Source: Podarcis bocagei
Taxonomy: Eukaryota
DNA length: 64,000 bases
NCBI GenBank assembly: GCA_964188305.1
Contig: OZ076897.1
Direction: 5' to 3' (one strand)
Shown here: positions 1-64,000 of the stretch, piece by piece
How the letters are laid out: each line of letters begins with the position of its first letter
How positions within the stretch are numbered: position 1 is the stretch's first letter
Made by a program: the position numbers and the translations under genes
Notes under the pieces: model-generated
Told to the model about the DNA's origin: nothing
Database searches by the model: none
Seen by the model: only the letters and a program-made list of their open reading frames with translations

Positions 1-399
1 CATTCTCTCTCCCCTGCGCCTCCACATACATTGCTTGCTTTTACCAAAACATAATAGTTTGTTTTTATTTTGTAGTTTGTGTTTCTTTACGCTGTTCAGA
101 ATGAATACCTGCCACTGCAATGAATATTGCTCCAATCTACCATAAAACTAGGTGGCCAAGATATGGCCTATGTCATTTCATGCTGGACCTGCCATTTTAT
201 CAGGGATAATATTTTTCCCCGCCAGACCCTGAGATGAATTTTAACAGAGCCCAAATGAAAATTCAGTGATCAAGGACAGCTTCTCCTGTAGCTGCAGAAA
301 CTGAACAAAGAGTTCTGAGTCCACCACCATCTCATGTTGAGGTCTATATTTTTGTAATTCACTGAGAGGTTTTCTTACAATCAAATAGTATATACATTT

Positions 400-400
400 T

Positions 401-471
<71 letters not shown>
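400..471. repeat. (TG)n(CG)n(CA)n compound microsatellite, self-complementary
   Basis: Read directly: gtgtgt...gcgcgcgcgc acacac... Confidence 0.95.
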
Positions 472-472
<1 letters not shown>

Positions 473-604
473 AGGTACAATGCAAGGTGTATCTCAACAG
501 AAACCAGTATTTCATCCTACTATGTCCTTGGGGCATTAAGAAGATTAGGGTAGCCTTTTAGGCATCTTCTGGAAGGAAGAGAACTGGGAACTGATGATGT
601 GTGT

Positions 605-676
605 AAAATAAAATAATAAAAATAAAAATAAATAAATAAAATAGAATAAAATAGAATAAAATAAAATAAATAAAAT
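605..676. repeat. (AAAAT)n-type simple repeat
   Basis: Read directly. Confidence 0.9.
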
Positions 677-689
677 GCATGGGCTGTGT

Positions 690-1040
690 AAAGGCAAAGG
701 GACCCCTGACCATTAGGTCCAGTCGTGGCCGACTCTGGGGTTACGGCGCTCATCTCGCTTTATTGGCCGAGGGAGCCGGCATACAGTTTACGGATCATGT
801 GGCCAGCATGACTAAGCCACTTTTGGCGAACCAGAGCAGCGCATGGAAACGCCGTTTACCTTCCCGCTGGAGCCGTACCGATTTATCTACTTGCACTTTG
901 ATGTGCTTTCGAACTGCTAGGTTGGCAAGAGCAGGGACTGAGCAACGGGAGCTCACCCTGTCGCGGGGATTCGAACCACCGACCTTCTAATCGGCAAGTC
1001 CTAGGGTCTGTGGTTTAACCCACAGCGCCACCCACGTCCC
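690..1040 (-). mobile_element. Sauria SINE (Squam1), full length
   Basis: Minus strand starts GGGACGTGGGTGGCGCTGTGGGTTAAACC (A box) with B box GGTTCGAATCCC. It carries the Sauria core GCCAACCTAGCAGTTCGAAAGCAC...GGGAAGGTAAACGGCG and a BovB-like 3' end with an (A/G)CCTTT tail. Confidence 0.9.
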
Positions 1041-2660
1041 TAGGAACCTTAGGAGCACATGATGTAGGGAAATGTTGTCCTCCTAAAGCAATAGCAAAAT
1101 GCAGTCTATTTCTCTGGTATAATGTCTGATATTCACCTCTCCTTACATACAGACAATCTAGCAAGAGTAACTGTAGGTGCCGGACCATCAGGGAGGCTGA
1201 AGGAGAGCCATGGCCATTCCCTGGTATTTCCCCTTTGCTTCTTCTGCTGCTGCTACCAGGGGAGAGAACCATCCAGCCTGGTGAGAAAGCACCTCCCCCC
1301 CAAAAAACAACAACTCTATTTCAACAGGGCCTAAATCTTGCTACCTTTATTTTCTCTCTGCCCATGAATATTGATCTCATTTTGGGGTTTTTTACTGCTA
1401 TGTATTAGTTAAACGTGGATTGTAGTATTTAACTGTAACCTGTTAAGTATGCTGTTGCGAGCTTACTGTACTTATATTTCCAAAGCCCTGTATTTTTGTG
1501 TTTTGAACGTTTGCTGTAAGCCACTTTGGGCACAGCTCACTGTGGAAAAGCAGCATATAAGTAAATCAACCAACCAACATCCAGCACATTCCCTGCTGGG
1601 CAAAGGGGTTCCACTCCTCCATCCTGCACATGAATAGGATTTCCTTTCTCAGCGCTTGAGGCTGCCAATGCCAATGCCCCCCCCCAGCGCCCCTTGGCTC
1701 CCCACGAGGGCACCTGCCATTCCAGCCACTTCTCACTCCAAAGAGCAGGACTCTCGTTTCTCAACAGTTTATACAAGAAAAACAGCACAGTTGCTTCATA
1801 TTCCCCCCTATATTTTGCTGGTTTTCTAAAAGCTTTACAAAAATAAAATGACCTTTAAATATTGACAGAGTTTGTCATGCTGGTAATTAAATGTTGATGT
1901 ATTCTAGAATATTAGTAATTAGGGTAATTTGTTTGTTGAGGGGCCTCGGTTTGTTCAGCACTACACAAAAAGGGGAAGCATTCATTACATATTTCAATGT
2001 TAATGATGTTTATAAAAAACAAACATAGGAGGAAGCATCTCTTCACAGACTTGTTTCTATTACAGCTTGGACCAAGTTCAGTCGCCGTTAAATGGAGCTT
2101 GCGTTTTTATAGCTCAAATTTGTTCTGGCTGCTGAGCCCCAGGAATCATCTAGTTCATCCAAATAATAAAAAATCGTGCAAATCAAAACGAGGATGTTTC
2201 ACGGGGTTTCCATAGAAATGTCATGCTTTGGGGAAACAGATAGTCTTGCTGCATTAATAAGGTTGGTTATAATAAAGCTGTTTGAATTGCACATTCAGAA
2301 ATCTCAATGAAGCCTGCATTTCGATAGAAAAATCTGCAAGTTGAATCAGAAGATTTTTTTTTTAAAAAACAGCCCACTCAATTTAGTCTGTGTTCCAGTT
2401 TCAGTGTTGAGGCTTTTTCAGCAGTCCAGTGAAGTATTTGCAACCAGTTAACTCTGCAGCTACCAAATAAAGCATCTGAAATTCTTGCGGTTCCCGGGAC
2501 AAGGATGTTTGCTGTCCATTGCTCCAAGTAGCTAGGTTCACCAGTTATTTCTAGTAGCCTCAATCCTGTGCCAATAACAGCAGTCTGGTTTGCAAAAATA
2601 ATAAAATAAGCAGGTGAAGAGAGGAACCATTAAAGCGTGTTGTCCTTCATGGAGAGCACG

Positions 2661-3480
2661 TGTTGCGGTGGGGTCTGCTGAGCCACCCCTCTGTTACCAG
2701 GCAGGGTCTCTAAAGATGGCCTGGGGCAGTGATTGGTTCACTGGGTTGCTGGGGTAAAAGTTATGTTGCAATTTTGGTGGGAGGGGTAAAATTTTTAAGT
2801 ACTCTGCACACAGCCTGGAGCTTTCTCTTTGCTGCGTGCAACGGATCACCCACCCACCCGCCCTTAAGTAAGGGGTTGTTGCATTGACCTTGCTATGCCT
2901 GTCATGGGGTCGTCTGCCGTTGGGGCAGGGGCCTGGTAGGAATTTTGTCCATCTGGCTGATTGGCTGGGCCATTTGGTTTTTGCCTACTGTGTAGCAAAT
3001 CGTCACAACTTGTAAGCTTGCGGTTAGGCATTGGTTATAAATTGGTGGAGGAGGGGTTAGGATAGGCTGGGCCTGCCCCTCCATGGAGGGGTTAGGATAG
3101 GCTGGGCCTGCCCCTCCATGGTTGCTGCGGAAAGGGAATTCCGTTAAAGGAATCCTGGGGCTTGCCATCTTTTCGTTCAATCCCTGGAATGGGACTAGGG
3201 CCGGCAAGCCTTCGGGGAGCAGGCGGATGAGAACTGAGGGTCTGTGACTCAGCTCCATTTCTCCCCGACTTGCTTTCCCCCGCACTGTCTTTCGGTGGTG
3301 CCCGGAAGTCAGTTCTGTCCCCAGGCGGGGGGACAGATAGTCTTAACCAATGCCTAAACAACCACTCATGGTTTTGTATTTAAATAAAGTTGTGGCCAAA
3401 ATTATGCCAAAAACCTTAAACAAAAATTAAGTGTGCGTTGTGAGTTATTTGGGGGGTGGCTTGGGGACCTCGACACGCAA
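2661..3480 (+). mobile_element. LTR-like or DIRS/Ngaro-like terminal repeat fragment
   Basis: GC/CpG-richer block with short inverted ends TGTTGCG...CGCAA, AATAAAGTTGTGGCC near 3383 (also seen near 15157) and an internal 35-bp tandem duplication. No clear TSD. Confidence 0.5.
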
Positions 3481-4049
3481 TGAGTACCCTTTGGGTACAT
3501 ATTTCTGCTCACCTCCATGGTGCATGTATAAGAGCACAAAGGGAAAATAAAGTATCTGTATCTTTATATCAGAGGTTCTGGAATAACATGGAATTGCATA
3601 CGTATTGTGTCATATTTCTTAGGTGAAAGCCTCCTGCCACCTGATCTCTGTGAAAACCAGGAAACAGAAGCAGGGGGTGGGGGCAAGAAGGTTGAAATGA
3701 TGCAAATGCAACAGCAGCAGTGCTGGGTGGGTTCAACCAGAGCATTTGCACGAGGCTGACATTCCTTCTGCCCCCCCCTTCCCACCTCCCAGTAGAATTC
3801 AACATAGGACTATGCATGGGACGAAAAGAGATGAACAGAGAGGTATTATTACTTCCCTTGATCTGGACACTAAACTTCGGCTGATGCAGCTTAGAATAGC
3901 ATTAGCCTTTTTTGCTGATGTTTGTGGTCTAGTGCAGTTGAAAAGATTTATGTATGTACGGCTGCTTTATATCCTGCTTATAATCCAACTGGATTCTCAA
4001 AATGCATCATCATAAAGCCACAGGAAAAAGAACTTGGGTTCAAACTGTT

Positions 4050-4225
4050 GGTGAGTGGGAACTTGGGGTCATAATGGATTGCTTGATGAAGATGTCACCA
4101 GCTGTGAAAAATGCAAAATCCATGCTAGGGATTGTTAGGAAAGGAACTGAAAATAAAATTGCCAATATCATAATGTCGTTAAACAGATGAAAGAGGATGG
4201 AGCGACTCTCCTATGAAGAGAGGTG
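4050..4225 (+). mobile_element. Old CR1 ORF2 fragment
   Basis: Encodes ELGVIMD...AVKNAKSMLGIVRKGTENKIANII, the CR1 C-terminal pattern. Confidence 0.6.
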
Positions 4226-4304
4226 AACTGAGTAGAGCACTAAATAAATGCCTGTCATAAATATAAACCTCTATTTCTTTCTATCTATCTATATCTATCT
4301 GTCT

Positions 4305-5376
4305 ATCTATTCTGCTTCATTGACTATGCAAAAGCCTTTGACTGTGTCGACCACAACAAACTATGGCAAGTTCTTAAAGAACTGATCACCTCATCTGTCT
4401 CCTGGGAAATCTCTATGTGGGACAAGAAGCTACAGTTAGAACTGGATATGGAACAACTGATTGGTTCAAAATTGGGAAAGGAGTACGACAAGGCTGTATA
4501 TTGTCTCCCTGCTTATTTAACTTATACGCAGAATTCATCATGCGAAAGGCTGGGCTGGATGAATCCCAAGCCGGAATTAAGATTGCCGGAAGAAATATCA
4601 ACAACCTCAGATATGAAGATGACACAACCTTGATGGCAGAAAGCGAGGAGGAATTAAAGAACCTTTTAATGAGGGTGAAAGAGGAGAGCGCAAAATATGG
4701 TCTGAAGCTCAACATCAAAAAAAACAAAGATCATGGCCACTGGTCCCATCATCTCCTGGCAAATAGAAGGGGAAGAAATGGAGGCAGTGAGAGATTTTAT
4801 TTTCTTGGGCCCCATGATCACTGCAGATGGTGACAGCAGTCACGAAATTAAAAGACGTCTGCTTCTTGGGAGAAAAGCAATGACAAACCTAAACAGCATC
4901 TTAAAAAGCAGAGACATCACCTTGCCGACAAAGGTCTGTATAGTTAAAGCTATGGTTTTCCCAGTAATGATGTATGGAAGTGAGAGCTGGACCATAAAGA
5001 AGGCTGATCGCTGAAGAATGGATGCTTTTGAATTATGGTGCTGGAAGAGACTCTTGAGAGTCCCATGGACTGCAAGAAGATCAAACCTATCCATTCTTAA
5101 GGAAATCAGCCCTGAATGCTCACTGGAAGGACAGATCGTGAAGCTGAGGCTCCAATACTTTGGCCACCTCATAAGAAGAGAAGACTCCCTGGAAAAGACC
5201 CTGATGTTGGGAAAGATGGAGGGCACAAGGAGAAGGGGACGACAGAGGACAAGATGGATGGATAGTGTTCTTGAAGCTACCAACATGAGTTTGACTAAAC
5301 TGCGGGAGCCAGTGGAAGACAGAAGTGCCTGGCGTGCTCTGGTCCATGGGGTCACGAAGAGGCGGACACGACTAAA
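4305..5376 (+). mobile_element. RTE-BovB LINE, 5'-truncated, with inactivating lesions
   Basis: RT motifs FIDYAKAFD, GVRQGCILSPCLFNLY and YEDD (YADD mutated), then RIDAFELWCWKR...WRALVHGVTK. Frameshift in the A-run near 4717-4725 and a stop near 5012. The 3' end runs into the gap. Confidence 0.93.
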
Positions 5377-5576
5377 NNNNNNNNNNNNNNNNNNNNNNNN
5401 NNNNNNNNNNNNNNNNNNNNNNNNNNNNNNNNNNNNNNNNNNNNNNNNNNNNNNNNNNNNNNNNNNNNNNNNNNNNNNNNNNNNNNNNNNNNNNNNNNNN
5501 NNNNNNNNNNNNNNNNNNNNNNNNNNNNNNNNNNNNNNNNNNNNNNNNNNNNNNNNNNNNNNNNNNNNNNNNNNNN
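5377..5576. other. Assembly gap (200 N)
   Basis: Run of N. Confidence 1.
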
Positions 5577-5620
5577 TATCATATATCATCTATCGTCTAT
5601 CATCTATCTATCTATCTATC

Positions 5621-5662
<42 letters not shown>

Positions 5663-5683
5663 ATCTATATCTACCTATCTATC
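5577..5683. repeat. (TCTA)n microsatellite; a similar tract lies at 4270-4310
   Basis: Read directly. Confidence 0.93.
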
Positions 5684-7989
5684 GTGATGTCACAATGTTG
5701 TTGTTATTGCAGTTGGTATCAACGGCATAACAGCAACATCAATTTAGTGCTTAAAACATTATACTAATTACTAAAGTAAAGCAGGCTGATCCTGTAGGGA
5801 ATACATGATATCCCTCGGGAACCTGGGGAAATAGTAAATTTTGTTTCCCAGCACTTGATCATACACCCAAATAGATACCAAAAGCAAGCTGCCTCTATTA
5901 TGCCTGTAGCTCTGCAAGAACTGCACTGCTGTGAGAAGGTGAAGACTGCATTTGTCCGTGGCTGCTTTGTTTAGTTTTTAAAAACCAACAGGCAGATGTT
6001 AGCACTATAAACCGAGTGTCAGGAAAACCTGCTGGCCAAGCGCATGGCACTGGGGAGCAATGCAAGACCTGGGGCTAAATTATTTAACTTGTGTGGAGCT
6101 GAGCAATGTCTTCACAGAGGATATAAAGGCAGCCTCATGAAGGAGCTCAAGCTCTGTGCAGGGAATCCAAGGCTTTCCCTCTCTTTGCACAATCCATCAC
6201 ACAAACAACGTGGCAAACAAAGCAGGAAGACAAGCCCTGGACCAAATTAGAAGAAAACCTTCGGAACATTTCACTAACTGAGTTCTATTAAAGCTTCTGG
6301 TGATCAACAGTTAATTATTTGGTAATAAAACCAAGCAACATAAATATGGAATATATATATTCCATGACAATAAAACCTGTTTGTTGCAAAGGGCTATGAA
6401 CCTGCCATGCAACTGAGAGAAAAAAGTGTGAAGGAAAGAATTTTGGGGTCATTGCCAATCGCAGTATTGTTACTAGGGGGTGGTTATATATTGGTAACAT
6501 CTAGGGAGGAATCAGTCTATTTCAGGTCCATGTGCATTGTGTCACATTGCCACATCAAGTACTTATATTTTATATTTAAAAGCCTATACAAGAATTTGTA
6601 TACTGTATGTATTTTCTCACAAAATAGGCATGTCTAAGCTTATTTTCTCTCACATATGCATTTGTAAACATATTTTCTCATTAAGTATACATTTTAATTT
6701 GTTTTTTCAGTGGAGAACTGACTCACAAAATTTTGAAAAGTACAAGATCCAAAGGGCAGCTGTCTTAGTCCAGGAGTTACAGATCAGATGGCTGCAGAGT
6801 GGGATTTGCACAGAACAAATTCCTCAGGCATCCCTAATAATACCTGCAGGAGGTGACAATTCATGGTTGCACCTGACTGTGCAGACAAAGTTGTAATCCA
6901 GCAAGTTGATTAAAATTCATTTAGACTCCAGATTGTTTCTTTCTGCAGATTGCCAACACCAGTCCATCGTAAAGACTAAAAGCGGTGTATCTCTTCCCAT
7001 CTCTGCCAGTCTCTGCAGTTGGGCCCCCGGAATAAAGTCTTCCAGGACCATGTTGGGGGCAGACCAAGTACCCGCCACACACATCCCAAATGGGAAGGAA
7101 GTCTGCCCACTTGGGGCTTGCATGTTTATTTGAATTCTGATTCGGTCAAAAACAAGTGGATTTTAAACAATACAGTTCTATATAATAATGTTATATATGG
7201 TATGTCAAAATATGGGGAAAGGTTATGAGCCCAGCAGGTCTTTGGAGCTGGTGGTTTGGAGGACTGCTGTGTGAGACTCTCTACATTCTGCCCTTCATTC
7301 AGTGCTGCTGCTGATGAGAGGGAGAGCTTAGTCAGGTAGCAATTTTTTATATTGGGTCACTTGCACAAGCAAAATGTAAAAAAGTTTGTATTTTGCAAAA
7401 TACTATTTTAAATCTATATTGACTTGCTTGTGAACTATATCTGGAAAAGAGCTGATGGGAACATTTATATTTCGCATGCAGGAGTTTATATTTGATTAAT
7501 CCATTTTCCTCCTGGACATTCTGTGGTAGACTCCAAAGTAGCCTTAGAACATATCAGCAACTTCAGACAATCTTTGCAAACTAAGGGAGGTCATTCAATT
7601 AAGGTTGCCAAGGTCGTTTTGGTCTTTCCTGAAGATGCAGCGTTGTTTTTGAGTACCTGTGATCAATATATTTGACACGTTTAACATTTCAAAAGTGCAC
7701 CTAAAAAATTGTGTATTTTGAGTTCATTTTGGTTTATAAGCATTTTTCTCTTCACTTGCCCTTCTGGATAGCTACCATATCCAGTATCCTTAAAAATGCA
7801 TCATTCTCCCCAAATGTTAAGAATTTTATGTTGTAAACCATCCTGTGATCTTTGGACGAAGGGCGGTATATAAAATAAATAAATAAGGTTTTTGTTAGGT
7901 CCCGTTAAACACATCCATTGTAACATTTGCTTGCATCCATCTCATAAGGACTGATACTTTTAATTTCAGTTCCAGTGCTTGACTTTGCT

Positions 7990-8445
7990 GTAATTCTGGC
8001 CCAACTGCACTGGGTGTCAATTAGCAGCCCAATCTGGAGTGCTGGTTTTGACCTATTAAGCCTTATGCTGTTCATGATCACAATACATCAAGGACCGCCT
8101 CAGATCCTGTGCTCATCATCCATAAGAAGTCTGGAGGGTGGCAAGGCGAGGACGGGCCTTTTCTGCAGTGGCTCCCCATTTGCTTTCCTCGGGGAGGTTT
8201 GGCTGGTGCCTTCATTACATGTCTTTAGGCGCTAGGCAAAAGCATTCCACTTTACCCCGGCCATTGGCCATTAAATAATCTATGGTCTGTTAGAGCTGGC
8301 AGAGGACAATGACTGTTATGATTATTATTTTATTATGCTATTATTATGTTTTTATGGTTGTGCTCTGTAAAATGTGTTCTGATTGTTATACACCACCTGA
8401 GATCTTTTGATAAAGGGAAGCATATAAATCAAATAAATAAGAATA
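7990..8445 (+). mobile_element. Decayed L2 LINE 3' fragment; another L2-type tail at about 7825-7886
   Basis: LAQLHW...VLVLTY-like sequence, GGGCCTTTTCTGCAGTGGCTCCCC motif and a tail ending in (AAAT)n. Confidence 0.65.
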
Positions 8446-8772
8446 GATAAAGAAAGAAGTTTGCTGTGACTGCATTGCGTGCTGCAATTCTTATCTCATA
8501 GAATCACAGAACTGCAGTTGGAAGGGACCCTGAGAGTCATCTGCTCCAGCCCTCTTGGTTTGTCTGGGCATCAGCCAACCCATTTCCTGGGCCACCCACC
8601 CAGCTACATTCTAATATAGATCAGGAGTTTCTCAAAGTGGGAGAGGGACCTCCTGTTCTCTCTGCTCACTCTTCCTCTCTCACTCCCACAAAACCACCCA
8701 CCAATTCTCATTGCAGAGGTAGGAAGCCAGTTGTCAATGAGAATAAAAGCATTTGTGATTAGAACTCAGACA

Positions 8773-9014
8773 CAGTGGCACCTTGGTTTACAACCATAAT
8801 CCATTCCGGAGGTCCGTTTGTAAACCAAAACAGGTTGTAACCCAAGGCGTGCTTTCGCCAATGAGGCCTCCCAAATTTTTTTGTTCGTAATCCCCAAAAA
8901 ACTGGCTTGTTATCCAAAAAAAGTTTGCAAACCAGGACACGCACTTCCAGGTTTGACGTGTTTGTAATCCAAAACATATGCAAATTGAGATGTATGCAAA
9001 CCAAGGTACCTCTG
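8773..9014. mobile_element. Tc1/mariner (Tigger-like) MITE, decayed
   Basis: Imperfect TIRs CAGTGGCACCTTGGTTT ... AAACCAAGGTACCTCTG. Same family style as 53992-54200. Confidence 0.75.
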
Positions 9015-10719
9015 AATATGGTTTAAAAATAACCTGCTCACTTCAAATTTCTCTTCTGAAAATTTTCAGCTCAGTTAATACTGAACTGTTTGCTTATCTG
9101 ACGAATGAAGAAAGCAAAAGGCTAAAAGACAAGGACTGGGAGGAGGAGGAGGAGGAGCTAACCCTTTTGAGGGTGGAGAGACACAGGAGATTCCACTGAA
9201 TATTCTCCCGAAGGGATTTGTATGTCATACACATATCCATCAGCACTCCTGTTCGTCCAGTTGCCTAGCAGACCAAATATGTCATATATTTCCAGGTCCT
9301 TTGGACAATGAGCTCTGCCTCCTTGGTAGGTCCCACACATCTTAAGAATAGTTGTCCAATGTGACAATGAAAAAAGATTTATAAAAGTTTTTCAATCTGC
9401 AGTAGCTGAGGCAGCTAATGGATACAGCGGTTCTTGCATAAGAATACAGAGCATGGCGAGTAGAAATGCTGAACACAAAGCTGCCTTTCTTTCTTTCTTT
9501 TTTACTATTCCGCAGTTGTTTCACGGGAGCCTGATGGGAACTGAAATCTAAATGTCTTAGTAGCCACTGAAGTAATTTGCCAACCTTAGCACTTACCCTT
9601 TTCAGGACTTGCAAGGCAGGCAGCTGAACATCCATCTCTTGCCTAGTGGGGCAGCCTTGGTGGGATTTTTATTTCCGCTGCCTCCCGCGCAGGCCCTTGA
9701 ATGACTTGCACCTGGAATTTGCTTCCTAAGAATGGTGGGGCTCTTTATTCCTAGGTATTCAGCTGCATGCTTTTAAAACATAAACATTTGTACTGGAGCT
9801 ATTTTTCCAGGCATTATTTTTAGGATTTCAGAATTGTGTACTCTCCCACTTGTACATCTTCATCACAGCTAAAAACTTTTGCTGGCAACTGCCGTACCTT
9901 TATCACAAACCTACTTCTGAATGTATTTTAAATAAAATGAAAAGAAATATATATTTGTCCAAATGTGTTCCCAAACATATTTGGGCAAGAGAAGCACCGT
10001 CTGAAAGATGAGAACAAGGGAAAGGTGATACACTGTGTTGAGAGAATCTGAAACACTTCACTTGAAATAGAGCCCCCAAAGTACTATCTAACCTCAAAGC
10101 TACACTGGTTGTTTCATGTTGTGAACTGTTTTATAGTGTTTGGATAAAGGGTGGTATGCAAATTTAATTAATTAATTAATTAATAATAAAAATATAAATA
10201 TTAATACTGGTCCCCACTGTCTTAAGAGAAGGAACCATGTGATTGTGATAGCAGCCATCACATCAAACTCCACCCTCAACTCCGTTGGTGCAGAGAGACG
10301 TGAATTAGGGATTAGTTGCAGGGTTGCTGAGGTCACAAACACACAGCTTCCCCCCAGGCAGTTGGGATGCCTTGGAACTTACAGATATCTAGCTGACAGT
10401 GCCATGAGAATGATCCAAGTTGAATGCGAGAACTAAAGAGAAGAGGAGAAAGAGGCAGAATTCTCAGGTAAGAGCACGGATGAGGCAATAGGTGGGGTGG
10501 GGAAGAGATATATGGCTGGTGGCTTAGTAACAATACACAGAACTTATCTATTGTCACGTCAAGAAGAAATAGCAAGGTGGTTCACAAACAAATAAAAACC
10601 AACAGCAAAACAAGAAGAATATAACCAATTATAAAACACACCTAGTCCTAATTAAAATAAACAGCAAAACAGCTCCATTAAAATATCCATAGTTAAAATG
10701 TATCATAAAAAGTCCATTC

Positions 10720-11450
10720 AAGCAGCATAACAGAGAAAACATTTAAAACAACAATCAGAGCAGGAGATTCAATTCAGGGAAATGCTTGCCTAAACAGGAG
10801 GGTCTCCAACTGTTGGCAGGAACCCAGTGCCAAGGGGACCTCCTGTTTTTCAGCAGAGAGAGCATTCCGCAACTCTGCTGCCACCAGTGAAGAAGTCTGC
10901 CTCTGTGTTCCCACAAGCCAATAATCACAAGGCCATAGGAAAACGATCTGGACATCATTTGTTGATCTTAATACCCACACTAGGCAGGGGAGGTGAAGAC
11001 AGCCAGTGCAAATCCCTTAGTGTGATGCAGTTAAGGTGCACCATTCACAAGGCTGTGGCATTCTGCAACAGCTGCAGCCTCTGGACCAGCCCCAAGGAAA
11101 GCCCCACACAGAGCATTCTACAATTGTCTAAACATGAGGTCACCCACACATGTGTCACATTAACCAAATTATCCCTGCCCAGGAAAGAGCTCAGCTGATG
11201 CACCCATCGCAAGTGGTGATAGGTGCACTTTGCCACTGAGGTCACTTGGGTCTCCATGGACAAAGATGATTCCAAGAGCACCCTTAAGCAGAGCACGTGT
11301 TCCTTTCAGAGGGAGAACAACCTCATCTAGACCAGGCCAGTTCCTCACTTCTTGGACCTGGGAACCACTCAACCACAGTGGATTCAGCTTCAATCTGTTC
11401 CTTGCCCATCCCACCACAGACAAAATCATGCCTTGCAGCACCCCACACCT
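10720..11450 (-). mobile_element. Decayed L2 LINE RT/C-terminal fragment
   Basis: Minus-strand remnants WARNRLKLNP, LSMETQVTSVAK and VTSCLDNC...VGLSLGLVQRLQLLQNATA parallel the L2 at 41.3-41.7 kb. Confidence 0.8.
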
Positions 11451-12466
11451 AAGCTTCCAGTGAGGTCAATCTGAGATGCGAGCAGATTAACTGTAAAACT
11501 CCAACTCCCAAACTTTGAAGATAGCTCAGGAGAATCCCACAGTCAATGCTAACAGCTGCTGAGAGAGCCTCATTTCCCCATCTCTCCTTCAAAAGACCCA
11601 TTCTCTGCCAAAACCATAACTAGAATGTTACATTTCCTCCAGAAGTGCTTGGACTGTTAGCACACTCTCAAGCTACAAAAGGGGATACTAGCGACCAGGC
11701 AGTAGTTTCCAAATTTCTCAGGATCCAAGAACAGCTTTTCAAGATCGGGTATGCCAACACCAAGGTGGTGGGGATGAACCCACCTATGCCCACCCATGAT
11801 ATGAACTCATGCAGCCATTTATGAATGTGTCCCTGAGAGATCATGTGTTTAGTGGGCAGAGGCTGGGTGGGCAGCTTGTGAATGAGTGATATTCCCCTTT
11901 GCCTTCCAAATACTACATTCGTCCAGTTTCTTGGCTTTACAGAGACTCACGGTTTTAAAAACTGTGGCAATAGCAAAGCAACATCCTATCAAAGCAAGTG
12001 CCATTCTCCGACACCATTCTAGGACACCACTAAAGTCACCAAATTGTAGAAGTTATTTATGACAATATTTTTCTACTGGACAACATCTTTCTACCGAGTC
12101 ATCTGAATGCCTCTAGTAGAAACATCTGCTGGTGATTTGTCCCCTAAGGTTACCCAGCACCCATCTTGCCTCATCCCGTGGTCTGGCCCCACCCCGTCTA
12201 GACATTGCCATCTATTTGTCAAATAGTTGTAGAAATAACACGAAGGTGAAATGCCACACACTTTTTCAAATCCTATGTCTACCGGAAGGTAAAGCATTCA
12301 ACATTCAGGAGGAGGAGAGGATGGAGAAACTCCCGTAAGATCAGATACTCATTACTCCACATAAATGTCATACCGATTACAGTGGTTCCATATCTAGCCG
12401 TAAGAGAGAAGGAGGCCTGCCATCTGGGTCACAAGGACAAGTTGTAGCTCTGGGCACCAGCTATTA

Positions 12467-13128
12467 CAGTGGAACCTCGACTTACGAACTGCTCTACTTA
12501 TGTACGATTCCAGTTACAACCTTCAGTAGGTGCTTCAACTTATGAACTTTCCTCTAGATATGAACAGAGGCCTTGCTGGCAGCCCAGAGCTCGCCTGGCC
12601 GGCTGCGGAGCAGCGCTGAGGCCTCTGTTGCCGGGGTGGGGGCCCCCATCCCACCCTCAAAGCTGTGGAAGAGGTGCCGCCTGCAAGAGACACAGCAGGG
12701 CGCACTGCAGCCCCAAACCCCACCAAGGAACTAACCTGAGGAAGTCCAGAGAAGAACCTGGCCTGGCAAGAAAAAAAAGTGACCCTGGCCGAAGTGAATC
12801 AGCTCTTTAGTGACCCTTGCCCCTCCCCAGCTTGTAGCCAGGTAAGCCCACCCACCCTCAGGGCACATAAGAAAAAAATGTTTTTTTCTTTTTCATCTGC
12901 AATACTGTCTTTATTTTATAGTACAGTACATTGATTATTCCCTTCATTTTATGGATCTATGGTCTTGTTAGACAGTAAAATCCCTGTTAAATTGCTGTTT
13001 TAGGGGGTGTTTTTCATCAGTTCACTTTTCCATTACTTTCTATGGAAAAGTGCACCTCTACTTATGTACGTTTCTAGTTATGACTGGATCTCCGGAACAG
13101 ATTATGGTTGTAAGTAGAGGGTCCACTG
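12467..13128. mobile_element. Non-autonomous Tigger/pogo-like DNA transposon
   Basis: TIRs CAGTGGAACCTCGACTTAC ... GTAAGTAGAGGGTCCACTG, with TA on both flanks. Confidence 0.85.
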
Positions 13129-13730
13129 TATACAGCTGCTGTTCTCTTCTCCTGCTTACATGTTGTTTGCTGATTCTTAGTCTATATTCCTTAGAGGTAG
13201 AAGGGATGCTTAATCACATCTATTTTGTACTATGCTCCTCTCTTGCCCTGCCTCAGTAAACAAGAAGAAATGAGAGCAACAGATGGAAATACTAATGCAG
13301 AACTGCTCAGCTGCTTCTGTGTGCAGGGAGACACGTGGGGATAATTGTATTTAGAACTCATCCATCAAGTTAAAGTGATATATACAATTTATTGAATACT
13401 GAAATAAGGTCACTTGCCTTGCCTTTATGTACAAGCAGTGCACTAAATATGTTTGCATTCAGATCCAAAGAATCTACGTGGCCTTAATTATAATATGAAT
13501 GACTGGAAATGCGTATTTGTGGCATAGTCTCAAGCCCTGAAAGTTGCCTGCTGGGCCTTGTTCCCCACCCAGCCACCCAGCCAGCTGCCCAGGAAGCCTT
13601 ATAAGAAGCTGCTGCCAGAGAGGGACTGTGAGCAACCTCATGGGAGGGGTATTTCTCTTGTTATTCTTGCTGTTGTATGTTGCTAATGTAATCTTGTTCA
13701 TATATCTAGATAGCTTACTGAAGCCAGAGG

Positions 13731-13826
13731 ATCATAGAATCTTAGAGTTGGAAGGCACCCCAGGGCCACCTAGTCCAACCCCTGCAATGCAGGAATCTCA
13801 GCTCAAGCATCCAGGACAGATGGCCA
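13731..13826 (-). mobile_element. CR1 3'-end fragment; similar fragments at about 8496-8555 and 22420-22462
   Basis: ATCATAGAATCTTAGAGTTGGAAGG...TAGTCCAACCCC is the reverse complement of the CR1 3' terminus. Confidence 0.7.
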
Positions 13827-16800
13827 CAAAAGTTGCTGCTGCTTTATTATGTTATTATGAAATTGTTTTACAGTGCATGAATTTGAAAAGCATTTCCGTT
13901 TCCTTTGCTGTAAGCCACTTTGAGCATTTTTTTATATATTTTTTTGGGTGGAAACCGCCATACAAAGAAAATGATGGTTGAGATATGGACGCAGAAGGCC
14001 TCAGGTTGAGTTCCCAGGATCTCCAGGGAACTCAGTGTAAAAAAAGAAACCCCATCTGTTTTCCCCCAATGCACTGATATGCCTCAAATTTCTTTGTTGG
14101 GAATCTGCCAGTTGGGAAATATTTCCAGCCTCTACAGTTTCAAAACATGTCCCCTACTGTGGACATTTATTCTGCATGCCTTAGGCACAGTAGATGTGAA
14201 CACCAGAGATGGAGGGGCTGGCCGGTGGGTTGCTAAGCAACTTGAGCAGTATGGAATGCACAATGCCTGCTTGTCCAGGAAAGCCAGTCTTGGTCTGTTG
14301 ATATCAGAAAAGTCACAGAGCCTGTGCAATCCGGCAGCCTGACTTGGGTTCTTCCACTTTGCTTCTAAAGGAGAAGGGCTATTGGAGGAGGAAAATGGAA
14401 GGTTAAAAATTCTCCAGACATAGCCTGCCTTCCCTCCTTCCTCAGCTTCCTGATGGCAGTTTTGCTGCCATGGCTGGTGGACCAGGCAGAAAGAGCAAGT
14501 GCACAGATGCACATGGATGCAGAAAAAAATGCAACCAATGGCACCACATGGGAAAATGAATCAAACTTATCCTTTTCGTTTCTGAGGAAATACATTTAAA
14601 CAACTAAAATCAAAATAGGAGCATATCAAACCCTCCTGAACCCTGAAAGTTTTTTGAAGCACAGATAATATGATGTATTGCTAACTCATCTGAAGAATAT
14701 AATGGAATTGTTTTTGTTATGGACCTCATCACTGTCAATATGATTATTAAGTAGAATCTCGAAGTGACTTACTGAACAGGCAGCTCCCTTGATAAGATAA
14801 TTGTGAGTCTTTAAGGATAACGTCTAACTAAGGCACTGATGTGGAAGGCAGCATTGCTTTACAATTGAGTTATTACAATGCACCCTGAGACTGAGATGCC
14901 TCTTGCCCCTGGTCTAATATTGCTCTTGGCCAATGGCTGCAGGCTATCCCGGTAAAGAGATCCACAGGGAGGTGCTTCTGTCCATATGCTGGGGGGGGGG
15001 GCTAGGGGCCACATCACTCCTCAACCCAGCAAGCCTGTGAGGGTTGCACTGATTTGTATGCCAAATGAGGTTTGACCCTGGTGTTCTTCCAGCAGGAGGG
15101 CTGGAGGAGATGGTGGCCACCCAACGCCAAGCAAAAGTCACTTACTTCTGTAATCAGTAAAGTTGTGGCCTGATTTGAACCAACAAATATTGTCTGTAGT
15201 GTTTCCAGCTTTTACCAATATGGCTTGATGGGGGCAGGTTCACTGTGCAAAGGCCAAGGCAGATGTTATCTCAAATGTCAAGGGCACACCCAGTATTGCC
15301 AAGTCACAAGCATTGCTATGAAAATACTTTAACCTTTCACTGTAGCTGATATGGAGGCTCTGGCAGGCCTGTGGTGAAACCTCTTGTACGTGGCAGAAGC
15401 CAGGCACCCAGGCCCCTGCTCGCATGGCAAACTGAGGTGAGTATTCATGGTGCTCACAGCTTTCTGGCCATGAAGCGCTGCTGGGTCATTACGTTGCAGG
15501 TGGCCATAGTTCACTGGCTTTCCATTAACGCGCTGATAGGAAACTTGGCTGCTTCTAGAGCCAATATGCTTATTAACCATTGTCAAAATCCATCTGTGGC
15601 ACAGTTTACTTTTCCTGGCAGGTGCAGGGGGAAGTTGTTAAGGTAAATTGTGGGGAAGAACTGCCTCACCCATACACACAATTAAAAAGTCATCTGTTCA
15701 AAAGTATTCCAGGAAATGTTTAAATGGAGAATGGTTACATGACAGGGGAAAAAATGGAAGATAAACAGTATATATATCTAGGGGATGCTGTAGGTAGATG
15801 AAGCTTAAAGCGCCAAGAAAACTCTCAGTGAAGTTTTCAAAACCCTGGGAATTTGCTAATATGTTTTATTTCAATATCTATGGCAGTTGCTGATTTAATT
15901 ATTTTTATAGGAACAGAAATGATGGGACACCGAAAGTTAGATTCTGTGTTTGGAGACTGGGCCGAGGCTTTAGGAGAAGGCAAGCAAAGAGGGTGACAAA
16001 GTCAGTTACCTGCTGACTGGAAAGCTCTCTCTGACCATCTTGTATTCTTCAGGAATCTGCCTGGTGCCCTAGGAAGGCAGGAATTCTATGTCGGCAAACA
16101 GCGGGATGGAAGCCTCCACCCTCACAGGACGGCCAGAGGAAACAGCTGATACCAGCCACAGAAAAGCAGGCTCATTCAAAAAGAGTTCAGGCTAATAACT
16201 TTTGTAAGCTTGTTTACAAGGCTGCTCTATTATTTCTAAGCCTCTTGGAAACAAGAGCTTGGATTCTGGGCTTTTCAGGCCTAGAAGCTTTACTAACATG
16301 GACTGCTGCTGACACCCAGATCTGAAAACGGATTATTGGCATTTGATATCTTCCACTAGAAATCATGCTTGACAGCAGATAATAGCTGTGATGTTTTCTG
16401 TTGAAAAATTAATTACTGTGTTAAAGAAATGCCAGTTTAGTTTGAAACAGGTATTATTGGGACAACCTGTTGTTGCAGAGATATACACAACTGCCTTGCA
16501 CAGAGTTCTGAGCGATTCAGTTGCTGAAGTGCTCCTGCGCCAAGAGATGTGCACCAACAAAAGATGCATCTTAATTCCAACCTCTGGTCTTAGCCAATCA
16601 GAGAGCTAAGACTGATACTAGAATGCTAATCTGAGCCATGTGATCCATCCAGCCTAACATTCTTTACTCTGACTGGCAGCTGTTTTTCAGAATCTCAGCC
16701 AAGGTCTTGAGCTCCTCCACTGGCTGAGCTTATTTAAGGGGCAAGGCGAGTGGCCATCTGGGGCACCTGCTGACCACGCCCCCTTTCACTGAGCTAGGGA

Positions 16801-17062
16801 CCCAGCAGCCCCCACATGTTTGCCTCCGGGAACAGGAGGGCTAAGTTCAAACTCAGGAGACACAGTCAAGAGGATGCTTTCCCAAAGAGTTTCTCTGCCT
16901 GGTTGTGGTCCATGCAACTGCCAGGATTTGAGCCACGGTCTATAAATTTCAAACCTGTCAGCAATGCATAGAAATGCGGAGCTCCTTGGACTAGCTAGGC
17001 TCACTGAGGCCATTGTGCAATTGCAGAGGTGATGTGTAGATAGAGAAAACAACCTATCGATT

Positions 17063-20000
17063 TCATAGAATCATAGAGTTGGAAGAGACCACAAGGGCCA
17101 TCGAGTCCAACCCCCTGCCAAGCAGGAAACACCTTCAGAGCACTCCTGGCATATGGTTGTCAAGCCTCTGCTTAAAGACCTCCAAAGAAAGAGACTCCAC
17201 CACACTCCTTGGCAGCAAATTCCACTGTCAAACAGCTTTTACTGTCAGGAAGTTCTTCCTAATGTTTAGGTGGAATCTTCTTTCTTGTAGTTTGGATCCA
17301 TTGCTCCGTGTCCGCTTCTCTGGAGCAGCAGAAAACAACCTTTCTACCTCCTCTATGTGACATCCTTTTATATATTTGAACATGGCTATCATATCACCCC
17401 CTTAACCTCCTCTTCTCCAGGCTAAACATGCCCAGCTCCCTTAGCCGTTCCTCATAAGGCATCGTTTCCAGGCCTTTGACCATTTTGGTTGCCCTCCTCT
17501 GGACACGTTCCAGTTTGTCAGTGTCCTTCTTGAATTGTGGTGCCCAGAACTGGACACAGTACTCCAGGTGAGGTCTGACCAGAGCAGAATACAGTGGCAC
17601 TATTACTTCCCTTGATCTAGATGCTATACTCCTATTGATGCAGCCCAGAATTGCATTGGCTTTTTTAGCTGCCGCGTCACACTGTTGGCTCATGTCAAGT
17701 TTGTGATCAACCAAGACTCCTATATCCTTTTCACATGTCACCCATGTCAAGCCAGGTGTCACCCATCTTGTATTTGTGCCTCTCATTTTTTTTGCCCAAG
17801 TGCAATACTTTACATTTCTCCCTGTTAAAGTTCATCTTGTTTGTTTTTGCCCAGTTCTCTAATCTGTCAAGGTCGTTTTGAAGTGTGATCCTGTCCTCTG
17901 GGGTGTTAGCCACCCCTCCCAGTTTGGTGTCATCTGCAAATTTGATCAGGATGCCCTTGAGTCCATCATCCAAGTCGTTGATAAAGATGTTGAATAAGAC
18001 CGGGCCCAAGACAGAACCCTGTGGCACCCCACTAGTCACTCTTCTCCAGGATGAAGAGGAACCATTGATCAGCACCCTTTGGGTTCGGTCAGTCAGCCAG
18101 TTACAAATCCACTGAGTGGTAGCATAGTCAAGACCGCATTTTACCAGCTTCTTTACAAGAATATCATGGGGCACCTTGTCAAATGCCTTGCTGAAATCAA
18201 GGTAGGCTACATCCACTGCGTTCCCTTCATCTACCAGGCTTGTAATTCTGTCAAAAAACGAGATCAGGTTAGTCTGACATGACTTATTTTTCAGAAATCC
18301 ATGCTGACTATTGGTGATCACAGCATTCCTTTCTAGGTGCTCACAGACTGTTTGCTTAATGATCTGCTCCAGAATCTTCCCTGCTATTGATGTCAGACTG
18401 ACTGGGCGGTAATTATTTGGGTCCTCTCTTTTCCCCTTTTTGAAAATAGGGACAACATTTGCCCTCCTCCAGTCTGCCGGGACTTCGCCTGTTCTCCAGG
18501 AATTCTCAAAGATGACTGCCAGTGGTTCTGAGATCACATCTGCCAGTTCTTTTAATACTCTTGGATGCAGTTCATCTGGCCCTGGAGACTTGAATACATC
18601 TAAACTGGCCAAGTATTCTTGTACTATCTCCTTAGTTATTCTGGGCTGTGTTTCCTTTGCTGAATCATTTGCTCCAAATTCTTCAGGTCGGGCATTGTTT
18701 TCCTTATCGGAGAAGACTGAGGCAAAGAAGGCATTGAGAAGTTCAGCCCTTTCTGTGTCCCCTGTTTGCATTTCACCATCTTCTCCTCTGAGTGACCCCA
18801 CTGTTTCTTTGTTCTTCCTTTTGCTACGAACATACCCATAGAAGCCTTTTTTGTTGCTTTTAACCTCTCTAGCAAACCTGAGTTCATTCTGTGCTTTAGC
18901 TTTTCTGACTTTGTGTCTACACGTGCTGGCTATTTGTTTGAATTCCTCTTTGGTGGTTTCTCCCCTTTTCCATTTTTTGTACACATCCTTTTTTAATCTT
19001 AACTCAGTTAAAAGTTCATTAGATAGCCACCCTGGCTTCTTTAGGCACCTTCCATGTTTCCGTCTCATTGGTATTGCCTGAAGTTGTGCTTTTACTATCT
19101 CCCTCTTAACAAACTCCCAGCCATCATGAACTCCCTTTCCTTTTAGTATTACTGTCCATGAGATCTCACCCAGCACTTCCCTAAGTTTTATGAAGTCGGC
19201 TTTCTTAAAGTCAAGAAATTGAGTCCTAGTATGCTTGGCTGCTCCTTTCCGCTGTATAGTAAACTTCAGAAGAGCATGATCACTCGCGCCTAATGATCCT
19301 TCCACTTCTACCCCACTAACCAGGTCATCAACATTGGTTAGGACCAGATCTAAAATGGCTGTTCCTCTTGTTGCTTCTCCCACTTTCTGGACAATGAAGT
19401 TGTCTGCAAGGCCAGTGAGGAATCTGTTTGACCTTATGCTCTTGGCTGAGTTTGACATCCAACAAATATCCGGGTAATTGAAGTCCCCCATTACTACTAT
19501 CTCCCTTCCTTTTGCATGCTTGGCCATCTGTTCCAGGAAGGCATCATCTATGTCCTCCGTTTGGCTTGGGGATCTATAGTAAACTCCCACAATGAGGTCT
19601 CTGTTATTCTTCTCTCCCTTAATTTTGACCCAAATGCTCTCACTTTGGCTTTGAGGTTCTAAATCTTGGATCTCTTCACAGGTATACACATCCCTGACAT
19701 ATAACGCCACTCCTCCTCCTTTCTTGTCTGGTCTGTTTCTCTGAAATAGATTGTATCCCCCCATTATTACATTCCAATCGTGGGACTTATCCCACCAGGT
19801 TTCAGTGATGCCTATTATGTCATATTTAGTTTGCTGTACCAAGAGCTCAAGCCCATCTTGTTTATTTCCCATGCTTTGCGCATTAGTGTACAGACATTGA
19901 AGTCCATTAATCATTCCCCCGTGTCTCTTATTTAAGGATTTTTTCCTCCCACCACTAGGTCTGCGTGCTGTTTGCTCCATTTGGTCTATGACATTTGGAT

Positions 20001-20431
20001 GATCATCTTCATCAATTGATAGACTCCTACCTTCAGGAGCACTGTCTCCCTCCCCCACATTAGTCAGTTTAAAGCCCTCCTGATGAGGTTTCTGAGATTT
20101 TTGGCAAAAACATTTCTCCCAACTGTTGTGAGGTGCAGCCCATCGCTTGCCAGAAGTCCATCTTCAAGAAACTGCAGTCCATGATCTAAGAATCCAAACC
20201 GTTCCTATTTACACCATTTGCGAAGCCAACTGTTCACTTCCACTATTTTTCCCTCTCTCCCTGGGCCACGTCGTTCAACTGGAAGGACAGATGAGATGAC
20301 AATTTGTGCATTTAGTTGCTTCAATTTCCTGCCAAGAGCCTCGTAGTCTCTTTTGATCTTCTGGAGGCTATTGCTTGCAGTGTCATTGGTTCCCACATGA
20401 ACCAAGAGGAAGGGGTCTTTATTGACCCCTT
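17063..20431 (-). mobile_element. Young CR1 LINE, 5'-truncated within ORF1, ORF2 nearly intact
   Basis: ORF1 SGNH esterase remnants LLVHVGTND and DGLHL. ORF2 endonuclease motifs YTNAQS, GITETW, MGDFN and SDH. RT motifs YRPVSLTS, YLDFSKAFD, GVPQGSVLGP and FADD. 3' UTR with (ATTCTATG) tail at 17063-17076. Confidence 0.97.
17731..20058 (-). pseudogene. CR1 ORF2 (APE endonuclease + reverse transcriptase), 775-codon open frame, frameshifted near the C terminus
   Basis: ORF-track protein with all catalytic motifs. The continuation [11 protein letters not shown]...[11 protein letters not shown] lies in another frame (17394-17786). Confidence 0.92.
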
Positions 20432-20891
20432 TATTTCCAGACTTTATTGACAGCACAACACTTTTTTCTTTTCTTTTTTGCTATGAAACACCTTCCTTTT
20501 GATATGTGTAATCTGAATGGATAATTTGACAATGAAGTGTTCCACTGGCAATACACGAGGAGACTTTTGTTCAAAGCGGTGATCAATACGGTGAAGAGAG
20601 CAAAGCAGAGCATGCATCATTACAAACCTAATGATGTCTTTACTGCTATACAATCATTAGAAGTCTGAGCACTTCAGAAATAATGCATCCATTACAGAAA
20701 ATTCTGTATTTGCTCTACATGCCTCTGATGACAATTTGCATTATGATTAACCTAAGAACGGGTAATGGGACATGGTTGCTGCAGCCCCCACAAGCTTCTT
20801 CCTCAGGTAGGTCCAATGGGGGGAGGAGAGGATCAATAAGCAGACTGGCCGGCTATTAAACTACTTGGTGGCAAAAGGAGAAATGCATTTA

Positions 20892-21367
20892 CAGTGGTGC
20901 CTCGCAAGACGAAAAGAATCCGATCCGCGAGTCTCTTCGTCTTGCGGTTTTTTCCGTCTTGCAAAGCAAGCCCATTAGCGGCTTAGCGGATTAGCGCTAT
21001 TAGCGGCTTAGCGGGTTTAGCAGATCAGCTGATAAGCGGCTTAGCGGATCAGCTGATAAGCGGCTTAGCGGATCAGCTGTTAAGCGGCTTAGCGGATCAG
21101 CTATTAAGCATCTTAACGGATCAGCTGATAAGCGGCTTAGCGGATCAGCTGTTAAGCGGCTTAGCGGCTTAGGATCAGCTGATAAGCGGCTTAGCGGCTT
21201 GGGAAAAGGGGGGGAGGAAAAAACCCCCGCAGGAACTCGCAAGACATTTTCGTCTTGCGAAGCAAGCCCATAGGAAATTCGTTTTGCAAAGCACCTCCAA
21301 AACAGAAAACCCTTTCGTCTAGCGGGTATTCCGTCTTGTGAGGCATTCGTCTTGCGGGGCACCACTG
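20892..21367. mobile_element. Tc1/mariner-type MITE with an internal 24-bp minisatellite
   Basis: TIRs CAGTGGTGCCTCGCAAGACG ... CGTCTTGCGGGGCACCACTG, TA flanks and repeated subterminal CGTCTTGC motifs. Confidence 0.92.
20976..21200. repeat. Minisatellite, unit AGCGGCTTAGCGGATCAGCTG(A/T)TA (24 bp), about 7 full units plus partial 8-mers
   Basis: Read directly; it produces the 8-aa periodicity in the spurious ORF 21000..21377. Confidence 0.92.
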
Positions 21368-22460
21368 TATCACACAAGAGACTCGCTATGGACTAAATAG
21401 CAGCAAGGAAGACGAAGAGCCTTCTCTGCTCCCCAGTCACAATGGGGACTGGCTAACCCTGATTGTGGAGGATACCACGGAGCAAGGTTTCGAAAGTTGT
21501 AGAGAGATCAAGCAGGACCAGGAGGCATTTGTACTCGCTTAGGGCTAAACAAGTGTGACTTCAACAAAACAGCTTTATATTGGGCTGCTAATAAAAGCTA
21601 GTACACAAAAGAGAGCGAGCGCAGCATCAAGGCTGTCTAAGCAGAGGAATGCTAAAGAGTTAACTGTGGAAGTTTAATGATCTCTTTACAACAACTGGAG
21701 CCTAAAATCTTTGTTTGCTAGGATCACTCCCCCAACTTGTTTTCTTCCTTCAGCACCAGGGTGTAGTATTGTTGTCCTGCACAATCAGAGGACATATGAG
21801 GCGTGAATGGAGCCTGCAGGTGATACGGATTCTCTTTCCCTACCAAATGAGCTGGAGCCAAACTAATAGGAGAAATCTCCCTTCTCTCTTTGAATCTGAA
21901 CTCTCAAAGTGGCATGCTGCTGCTCCAAGTTGGAAACTTACTGGAACTCCCAAGTTTTTGCTCAAAGAAGCAGGGTTGTGGGGGGTTTTTTTTTGGGGGG
22001 GGGGAGCCCCTTACACACCAAAACAGGATCTGTGCAACCTGAATTTGCAGATGTGTGTTTGAATCCCACCCCCAAATAGTGAGCATTCAGAAGTACCCTG
22101 AGATGCAGTTTCACTGCAGAGGTGTTTTTGTTTTTGTTTTCTGCAACAGGATTCTCAGCTCCCTTTGATGGTTTGAATTCAGTCTTTTCGTTAGGCTTAG
22201 AATGGTGGAATATTTAGCATAGTTAGGGTAACTGTATCCCATTTGTTCTGCTGGCACACTCTTATTATTTCCCCCTCATGGCTCATTCACTAAGCGGACT
22301 CTGCTGAGAGTGGGACCATCTTGTTAAAGCAGAGTTGCTACTATATTGCCACCTAACCTCACCAAACACAAAATACAAGGCCATTTTGTGTGGGGAGCTC
22401 ATTTCATGCAAAGTTTAAAAGAATAGGATCCTAGAGTTGGAAGGAACCCCAAGGCTCATC

Positions 22461-22494
<34 letters not shown>
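22461..22494. repeat. (AAT)n microsatellite
   Basis: Read directly. Confidence 0.95.
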
Positions 22495-22495
<1 letters not shown>

Positions 22496-22714
22496 TTTTT
22501 AATCTATACCAAAACCGGGCTCAGAGCAGCTAACATCAAATTTATAACACAGTTGTAATGCAGAAATCTTGGCTGCCATTTCTCATGGTGCCCCAATGTA
22601 CCAACTGAAGAAACACTGCCGTAGGCAAAGCTGCAAGATAGGGCTGCCATCTGAGTGGATGTGGCTAGGATGACTCTGTCTGCTCGTATTTACATAAGAC
22701 AGGAGAGCAGAAAG

Positions 22715-22996
22715 CAGGGCTGGCCCAAGAGGGTTTGGTGCCTGAGGCACCCACAAAATGGTGGGAGGAAGAAGAGGGAATGAAGACCTACATCAGGAAC
22801 AAGGAGAGGAATAAGCATTGACACAGGGAACCAGGGGTGGGAGGAGACCAGCCGCAAGAGGCTGCTGTGGAGGCAGCATGAGGGGAGGGCACTAGCAAGA
22901 AAACAGCAGTCTCAGCCTCCAAGGCATGTGCTGCCCCTGCGGATCCTGCAGCCTGAGGCGATTGCCTCACCTTGCCTCACAGACAGGCCTGGCCTG
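22715..22996. mobile_element. Non-autonomous hAT element
   Basis: Imperfect TIRs CAGGGCTGGCCC ... GGCCTGGCCTG. Perfect 8-bp TSD GCAGAAAG at 22707-22714 and 22997-23004. Confidence 0.85.
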
Positions 22997-24319
22997 GCAG
23001 AAAGGGGAAATCTGAATTAACCTTTTCAAAACACTGTGTTACTTCTGACCCTTCAAGTTGAATGCTGCCCACCCACCAGATACTGTGATCTGCCATGCAC
23101 TTGACCACCCGACTCTCCCTGCTCCCCACCCCCACATCTCAGGCAGATGGAACAACTAGGATATTCATCAAGCTCATAGCAAGCACCAAATCTTGTAGTT
23201 GGGCTGAGTTGGTTTGGTGAGGCTAACATTCTGCACAGCTGAAGAAGAGGATATATAATTTGAAGAGCTGGGTTCTCAGGTGGAGCTAGAGATGGGATTT
23301 TTTTATGACTAGGACTGAACAGTATGCTCCAAGTACTGAACAAAGTAGTCTTGGAAAGGAGGAACTGAGTAACTTGCAGAGTTAAAGCAGCATCATGAAG
23401 GAAATAAATCATTAGAAATAACAGGACAAGACAAGCACTCAGCAGAAGGGAACCAAGTTACAAAGAGGCTACTGAAGTCAAGTACTAAAGAAAGGGGGAT
23501 AACAAAGCGTGATCTTTTTCAAAAAGTCAATAAAAACTACAGAGTTTCAGGAGTCCTGTGAAAGAGTTCAGTAAGCCATTTCTGAGAATGCAAAAGACTC
23601 AGAAGTGGGAGGAAAACTACAGAAACTATAAAAATTTTAAGTATGTAGGATTTAGTTGATATGAATGGCACATTCATTCAATAGTTCAGTGCTGAAACCC
23701 AAGTCTTGTTAGTACAGTCTTCGTTGCAAGGGCAGTGTTCCTAGTACAGACTCACTGAGCCAAACATAGGTCACCCATTACGCATGGTGGTGAAGTTCAC
23801 TAAGCCCTGTGCACTGGCAACCCAAAAAATAAAGGGGGGAGGACAGCTGTGTTGTTGTTTCAAATTTGTGTCCTGTCTTCCTCCCAAATGAACCTAGGGT
23901 GGCACATTATGTGTACAAAGTAATCTAAACAAAGCCTGGAAATAAAAAGCAGCAGAATGGAGGATTGCTAAGACAGCAGTGCAAAACTTACAGCAATCTG
24001 GAACGCTTGAATCTGGACATAAATTGGGAGAGCTGGGGTAGACCATTGCCCGGTAGTGCTGCTGAGAAGAGGTTAGTGGTGGCTCACCAACTAGTATAGT
24101 CCTGGTGGATCATGTGGTTGAGGTGGAGGTAAAGGACAGTGGGGCAGGGTGGAGGAGGCTCAGGAGGGAGGCGAGGAGGGAGGAGGAGGTCACATGTGCA
24201 CATGCCCCATACCCAGTGCAATTGGTGCCGGAGACTCTGGCAGCTTTGTGGGGCCAGATGGAGCATGGGAAGCTGGGTGTCCGTGGCAGGATGCAGACCT
24301 TATCATATAAGCACCACCA

Positions 24320-24745
24320 TGGTACATGGTCTAAACAGTGCCATCACTGGGGGTTTCTCCACCTCCTTGGATCATAGTGAGCAGCAGGCAATGTGCCCCA
24401 TGAGCTGGCTTTTCTGAGAGAGATTTCTGAGTTCACACACTCCCTCCATGCGCTGGCAAGGATGCTGGGTGTGGTGACCCACTGGCATTGCTGCCTCTTT
24501 GCTGCCCATAATGGTGGCACTGCTTGTGCCACCACAGCTGTGGCCACCCCTGCACATTGCAATGGAACGAAGTGCTTCTGAAGCACCTGAGCGAACCCTT
24601 TGGGCACCTGTGTCCAATCAGGTCTGGCCTGGCCTGCCGTTTCCCTACTGGCTGTTGCTTCTTGGTGGCTCATGCCATGTGGTCCCAACTCCCTCCCACT
24701 TGTCCAGCCTTTGGAATGTCCAGGCGTGAGCTGCTGTGGCCTCTT
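24320..24745 (+). pseudogene. Decayed Myb/SANT-like (trihelix) coding fossil, copy 1, probably PIF/Harbinger-derived
   Basis: With frameshifts it reads WNEVLLKHLSE...IRSGLACR..YWLL...QLPPTCPAF...RELLW. It shares nucleotide blocks with 26270-26560. Confidence 0.45.
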
Positions 24746-26269
24746 TCTCTGCCTGTTTCAGCTGTGCACTCACTGATGACGCTGCAAGAAAGGGCTTTCC
24801 AGCGTTGTTCCCCTGGTCTCATGTGGTCGCTGTGTGCTGAATGGGGCTGGAGGATTAATGGTGGAGAAATGGTGGAGGGGTGGGATCTGCATGTAGTTGA
24901 GAGGGCCACCACATGTGCATGTTTGTGTCTGACTGGCTGTGCCCAAATTGGCAACTCCGGGGGGAATTGCTCCAGACCCTCTGGCTATGCTTGGCCTCCT
25001 TCAGCTGGAGTTGACTTGTTTTGTCCTGTACTGACTCCCCTAGCCATTGCCTTGGATTTGGCGGCACTTGTGTGGGAGGGCTACCACTGCATCCCCCCCC
25101 CCCCCGCAGATTTGCTTACTTTGTATTGCTCTGCTCTAACATCTTTCCCCCTTTATGGCTCAAAATAATGAAACAAAAATATTTAAAAGACAAATAGAAT
25201 GAGAGGATAAGGTGACATTTTGCAAGCATGTTTTGCAGTAAGAGAGACTAGCCGAAAAACTCCTGCTAATCAAGCAGTTATTTGTGAAAGCTGTATTTAC
25301 TAACAAAAACTATATGAGCCAGATCATTAAAATATCTATAAACTATAAAAATATTCAGTATTGTTACATATATATTAACAAAATTATTATCCTATTCATG
25401 TACGATACCGGTTTGTTCCAAAGATTTCTAAAATACTTTGTACTTCAAAGACAGCAATTTCAAATATTCATTTCCATTTTCTTGATTAGCAAGTCAGCAA
25501 AATCAATCAAGTTTTTTTCAAAGCCAGGCAAAACCACATTGGATCTGCTTTCCTATTACTGCTTCACCCTTTTAAGTCATTTCAATGTTACACATCTTTC
25601 CTGCTGTGTAAGTAAGTGATAAAATGTAGATAATTATAATTTACAAGAATGGCATTAAAAGGTTGATTTAAATAGGCATGTGACTGACTATCAAAAGTTC
25701 CACCCAGGAAAAAGATGCCATCAAAACATTTTTAACAACTGTTGGAAGAACTGAAAAGTGAGGGTTCTTGATATCCTGATAACATGAAAGTTTTAAAGTT
25801 GATTAGCTGCCTTTAAAAAAATACAAACTCCTCCCTAGAAAAAGGCAAGAACAACTTTGTAAAATTACCAAGAGGTCCTGATGGCTTCCATTTCTTGGAA
25901 ATTCAGTTCTATATGTTTTATATCACACCCTCATGTCACGAACCACAAACCATAAAGTCACGCAGCACATCATTGCTTGTATTTGAAGGGGAAATGGGCA
26001 CAAGTGATCCCCATAGCTTTCTACTGAGATTTCTTGTCTCTCTGCCCGTCCTCAGCTGGTCCTACTGTCACTCTGCTAGATGCACAGCAAGGCATTCCCG
26101 AGAGCAGAGGAGCCCCCATTCTGCATGGATCATGTGAAAGGGATCCCACAAGGAAGCCTGCGCATCAGCACCTGCTCATGCGCAGCCTTCCAAACAACAG
26201 GGATTCCTGATGATGCAGGGATCCCAGCTGGGATCATCTGTATGGATGGTTATATATGAGCAGCTACTC

Positions 26270-26560
26270 AGACAATGGTGCAGACACCATGTCCACATGC
26301 CACTGTCACGAAGCAGAGGCAGCAGCGCATGAAGGGAGCTCATATGCCTTGCACTGCACCTGGCACTGGAGCCACAAGGAATGAGGTCCTTCCAAATTTC
26401 ACAGGCAACCATCTAGCAGTTCACATGCCTTTCCAGTCCCTGGCCCACAGCACGATTCTGACATGGACCGACATGGAGAAAGTATGATAAAGTGTGAGGG
26501 GGTTGAAGAAATGAAGACTTGCCTGCCTTTGGGATATCCAAAGGAACCCACCACCATCTC
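26270..26560 (+). pseudogene. Decayed Myb/SANT-like (trihelix) coding fossil, copy 2
   Basis: With frameshifts it reads TRNEVL...FQSLAH...TWTDM/RKYDKV...MKTC/..WDIQR. Confidence 0.45.
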
Positions 26561-26594
26561 AGGCAATACGGGATTCACATACCAAACATGCAAT

Positions 26595-26831
26595 TGTCAG
26601 GGGCTGTTCTGATCTCTGGACAGCCGCAGCCTGTCTAACTTGCAGGCAGCAAATTCTGAACTGACTCTGCCCACCTAGGCTGGTCTTTGGATCCTCCTGG
26701 CTTCCGGCTTGCTTCTTGACCTTGCACTTTTGTTTGTTCTTCAGTCCTGACTTAATATTTGGTCCTGACTCCTGGTTTCACCCATGGCTCCTGCCTCAAC
26801 TCAGACCACTGGCCATGTCCCAGCCCTCACA
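26595..26831. mobile_element. Possible short decayed solo LTR
   Basis: TG...CA ends with inverted termini TGTCAGGGGCT / AGCCCTCACA and a pyrimidine-rich TGAC-repeating interior. TSD not preserved. Confidence 0.3.
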
Positions 26832-27230
26832 TCAAGGGACTCAGACCTACTGGGGAAGTACTGGGAAGATCCCTCCCCATTTCCCACAACATTGTAAATC
26901 TCGGTCTTCTGTTGACTGGAAAATGACCCAAAGGACGGAGGAAAATAACTCTGAGTTCTTAAGCTCCTTAGGGGAATCAATGAGCTCCACTGTTGATTGG
27001 GAAAGAACCTTGCAAACCGATTCTGGTTGTCCATGCAGGCATGGAATTCACTGTGGTGTATCTGAATGGAGAAAAAGTCCAGATTTCTAACATTAAAGGG
27101 AGGTATTTTTCAGACTCCTTTCTCTGTTTCTAGGGGACTGCTGAGCCCCAGCTGGTACAAGCTACTTCTGTTGCTAGCACTGCAAGAAAATGGCCCTAGC
27201 CTTATCTGCACTAAATGTTAAAGGAAGCTG

Positions 27231-29289
27231 TAGGATCCAATAATAAGGGGACTTCCGCCGCAGCGAAGGTGGGGACCCGCTAGAAATCCCAGGCGGAGGA
27301 AGCCTGGGAATGTGGGGTTCAGCAGGGCACCAGGAGTGCCCCCTACTCACCGGGAACCCCTTTTTGGGGCACCGGAGCGAAGTGGGGTGAGTGGCGCGGT
27401 GCTGCGAACTGATTGCTATTTTTACGGAGTGAAGCCGCACAGCCATTGCCGGAGAGCGCTGACTTTTTCCTGTGGACAATTGGATTCAAAACAAGTACCC
27501 GTGAGTAGAAACGGAAAATTGGATCAAGAAATATCTTAATTTGGCATCGAAGCGGGAAGGTTCAAAACAGGAAGTCCGCCTTCCGCTTTTTGTATATAGA
27601 CTAAAGCAAAAACTTTGTAAGCTAAAGCCTGGAAAGGTGTGAAAAAAGTCTAATTTCCTTCATTTATAATTACTGAAACCCCCTTGGAAGTAGGAGAAAA
27701 GGGGGGAGAACTTTGTTTAACCCCTGCAGGAGAGGGAGAGAAGAAGGATAAACTTCCACCGTCTCTAACCTGGGAACGGGGTGTCAGAGACAGAAATAGT
27801 TGGAAAGGTTCATTGACTGTGAATGGAACATTTTGACAGATAGCTAAAGAAGAGAAATAGACTGATTCCAATGTTGCCTTTTGCATTCTAAAGAAACAAA
27901 ATATCTGAAAAATATCTGAAAAATGAAAGTAATTTTCCTTTGTTGGACTTGCCTTAAAAAAATGGATACAAATAGAAATTGCCTCCCCTAGAGGGAGCTT
28001 GTTAAATTGTTGCTGCAGTTTACTTGAGGACTCAACAGCTGTGAGATTAAGATCGTGGGTCCAGTCTTTTCTGACTTTGACTAAAGATGAGCTGGGAGGA
28101 AGATTGGGTGCTTGCTTTATGCAAGACAAGTGCTTTGCTGGAACAGATGCACGAGAAGATGGATTTGATGAATGAGAAAATGGACTTGATGACTGTTGTG
28201 GTTAACAACTGTGGACAAACAGGGAATATTGATACAGAAACTATTCAGGGACCAACTCAGGAACCTGTACTGACTGGGCAAGTGCAGAAGATAATGGAGG
28301 AGGATGCGGTTGCACCTCAAATAATACAAATGGAGAAACCCGAGGCCCTACAGGAGTATAAGCCGCTGTCATTGAAGATTGAAGTTGGAGTGGGCCAGGG
28401 GGAGTCTGGAGCTGAGGAGGGTCCTAACTTTGGAGAGACCTTGAAATATGTTTTTAAATATTTTTTGGATTACATTGATGACTGTGGGGAGTGGGGCTGT
28501 GGGGAATGGGCGGGTTTGATGAAGGGAGATGGAGACAATTTTGGGTTGGAACCCCCCAGAGACCTACTCCTCAATGAGAAAGGAAAGAAATTAAGAAAGA
28601 GACCAACAAATGACAAGGAAAAGGGCAAGTATAAACAAGAAGAAGATCTGCAGAAGGGACATGGAAGAGACTTAAGGGCCTCGGACATTAGATTACCAGG
28701 TTGATGGACTAGATGGAATGGACAGTAAGGACTGACACGACCCGAGACCAGGAAGAAGAGACGTTGGATGAAGATTGGAAGAAAATTTATAAAGAAATTT
28801 TTTTATTTGGGGAATTAGCCTAAAATCAATGAATATTAAGGAAAATGTTGGAATGAAACTATATGACTCTAGCAGAAATGATATTAGGGGTTATGTATAT
28901 TTGAGTATTAAGATTCAAGCTTTAAGGTACTTTATGGTAAGATAAGGTTAAATAAATTAAGGTAATTTGAATAACAGAATAGGTTAAATTGTTAAGATAA
29001 ATTATTTAACAAAAATTGAGAAAGATGGAAAGAATTTGCTGAAATAACGAATTAAACTAGAATACAAAAAGGGAGGTGTGAGGAGGTCAATGAAACAAGC
29101 AAATGGAAGTTAAAGATATGAAATTTGGGATTTGTGTCTTTTTTATTTTTTTTGTTGTATTGCTTGCTGTATTGGTTTTTATGTTTTGCGCTTTTTCTTC
29201 TTTTTTATGTGTTGTAGTGTTGTTGTTTTTGCTATTTTTTCTTTTTTTCTATTACTCTGAAACTATGAAAAAATATTATTTTTTAAAAA
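27231..29289 (+). mobile_element. Full-length non-autonomous L1-like retroelement (about 2.06 kb)
   Basis: Perfect 18-bp TSD AAATGTTAAAGGAAGCTG at 27213-27230 and 29290-29307. 5' GGGGACTTCCG with a CpG-rich leader, A-rich body, T-rich 3' UTR and short A tail. Confidence 0.85.
28087..28704 (+). CDS. 205-aa ORF inside the L1-like element; coiled-coil-like N terminus, acidic middle, basic C terminus; function unknown
   Basis: True ATG start (aaagATGa), uninterrupted frame on the element's sense strand, heptad pattern LLEQMHEKMDLMNEKMDLM. Confidence 0.5.
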   Translation: MSWEEDWVLALCKTSALLEQMHEKMDLMNEKMDLMTVVVNNCGQTGNIDTETIQGPTQEPVLTGQVQKIMEEDAVAPQIIQMEKPEALQEYKPLSLKIEVGVGQGESGAEEGPNFGETLKYVFKYFLDYIDDCGEWGCGEWAGLMKGDGDNFGLEPPRDLLLNEKGKKLRKRPTNDKEKGKYKQEEDLQKGHGRDLRASDIRLPG

Positions 29290-29632
29290 AAATGTTAAAG
29301 GAAGCTGAAATATTTGTTAATCCCTCATTATGATGTTATAGTAACTCCTAAAATATCACTGATCAGCAACCAGACCTTCCAACATGACACAAAACAGCCC
29401 GGGTCAGATGAGGAACAAGAATGTGATTTAGATACTTCAGTAAGTTTTAATTTACAAAATAAATAAATAATCTATAGCAGCATCTCACTATGATGGAAAC
29501 ACCAGTGGAAGGACTGGTTAAAGCACCCCAAATATAATAGCCAGGAAAATCATTAGCAGATATCACTGGGGAAGGAGCAGAGCAAGAGCAAGGCATGCTG
29601 CTCATTCATATCCTTTTCAAAACTAGTTGAAT

Positions 29633-30100
29633 GCAGTAGTCGCCAACCTTTTGGGGTCTGTGGGCACATATACTCCATATTTGTGAGAATGTGCTGTGGG
29701 TACTAGTCACAAAATGGCTGCCATGAGGGGATGATATAGCACAAAAAGTGCCACACCCAAAAGAATAGAAAAAGAGACTGGAACACAACATTATGCAAAC
29801 CTGAAAATGTTAATTAACAAAAATGTTTGAAGCATAGAAAGTCAAACACAGTCTAGGGATCTCCTTTTCCAAACACTGCTTAGCCTTTTCTGTTGTGCTG
29901 CCTCAGCTAGCAAAAGAAAGTTCATTTTTTAAGTCGAAGGCCCTCAGGAGCTTACCTGGGAGTACAGTGCCCCCCCCTGAGCTTACAGGCAAACATGAAC
30001 AGAACTGAGATGTTAAATCTGAAGATGGCTGCGCTGGCGGAAGAGGCATTTTCCCTGCAACACTCCTTCTCCACAGGCTGCCACCAGCTCTTCTTCCACC
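29633..30100. mobile_element. Decayed hAT-type element; right boundary uncertain
   Basis: Begins CAGTAGTCGCCAACCTTTTGGGG, a Charlie-like terminus. I did not find the matching TIR or a TSD. Confidence 0.4.
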
Positions 30101-31072
30101 TTATCTGGTCACACAAATTACACATTCATTGGGTTGCCAGCAAAGACTATCATGCCTGCCATAAGATTTTAAATTGTGTCTTGCTGTTTGGGAGCATGGT
30201 GAGTTCATAACCTTTTTCATTTTAATACTGAAACATTCCTGTCTATTTAACTCTCCAGTCCCCCAGAAAATAAACAGTTCAGGGACCAAGAGACATGCTT
30301 GTTTGCAGGAAAAGAAATTATTGAGTTTGCTGCTTAAAACACAGTAGCTATTAACTTGGCTTCTGCTCTAGCAGTATCTACAGCAATAAGCCAGCAGGAT
30401 GACAGGCACAGGTGCCCCCACCCCAGTTTTTAAAAACAAACCAGCAGAGCATCCCTGCCCTTCCCCAGTGCTGGCAGAATCCATGCTGCAGTGAGCAGGG
30501 AAGCTGGGCCAGCTCTTGCTGATTGCCTGCTATAATGAGCCCCAGCTGCAGGGACCCACTCCAGGGCTGTCAGTGTTGGCCCTTTTCTCAGCCCGAGAAT
30601 GAGTTGTCTTTCTTCCTGGTTGAAAGGTCTTAACTCCTCCACTGCCAGAGTTCTGCCCATGATATTTAATTTAAAAACCACAGATAGTCATGGCAACTTA
30701 CAGGTTAACAGATTTCTTTATGACACCACAATATTGTTTCTTATTCTCACTGCAACAGAGCAACATGGTGACCTCTCCAAAAAGAATTCAGAAGCGTTTG
30801 GAAAATAACCTGCTTGCTCCTTTGAAACAGTCTTCCTTTTAAATTAGCCACTACAGTAGTTCACTCCTAAGAAATAGTGTTGCCACTTGTCTATTTGAAT
30901 AATGGTTAGATTAAAAATACCCTGATAAACTTTCAAATACACACATACTGCCATGGAATTCTGAGGCTCCTGTACAGTCAAAACAGCTGCAGAAATTTCA
31001 AAGGAAGCTTTAAACACAATTGGTGCAGCCCTTTGCATTTGTGGCAACTCTTTTGTTTTAGTCACCTTACAG

Positions 31073-31278
31073 CAGAGCGATCCAAACTGTGTGTCATGAC
31101 CTGTTAGTGTGTCAGCTGCAGTGTGTAGGTGTGTTGCACAAACACTCCCCGGGCTTCTCCCAGATCTGGAAAGGGGTTAGTTCAACCTCCGGTTTGCTAG
31201 TAAAATTGAGTTACTGTGTCATGAAATGATGCATGTCCAAAAAGTCTGCCACCAACATGAAAAGTCTGGAAAGCTCTG
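31073..31278. mobile_element. hAT MITE
   Basis: TIRs CAGAGCGATCCAAACT ... AGTCTGGAAAGCTCTG. Perfect 8-bp TSD CCTTACAG at 31065-31072 and 31279-31286. Confidence 0.9.
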
Positions 31279-33379
31279 CCTTACAGATTGAGATGTTAAA
31301 AGCACACAAAGATCTACCACTGATTTGCAGAACAAGCTAAGCCAAAGCTTGGCTCCTGGAGTGTTTGCAGCTGCTTTGCTCCTTTCTGGTCCTTCTTGTT
31401 GCTGTGCTGTGCCAAGAGAAGGTTCCATTGGGGGCGCCTGGTTAGTGAAGACAGAGCTTAATCCTGAGCCTCAGATCTGATGACACACTCAGTGCAGTGC
31501 AGCAGCAAAACAAGACAGCAGAGGCATGAACCTGCTGGAAGTTCCTCTCTTGTCTCGCTAAAGCAAGCTTTGGCTTAGTGTGCCATGCAAACCAAGCCCT
31601 TGGGTGAACGCCACTTCCACAAATACAACTTTTTAAAAAAAAAAAATGAACAGGGAAATTAAATATTTGAATTTGAACATTTCAGTTTGAACAAAGGCTA
31701 GACTAAAAAATGCCCTTATTTTCACTTATTCACTTATACTGTAGTTATACAGCAATGCGTCCTCATATCACGGCATTAATACAGAAGCTCAAACAAAGAT
31801 GCCACTACTTCTTAGCATACACATCACTGACATCCAGCAAAGTTGGAGGGCATTTACAGTATCTCTATAAATCATCAACTCGGTGCTTAAATGTGATACA
31901 GTGCCAGCTCTGAACTACCCAAAACGGGGAAGGACTTCTGCTCATGTGGCTATCCAAGTATCCTCCAGAACTGCCAAATAATGGCTCCCAGATATTTGAC
32001 AGCTGTCTGCTGCTCTGTTTGATCCCATCATATCAGTGCTAAAATGGCAGTCAACTTCTGTTGAAGGCTGCTTGGTGGTAATATCCAGAGACGGAGTTTT
32101 GTCTGAATTATTAGATCAATGCATTCTACTCTTTGGCTGACCAAACTGAAGAGCACCTGCAGCATCAGGAGTCCAGCCAGGAGGATAATACTGCTGGCAT
32201 ATGAAAAGGGTTCAGAGCATGTCAATCCAGTTGACTGCTACCTTCCTTGTTTATTCATCAGCAAATCAACAGAGCTATTGACAATGACAGAAGAACACGG
32301 CAATGCTGAACATTGTCCCATCTGATGGCTCCCTATTTTGGCAGCAGGGAAGCGAGTTGTGCTCACTTCCTTTCAGCCAACAGAATTTACCCACTTCCAT
32401 GTATTTTACAAAGATAGGGGACACAAACCTGCAGAGCCTCCTGCTTTTCACCCAGACTGAGAGGGTGAGAATATCAGAGAATAAATGTAGTCTCTTCTGG
32501 TCTGTTACATTTCTCAATATATATTTTGCATCAAATACACATGAATTTCTTATACCTGAGGAAAAGCAATGTGCAACATTTTAATTCATGGAATTCTGGA
32601 TATATTATCTTCTTAAGAGAGATATTTGTTTTTGCTGCCCAAATTGCTTACATACAAGATCACCACAAAGTGTCCTGCCTTACAGATGAATTATTATTGT
32701 ACCTTGTAGACAGTGGACATTCTGAAAATTTGAGGGCAGACATTACTGAGTCTTCTTACACACAGAGAGTTTGTTTTAGAATGATATCTTTCAAAATTGT
32801 GCTTTTTGCTCATTTTTTAAGAAATCTTTTGGAAATCATAATCCTCAGGGTTAGTCATAGTCCAGGGGCCATAATGAGACATTCAGAAATCACACTGTTT
32901 GTGATTCAGAGCACACCGTAAAAGCATTATGAGAGAAATCTGCCTCCAGCTATTTCAGATGGGAGAGTTTCCTCTCCTCCTGCCAAACACTAAGTTCCAT
33001 GAGTTTGCTTTTGTGCCACTTGAAGACCTCGTGGCTATGCTATCAGCCATGAAGGGGAAGACTTGCTCTCCTTTTCCTTCCTCGTTATACTAAATGCCTG
33101 CTTAGGCTATAAGAGTTGTCCTCCTCAGTTGTCCTTCCCCTCTGTTCTCACAACTTAATACAGTTTCCTTCTTCCCTGGTCTTTCACTCCAACCTCTATA
33201 TAGTGCTAGTAGCACCACACCAGCAAGGCACATCCAGAGTTGTGTGGGTGAATCTTCCAATAATGCTCAGAATGCTCAGCCTTAAAAATAGATGGATGCT
33301 GATGGGGAAAAGCCCCTGCAATTGTGTCATCTCCCTCTATATGTATACACAGACACTACATTACTGAAGTAAGAGGCAA

Positions 33380-33765
33380 TGGCTGTGTTTGGACATCACA
33401 GTAAACCATGCTTCATTATGATGAGAACCACCATAGCAAACCTAAGGCTTCCTGTCCCCTCTCCTTGCTCAGCACCCCCTTGCAGACTTTGGTAACTTCC
33501 ATGTCCATTTTTTAACTGCAGCTCAACAATGGCTCATTTGAAATAAGTCAACCTGCATCAACAAACTATAGTTAAGATAAACTATAGTTTGGGATCTGGA
33601 TATAACACTAAACTGATGTTACAAAAAAAGAAAAAGAAATGAAAGCTTGTGAACCCCTCCTCAGAGCTCTGCCAGAAGAAGAGAGGAAGAGTCCTCATGC
33701 CCAGGGCTTGCTGCAGCTCATTTCCATAATGATAAGCCGTGGCTTTTCATTACATCATAATCATC
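33380..33765. mobile_element. Decayed palindromic MITE cluster (Harbinger-like); related pieces at about 31465-31600 and 50195-50345
   Basis: GGCTGTGTTTGGACATCAC-type termini and recurring AAACTATAGTTT/AAACCATG palindromes. Confidence 0.4.
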
Positions 33766-34815
33766 TTCATTGTTGTTGTTATGCTTATTATTTTGATTTC
33801 TTACCTGCCCTTCACTATATGGTCTCAGTTACAGCAATTCAAAAATACATTAAAAACAGTCTAAAACAGATTTCAGTCTCAAGAATAGGATAGGTCCTAA
33901 AACTGTCTGTCTCAGGTATGAAAGGTCAGGGTAAAAAGGCACATCTTCAGCACAAGACAGAAACTAATGAAGGTGCCAGACACACTTCTGTGGGAAAGGA
34001 ATTCCTGCTACCCTTCACAGATATGACCGCCCCACTCCCCATGTCCCTGTCTCCAACCTATAATTCCCTTAACCCACCTCTAATCATAGTAAAAGAATGC
34101 AGGGGTGGTGCTCTTGTGCCAACCCAAAAGGGACCATTGCTCTTGGTGTTGGACCACTGCTTGACAACAACACAGGCTTATCTTGCTTCCAGGAGCCAGG
34201 TGTTCCAGGTTCATGTCTGGTGCTGCTTCTGACCTGTGGACCAGAATTTGTTACAGAGGGAAGATCAATTTCTCAGCCAGTGGGGGCTGCCAATGAAACC
34301 CCCCCAACTTCCTTCTCACTCACTGGCTGAGAGCAACCTGATCGACCAGTGTTTCTCCTCTGAACAGTGTCAGGTGGTTTGATCTTATTCTTGAAATTGA
34401 TCCCACTGTGTTCAGTGGAAGTTAATCCCCAAAGCGAGCATGCATGCGACTTGAAGCTCCGGCGTGTTTGTCACAGGGTACTACGGGCATAAAACTGAAT
34501 AAGACATGGAAATCTAGGGGATCACCAAGATGTTGGCAAATGTTGGGACACTGATCCCAGAACTTTCTCAGTCCACTTTGTATAGGTTTGACTTGATATC
34601 TCCTTGGTGTGAATAGCTGTTTTCTCCACTGCTTTTCTTGCCTGTATCTCTGGAAATCATAAGAGCTTGTTCAGTTTCACTCAACATTTCCATAGCTGTT
34701 TTGTCCAAATATGGATCTCAGACTTTAGATTAAATTTAGTGGGAACTGTGATTTGTTGCTTAATAAGCCAAAATATTAAAATCACACAAACAGTAATAGG
34801 TAAATGGCATTTGAT

Positions 34816-35759
34816 CATAGCTGTCAACTTACAGACTTGAAAATAAGGGATCAGCAGCCTCAAAAATAAGGGACCAGCAGCCAAAATAAGGGATTTTAGT
34901 CAACCAGCTGAAATACAAAGTTAAAAGGGCCCAGATAATTTTGAAGAGCAGCGCCGGTTTTTAGCCCTTCGTTTCCAGAGGTTGCTGCTCAAGACACCAG
35001 CTGATGAAACACTGCAATTAAATAACTACAAGCAGCAACTACTTTTCGCGCAAAACGAAGTCCAAGTTATGAAGATGCTGCTGCAGTTCTGTATCTTTTC
35101 TCTCGTGCTCCATCTGCAGCTCTCAGTTCCATCAGGCGGGGCAGGAGGAAGGGGGGGAATAGCGCCCGGAGTAAACCCGCAGATCAGACCATCTATGCTA
35201 GTCTACCACTACAAATCTATGGGAGAAGCGCTTGCGGTCCTTCCTCCACTTTCCCCCTCTATGGTTAGCCCTTGGAACACCTGCCGGTGCCTCCACCTCC
35301 TCCTCCTCTCTCTGAACTGCTTTCTCTATGGTTGCCCTCGCTCTCAATTCATACGCCGCACCAGGCTGCCCATCTCATCTGGGTCCTTCAGCGGCGCAGC
35401 CGCAGTGCGGCCTAGTGGGAGCGGCGGCGATGGGCAGAGGGGAGCCCCAGGCAGAGAAGCTCAATTCGGCAGCTGCGAGGATGGCGGTGGAAGGGCCCGA
35501 GGCTCCCGCCAGTCCCGGCGGGGAGGGGCTCCCGGGGGCCAAGGCTGGTGAGAGGAGGCCGGAGGGGGGTGGGCCGGGCAGCCAAGCAACACAGTTGGAG
35601 CCTCCCTCCTCCCTGGCCGGCAGGGAGGGAGGGAGGGAGAGGAGCTGCTTCCTTTGAAACCCAGGAAATTTAAGGGACATCATCAATAAGTGACAGCAGC
35701 AGGACACGGCGCTGGGATAAGGGAGTTTCCCACCTAATAAGGGACGGTTGACAGCTATG
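34816..35759. mobile_element. Young non-autonomous hAT element, 944 bp, CpG-rich interior
   Basis: Perfect 13-bp TIRs CATAGCTGTCAAC / GTTGACAGCTATG. Perfect 8-bp TSD CATTTGAT at 34808-34815 and 35760-35767. Subterminal TAAGGGA repeats at both ends. Confidence 0.95.
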
Positions 35760-36059
35760 CATTTGATAGTTTTAATCAAAACTGAGGAATTGAATCTTAA
35801 GGGCAAAATCCTTCCATTAAGTATGAGCAGGGCTACTTTGGGATAATAATATCCAGATGTTCATTTTCTTCTTATTGTTTATACTTTTTCTTGTTTTCTG
35901 AAAATCATAAAATGTATTACATTTAAAAATTATGAGCAGGGATATCCTGTTATAAGAAGGGTCCCATTTATTTCAACTGATAAATGCAAGAGTTACTATA
36001 TGCTGGAATGCAACCTAAATGGTTTGATCTTTCTGACTAAGTGGGGAAAACAGGTTTAT

Positions 36060-36062
<3 letters not shown>

Positions 36063-36100
<38 letters not shown>
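36063..36100. repeat. (AT)n microsatellite
   Basis: Read directly. Confidence 0.95.
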
Positions 36101-36103
<3 letters not shown>

Positions 36104-37914
36104 TAAAATAAGGAAAGAAACTCATTTAAGATGTGCTACACAAAACAAACACGTTAACTGATCTCCCTGGGAAACAAACTCCTCATTGGCAGTCAAAACC
36201 TCATCTCAGGCAAACTAGTACCAGGGTTTTTTGTTGTTTTTTTTTAAAAAAAATAGAAACAATTTTAAAATCTCTTTTGTGAACACTTTTAAATGAGAGC
36301 TGAACTGTAGGAGGCCAAACAGAAATTGTGCTATGTGCAATATAATGCAATTCATGGTTGCATTGATAAAACAAAAAGGAAGACAACAACTGTTTTTAAC
36401 ATTATCTTGCTAGGCATTCAGACAAAAACCCAAACAAACAGCAACGCCTGTATTTCTCAAGTGAATGTTATGGCTCTTGAAAGACACACCATCTGCCATG
36501 TGACAGAGAAAAAATTATCTATCCAGCTGACACTCATGCTAAGGGAACCCAACCTCAAAATGTTAAGGGAATTCAAAGAGAGAGCTGTGAAACAGCTGTG
36601 CTCCCCCTTTCCCAGCAGGGGAACACATACATGCAGTCACACTGAGCAGAATCAAACCCTTTGCTCCTCAGCACCAAGGGGGCAATCCTGCTGGCTGCAG
36701 AGATCTGTTTCACCAGCATGTTTCCTGCAGGGAACAGGAGGCAGGAGGAGACCCCAGCAGTCCTGCAAAGGGCTAGCCAAGAATGCAGATGCCCCAAGAG
36801 ATGGAGGCCTAACCCTAAGACCGGAGGGTGGTGAGGAGAGAAAAATAGGCTGTGGCCCCCATGGTTAGCCAGCATTGGGGGTTGGTCAGTCTCTCACCAT
36901 TGACTATGCCCCCCCCCCCGGTGGTAATGACGGAAGATACAGGAGTCGGTTTATGGTGGAGGTAGTTGCTTTCCATTCTGCTACAGTGGTGGCTGGAGTG
37001 GGAGGAGGTAGCATGGAGGCGGGGGGGCACTGGGGCCTGAACTGCACTGAACTGGGACAAGTTGGGGCAACAACATGGCGGCTTATGGCAAATGGGGGGG
37101 GGGGTAAGCAGCCTGGCCTGGCTGCTGTGCCCATGCATCACAGGACAGATCCTGGCCACCAAGGGTGCCATCCTGCTGGCTTCGCCACTGGGCTTATGCA
37201 CAAAGCACACCTTGGCAAAGCAGCACCCAGAGGGAGGCAGCCTTCCTGCGGGCAGCAGTGTGGTTGGGATGGGGAAAAGAGATGCAGCAATCGCTTCCCC
37301 TGCCCCTCTCCCAACTCTATAAAGTTTTAAACCCCCAAATTATACACAAGCCCCATCCCCTGACTTGACTTGGCACTGGATCCTGGTTGGGCGTCCCCTG
37401 GGACACTTGTGCACAGCTCTGCATTATCAATTTAGAAATCTCAGTATATATTTTTTTAAGTTTCTAAGGTACTTTCATATAGTCTGTTATTCATTTTGGA
37501 AAGATGTATGTTTGCGATGCATTTGGACACCTCTTAAGCCATCATAACCAAATTCTGCATGATGGTTCCTGAGACCAAAGAGGTCGTTTATGCTTAGATG
37601 CAATAGGACACCGTTCTGAATCAGCATAGTGGGCTGAACCTTTAAAAACTGCACTGATTTTAACCACTGGTTCCAAACTACACTGATACTTTGATTTCTT
37701 AGAATTCCTGAGCAACGCTGGGTACATGCCCGGTGGACAGTCTTCAAGACTCACTAACAATAATGTATTAATTATAGAGATAAAAGCAACTATTGTTGTG
37801 GCTCTCTGACAAATCCCATTTCCCTGGGTGTATAGAAGATAAGGCATTTACTGATAGGGCACAGAGAATTTGAACAATTAGGTTTGATCCACATGGGTGG
37901 GATATAAATGATTG

Positions 37915-37964
<50 letters not shown>
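37915..37964. repeat. (AAT)n microsatellite
   Basis: Read directly. Confidence 0.95.
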
Positions 37965-38514
37965 TTTGGGTATAGTAAACTAACCTACATTAAGACTTCA
38001 ACAAATGCACATGGTTCATTTCAAGAGCAAAAATTGCCTATGCAGTTATGAATATGAGTCCTGAATAAAGCTACAAGTTTTCATAGAATTAATGCATATC
38101 CTTGAAAGAATGGGGAAAGTTGGTGACATGTTGCAGAATTAAGCTACCTGAATAGAATAGGGAAATAAACGGAACAAAAAAGTAGAAAGCACTTTGACAT
38201 GCAATAAGGACAAGTATTTGGGAAGCAATTAGATGGAGAACAATGATAAGCACTAGGAATTTTGATGAGAATAACTGTGAGTGACAGCAAGACAGGCAGC
38301 ACTTTCCATAGAGAAAGAGGCTCACCTGTGAGGGGGCCCACAAACAGCCTCTTCAGTCAAAGAATCTAACGCCATGAACATTGCATACCTACTTTTGTAG
38401 CTAAATGTCAGGTTTCTTCAAGTCGAAAAAAACCCATAGAAATAATAGGAAATATTTCACACATTCCTAATCTACACAACAGAAATGTTTAAACTTCTTT
38501 CTCAGTTACGTTGA

Positions 38515-38580
38515 TAAGAATAAGAATAAGAATAATTTATTTATACTCTGCCCATCTGGTTGGGAAATCCACCGACTCCA
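38515..38580 (-). mobile_element. L2 extreme 3' fragment
   Basis: Reverse complement of the CAGATGGGCGGAGTATAAATAAATTATT tail of the L2 at 42.1 kb. Confidence 0.65.
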
Positions 38581-40734
38581 AAAGTGAGTCAAAACAGACA
38601 GTCCAGGCTTCTGGTTATAGAAACTATATGAACTAGTCTAGTGTCACACAGAGTGAGGAATGGTTTTTTTAAAACCTCAAGGAAGCTGCACCCCAAAGAG
38701 CAAAAGTCGGGAAAGTAAGTGATTCTGTGAGAACAGCCAGAGGTTATGGCAATTCATTTTGCCCCATCGTGAGTTTTTACAAGTCAGATTTCTCTGGTGA
38801 GCAGGTGGAAATTTAAGATAATCTGTCAGTGGATGGTAAATAGCAATATGGCCACCTGCTTCCCCTTAGGGTGAATGAGTCCCTGCTGGGTATCAAGGAA
38901 ATAAATGGATGCAGGGAGATGAGCAGATAATTATACTGCAAGATAATAAAAGATGGGCTCATTTACTGGAAAAATGTGCAGAGTATATCTACAGCAAACC
39001 GCCTCTCAAGGCTTATAAACTTTTACCATTTCTAGAAGTTTGGGGACTTTCAGAACTTAATCTGAGGTAGTATTAGGTTGCCAAATTTCCTGCTTCCTGG
39101 GTGGCAGCTTTGAATTTCAAATTTAATGGTATAACTTGAAATAAGTCAGACTGAGTGAAGTTCCTTTGCTTAGGTGGAACAAAACATTTTCTGGCTCCGA
39201 GGCAAAGACTTTTCCTGCCAAGTTTTAACCTGGAGGGGATTGCTGCTGCCAACTTATTAGTTTCCAAAGCTCAGCATTCATAATGGAATGCTGACATTCT
39301 TAACTTTCCTGGCACTGAAAGAAATCTAGGATAAAGTGGCAGTAAGATGCGCTAACTAATTTAACGATGGCACGGGGATTTCCCCCCAATATGAGGCTCA
39401 TTGAGTGACTGGCACGTTGACTTCTTTGCTTACTAGTGATATACAGCAGAAGCCAACGGTGCACATTTCAGCAAATGCTGGTGAGTCAGCTTACTGTGCG
39501 CTCAGAGGCAAAACACAAAAGAAAACCCGCACCAAACCTGTGCACCAACAAAATGGCTTACACCGATGCACAGAGCCCCCAGTCATTATTCCCCTTTGGA
39601 CTTATGTCATTATCATTTCATGGCCACAATCCTTTTCTGTCTATAGACAAAAGAAGCTGCCTTTTACCATTGGTCTATCTCGACCAGCATTGTCTACTGC
39701 AGCTTTCCAGGGTCTTCCCCATCTATGACCTATTTCTGACTTGTGGGCCCTGTGCTATGGCTCAAGGGAGACAGAGTCACCACCAGCAGGCTCCATCCTG
39801 CAGGCTCAGCACCTGCTGCAAATGTTTCAAACACACATTTAAGACATTTTCATGTGCCACATAATCAAAAAATAAATAAATCTAAGCAGTATAGGCAACA
39901 CAGTAAATATTTGTCCATAATGCACAGATAAATTCATCAGGATTTTAAACCAAGTATGTACTGTATAAATGAATTGCATGTCCAGATAGGCTGGCTATCC
40001 TCCCAATCAGGGTTTCCTCTTCTTCTTTTTTGATATGCCACTGTTCTGCAGGTGCACAAGGTGCATCACCACATACAACTGAAGGTACCTGGTCAATAGT
40101 TCCAATGATGACATGCTGAAAAATCAACTCCTCCTGGATGGGCACTGAGCATTACGTGGCACTTGTAGAACTGTAACTTCCACAGGCCAAAGCTGTTGCA
40201 CTGGCAAATTTTATGTAAGCCAAGGTGAAACTGGCCTTGATCTGGATTGTTGTTTTATGATGGTCCCTGGTTTTATGGTTTCATGAATTGTATTGTATTT
40301 TAACAAAAGAATAAGAATCATGGATAGCATGTATACAAGGCCTAAGCGCTGGTGCCTCACAAGCGCAACTGATGGTGAATGTGCAATAAAAACAACATCC
40401 GCTTGGCCCTCTGGGAAAACTCAAGGCTTAGCACTGAATCGGAATAAGTGGCAACCGGGTTTTCCACTATTGCCATTGGTTCCAATTTATCACTAAAGAG
40501 CAAATTTTATGGGGGAAACTCCTTGGACCCTTTCTTTCAGGGCACGGGACAAGTGCCTGAGGACACAGACGAGACCACAGCCTTTGGCCAGAGAAAACTG
40601 ATGTTAAATGCTGGGTTTATTTAGAATAAACATGAGTCGACCAACATGCAAGGGTTTCATGGTCACAAAATGCAGTCACAGCCCCTACTTTAAAAAGGAT
40701 TAAAAAAGCTAGGAGAACTAAATTGAGGAGAACT

Positions 40735-42148
40735 AAAAACCATCTTTAGATGCGGCCAATATGGCCAACGATTGCCCAGTCTCAAATCTTCCATTCTTGG
40801 GCAAGGTGATTGAGCGGGTGGTTGCTGAACAACTCCAGGCACGCCTGGAAGAAGTGGACCATTTGGATCCCTTCCAGTCAGGATTCAGGCCTCACCATGG
40901 GACTGAAACTGTCTTGGTCACTCTGGTCGATGATCTCAGGCGGGCTAGGGACAAAGGTGAGAGCTGTTTCCTAGTTCTGCTGGATCTCTCAGCGGCTTTT
41001 GATACCATCGACCATGACATCCTTCTGGACCGTCTTGAGGGGCTGGGAGCTGGGGGCACTGTCATACAGTGGTTCCACTCCTTCCTCCTGGGCCGTGTTC
41101 AGAAAGTGGTGGGCTCTCACTTGTGGGGTGCCTCAGGGTTCTGTCCTCTCCCCCATGCTTTTCAACATCTACATGCAGCTGCTGGGAGAGATCATCAGGG
41201 GGTTTGGGCTGGGTGTTCATCAGTATGCGGATGATACCCAGCTCTACCTCTCTTTCAAATCAGAACCAGTGAAGGCAGTGAAGGTCCTGTGTGAGTGTCT
41301 GGAGGCAGTTGGAGGATGGATGGCGGCTAACAGATTGAGGTTGAATCCTGACAAGACAGAAGTACTGTTTTTAGGGGACAGGAGGCGGGCGGGTGTGGAG
41401 GACTCCCTGGTCCTGAATGGGGTAACTGTGCCCCTGATTCTGGACTCACAGCTGTCCATGGAGGCACAGGTCAATTCTGTGTCCAGGGCAGCTGTTTATC
41501 AGCTCCATCTGGTATGCAGGCTGAGACCCTATCTGCCCACAGAGTGTCTCGCCAGAGTGGTGCATGCTCTAGTTATCTCCCGCTTGGACTACTGCAATGC
41601 GCTCTATGTGGGGCTACCTTTGAAGGTGACCCGGAAACTACAACTAATCCAGAATGCAGCAGCTAGACTGGTGACTGGGAGTGGCTGCCGAGACCATATA
41701 ATACCGGTCTTGAAAGACCTACACTGGCTCCCAGTATGTTTCGAGCACAATTCAAAGTATTGGTGCTGACATTTAAAGCCCTAAACGGCCTCGGTCCAGT
41801 ATACCTGAAGGAGCGTCTCCACCTCCATCATTCTGCCTGGACACTGAGGTCCAGTGCTGAGGGCCTTCTGGCGGTTCCCTCGCTGTGAGAAGCCAAGTTA
41901 CAGGGAACCAGGCAGAGGGCCTTCTCAGTGGTGGCACCTGCCCTGTGGAACGCCTTCCCACCAGATGTCAAAGAGAAAAACAACTACCAGACTTTTAGAA
42001 GACATCTGAAGGCAGCCCTGTTTAAGGAAGCTTTTTTTAAAAAAAGTTTAATAGGTTATTGTATTTTGGTGTTCTGTTGGCAGCTGCCCAGAGTTGCTGG
42101 GGAAACCCAGCCAGATGGGCGGAGTATAAATAAATTATTATTATTATT
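40735..42148 (+). mobile_element. L2 LINE, 5'-truncated, RT domain with internal deletions
   Basis: PVSNLPFLGKVIERVV, DPFQSGFRPHHGTET, LLDLSAAFDTIDH, GVPQGSVLSP, HQYADDTQLY, RLDYCNAL, LHWLPV; (TTA)n tail. Confidence 0.95.
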
Positions 42149-43222
42149 AAATGGAATTTCCAAGTTGAGAAGCAAACTGCTACTGATTATTTCTTATTAT
42201 GTGTAATATTATTTGATTTAAAATATATGTACACCGTCTTTTGGCCTAGACCCCAGAAGGCGGCTACCAAGATCAACATTAAAAGCAATATATAAAATGG
42301 ACGCAACATTTAGTAAAGAAAATAAAAGCAATCCGGGGGAAAAAATAAGCAAAAGCCCACAAGTGAACAGCAAATTGCTTCCACAAAGTAGCTCTGTGAT
42401 GCTCAGCAGAACAGTCCGTCCACTGCTCAGACTCGGAGAGTGAACACCAGATGGTGGGGACAAACCACAGGGCAGGTCACCTCCATCACTTTTGCTTGTG
42501 AGCTCCCAAGGGGCTGCCTGGACAGACCTTCTGGTCTGATCCACCAGGACAATGCTTGTTCTTCATACCAAAAGAAATTGGCCATCCCTTTTTTTTCCTT
42601 GTGAAAGAAAGTGGGTAAGGAGCAAAGCTAGGCAGGTGTTTCAGAGAAAGAAAGAGAAAAATTCTAACTGGGCACTGAGTCAGAAAGAATAAAAACCAAT
42701 ATCTAGCAAGATATAAATATATATTCTATGTCCAACCAACCACAGAGCCCAGGAAATACACAGTATATGGCAGGAGATCAATGGTTGCTCATATTTCAGG
42801 AGACTACTAACTGCATCAGGTCGAGCTGATAACAAAATGAATATAAGGTTTGGAATATCTGGCCCGAAAGATAGCCAGCGCAGCCTGGCACCACTCAATG
42901 CTAGTAAAAATGTGTGTGATAAATTCACACACATTCACACTGCTGTATTGCTTGTAGATTTGGCAGCAGCTTCATCATGGGGAAAGAGGTTTATATAATA
43001 AAACCTGCACTCTCTTTTACCACTACTCCACTAGGCACATACGAATAAAGTGCCCAGACTTGGGGTTGAAATTAAGAATTTAATACAAGGAAACAAGGTA
43101 AATCCATTCATAAAACAATGCATGAATAGGGATGGAAGGATTTCTCAGTTTTGGTTTTCTCAGTGTCTTGTTTTTCCAATCTTAAAGTTAGTTGTCTACA
43201 TTTTTGCAGCAATTTGCTATAT

Positions 43223-43226
<4 letters not shown>

Positions 43227-43279
<53 letters not shown>
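43227..43279. repeat. (GA)n microsatellite
   Basis: Read directly. Confidence 0.95.
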
Positions 43280-43283
<4 letters not shown>

Positions 43284-44172
43284 TCCTAAAAATTATTCAG
43301 CTGGCGCCCCAGCTGGCAAAGAGTCCAGTCTACAACTCTAGCACACTCTTCCCCAGTCTGTGGTTGTACTCCACTTCCCACTGGACCAAGCCATCATGAA
43401 TGATCGTCAGATCTGATGAGAGTCATAGTCCAACAAGAAGTGGAGGGCACCATACTGGGGAGCCCTGCCCAAGAGTCAGAGAAGACAGTACTCAAGGAGA
43501 TGAGCCAATGGTCTGAATTGCCAAAAGATAACTTCCCTTGTTCTTCTGTTTGTTAGGATAAAAAGCTCGCTTTTGCAGCAATGGAAACCACTGTGGCAAA
43601 AACAGTAAGAAGAGATCTGGTGGATTTCTCAGTACTTTCCTTTTCTGTGTGTCCTTTCCTTTGTTTGAATTTTGGCTAGAATAAATATATTTTATAAACA
43701 TGTATTTTTCTACTTCTAAAGGGAATACGGAAGAACTGGCAGAGTGGGTCAGAGTGTCATCAATGACTATGGAAGTAGAAAAGCTTCTCCACCCCTTGGG
43801 TATCAGGACAATATTGACCTATTTTAGGGTGAAGATCACCATAGTGTCTCTATGTTGTAGAAGTGGCTTAAACATGTTACTTTGACCCCAAAACAAATGC
43901 ACACAAACCAAAAGCAGTTCCGACATGCCTTACGATAGGTAGGTTTGTCTTCACCTTTACAGAGCGGTTGCAAGGGTTACTAGCATCAAATACAGTATTT
44001 GAAAGAACAAACAATGCTAAAAAGACTTGGAATAATAAAATCAAGAGAGGCTTATCTGAATCTACTTTGATTTTTACAAGCCGCCTGAGATCCTTGTGAA
44101 ATTTGTTCTGTAGAGGGTCACCAATGTTTTTTGAATTTGTAAGCACATTTGCAAACTGAAGAAACTGTTCTG

Positions 44173-44173
<1 letters not shown>

Positions 44174-44211
<38 letters not shown>
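44174..44211. repeat. (CG)n(CA)n microsatellite
   Basis: Read directly. Confidence 0.92.
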
Positions 44212-44216
<5 letters not shown>

Positions 44217-44365
44217 ATCGAGCCCACCCCACAGCCTAGTCTACTGTCTACAATAGAATACTCTGATGCCTGATTTCAGGGAGGGGACCTGAGGGGACCC
44301 TGCACGCACCAGGGAAGGGTTTTGCAGGCGCATGTGCACACAGGTTCTGCAGCATTGGCGACCCC

Positions 44366-44408
44366 TGCAGCAGCAGCAGCAGCAACAACAACAACAACAA
44401 CAACAGCA
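44366..44408. repeat. (CAG)n(CAA)n trinucleotide repeat, non-coding context
   Basis: Read directly; intronic, with no supporting ORF. Confidence 0.9.
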
Positions 44409-47400
44409 CTGAACTGAGGCTACAGTTATCCCACACACAAATGACTCCTAGTCATCTTCCTTTCAAGAGCCCTTTTATTCACCCAGGGATCTACCAGCAG
44501 ATCCTGACCTACCTTCTGCCCACCTGAAATAAAATCTTCTAGCATTTGCCCTTCAATTGCATTTAGGAAGCAAGCTTCTTAAATTGACAGCAAGGTGGGA
44601 TATTTGCAGAGGTGACATGAAATCACAAATATAGCTACATTTGAAAACAGGGCAGTAAAGATAAAATAAAATAATGTCATTATATTACACCAGTTTCTGA
44701 TGCTGATTTTGCAAGTGCTCATCTTGTAGCAAATGAATGATTACTCCCCTTCCCCCGAAAAAGCAGGTTAATTTTAATAAGTAACAATTCTGCATAACAA
44801 GGCATTAACATAACTGCATGGAAAACATCACTTTACACAGCAACACAAACAAAATGCTATTTGCTGCTGTGCATACAAAGTATGGCACATAGCTATAGCT
44901 AACTAAAGGGTGATTAACATAAAAAGCAACATTACCACTGAACTTCACTAAATGCAGTTCTGTTTATCATTTAAAACAGATTTCCAAAACTATTAAAGAG
45001 CCTTTCAAGCTTGTTGGAATCTTCTTCCAGTAAAAGTTGATGTGCTTATTGAATGTTTCCACGCAGCTGTTTTTAAAAGGTCTGTAAAATCGGGATTTGG
45101 CATTCAAAAACCACAAACAGAAGTGGGTGATTACATTTTAAAAACCATTGGCTTAATTTGAACGAGGGCAGGCATGCTTGAGAAAGTTCCCATAATCCTG
45201 AGATGCTCCCATAAAAACTGCTGGGCTTGGGCCAGGTGGTCTGCATACTGCCATTTACCACAAGCACAGAACAGAGTGTTTTGGGGGGTGCCATATTTGG
45301 CATCCCGAGAATCCCTGCCTTCATCTCCCCCCCCCCTTTTTATTAAATATTTTCTTGATTTGCACAAGTATGTGTAATGTCTCTCGTATTTTTTCCATGT
45401 AACATTTTTACAAATCATTTTCATTTGTTGAGACATTAGGAAGAAAAGGGGTGGGGGGGGGAATCCCTGCCTTCTTCTAAAAAAACGTTGGGGTGGGAGA
45501 GAACTTCAGGCTTCTAGCATGTATACTTGAATGAATTATTAGCTGGTGAGATCTTTGAAGCCAGGGAGGATTCTCTGGGGGATCCCACACCCTTAGGATC
45601 ACTGGAACACCATGTCTTGGTGGTGCAGTGGAAGCAAGAAGAACGAGGATACGGCTGTAACACTGGAATTTGGACAAAGGCTGCAAACTTGGCAGTGCAA
45701 CTTTTGTTAAGGAAAGAGCTCTTGATAGCTAGATCTTTTGAAAGTCTCCTGAATGGGTCAGAAGCAGACCTTCTCCTTCAACTTCAGAGTTAGCCAAGAC
45801 TGCCACATGGCCAGTATGTGACTGGCTAGACTGGCTTTTAATTTCTTTCTAAAGCAGGGAGGGAGGAGAGAAAGAAGGAGCGAGCACTCCAGGATAACTG
45901 GAGCACAGGCCTCAGCTTCTTCCTTCTTCAGAGCCTAGCTTCCTCAGGAAGCTTCCTTTGATGACACAAATGACAGAACAAGCTCACTGACCGACTTGGA
46001 ATCAAATATGGAAAACTGTCAGAGGAGAACTTATCGTTTGGGCACTCTGCTATAAATGCCATTTGGTTGCAAATGCAATGGATTTGGGAGAAAATAATGC
46101 CCATAGAATGATGAACTCCAGCATTCAAGAAAATGAATGTGGGGAAATCAGAGCAAAGGGTTTGTCCTTGGCTTCTCTCTCTCTTAGAGCCTAAATAACT
46201 GGCTTTTGTGAAGAGGAGCTGTGGCAAAGAATCGGGGGGTAGGGGGGTTGCAAAACAGCCTATATCATTTCAGGCAGCAGGTGGGGACACCATTTTGGGA
46301 CGTCCATGGTGTGGGGCACCTCCCTGCAAGCATGTAATTGTCATCTCAGGAGAAATGTTTCTAGCCTAGCCTACTAGGCTTATTTTCTACTTACAGAGTT
46401 TTCATCATAGGGAAATATTCTGAAATTCAAGCCATCACCTGTATTCTCTAATCTACCTTATATCATTTCAGAAATCCTCTCCCACTTCTTTGCCACTTTG
46501 CTCCTAGGGCTTATAGTTGGCTGGAACCAGCTTTGAAGCTTCTTTCCCCAAAGCGTCTCTTCATGTCATTCAAAAATACCTTTATATATTCATACACTGA
46601 CAGGCTCTGTGTCCATTTATGCTGGCACAGTAAAATTCAGGACTAACCTCATAATGAGGTGATCTTCAGTCTAGCTTGCATATACTGTTTAAATTAGAAA
46701 AGGAAAGTTAACAGAAATTTCCTTTTATGGAGGAAAGTTTATAAATTCTGTGCATTTAAGGGGGCCATGGATTGGCTCTTGATGTAGAACAGATTAAAGG
46801 CTCAAACTGGAAGTCTGTTTTAATGCATAAATTGACTACATTATGGGCAGCAAATCAGAGGTTAAGGTAGTATTAAGAGGTTAATGTAAAAAAACAAGCT
46901 TGGAACTGTTGTAAGTCATAACACATCACAGTAAGAATTTGATGAGCATTTTCAGTATTCTGAGTGGGGAGCAGGGCACACCTTCTGCAACATTTAAAAG
47001 AATGGGGGCTGCAGAAGTTGCACATCTAAAACCAGCACAGTAACTTCGGCTAGCTTTCTTTTGTCTTGGGCAAGTAAATATTCTCACAGCAGAATATGCC
47101 AGATCCGTACCTACTGCAGTTCTTGTTTATCAACAACTTTCTGATATTAAAAGAAAGTGCATTTTTATAGAGGCCGTTTCCAGAGTGAGGCAATTTAGCT
47201 GCTTACCAAATACATAGAGTTAGTGAGCAAACTTCCTCAGCATCAATTGTGCAGATCTGTTTTTGAAACCCAGAGAAGCTCCGGCTCTCTGTTTCACCTC
47301 AGTTAATCTACGCTGCTGTTTCAGCAGCATCTCAAAATGAAATGGTGAGATGTGCAAGGAGGTCTGGAAGAAGAAGGAGAAAGAATCACTATCTTTTTGA

Positions 47401-48014
47401 AGACCAACATAACAGGCTAGAGTCTTTGTTTTCTCCGCAGGCCTATTTTGGCTCCTCGTTCTGTGAACTGCACAGAAAACAAACACAATGCAGCAGAAAG
47501 GTGATGCTCTTTCAAGGAGGAATCAGGACAAAAGTTTACTTTTAACTCTATTAATGTCATTCGAAAATGCCAAGCTGCCAAAGGCCACACTGTAATTCTG
47601 AGTAGCTACACAGAGTGACAGGAGGAGGGGGGGAAATAGTCATGCCCAAATTGTTCCACCTACACAACAGCTGCATTGCATTCATACAGCAATGGACAAT
47701 GGATTCTATTTTCAGCCCGCAAACTCCAAATGGTTCACTGTGGGGTAACTAACCATGGGATGCTTCAGATGCTCCCCAAAGATGACCAGTGCTTCCTCTC
47801 TACACACTTCCTAGGATTGCTAGAGGGGGGTAGCTCACTCTTCCACTGCAGGGAGATGAGCATTCTCCCTAAGGCAGGATGAGACCCAGAGGATGGGCAG
47901 AGGAAGCTCATGTGGCTTTCTGCGGCAGTGCTTGTAAAGTTGGAGTAGGCAAAAATGATAGTCATATCAAATATATGACAACTGTCTTCTATAGGAGGGG
48001 CATGAAAGCATAGG

Positions 48015-48190
48015 GAAGAACCACAGCTTAATGGCAAAGAACATTGTATGCATGCAAAAGGTCCCTGCTTAAATCCCCAGTTTTCAAAATAGGATCTGGC
48101 AACAGACATCTGTGCCTAAGATTCTGGAGAGATACTGCAACCCTGGGCTAGATGAACAAATAGCCTGATCTGGAGAAGCCATGTTTTTAT
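48015..48190 (+). mobile_element. Decayed tRNA-derived SINE (Squam2-like)
   Basis: A-box-like CAGCTTAATGGCAAAGAAC and B-box-like GGTCCCTGCTTAAATCCCCAG, followed by CTGGAGAGATACTGC...TAGATGAACAAAT. Confidence 0.45.
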
Positions 48191-48269
48191 GCACACCATT
48201 TCACACCAAACATGAACAAGTTGTGATCCCCAGGTTGAACGCAGACCACAGTGTGAAGAAGACAGAGAA

Positions 48270-49610
48270 GTGCTATTGGGTGACAGGGAGAAGGTGGAAC
48301 TGCTCAACACCTACTTTGCCTTGGTCTTCACCCCAAAGCGATGCCCAGCCTGGTGATAAGAGAATAAATGATGTAAGGAGGGAGCTGCAGCCCAACATAG
48401 GAAAAGAGGTGGTAAGGAAACACCTAGCTGCTTTAAATGAATTCGAATCTCCAGGGCCAGATGAGCTGCATCCAAGGGGACTAAAGGAACTTGTGGATGT
48501 AATCTCAGAGCCTCTGTCTATAATCTTTGCAAATTCTTGGGGAACAGGTGAGGCCCCTGCAGACTGGAGGTGGACAAATATCCCCATCTTAAAAAGGGAA
48601 GAAAAGGAAGACCCAGGTAACTACAAACCAGTGAGCTTGACTTCGATACCAGGGAAGGTCCTTAAACAGATAATTCAGAAAAGGATGCTCTGATTACTAA
48701 GACCCAGAATGGGTTTCTCAAAAATAAGTAGTGCTAGATGAATCTGATTTCTCTTTTTGATGGAGTTACATGCTTGCTAATCCCCCCCCCCCACAGGGGG
48801 ATGCTATGGACATAGTGTATCGTGATTTTAGTAAGACTTTTGACAAAGTTCCCCATGATATTCTTGTGAGGAAGCTGGTAAAATGTGCGTTGAATGAGGT
48901 AACTGTTAAGTGGATTTGTAGCTGGTTGACTGACTGAACACAAAGAGTACTCATTAAGAGTTCCTTGTCATCCTGAAAAAAGGGGACAAGTGGGGTGCTC
49001 CAGGGTTCTGGAATGGGGCCCATTGTTGTTCAATATCTTTATAAAAAAAATCCAATGCTATTCTAGGCTGCATCAACAGAAATCTAGTGTCCAGATCAAG
49101 GGAAGCAATAGTACCGCTCTATTGTGTCTTAGCCAGACCACACTTGGAATACTGTGTCCAATTCTGGCACCACAATTTAAGATAGATATTGACAAGCTGG
49201 AATGTGTGCAGAGGAGGGAAACCAAGATGATCCACGGTCTGGAATCTAAGCCTTACAAGGAGCTCCTGAAGGAGCTGGGTATGTTTAGCCTGGAAAAGAG
49301 GAGACTGAAAGGAGATATGATAGCCATCTTCAAATATCTTAAGGGTTTGTTTTCTCCTGCTCTGGGCGAGTGAATCTAATGACTTCAGGTTACAAGAAAG
49401 GAGATTACAACAAAACATAAGGGAAAACCTCCTGACAGTAAAAGCAGTTCGACAGTTGAACGATTTCCCTCGGGAGGTTGTGGACTCTCCTTTCTTAGGG
49501 GTTTTTTAAGCAGAGGTTGGATGGCCACTGGATGGATGCTTTAGCTGCATAGCAGGGGGTTGTATTAGATACACCTTGGGGTCCCTTCCAACTATGGTTC
49601 TATGATTCCA
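48270..49610 (+). mobile_element. Older CR1 LINE ORF2/3' fragment with stops and deletions
   Basis: SPGPDELHPR, DPGNYKPVSLTSIPGK and [14 protein letters not shown]; 3' terminus GGTCCCTTCCAAC...TTCTATGATTC. Confidence 0.92.
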
Positions 49611-50579
49611 TTAATAAAAGTGCATTAGAAGTAAATTTTCAGCATTATGTAGCCACAATTTTACAAATATAGGACTGATTTAAGAAGTCTCTTTCGGAGC
49701 TGTTCATCAGTTCCATCAATATTCCATTATTATGGGAATTGATGGAATTTAAAGGGCAAAGTTAACAGCAGTCTACACAAATGCAAACAACCTTCAAAGA
49801 GCTTTTTTTAAAAAAAAATCAACAACACAATTATCATTTCAATGTGCTACACTTTTGTTCCTGTAATAGAAGCTGGTTCACAAATAATCCCAATTTCACC
49901 ATTTAATTCAGGCTATGCAGCTTCTTTATTTTTAACAAAGCCATTGCTTTTGCAAGTTACTTAACCACTTGTGACACCTATGGTTCTAATTCACCTTTCT
50001 AAGAATATAGTCACAGATACAATATTGTCATGGTAACAACTATACCCCAAACAACCCCTATTCACCATTACTGTAGGAGCTTAACATATACCCAACAAAA
50101 TTCAGGATTTTTTATGGATTTGCAATGCATTGAAAGTCACAACTACAGGAAGCTACAAAGGAAGTGGGGATGAAGATGTGGGCTGCTTGAGAAGTTCACC
50201 TCATTTGCACATCACATAAAACTATAGTTTAAAATGAACTATGGTTTAATATGAACGAACATTGTGTTGGTTGACTCTTCTCTTGCTCCTGTTACACATT
50301 AAATAAGCAGAGTTTAGCTTGCTGTGTTGTCTGAACCCAGGCTCATAGTTTCTCTCCAAACAAATCAGGGAGGATACTTTCCTAGCATATTGCCAAGCAC
50401 TCACAAAGGACAGATATAGCAGTCATGGGAGGCTTCAGCTACCCAGATATGTGTGGGAACTCAAGCTTTGCCAAGAATGTAAGGTCCAACCAATTCCTTA
50501 ACTGCCTTGCTGACAATTTCATTTCCCAGTAAGTGGAAGAAGCAGCAAGAGGGTCATCTCTCTTGGATCTCACCAACAG

Positions 50580-51159
50580 GTTGTTGTTGTTTAGTTTAGT
50601 CATGTCCGACTCTTTGTGACCCCATGGACCAGAGCACGCCAGGCACTCCTGTCTTCCACTGCCTCCAGCACTTTGGTCAAACTCATGCTGGTAGCTTTGA
50701 CAACACTGTCCAACCATCTCGTTCTCCGTCCTCCCCTTCTTGTGCCCTCCATCTTTCCCAACATCAGGGTCTTTTCTAGGGAGTCTTCTCTTCTCATGAG
50801 GTGGCCAAAGTATTGGAGCCTCAGCTTCAGGATCTGTCCTTCCAGTGAGCACTCAGGGCTGATTCCCTTAAGAATGGATAGGTTTGGTCTTCTTTCAGTC
50901 CATAGGACTCTCAAGAGTCTCCTCCAGCACCATAATTCAAAAGCATCAATTCTTCGGCGATCCGCCTTCTTTATGGTCCAGCTCTCACTTCCATACATCA
51001 TTACTTTTATGGTCCAGGTCTCACTTCCATACATCACTACTGGGAAAACCATAGCTTTAACTATACGGACCTTTGTTGGCAAGGTGATGTCTCTGCTTTT
51101 TAAGATGCTGTCTAGGTTTGTCATTGCTTTTCTCCCAAGAAGCAGGTGTCTTTTAATTT
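50580..51159 (-). mobile_element. RTE-BovB LINE 3' fragment with (CAA)n tail
   Basis: IKRHLLLGRKAMTNLDSILKSRDITLPTK...WRALVHGVTKSRT; tail ...AAACAACAACAA. Confidence 0.94.
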
Positions 51160-51408
51160 TGTAACAGCAGTCACCAACAGATAGAAGCTGAATTCTCAAC
51201 TTGTGTGTGTGAAGGGAGCAGGCCAGACACGTCCCCATAAATTTAGCCTCCCAACTAGGCTGCCTCTTAATAATGCAAGTGAAAATGTTTTCCACCCATT
51301 TCCATTAGATAATATAGCTTGAGCAGTACTGTGAATTTTTAGTCTTTCAATTCAATTATCTTAAATTTGTGGTCTTAAATGCAAATGAGTGGCATCCAAT
51401 GAAATGTG

Positions 51409-51708
51409 GAGAAGGAGAAGAAGAAGAAGAAGAAGAAGAAGAAGAAGAAGAAGAAGAAGAAGAGAGGAAGAGTTTGGACTTGATATCCCACTTTATCACT
51501 ACCCGAAGGAGTCTCAAAGCGGCTAACATTCTCCTTTCACTTCCTCCCCCACAACAAACACTCTGTGAGGTGAGTGGGGCTGAGAGACTTCAGAGAAGTG
51601 TAACTAGCCCAAGGTCACCCAGCAGCTGCAGGTGGAGGAGCGGAAACGTGAACCCGGTTCCCCAGATTATGAGTCCACCGCTCTTAACCATTACACCACA
51701 CTGGCTCT
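51409..51708 (-). mobile_element. tRNA-derived CORE SINE (Squam3-like) with expanded (TTC)n tail
   Basis: 5' AGAGCCAGTGTGGTGTAATGGTTAAGAGC (A box), CORE-like GCTGGGTGACCTTGGGCTAG and (GAA)n on the plus strand at about 51415-51462. Confidence 0.88.
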
Positions 51709-53991
51709 TGAGGCATGGGAAGCACCAAGAAACACACAGTAGGCAGAAAGCAGATTTATCTACTGTAAATCAAAGTGACAAAGATGCCACATCCCAGGTT
51801 TAAATAAGTTAATGATTGACAGCATAAACTAGAATGAGACTTTCACTAAGGGAAGATGAGAAGGTTTGAAAGGCTTCAAGCATAAGAAATAAATTTAATA
51901 GTGGGAGGTTTTAGAAGTTGGAAAAATAGATCTGGTAAGCTGCTAAGGACTAAAGCACAACGTCTCATCCTTGGGATTTACACTCTGCATTAGCAAACCC
52001 TCAGAATATTCACTATGGCCTGTGAGAATTCCTTTTCAATAAGAAAGCTGAACAGGGTGGGGACATTTTCTACTCCTGAAAAACGGTTATTTGCATTTTT
52101 ATTCCTCCCTCCCTCCCTCCCTCCCTCCAAGGAGCTGAGTGTGGTCTACGCAGTGCTCTTCCTTTATCCTCATCCGTGAGGGAGGAGACAGAGATGAAGG
52201 GAACTCCCAGGCCAGCCACAGGAGGAGCTTTTCAAGTGCACCCTACTCTTTGTATGTGCAGATTTTTTTATTAGGATAATTCTGGGGAAATCCTAAAAAA
52301 AAATAAAAATCAGTGCATTGAAACCGTCACAAAATACCTCACACAAATCAATACAGATGAAGGGACCCACAGGCTTGGTCTCCCTTTTTTCTTACTTTAA
52401 CACTGCAAAGGAGCTTGGAGAAGCTTCCAAACGTGGTACCTCCGGGACACTAGGCAAAGGCAGTTTTAAGAATAGCAGGAACCGACCACATGTAATTCCC
52501 CATATAATCATATGTACAAAGGGGCGTTGTATGTACAACCCCCCCAAAAAAAACAACAACAACAAACCATGTCCATGTTGGAACTCTGGGAATTGTCGCT
52601 TTATGAGGAGAATGGGGGCTCATAACAACTCAACAACGACTCTGTGTCCCCCCCCCCTCTTTTTTAATAATAAAAAAGAACAAGTATATAAACAATTGCC
52701 ACAGCGGTAAATAACAAACAGCTTGTCCCATCGAAATCACAGCCACCGTCCTGCTAGACAACAAAATCTCATCTGGTTACTCTAAAAGGTCGCACCACAT
52801 TTTCCTGTGCCTGTTAAGTGGGTTTCTACCACCACCTGAACAATTTATACATTCAGTAAATCATTACCATGTGTTATATAAAGAACACAGAGATAGCCAG
52901 AAGCTGGAAAACTGGCAATGGGCTGAGCATTGATTCTTGGTATAACAGAGTGTGGTCTGAGAACTGGCTGAGAAACTAGCATGTCAGGTCAGAGCAGCAA
53001 AGGCAAACTCTGCCCTCTCTCAAAGACTCTGGCAAGCTAAGAATATGTCAGCTACTTCACATCTTCCATGGACACCATAGACAGGATAGTTTGATGAGAA
53101 ACATTTTGCACGTCTTCTGGAAGATGCATGGGCTTGGACTCTAATAAAAAATTCAAAATTGCATAGCCTCTCCCAATTAGAAAACATTCCAGTTATTAAT
53201 CAGAATTAAATATGATTAAATTAAGGGCTTGCTCATGCCCTTATTTTACCAATTTATTTTAATTTTTACGTACCCCTGTCACAAGAAAAGTATATATTGT
53301 TTCAACAGGAAGAAATGTAATTACTGAATGTATTTTTAAAATAATTACTTCATGTTTAAGATCTTGGGCATAAAACATTAAATTGCTAAAACATCTTTGG
53401 TGGAGTTTAGCATCTCCTTCCCATATGAGAAAGCACCTACTCTCACATGGGAAGGGACAATGGGTGGTATTCAGTGAGGTTTTACACAGAATGGACCTGG
53501 GGATATTACTAGACCTAAATTAGTTGTGCTCATAAATTTCAGTGGGCCTACTCTGAGTAGAAGTTACCACCCAATTTTCTTTCTGGTAACAGGCTCCTCG
53601 TGTGTCAGAAGGTGCTACTATCAAGGGACCCATGATGAGGTAGAGTAGCTGCCATTCCAAATAAAAGCTTTAAAACTGCCCCTGTGTTTGAGCAGCACAC
53701 TAGTTTGTGCTGACCCCACTTCTTAGTTCACAACTGTTCTGCTTTATTTGAGGTTTAAAAATCACGGGACTCCTGTCTGCTTTGCATGTGCCCATTCAAA
53801 CAATCCTCCAGTAAGTGAAAATATAAGACATAATATTAATGTAAAGGAATTGCATGCACCACTGTCTTCCTGATGAAAATGTTATCAGCATTAGCCTCTT
53901 GCCATTCTGCAAACAACAATGATGGGCAAAGGAGTGGGAAATTCTTTATCTGAGAATGGGATTCTTCCGCAGATAAAAGCATTCCTCCTTA

Positions 53992-54200
53992 CAGTGGCAC
54001 CTCGGGTTAAGAATTTAATTCATTCCAGAGGTCCGTTCTTAACCTGAAGCACCACTTTAGCTAATGGGGCCTCCCACTGCTGTCATGCGGCCGCTGCAGG
54101 ATTTCTGTTCTCATCCTGAAGCAAAGTTCTTAACCCAAGGTATTATTTCTGGGTTAGCGGAGACTGTAACCTGAAGCATCTGTAACCCGAGGTACCACTG
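53992..54200. mobile_element. Tc1/mariner (Tigger-like) MITE
   Basis: TIRs CAGTGGCACCTCGGGTTA ... TAACCCGAGGTACCACTG, TA flanks. Confidence 0.9.
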
Positions 54201-54305
54201 TATTGTCCTTCCCCCCAAGTGGCTTTGAAGTGAATAAGCTGTGTACAACAATATTATCTCTACACTCAAAATACACCTAGAACTGGAAGGGCGATGGTGA
54301 TGAAT

Positions 54306-54310
<5 letters not shown>

Positions 54311-54354
<44 letters not shown>
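54311..54354. repeat. (GA)n microsatellite
   Basis: Read directly. Confidence 0.95.
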
Positions 54355-54356
<2 letters not shown>

Positions 54357-54627
54357 TCATTTTCACTTTAAACACTCCCATCAGGGAAAAGGGTGGGGCA
54401 AATAAAGAAATAAATAATACCAAGCTGTTAGTAAAATGAGCACCCCGCTGCCCAAGTCACCCGCTTCCCTGCACAGAGGTCCTTCACCCTCACAGCCAGC
54501 AGTGATCCCATTGAAGTGGGACTAAAAAGTGCTTCCCTATGGATGGTCACATTGGCCAAGACAACTCATGATTCCGTCTCTCAAGCTCCTGGCAAATAAC
54601 AGCTACCAAGATGAGAAATGTATAAAG

Positions 54628-54763
54628 CAGGCATAGGCAAACTCAGCACTCCAGATGTTTTGGAACTACAACTCCCATCATCCCTAGCTAACAGGACCAG
54701 TGGTCAGTGATGATGGGAATTGTAGTCTCAAAACATCTGGAGGGCCGAGTTTGCCTATGCCTG
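54628..54763. mobile_element. Palindromic hAT (Charlie-like) MITE, 136 bp
   Basis: TIRs CAGGCATAGGCAAACTC / GAGTTTGCCTATGCCTG extend into arms of about 55 bp. Perfect 8-bp TSD GTATAAAG at 54620-54627 and 54764-54771. Confidence 0.95.
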
Positions 54764-55401
54764 GTATAAAGCATATCAAAAGATCTGATACTCCCAGCAC
54801 CAAACTTAAACTGATCTTGCGGTGATCTACAGGTGAAACGGCTATCCCATTTTGCTGAACTAACAGAGGAAAGAAATGCTATGTTTTCTTTTTAAGCAGT
54901 TTCATAGTCCTTGGCGAGCTGGTGAGCGATCTCTACTCTTCCTCTGCTGTTTATTGTTGTTTATTGTATTTAGAAAATGTTAAATAAAATATCTCCTGTC
55001 GTTCCTTCTCTCACACTGTGGTCTTCCCCAATGTCAAAATTTACAATGTAAGCTCCATGGAGCAGCTGTCTGCTTAGCATTTGGTTCTGCTACTCTATAA
55101 GGCGCTATGTACATCAATATTGCATTATAAATACATTAATAATGGCAACAATTGCTGTTGCCCTGAAGCTTCTCACTTTAGAATAACATATAAAGCACAC
55201 AAACTCACACCCCCCTCTAGGGCCAGGGAGGAATCAATTTCGATCTCTCCTCTTCTGTGCTGCACTGCACAGTTTCTGATACAGGATACTATATTCAGGT
55301 AACATATGAATTCCAATTTTAGTAAATAATGCATCCACTTCAGAATTCTCCTGGCAGATTCCTTCCAACTGTGATAGCACTGAGGCCTTTGCGACCAGCT
55401 A

Positions 55402-55571
55402 CCGTATTTTTCCGTGTATAAGACATGGGTTTTTTCCTTTTAAAAAAAATGTCAAAAATTAGGGGGTGTCTTATACACGGGGCCATCTCCCCCTATTTTC
55501 TTAAATCAGAGTCCCCCAAAATAGGGGGTGTCTTATACATGGGGGTGTCTTATAGACAAAAACCCCCACGA
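55402..55571. mobile_element. Tc1/mariner-superfamily MITE (CCGTATTTTT terminus)
   Basis: TA-CCGTATTTTTCCGTGTATAAGAC start, three GGGTGTCTTATA subterminal repeats and a degenerate right TIR. Confidence 0.7.
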
Positions 55572-55719
55572 TAATTCAAATGCAAAATTGCAGTTTGTCC
55601 ACCACAACCAAAGCAGTGTCTCCTTACAGCACAAATCTACATGGAGAAATAGCTCCAAATTGCAAAAGCAAAATGACTGGACTTTAAGAAAACCAGTATC
55701 TTGAGTTTATGGAGCTCAC

Positions 55720-55984
55720 CTGAAGATATGTCTATTTGACTTTTCTTGACTCCAGTGACATTGATATGGACACTGACTTTGCCTTCTATCAGGTCAATCT
55801 CTATGGTGCCCAGTCCTTCAGCAAAATTGCTGAACAGCAGAAGTCCATTGGGATTCCAAGTCCGAAATTGAAAGCTGACTGAAAACATGTCCTGATTTGG
55901 ACGACCCGGCACTTCCAGGAAACTGGTAGCATTGAAAAAGACGGGCACTGTATGGGGCTCCACGCATGAGAAGCTTAAATTCCC
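55720..55984 (-). CDS. CNTNAP2: CNTNAP2 coding exon (equivalent to human exon 8), start of laminin-G domain 2
   Basis: Translates [88 protein letters not shown](G). Acceptor ttgtttttaatAG, donor GTGAGC. Length 265 bp, phase 0 to 1. Confidence 0.96.
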
Positions 55985-56297
55985 CTATTAAAAACAAAAA
56001 CAGAAGCAAAAACAGTAACACACACACACCAAAAACAAAAACAACATGAGAAAAGTGACATTTCTAAAAAACCCCAGTTTTTAGAGACCTTAAAATTTCC
56101 TCCTGAATCCAGTAAAACAATGTTTAAAAGAGAGCATGTTGATCTACTGAGGGATGTATGAAAGTTACTGAACATCCTTGAGAAATGTATAAACTCTGCT
56201 CACTTCCCACAGGATTCCTTGTGCGCAAGAAATCTAAACTTGCTCCTAATTTCAAAATTTAGTAACAACCTTGGAATGCAAAGTAAAATAACATATA

Positions 56298-56619
56298 CAG
56301 TGGTGCCCCGCAAGATGAATGCCTCGCAAGACGGAAAATTCGCTAGACGAAAGAGTTTTCCGTTTTGGAGGTGCTTCGCAAAACGAATTTCCTATGGGCT
56401 TGCTTCGCAAGACAACAATGTCTTGCGAGTTCCTGCTGGTTTTCCCTCCCCCCCCTTTTCTAAGCCGCTAAGCCGCTTATCAGCTGATCCGATCAGAAGA
56501 TAAGCCGCTAAAAGCGCTAATAGCGCTAATCCTTCAATGGGCTTGCTTCGCAAGACAAAAAAACCGCTAGACGAAGAGAATCACAGAACGGATTCTTTTC
56601 GTCTTGCGAGGCACCACTG
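56298..56619. mobile_element. Second copy of the minisatellite-bearing MITE, inverted relative to 20892-21367, with a short array
   Basis: TIRs CAGTGGTGCCCCGCAAGA ... CGTCTTGCGAGGCACCACTG and TA flanks. Body is the reverse complement of the first copy, with only 1-2 repeat units. Confidence 0.93.
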
Positions 56620-56711
56620 TACTGCATGTGTGTGTGTGCTTGGCAATTTGAAGAGCTCAGAGTGCTACACATGCAGTATTTATTTGCAATCTTTGCAACA
56701 GTCCTGTACGT

Positions 56712-57340
56712 AAGGGTGGGGAACTTCTGACCTGTGGCTAATTTGGCCGACCAGGACCTTCCCATTTGGCCCACAAGGACGTTCTCCCAAAACCACACCC
56801 ACTGGCCCAATCCCTGATGCCACATGTGATGTCAGGTGTGGAACAAGTAGCGGTGCGCATAGATCCTGCATCTGGAAAGCAAGATTGAACTCCCCACGCA
56901 TCAAATGGTGCACAGAGAGGTCAATCTTGCTTGATTCTGGGGCGCAAGCTAGTTCCCTAAGGGCAGCTGGCAGGCATGCTCAACTGCTGCACAATGCAGG
57001 AGTGAACTCTGCGCACCAGCTGTTGTGTGGGGAGTCCAGTCCTGCTTGGTCATTCCCACACCCATGGGCCAACTTTGAGGAGCAGATGGGATCAACCATC
57101 AGTCACCTGACACAGTGGCAGAGTTAGCTGCATGGAAGCCCGGAGCGGGGGGGGCGGAGAGCTGTGCGGGGGGCAGGGCAAGCCCCCCACGATGTGCCTT
57201 TTTGTCACCCCCCTCAGGGATGACACCTGGGACAGACTGCCCCCACCGCCCCCCTTCTACGCCCCTGACCTGAAACCATTATGATGTCAGAAGATTGGCA
57301 GGTAGGTAGTCCCACAAAGCCATAATGTTGCCTACCCCTG
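56712..57340. mobile_element. Decayed hAT-type element
   Basis: Ends AAGGGTGGGGAAC ... GTTGCCTACCCCTG around a GC-rich interior. TSD not recognisable. Confidence 0.45.
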
Positions 57341-58089
57341 TTCCCCCCTCCCCAATGTGCATGGACGAGGACCAATGTAGGCTGAAAGCAGTAGGAGTCA
57401 GGAGGAGCCCACATCTAGTTAGCATTTCTACGATGATCCAGAAAATTCCACAAATATACCCAACATTAATAAGCATAGCCCCCTGAATAATCTCCTTTTA
57501 TTTTCTCATTCCCAGCCCATTCCTTGCCCTCTGTAGCATAGCTGCCTCTTGCCTTAATTTTGCTTCTTTCCTCTGCTCTGTCCCTCATGGTCCTCCTTCC
57601 TCTTACAGAAAATTGGAAAAATTAATATGAGCAGAAAATCTGTCGACACTATTGGATCTACGCATGCCTTTTTCAAAGTTATAAGCCAGGTACCCATGAT
57701 AAGGTACAGAGAAACGTGGAAAGGAAAGGAAATTTATTCCCATTTTACAAACAATGAAATAATGGAAAGGTTTTTTATTTTTTATTTTAAAAAGAAGATC
57801 CCTCAGAGCTGATCTGCCCGCTTCATTCTTTATGCAAGAAGGTGTCAGGACATTTTTGAAGGAGTGTGCTCTTGCTCAGTTAAAAAAAAAAAGCCTGTGG
57901 TGAAAGTGGAGAGGAATAGTCATGGATGGAGTACAGGCATGCATTATGAAGTTCTAGGAAAACTGTTCACACATATTCATCCCTGAGTTTAGTGTTGCAG
58001 CTAATGCTGCGGACGTTGTGGCCAAAGATGCAACGCCATGAGCAGGTCATGCCATTCTTTTTAATACATGGTGATGGGTTAGAGGAAGC

Positions 58090-58344
58090 AGAAGAAGAAG
58101 AAGAAGAGTTTGGATTTGATATCCCGCCTTTCACTGCCTTTAAGGAGTCTCAAAGCGGCTAACATTCTCCTTTCCCTTCCTCCCCCACAACAAGCACTCT
58201 GTGAGGTGAGTGGGGCTGAGAGACTTCAGAGAAGTGTGACTGGCCCAAGGTCACCCAGCAGCTGCAGGTGGAGGAGCGGAGACATGAACCCAGTTCCCCA
58301 GATTACGAGTCTACCACTCTTAACCACTACACCACTCTGGCTCT
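58090..58344 (-). mobile_element. Second Squam3-like CORE SINE, same orientation as 51409-51708
   Basis: Near-identical body, e.g. GGAGTCTCAAAGCGGCTAACATTCTCC...GCCCAAGGTCACCCAGCAGCTGCAGGTGGAGGAGCGGA. Confidence 0.9.
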
Positions 58345-59270
58345 CCATTGCGCTCTCTTCTGGACATAGCATGCATTTGGACAGGGTGCCCATGGGTCTT
58401 CCTTCATAGGAGAGACTCCTCTCTTTGAAGGCATCCTATATCTGGAGGGCTGTCTTGGCCAAATCTAATTTAAAGATAAAGCATCATTTGAGTGGCGGGG
58501 AGGAACCTTGATGTTGCCCATCTGAACATCGAGACTGAATGGGAGCACAGGTTGCATGGTCACAGTCTTCCAGACTATGGTGAGCCTTATGGCAGTTGTT
58601 TCTAAATTTGTATCTATATATATTTATCAGCATATGCAAATTGTATGTGGAGCTGTGGGGAGGCCTACATGGCCATCCTATATTTGGAGCCACAAAAAAT
58701 GCAGCATTTCTTTTCAGATTCTTCAAAGAATGCATATCATCATAATCTTTTTTTTAATGCTAAACTAATCCCATGGGGCAATAACAGCAACAAAGAGAGC
58801 GAGAGGGGAGAAGTGAAAATCTATGCTGATTTAATTAGAAGAAAATTGATCTTGTTTTCCTAGAGGTAAGGCAATGGAAGTAACTCAGCTTGAAACAAAG
58901 GAGATGGCAATTTTTATAGCCTCTCTTTGCACTGGATATCAAGTGAGCCCTCAAATTATACCAGCTCACAATAGTTTCTTGCTGAAGCACTCATGCATCA
59001 CTAACACTGCTTATACAGGTCTTGCTGTGGAGTTAAATAAGAAGAAAATGAAATACCACCAGCAACAGGGAGAAATTGTATTCTACATCCATTTCCATGG
59101 TCTTAGCACCTAATGGAGAATGGAGTCACTTGCTCTAGGTTATTAACCCTTTAAGAGCGGATCTGCAGCGAATGGCATTATGTCATAATGCCTATACAGA
59201 AGCTGCCTAGCAACTCCGGACATAGCGGTCAACCACCTCCAGGGGAGTTCGAGGAAGATACGAACATTGC

Positions 59271-59454
59271 CAGAGGCGGATTTAGGGCAGTGTGTCTGGT
59301 TCTGCCCTACTGGGCACCAAACCTAGGGGGTGCTGTGGGGCGACACAACTATGACATAGTGAATTGAGCAGAATGGAGGGCAAGAGGCGTCAGGAACAAA
59401 TTTTGGGCTTGCACAAGGTGCCACTGAAATTTGAAAGACCAAAATCGGCCCCTG
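59271..59454. mobile_element. hAT-type MITE
   Basis: TIRs CAGAGGCGGATTT ... AAATCGGCCCCTG flanked by duplicated ACATTGC(C): 7 bp, or 8 bp if one junction C was lost. Confidence 0.8.
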
Positions 59455-59995
59455 ACATTGCCCAATGTGGCATGAGAGCAACCATGCAGCTGGTAAAAGG
59501 TAGCATGTAAAATTGGTGCCCATAATAGGCAACTATGAGAAGAATGCTGGTTAAGGGTCATTATGTAAATAGCTTAAAAGTGCCCCCCCAAAAGATGTTA
59601 GTTCCTAAACTCAGATACCAGACTGAAATTTGGAATAACATCACAAAATATTGGTCAATTGGGGGGGGGGATTATGTGTTGCTTGTTTCCTTTTGCCTAA
59701 GCTTCTTAAAAGCACAAAAAAAGTTATTAGAAATGGCTTTTTCCACTGTGAGGCTTAACAGCATTCATTCAGGCCACTAGAAAATTCCCTGCATGATAGG
59801 AAGACATTTCAAGGGTCTAGTTTGTATTTAAAGGAATGAATGGAATTTGCTTTTAAAGCAGCTCATAATCCTTCACATCTGCACTGAGTTATTTCAAGAA
59901 ATCTGGCAGTAATACAAAGGGAGCTGTAAATTCGTACAAAAATATAAATAAACTGCTGTGTTTCAATTTAGATGATCACAAAATGATGTACTCAC

Positions 59996-60139
59996 CACAT
60001 TAGAAGGCTCCAATTTCTTCCTCCTGGCCATATCTGTGATATTATTGGTATTATATATTATGCTCTCCATGCAACCTTTGAAATTCTTTCTACTGTTTGA
60101 ACTTGGTTTCCCAGAAAATGGCATGCCACCAAACGTGAT
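59996..60139 (-). CDS. CNTNAP2: CNTNAP2 coding exon (equivalent to human exon 7), end of laminin-G domain 1; not in the ORF track
   Basis: Translated by hand: [48 protein letters not shown]. Acceptor tcttttcaaAG, donor GTGAGT. Length 144 bp, phase 0 to 0, in frame with both neighbours. Confidence 0.96.
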
Positions 60140-60710
60140 CTTTGAAAAGAAGCATGAAACATTTCAAAATAGAGTGACAATCCATTAACTCTTGCATTTT
60201 ATTAACAAGTTTAGTTTTAAACACAGAACCACAGGTAATGTTAAGTGACACAAACCTGTGCAGAATTGATTTTATTATCTGCTGCCCATATTTGTGAAGA
60301 CTTAACTAGATGAATCAACAACAAGCCTATGAACATATTATTTGATCTAGTGATGGTCCATGAGCTGCGATGTGGAGTTCTCTTGCCTACAGCAAGCAAC
60401 TGCAGCAGCTCCACCAATTTCCTGATCAGCAGAGTGATACAACTGGGAGCCACCAGGGTGGGTTCTTGTGCAAAGCTTTACATATCCTATCCATTCCTAT
60501 AATTTCCATTGGAAATAGACTGGAGCCAAGCTCAGATATTATCTAAATATTCTAGGTAAAGTTGACTAGAGAATCTAAACGTCTAAAAGGTTGGGCACAT
60601 TCAACACACTATTTAGAATGTGGAGGCACCTTTTTTTCTTTTTTTTTTGCTTGAGGGTCACATTCATTCTGGGAAGCAACCCAATAGTGGGTGTAGCCAA
60701 ACTCCTGCAC

Positions 60711-60756
60711 GTGTGTGTGTGTGTGTGTGTGCGCGCGTGCACGCACACACACACAC
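60711..60756. repeat. (TG)n(CG)n(CA)n compound, self-complementary microsatellite
   Basis: gtgtgtgtgtgtgtgtgtgtgcgcgcgtgcacgcacacacacacac. Confidence 0.9.
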
Positions 60757-61493
60757 TCCTCCCTACTCAGCCAAAGATCAACTTGATGACTGGGGAGGGT
60801 GCATTTGTAAGCTATCCCATTCACCTCAGTACTATATCTTCTGCAGCAAAAAACTCTTGGAGGTCTTGGGTGGGGCAGTAAATATGCTTGGTGGTATATT
60901 AGACCCCTAGGCCAGGAATTAGCCACCCCTGATTTAGAAGGATGAACAAATTCAATACAATGCATGACATTCTAATTATATTCTAATTCCAAAATAAAAA
61001 ATGTAAGTGGATTGTCAAACTTAAGGCCTGGAGCCTTATTGGGCTTTCTGGGGCCAGAAGCTATTACTTTACAACGGTGTGGTAGGCAGACAGGGTTTCA
61101 AAGGGTACCCAAATAATCTTTGCCCAAGAAGGGGTATGCTGGTTAGATTGAACTCTCAAAAGGGGTATGTGAATATTCTAAACACAGCCTTACTAGCCTT
61201 ACTATTGCGCTCCTAAGCTACCTTCCTTTCCCTTTCCATTAGGAGCACAACCATCAAGGACTTCTGGGGAAGGGGAGCAAAGTGCCCTAGAGCAGGAGAA
61301 GGCAATGTCAAAGGCTCAGTTATGGAACCAGGGTGCCAGCCTGTAGAATCCTCCGACAGGAATATGTCGGCTTACAGGATGGAGGCAGGCAGCATGTGAG
61401 GAGGTTTGGAGAACCATTTTCAAAGCATTTTAATGAATACTGATGGGCGTCATTTGTTTATTTGTACGGAGAGTAAGGGATGTAATTGTTTAC

Positions 61494-61678
61494 CTCATAG
61501 TCCAAATCCAGGTAATCAAATTCCCCATTGATCCGGAAATGCTGGAGATGCCTATCAAGCGTGAGGTTGATGTTCCTCCCATGACGCTCTATCACTACAG
61601 AATGCCAGTGGTGGTCATCCAAGAGGCTACCTGTTGTCACAGACGTATGGCCATAAATTGACCCATATTGGTTGCTAC
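61494..61678 (-). CDS. CNTNAP2: CNTNAP2 coding exon (equivalent to human exon 6), part of laminin-G domain 1
   Basis: Translates (G)[61 protein letters not shown], matching Caspr2 as I recall it. Acceptor tcttcctctcAG, donor GTAAAC. Length 185 bp, phase 1 to 0. Confidence 0.96.
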
Positions 61679-62014
61679 CTGAGAGGAAGAAGAGGGCAGG
61701 AAATATTGAATACCTCAAATGTAAGGCCACGTAGTGAGTTGTCATGCCACTGTTGCTGCTATGCCACTATAATAAAATGCCCCGTCATTCACAAATACTA
61801 TATTCTTTGTAAGGTAGCATTTTTTTCTAGTTACAGGTAGGCAGCTGTGTTGGTCTGCTGTAGTTGAAAAAAACAAACAAACAAACAAAAACCCCTTCCA
61901 GAAGCACCTTAGATCACATATAATGAACCACTTGGGATGTGACTAAGGGAACACAAAAAGTCTGAATAAACGAACAGTCTGAATAAAGAGTAATAGCCCA
62001 TATGGTGCCCACTA

Positions 62015-62105
62015 GGTGCTGAATTGCAACGCCCATGGGCAACACTGGCTAGGGCTGGTGGGAGTCCAACAACATCTTGAGGACACCATGTTGGCCAGTC
62101 CAGCT
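62015..62105. mobile_element. Decayed palindromic hAT MITE; similar remnant at about 43340-43468
   Basis: GGTGGGAGTCCAACAACATCTTGAGGACACCATGTTGG resembles the right arm of the 54628-type family. Confidence 0.45.
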
Positions 62106-64000
62106 CTAAAGAAGTGTGGCTAAAAAGCAGTAACTGTAGTGCTTATGACAAAGTAACAGATTAAGATTGCAGCAAATACTGAGTACTTTTCATGCAGAGT
62201 GTGATGAAACACTAGATACAATAAATGGAAGGTCTGTAGGTCAGTGGTAGAGCTATGTTTTGCATACAAGATCATAAAAACATGAGAACATCTGCTTGGT
62301 ATTTTGGAACGTGGTGTCTGTTTGTCGACCTTCTGAGATACCACAGAATTCTCCCACAGCCTGTAAGAGCTTGAGAACTGCCTTGATGGATCCAGCATTC
62401 TGCTTCTCTCAGTAACCAAGCAAAGACTCCTGGAAGTTCCCAATAAGAGCATGCCACTAAGCGCTATGGCTTCCCCCAGGGCCTGCGAAGGTGTACTGCC
62501 TCTGGACATGGAGATTCTTCCACCTGGCTATCATGGCTAAGAGCCACAGAGAGCTCTGTCCCCAATAGGAATCCTTGAGTTTTTCAAGTTATGCTGTTAT
62601 CAGGCAAGAGCTAGCCACTGAAGTCAAGCAATGAAAGATTTTCAACTGCAATAAAGAACAACATAGCAGTAAATCAAGCCTGAGACATGTGGCACAGTCA
62701 CCTTCTGAATTTTTTCATGTTTTGACTGCAATTTGATCCAAGTGTTGTGTTAAAGGATTCTTGGTTTCTAATTTCTCTTCCCAGTAGAACCTTCTGAACC
62801 CCATTTCTGACCTGAGAGTATATATTCTCACCTCAGCTAAGCACATATGTAAGAGATGTCATTTATAATCCTGATAGCTACCTGACTGAACTAAGAAAAT
62901 ATATGGGAAAGGAAATGGAAATGAGGAGAATTCCAGAATCATTCATCAGAAACTGAGCAGGGTAAAGCTATGCTATTCTCATTTGCATGAAGCAAAAATG
63001 GCTGATCTTTATGCCAAGAGAAGGGGGGGGGAAGGTGTAGTAGACAATGAGAGACAAGAACAGGGAAGACTCAAGTTTACCCCCCCCCCCCCAGTCATGA
63101 GGTGCCAGATTGTTTCAGACCGTAATGTATAAACCTGGCTACAGAGCTGGTTCCAGAGTGTTCAGTCCCAGCTCAGCTCTGTGGATTCACATGGAATGGC
63201 CCTGGGCAAGACATTCTCTTGAAGCTTTGGTTCCCCACTTGCGAATGGAAATAATGTTACTTGCCTGGAAGGCAGGCATATGAGTGTAAATGAGACAAAG
63301 AGGGAGAGAAACTCTCCATTCACAGGACAAAAACAATTACAATCTGAAGATTGTTGTGCCAGAATTATGCAAGAGCTCATTTAAGGCCTCTCATCCACAT
63401 CATGTCTTTATCATTCATACCCTTCCCATCTGGTGTTAGCCACTAGGCCACATATTCTCCCTACAGAACCCTTCCTTGCATAACAAGGGCATTGTTTCTG
63501 TTGATCCCAGTTCATAGGACAGTTCAGAGAGTCAGGACTCAAGTCTTGTGATATGAAGGAGAATCCATGACAAAAACACGGCCAGGGACAGAGAGCCAGA
63601 GTCCGAGATGAAGTCTATCGATAGTCCACAGGATGCACCTTTTTTCTGGTGTCAGAGTTTTGATGGTCTTGGGAGGAGAAGGGTTAGCACAAAATACTAA
63701 AGCTTTGGAAAGCAATCCATATTCATTCCAAATGTATAAGAGGCTGCACTGTTACCAGCAACCTATTTCAACTCTTCTTTCAGAGAAGCATGGGAAATAG
63801 AAAACAAAGATGAAGAAAAGGATAAAGCCCAGTGCTGTATATCTCAATCAAATTAATGCAAAGCTAATTAATATGCATTTTAAAACAAAAACCAAGACCC
63901 TGAATCCTACCTAAATTTAAATTAAGCACCAGTTTGGCTTTTTTCAGTTCCAAGGTGATATAGTCTCCTTGCTGGCCTTCCCCATGGAAGATTACACCTT

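Follow-up and report, generated by a model that had tools for sequence, protein, structure and literature searches.

A half-L1-like family of non-autonomous retroelements with a reduced ORF1p and a conserved C-terminal tail in Podarcis lizards

The insert at positions 27231-29289 of the window (the whole 64,000-nt stretch of Podarcis bocagei DNA analysed) belongs to a multi-copy family of ORF2-less L1 derivatives with their own L1 leader and a retained ORF, as the family copies, leader comparisons and ORF comparisons agree and as the first-pass annotation had proposed. This half-L1 family is real, abundant, young and recently active, and with it the range of half-L1 elements comes to include squamates. 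In the literature searched, no account of a lizard half-L1 was met; the search lay outside Repbase, Dfam and subscription journals, where such families may be recorded. The element is very probably a HAL1-like, non-autonomous L1 parasite copied in trans by the ORF2p of a clade-1 helper, a conclusion drawn from the target-site duplications, the A tail, the parentage described below and established L1 biology. According to that biology, transcription would start from the L1 leader and the helper ORF2p would perform target-primed reverse transcription.

The 2,059-bp insert is bracketed by an exact 18-bp direct repeat (27213-27230 and 29290-29307), as previously reported. An empty site was found in one of the four runs examined (X16, organism D), where 27212 is followed directly by 29290 in a contig and 18 letters agree with either side; this identifies the repeat as a true target-site duplication. 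In another of these four runs (X13), a contig extended out of the flank and into the element, where it carried 12 leader bases that the window copy lacks. At least one further organism label has the insertion as well, and a different one does not have it. CNTNAP2 exons (aa 225-472) were located on the minus strand, at 55.7-64 kb of the window, and no further CNTNAP2 exon was found within the 64 kb. The element had been described as antisense to this gene; the strand of the exons agrees with that description, and the element would then occupy an intronic, antisense position.

The window copy, read on the plus strand, begins with 16 bases (27231-27246) that are absent from the other family copies. 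These are followed by a 5' leader (27247-28086) that derives from a clade-1 L1 and likely holds an internal Pol II promoter. As had been noticed from the sequence, the leader is CpG-rich (CpG observed/expected ratio of 0.76 in the first 270 bp, versus 0.22 in the ORF). The copy had also been called complete, which it is not: about 70 leader bases were lost near 27256, and in 27 of 30 family copies the 5' end lies about 70 bases beyond the point at which the match of this copy begins. The first bases of the family leader are present and are followed by the deletion, which lies between two near-identical 9-mers and is private to the window copy in the genome G000 (two matches, the window and one undeleted copy). 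A splice-donor-like motif (27498-27506) is kept in most lineages, namely in the leaders of A, B, C and G, and in the partner L1. A short palindrome (27985-27995), located about 100 nt before the start codon, is also shared by most lineages and the partner L1. No GT..AG joint was found among the 15 listed of 19 joints for contigs from four putative-RNA runs of another organism; contigs of these runs covered 28 of the 30 bins of a full copy.

The single ATG-initiated ORF (28087-28704, 205 aa) encodes an ORF1p derivative without an RRM and with a net charge of -14. From the N terminus, it is composed of five heptads that represent a remnant of the ORF1p coiled coil (aa 5-39; 28099-28203), as indicated by profile, model and periodicity; a remnant of the last RRM strand and the CTD (aa 114-191; 28426-28659); and a conserved C-terminal tail ending in RxPG-stop (28660-28704), with a possible 7-bp hairpin at 28677-28702. 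No endonuclease or RT coding sequence is present in the insert, and the 3' end is T-rich with a short tail of 5 A, in agreement with the earlier description. The ORF is followed by decayed last codons of L1 ORF2 (28702-28850) and by a 3' UTR (28851-29289) containing duplicated ORF2-end pieces, the T-rich tract and the A tail. Motifs resembling the end of ORF2 had been pointed out earlier. Their ORF2-end origin was upheld; the main remnant at 28702-28850 had been missed, and the motif cited at 28851 belongs to another, duplicated part of the ORF2 end, which by eye matches the partner L1 at 20 of 23 nt.

Among 5,276 candidates in G000, the 40 that were scored (lineage A) were 88-97% identical, excluding the window copy, and mostly spanned nearly the whole insert. 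Copies with a like structure and distinct duplications, for which the first-pass annotation had proposed a search, were recovered: 23 of 30 fetched copies were flanked on either side by an exact duplication of 11-21 bp specific to the copy. A full-length ORF was retained in 23 of 30 lineage A copies; neutral decay of young copies predicts an intact fraction of 0.72 at 1.25% change, and A copies differ by 2-3% from their nearest neighbour. Lineage B, reached via related proteins, comprised 150 scored matches of about 2.1 kb, with duplications in 19 of 20. Lineage C (1.84 kb) was discovered inserted in an L1; its 40 scored copies were 94-100% identical, at least 15 of them about 100% identical across nine contigs, which indicates its youth, and the ORF was intact in 35 out of 35. 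Copies of A and C were picked by DNA (23/30 and 35/35 intact), whereas those of B were picked by protein similarity (37/40 intact), which biases their intactness. One lineage C copy (L087:6958-8795; compare L101-L115) interrupts the final codons of an L1 ORF2 that is intact apart from this insertion. Further lineages were E, a large F group and G. In total, at least five lineages of 1.8-2.1 kb each were distinguished, with the same layout in the other lineages; their proteins are 19-43% identical, and the leaders and 3' ends of A and B are 69-72% identical at the DNA level.

The ORF protein matched "hypothetical" proteins of Podarcis, and the annotation of Podarcis lilfordi lists family copies as hypothetical genes (P0001-P0003, P0010 and P0138), so that some hypothetical proteins of Podarcis genomes are explained as transposon products. 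Full-length L1s and identical parasite copies were strongly concentrated on one contig of G000 (C19), a pattern expected of a low-recombination or sex-limited chromosome.

To what extent the frame has been maintained was visible from indels. In 12 representative pairs, which are mutually dependent and were chosen intact, 14 of 18 ORF indels were multiples of three, versus 16 of 100 in the leaders, and the other four formed compensating pairs. The proportion of intact ORFs in lineage A, close to that predicted for neutrally decaying young copies, would be compatible with a one-off, internally deleted L1 whose ORF is open by chance. Such an origin is refuted by the independent duplications at dispersed copies, the existence of at least five lineages, the frame-keeping indels and 1,202 exact matches in G000 to a degenerate 29-nt pattern of the tail (control, 0), and can hardly be maintained.

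The parentage of the element was traced through a truncated L1 end in L095, which led to full-length L1s (L125, L134 and L176-L195). The 5' terminus of these partner L1s fits the lizard clade-1 consensus given in PMC5381506. Identity to the window copy was 62-65% over about 500 nt of the leader and 66-75% at the ORF2 end; over the leader and the ORF2 end with the 3' UTR it reached 62-79%, which is also the level of the closest helper found. The partner ORF1 profile matched human ORF1p structures (E 1e-10). Against a profile of 16 partner ORF1s, the window ORF scored 23.6 bits, versus 2.6 for the best of 300 shuffles, and the match comprised two blocks in collinear order, one in the coiled coil and one in the CTD, the RRM being absent (profile positions ~141-245 unmatched in lineage A). 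No match was obtained between the window ORF and 15 ORF1s of other L1 groups. Residues 142-191 were 40% identical to the clade-1 ORF1p of L178, up to the residues just before the tail; L178 (oriented 2678 onward) is itself a nested clade-1 L1 of a further family, and its ORF1p CTD is the closest match to the lineage A remnant. Finally, L216 (64.6 bits) is an intermediate in which the first half of the RRM is kept and the founding deletion, of about 40 residues, is visible. The profile match, the CTD identity and this intermediate therefore indicate a gutted ORF1p of a clade-1 L1 from the same genome, and not the orphan ORF initially described; nor is the product a coiled-coil-only protein, as lineage A also keeps the CTD remnant. 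Taken from these comparisons, the leader, the ORF and the ORF2 3' stub all derive from a clade-1 L1.

Several other searches bear on this parentage. Twenty L1s that were first taken by RT score belonged to other groups, had no match to the ORF and were rejected as parents. Pfam provided no family for the ORF, and the partner ORF1s matched nothing there beyond coiled-coil noise; PF02994 was matched nowhere in G000 nor in controls, so its absence is uninformative. The tail may have arisen from out-of-frame ORF2 sequence, with which its alignment was collinear but weak and not significant (56, versus a shuffle maximum of 52). A six-residue match to the tail in L134 was dropped, being located in an unrelated insert. 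At L095:2693-7580, the final codons of a partner-type L1 that lacks its 5' part are interrupted by a full-length L1 of another group.

Across the lineages, the proteins keep the frame, a length of about 200 residues, the five N-terminal heptads and the terminal tail, and sequence comparison points firmly to selection on frame, heptads and tail. Selection on the rest of the protein was examined by comparing dN/dS for shared and private variants, a procedure by which recurrent CpG changes are scored as shared. In lineage A, dN/dS was 0.42-0.47 for shared variants versus 1.0-1.1 for private ones (p 0.013). It was 0.58-0.65 in lineage B (p 0.19) and about 1.0 in lineage C, and selection on the protein body is therefore weak or absent outside lineage A. 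The a/d positions of residues 5-39 were 70-100% hydrophobic in all 23 representatives. Heptad periodicity reached p below 0.05 in 13 of the 23, lineage A not being significant (p 0.13-0.24). The AlphaFold model was confident only near a helix at residues 3-42 (mean pLDDT 45.6), and the CTD remnant was unfolded in it. In an atlas comparison made with P0001, the best score (0.86) was below the bar.

It had been suggested that the protein could co-assemble with L1 ORF1p. A predicted complex with two helper coiled coils scored 0.40, versus 0.00 for the best control, with runs agreeing in at least 77% of contacts and partner pLDDT of at least 66, which lends the suggestion weak support. Passes this low were obtained for 5 of 78 solved pairs and for all four mismatches that passed. 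A like trimer has been solved, and the score of the modelled complex may reflect likeness to that trimer.

These features can be set against those of mammalian HAL1, a non-autonomous L1 derivative that encodes only ORF1p and arose several times in mammals, according to PMC5753468, PMC2241872 and PMC8535693; rat HAL1 is described as 98% identical to active L1. The lizard family shares with mammalian HAL1 (Smit 1999; Bao and Jurka 2010) its non-autonomy, an L1 leader, one ORF1-derived ORF, an L1 3' end and poly(A)/target-site duplication, and differs from it by the deleted RRM, the acidic protein, lineages that are only 19-43% identical, and a new conserved tail. We found the absence of ORF2 endonuclease and RT, the L1 5' UTR and 3' end, the ORF1-derived ORF, and copies with their own duplications and A tails. 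An ORF1p with an RNA-binding RRM-CTD was not found, half an RRM being present only in L216; for this reason, the family can be classed as HAL1-like at the element level and not as a canonical HAL1. With respect to lizard L1 clade 1 (Boissinot and Sookdeo 2016), the 5' terminal motif, the leader of about 0.9 kb, the ORF1p coiled coil and CTD, and the ORF2 end are shared, whereas the parasite has no endonuclease, RT or intact RRM. HeT-A and Ag-Sponge also possess a single ORF1-type protein proposed to multimerise with that of the helper, as stated in PMC5786205; however, they belong to the Jockey and CR1 clades, while the lizard family belongs to the L1 clade, is dispersed and has lost most of ORF1p.

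In that source, HAL1 is counted among the ORF1-present bipartite LINEs, a group in which the encoded proteins probably form multimers with those of the helper; in the portions of the literature examined, a reason for the retention of ORF1 was proposed and no test of it was met. The function proposed for HAL1 and HeT-A, in which the protein binds its own RNA in cis and forms multimers with the ORF1p of the helper, might apply to the lizard protein as well. The layout matches that of ORF1-present bipartite non-autonomous LINEs, as described in PMC5786205 and PMC2241872, and lineage A keeps the basic CTD remnant. However, the RRM is deleted, the net charge is -14 versus +1 for helper ORF1p, the CTD remnant is unfolded in the model, and its basic stretch is absent from lineages B, F and G, all of which makes this function improbable. 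As the protein is acidic and without an RRM, RNA chaperoning seems unlikely, and the two conserved ends are read as its working parts.

The most unusual feature of the protein, the C-terminal tail, is invariant across lineages with otherwise barely alignable proteins and had been missed in the first-pass annotation, which had otherwise described the heptads, an acidic middle and a basic end. Its consensus across lineages is L[RK]ASD[IV]RxPG-stop. Since intact A and C ORFs and most intact B ORFs were called with the tail pattern, tail conservation was counted only in sets not chosen by tail, in which a terminal RxPG was present at 26 of 28 loci and in 12 of 16 database proteins. Identity between lineages was 0.70 in the last 15 columns, versus 0.12-0.43 elsewhere. 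The Arg is kept via AGA, AGG or CGG codons and the stop via TGA or TAA. The Ala, Ser, Pro and Gly codons, in turn, vary only in ways that preserve a 7-bp stem, and fourfold sites were more conserved in the tail than in the body (0.75 versus 0.53); part of the constancy of the tail may therefore lie at the RNA level.

The selected item might even be the RNA itself, a bulged hairpin ending at the stop, together with translation as such, the peptide being largely a by-product. Across 21 sequences, 98.6% of the cells pair within the 7-bp stem, versus 15-59% in slid controls, the Ser codon is TCG, with its CpG, in 127 of 133 tails, and lineage C shows the dN/dS of about 1 given above. Nevertheless, three pairs exhibited one-sided changes and none of the seven a compensatory double change, a stability above that of synonymous shuffles (p<0.05) was seen in no more than 4 of 24, and the loop Arg, the stop position and the heptads are kept at the protein level. 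We consider such an RNA-based role fairly unlikely.

The tail also fits C-terminal degron motifs, namely RxxG within 0-3 residues of the end or a terminal -PG. The protein would then be made and destroyed, either sparing helper ORF1p from a poisonous coiled coil or dragging ORF1p to the proteasome and freeing ORF2p. Its terminal RxPG fits both the -PG motif of KLHDC10 and the RxxG motif of APPBP2 (CRL2-KLHDC10 and CRL2-APPBP2), and the variable position of the tail coincides exactly with the free one of these motifs (PMC7458402 and PMC10614623); truncated ORF1p suppresses L1. This putative function leaves unexplained the equally conserved upstream L-x-A-S-D; moreover, APPBP2 prefers one or two residues after the Gly, and the motifs come from human cells. 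A degron thus seems a rather unlikely role for the tail. No report of an APPBP2/KLHDC10-type degron on a retrotransposon protein was met in the literature searched.

We tentatively favour another role, in which the short protein would act, not as an RNA-binding chaperone, but as a ribosome-held hook tying its mRNA to the L1 particle. The ribosome would pause at PG-stop with the nascent chain still on the tRNA, and the exposed N-terminal coiled coil would join helper ORF1p oligomers. The stall would keep hook and mRNA joined and thereby replace the lost RRM, and the middle of the protein would be mostly spacer. By analogy, when the last Pro of a 2A peptide is replaced by a stop, ribosomes stall, peptidyl-tRNA is retained and release is blocked (PMC3326317 and PMC12846837). 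In a likeness that was noticed after the fact, the tail shares with StopGo/2A sequences (R/K)DL, three residues, D[IV] and then PG, one 2A class starting with (R/K)DL and having [DG][IV] at an equal distance from it (PMC12846837); unlike them, it is one residue shorter, has no E, has N only in C-like lineages and has a stop for the Pro. None of the 140 proteins matched the 2A core (D/G/C/N)(V/I)ExNPG-P, and register shifts are described in PMC12338488 as abolishing 2A activity. Truncated human ORF1p works in trans by way of its coiled coil and suppresses L1 (PMC5605252), and the lizard protein could for that reason equally be an inhibitor. The stall, degron, hairpin and classical HAL1 readings are mutually compatible.

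L1 proteins act preferentially in cis, and Alu circumvents this preference via SRP. The combination of a coiled-coil hook with a new, 2A-like arrest peptide acting at the stop might constitute a third way past the cis preference, beside the Alu SRP route and the RNA-binding ORF1p of HAL1, which we regard as a doubtful but conceivable possibility. If true, a vertebrate genome would naturally encode an arrest of termination at PG-stop. The lizard radiation resembles a natural deletion scan, in which only the frame, the length, the five heptads and the 12-residue tail were held in at least five lineages. It points at the minimal parts needed by a protein-coding parasite and provides three separable hypotheses, the stall, the degron and the hairpin.

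A different deletion derivative was observed in L120 (oriented 2885-5266; ORF at L120:4440-5249, minus strand), in which an ORF1 coiled coil continues in frame into a part of ORF2 from beyond the RT (P0007; 270 aa, and 340 aa in Podarcis raffonei). The leader of this derivative shows 66% identity to that of family A, and the RxPG tail is absent; it is possibly a second half-L1 lineage. Elsewhere in the window, an element with an open frame of 810 codons was observed at 17397-20163 (minus strand), which we take to be CR1-like from its resemblance to such elements, as well as presumed RTE-like and other LINE fragments at 4378-5764, 40737-41766, 48169-49370 and 50442-51304. A run of N was present at 5377-5576.
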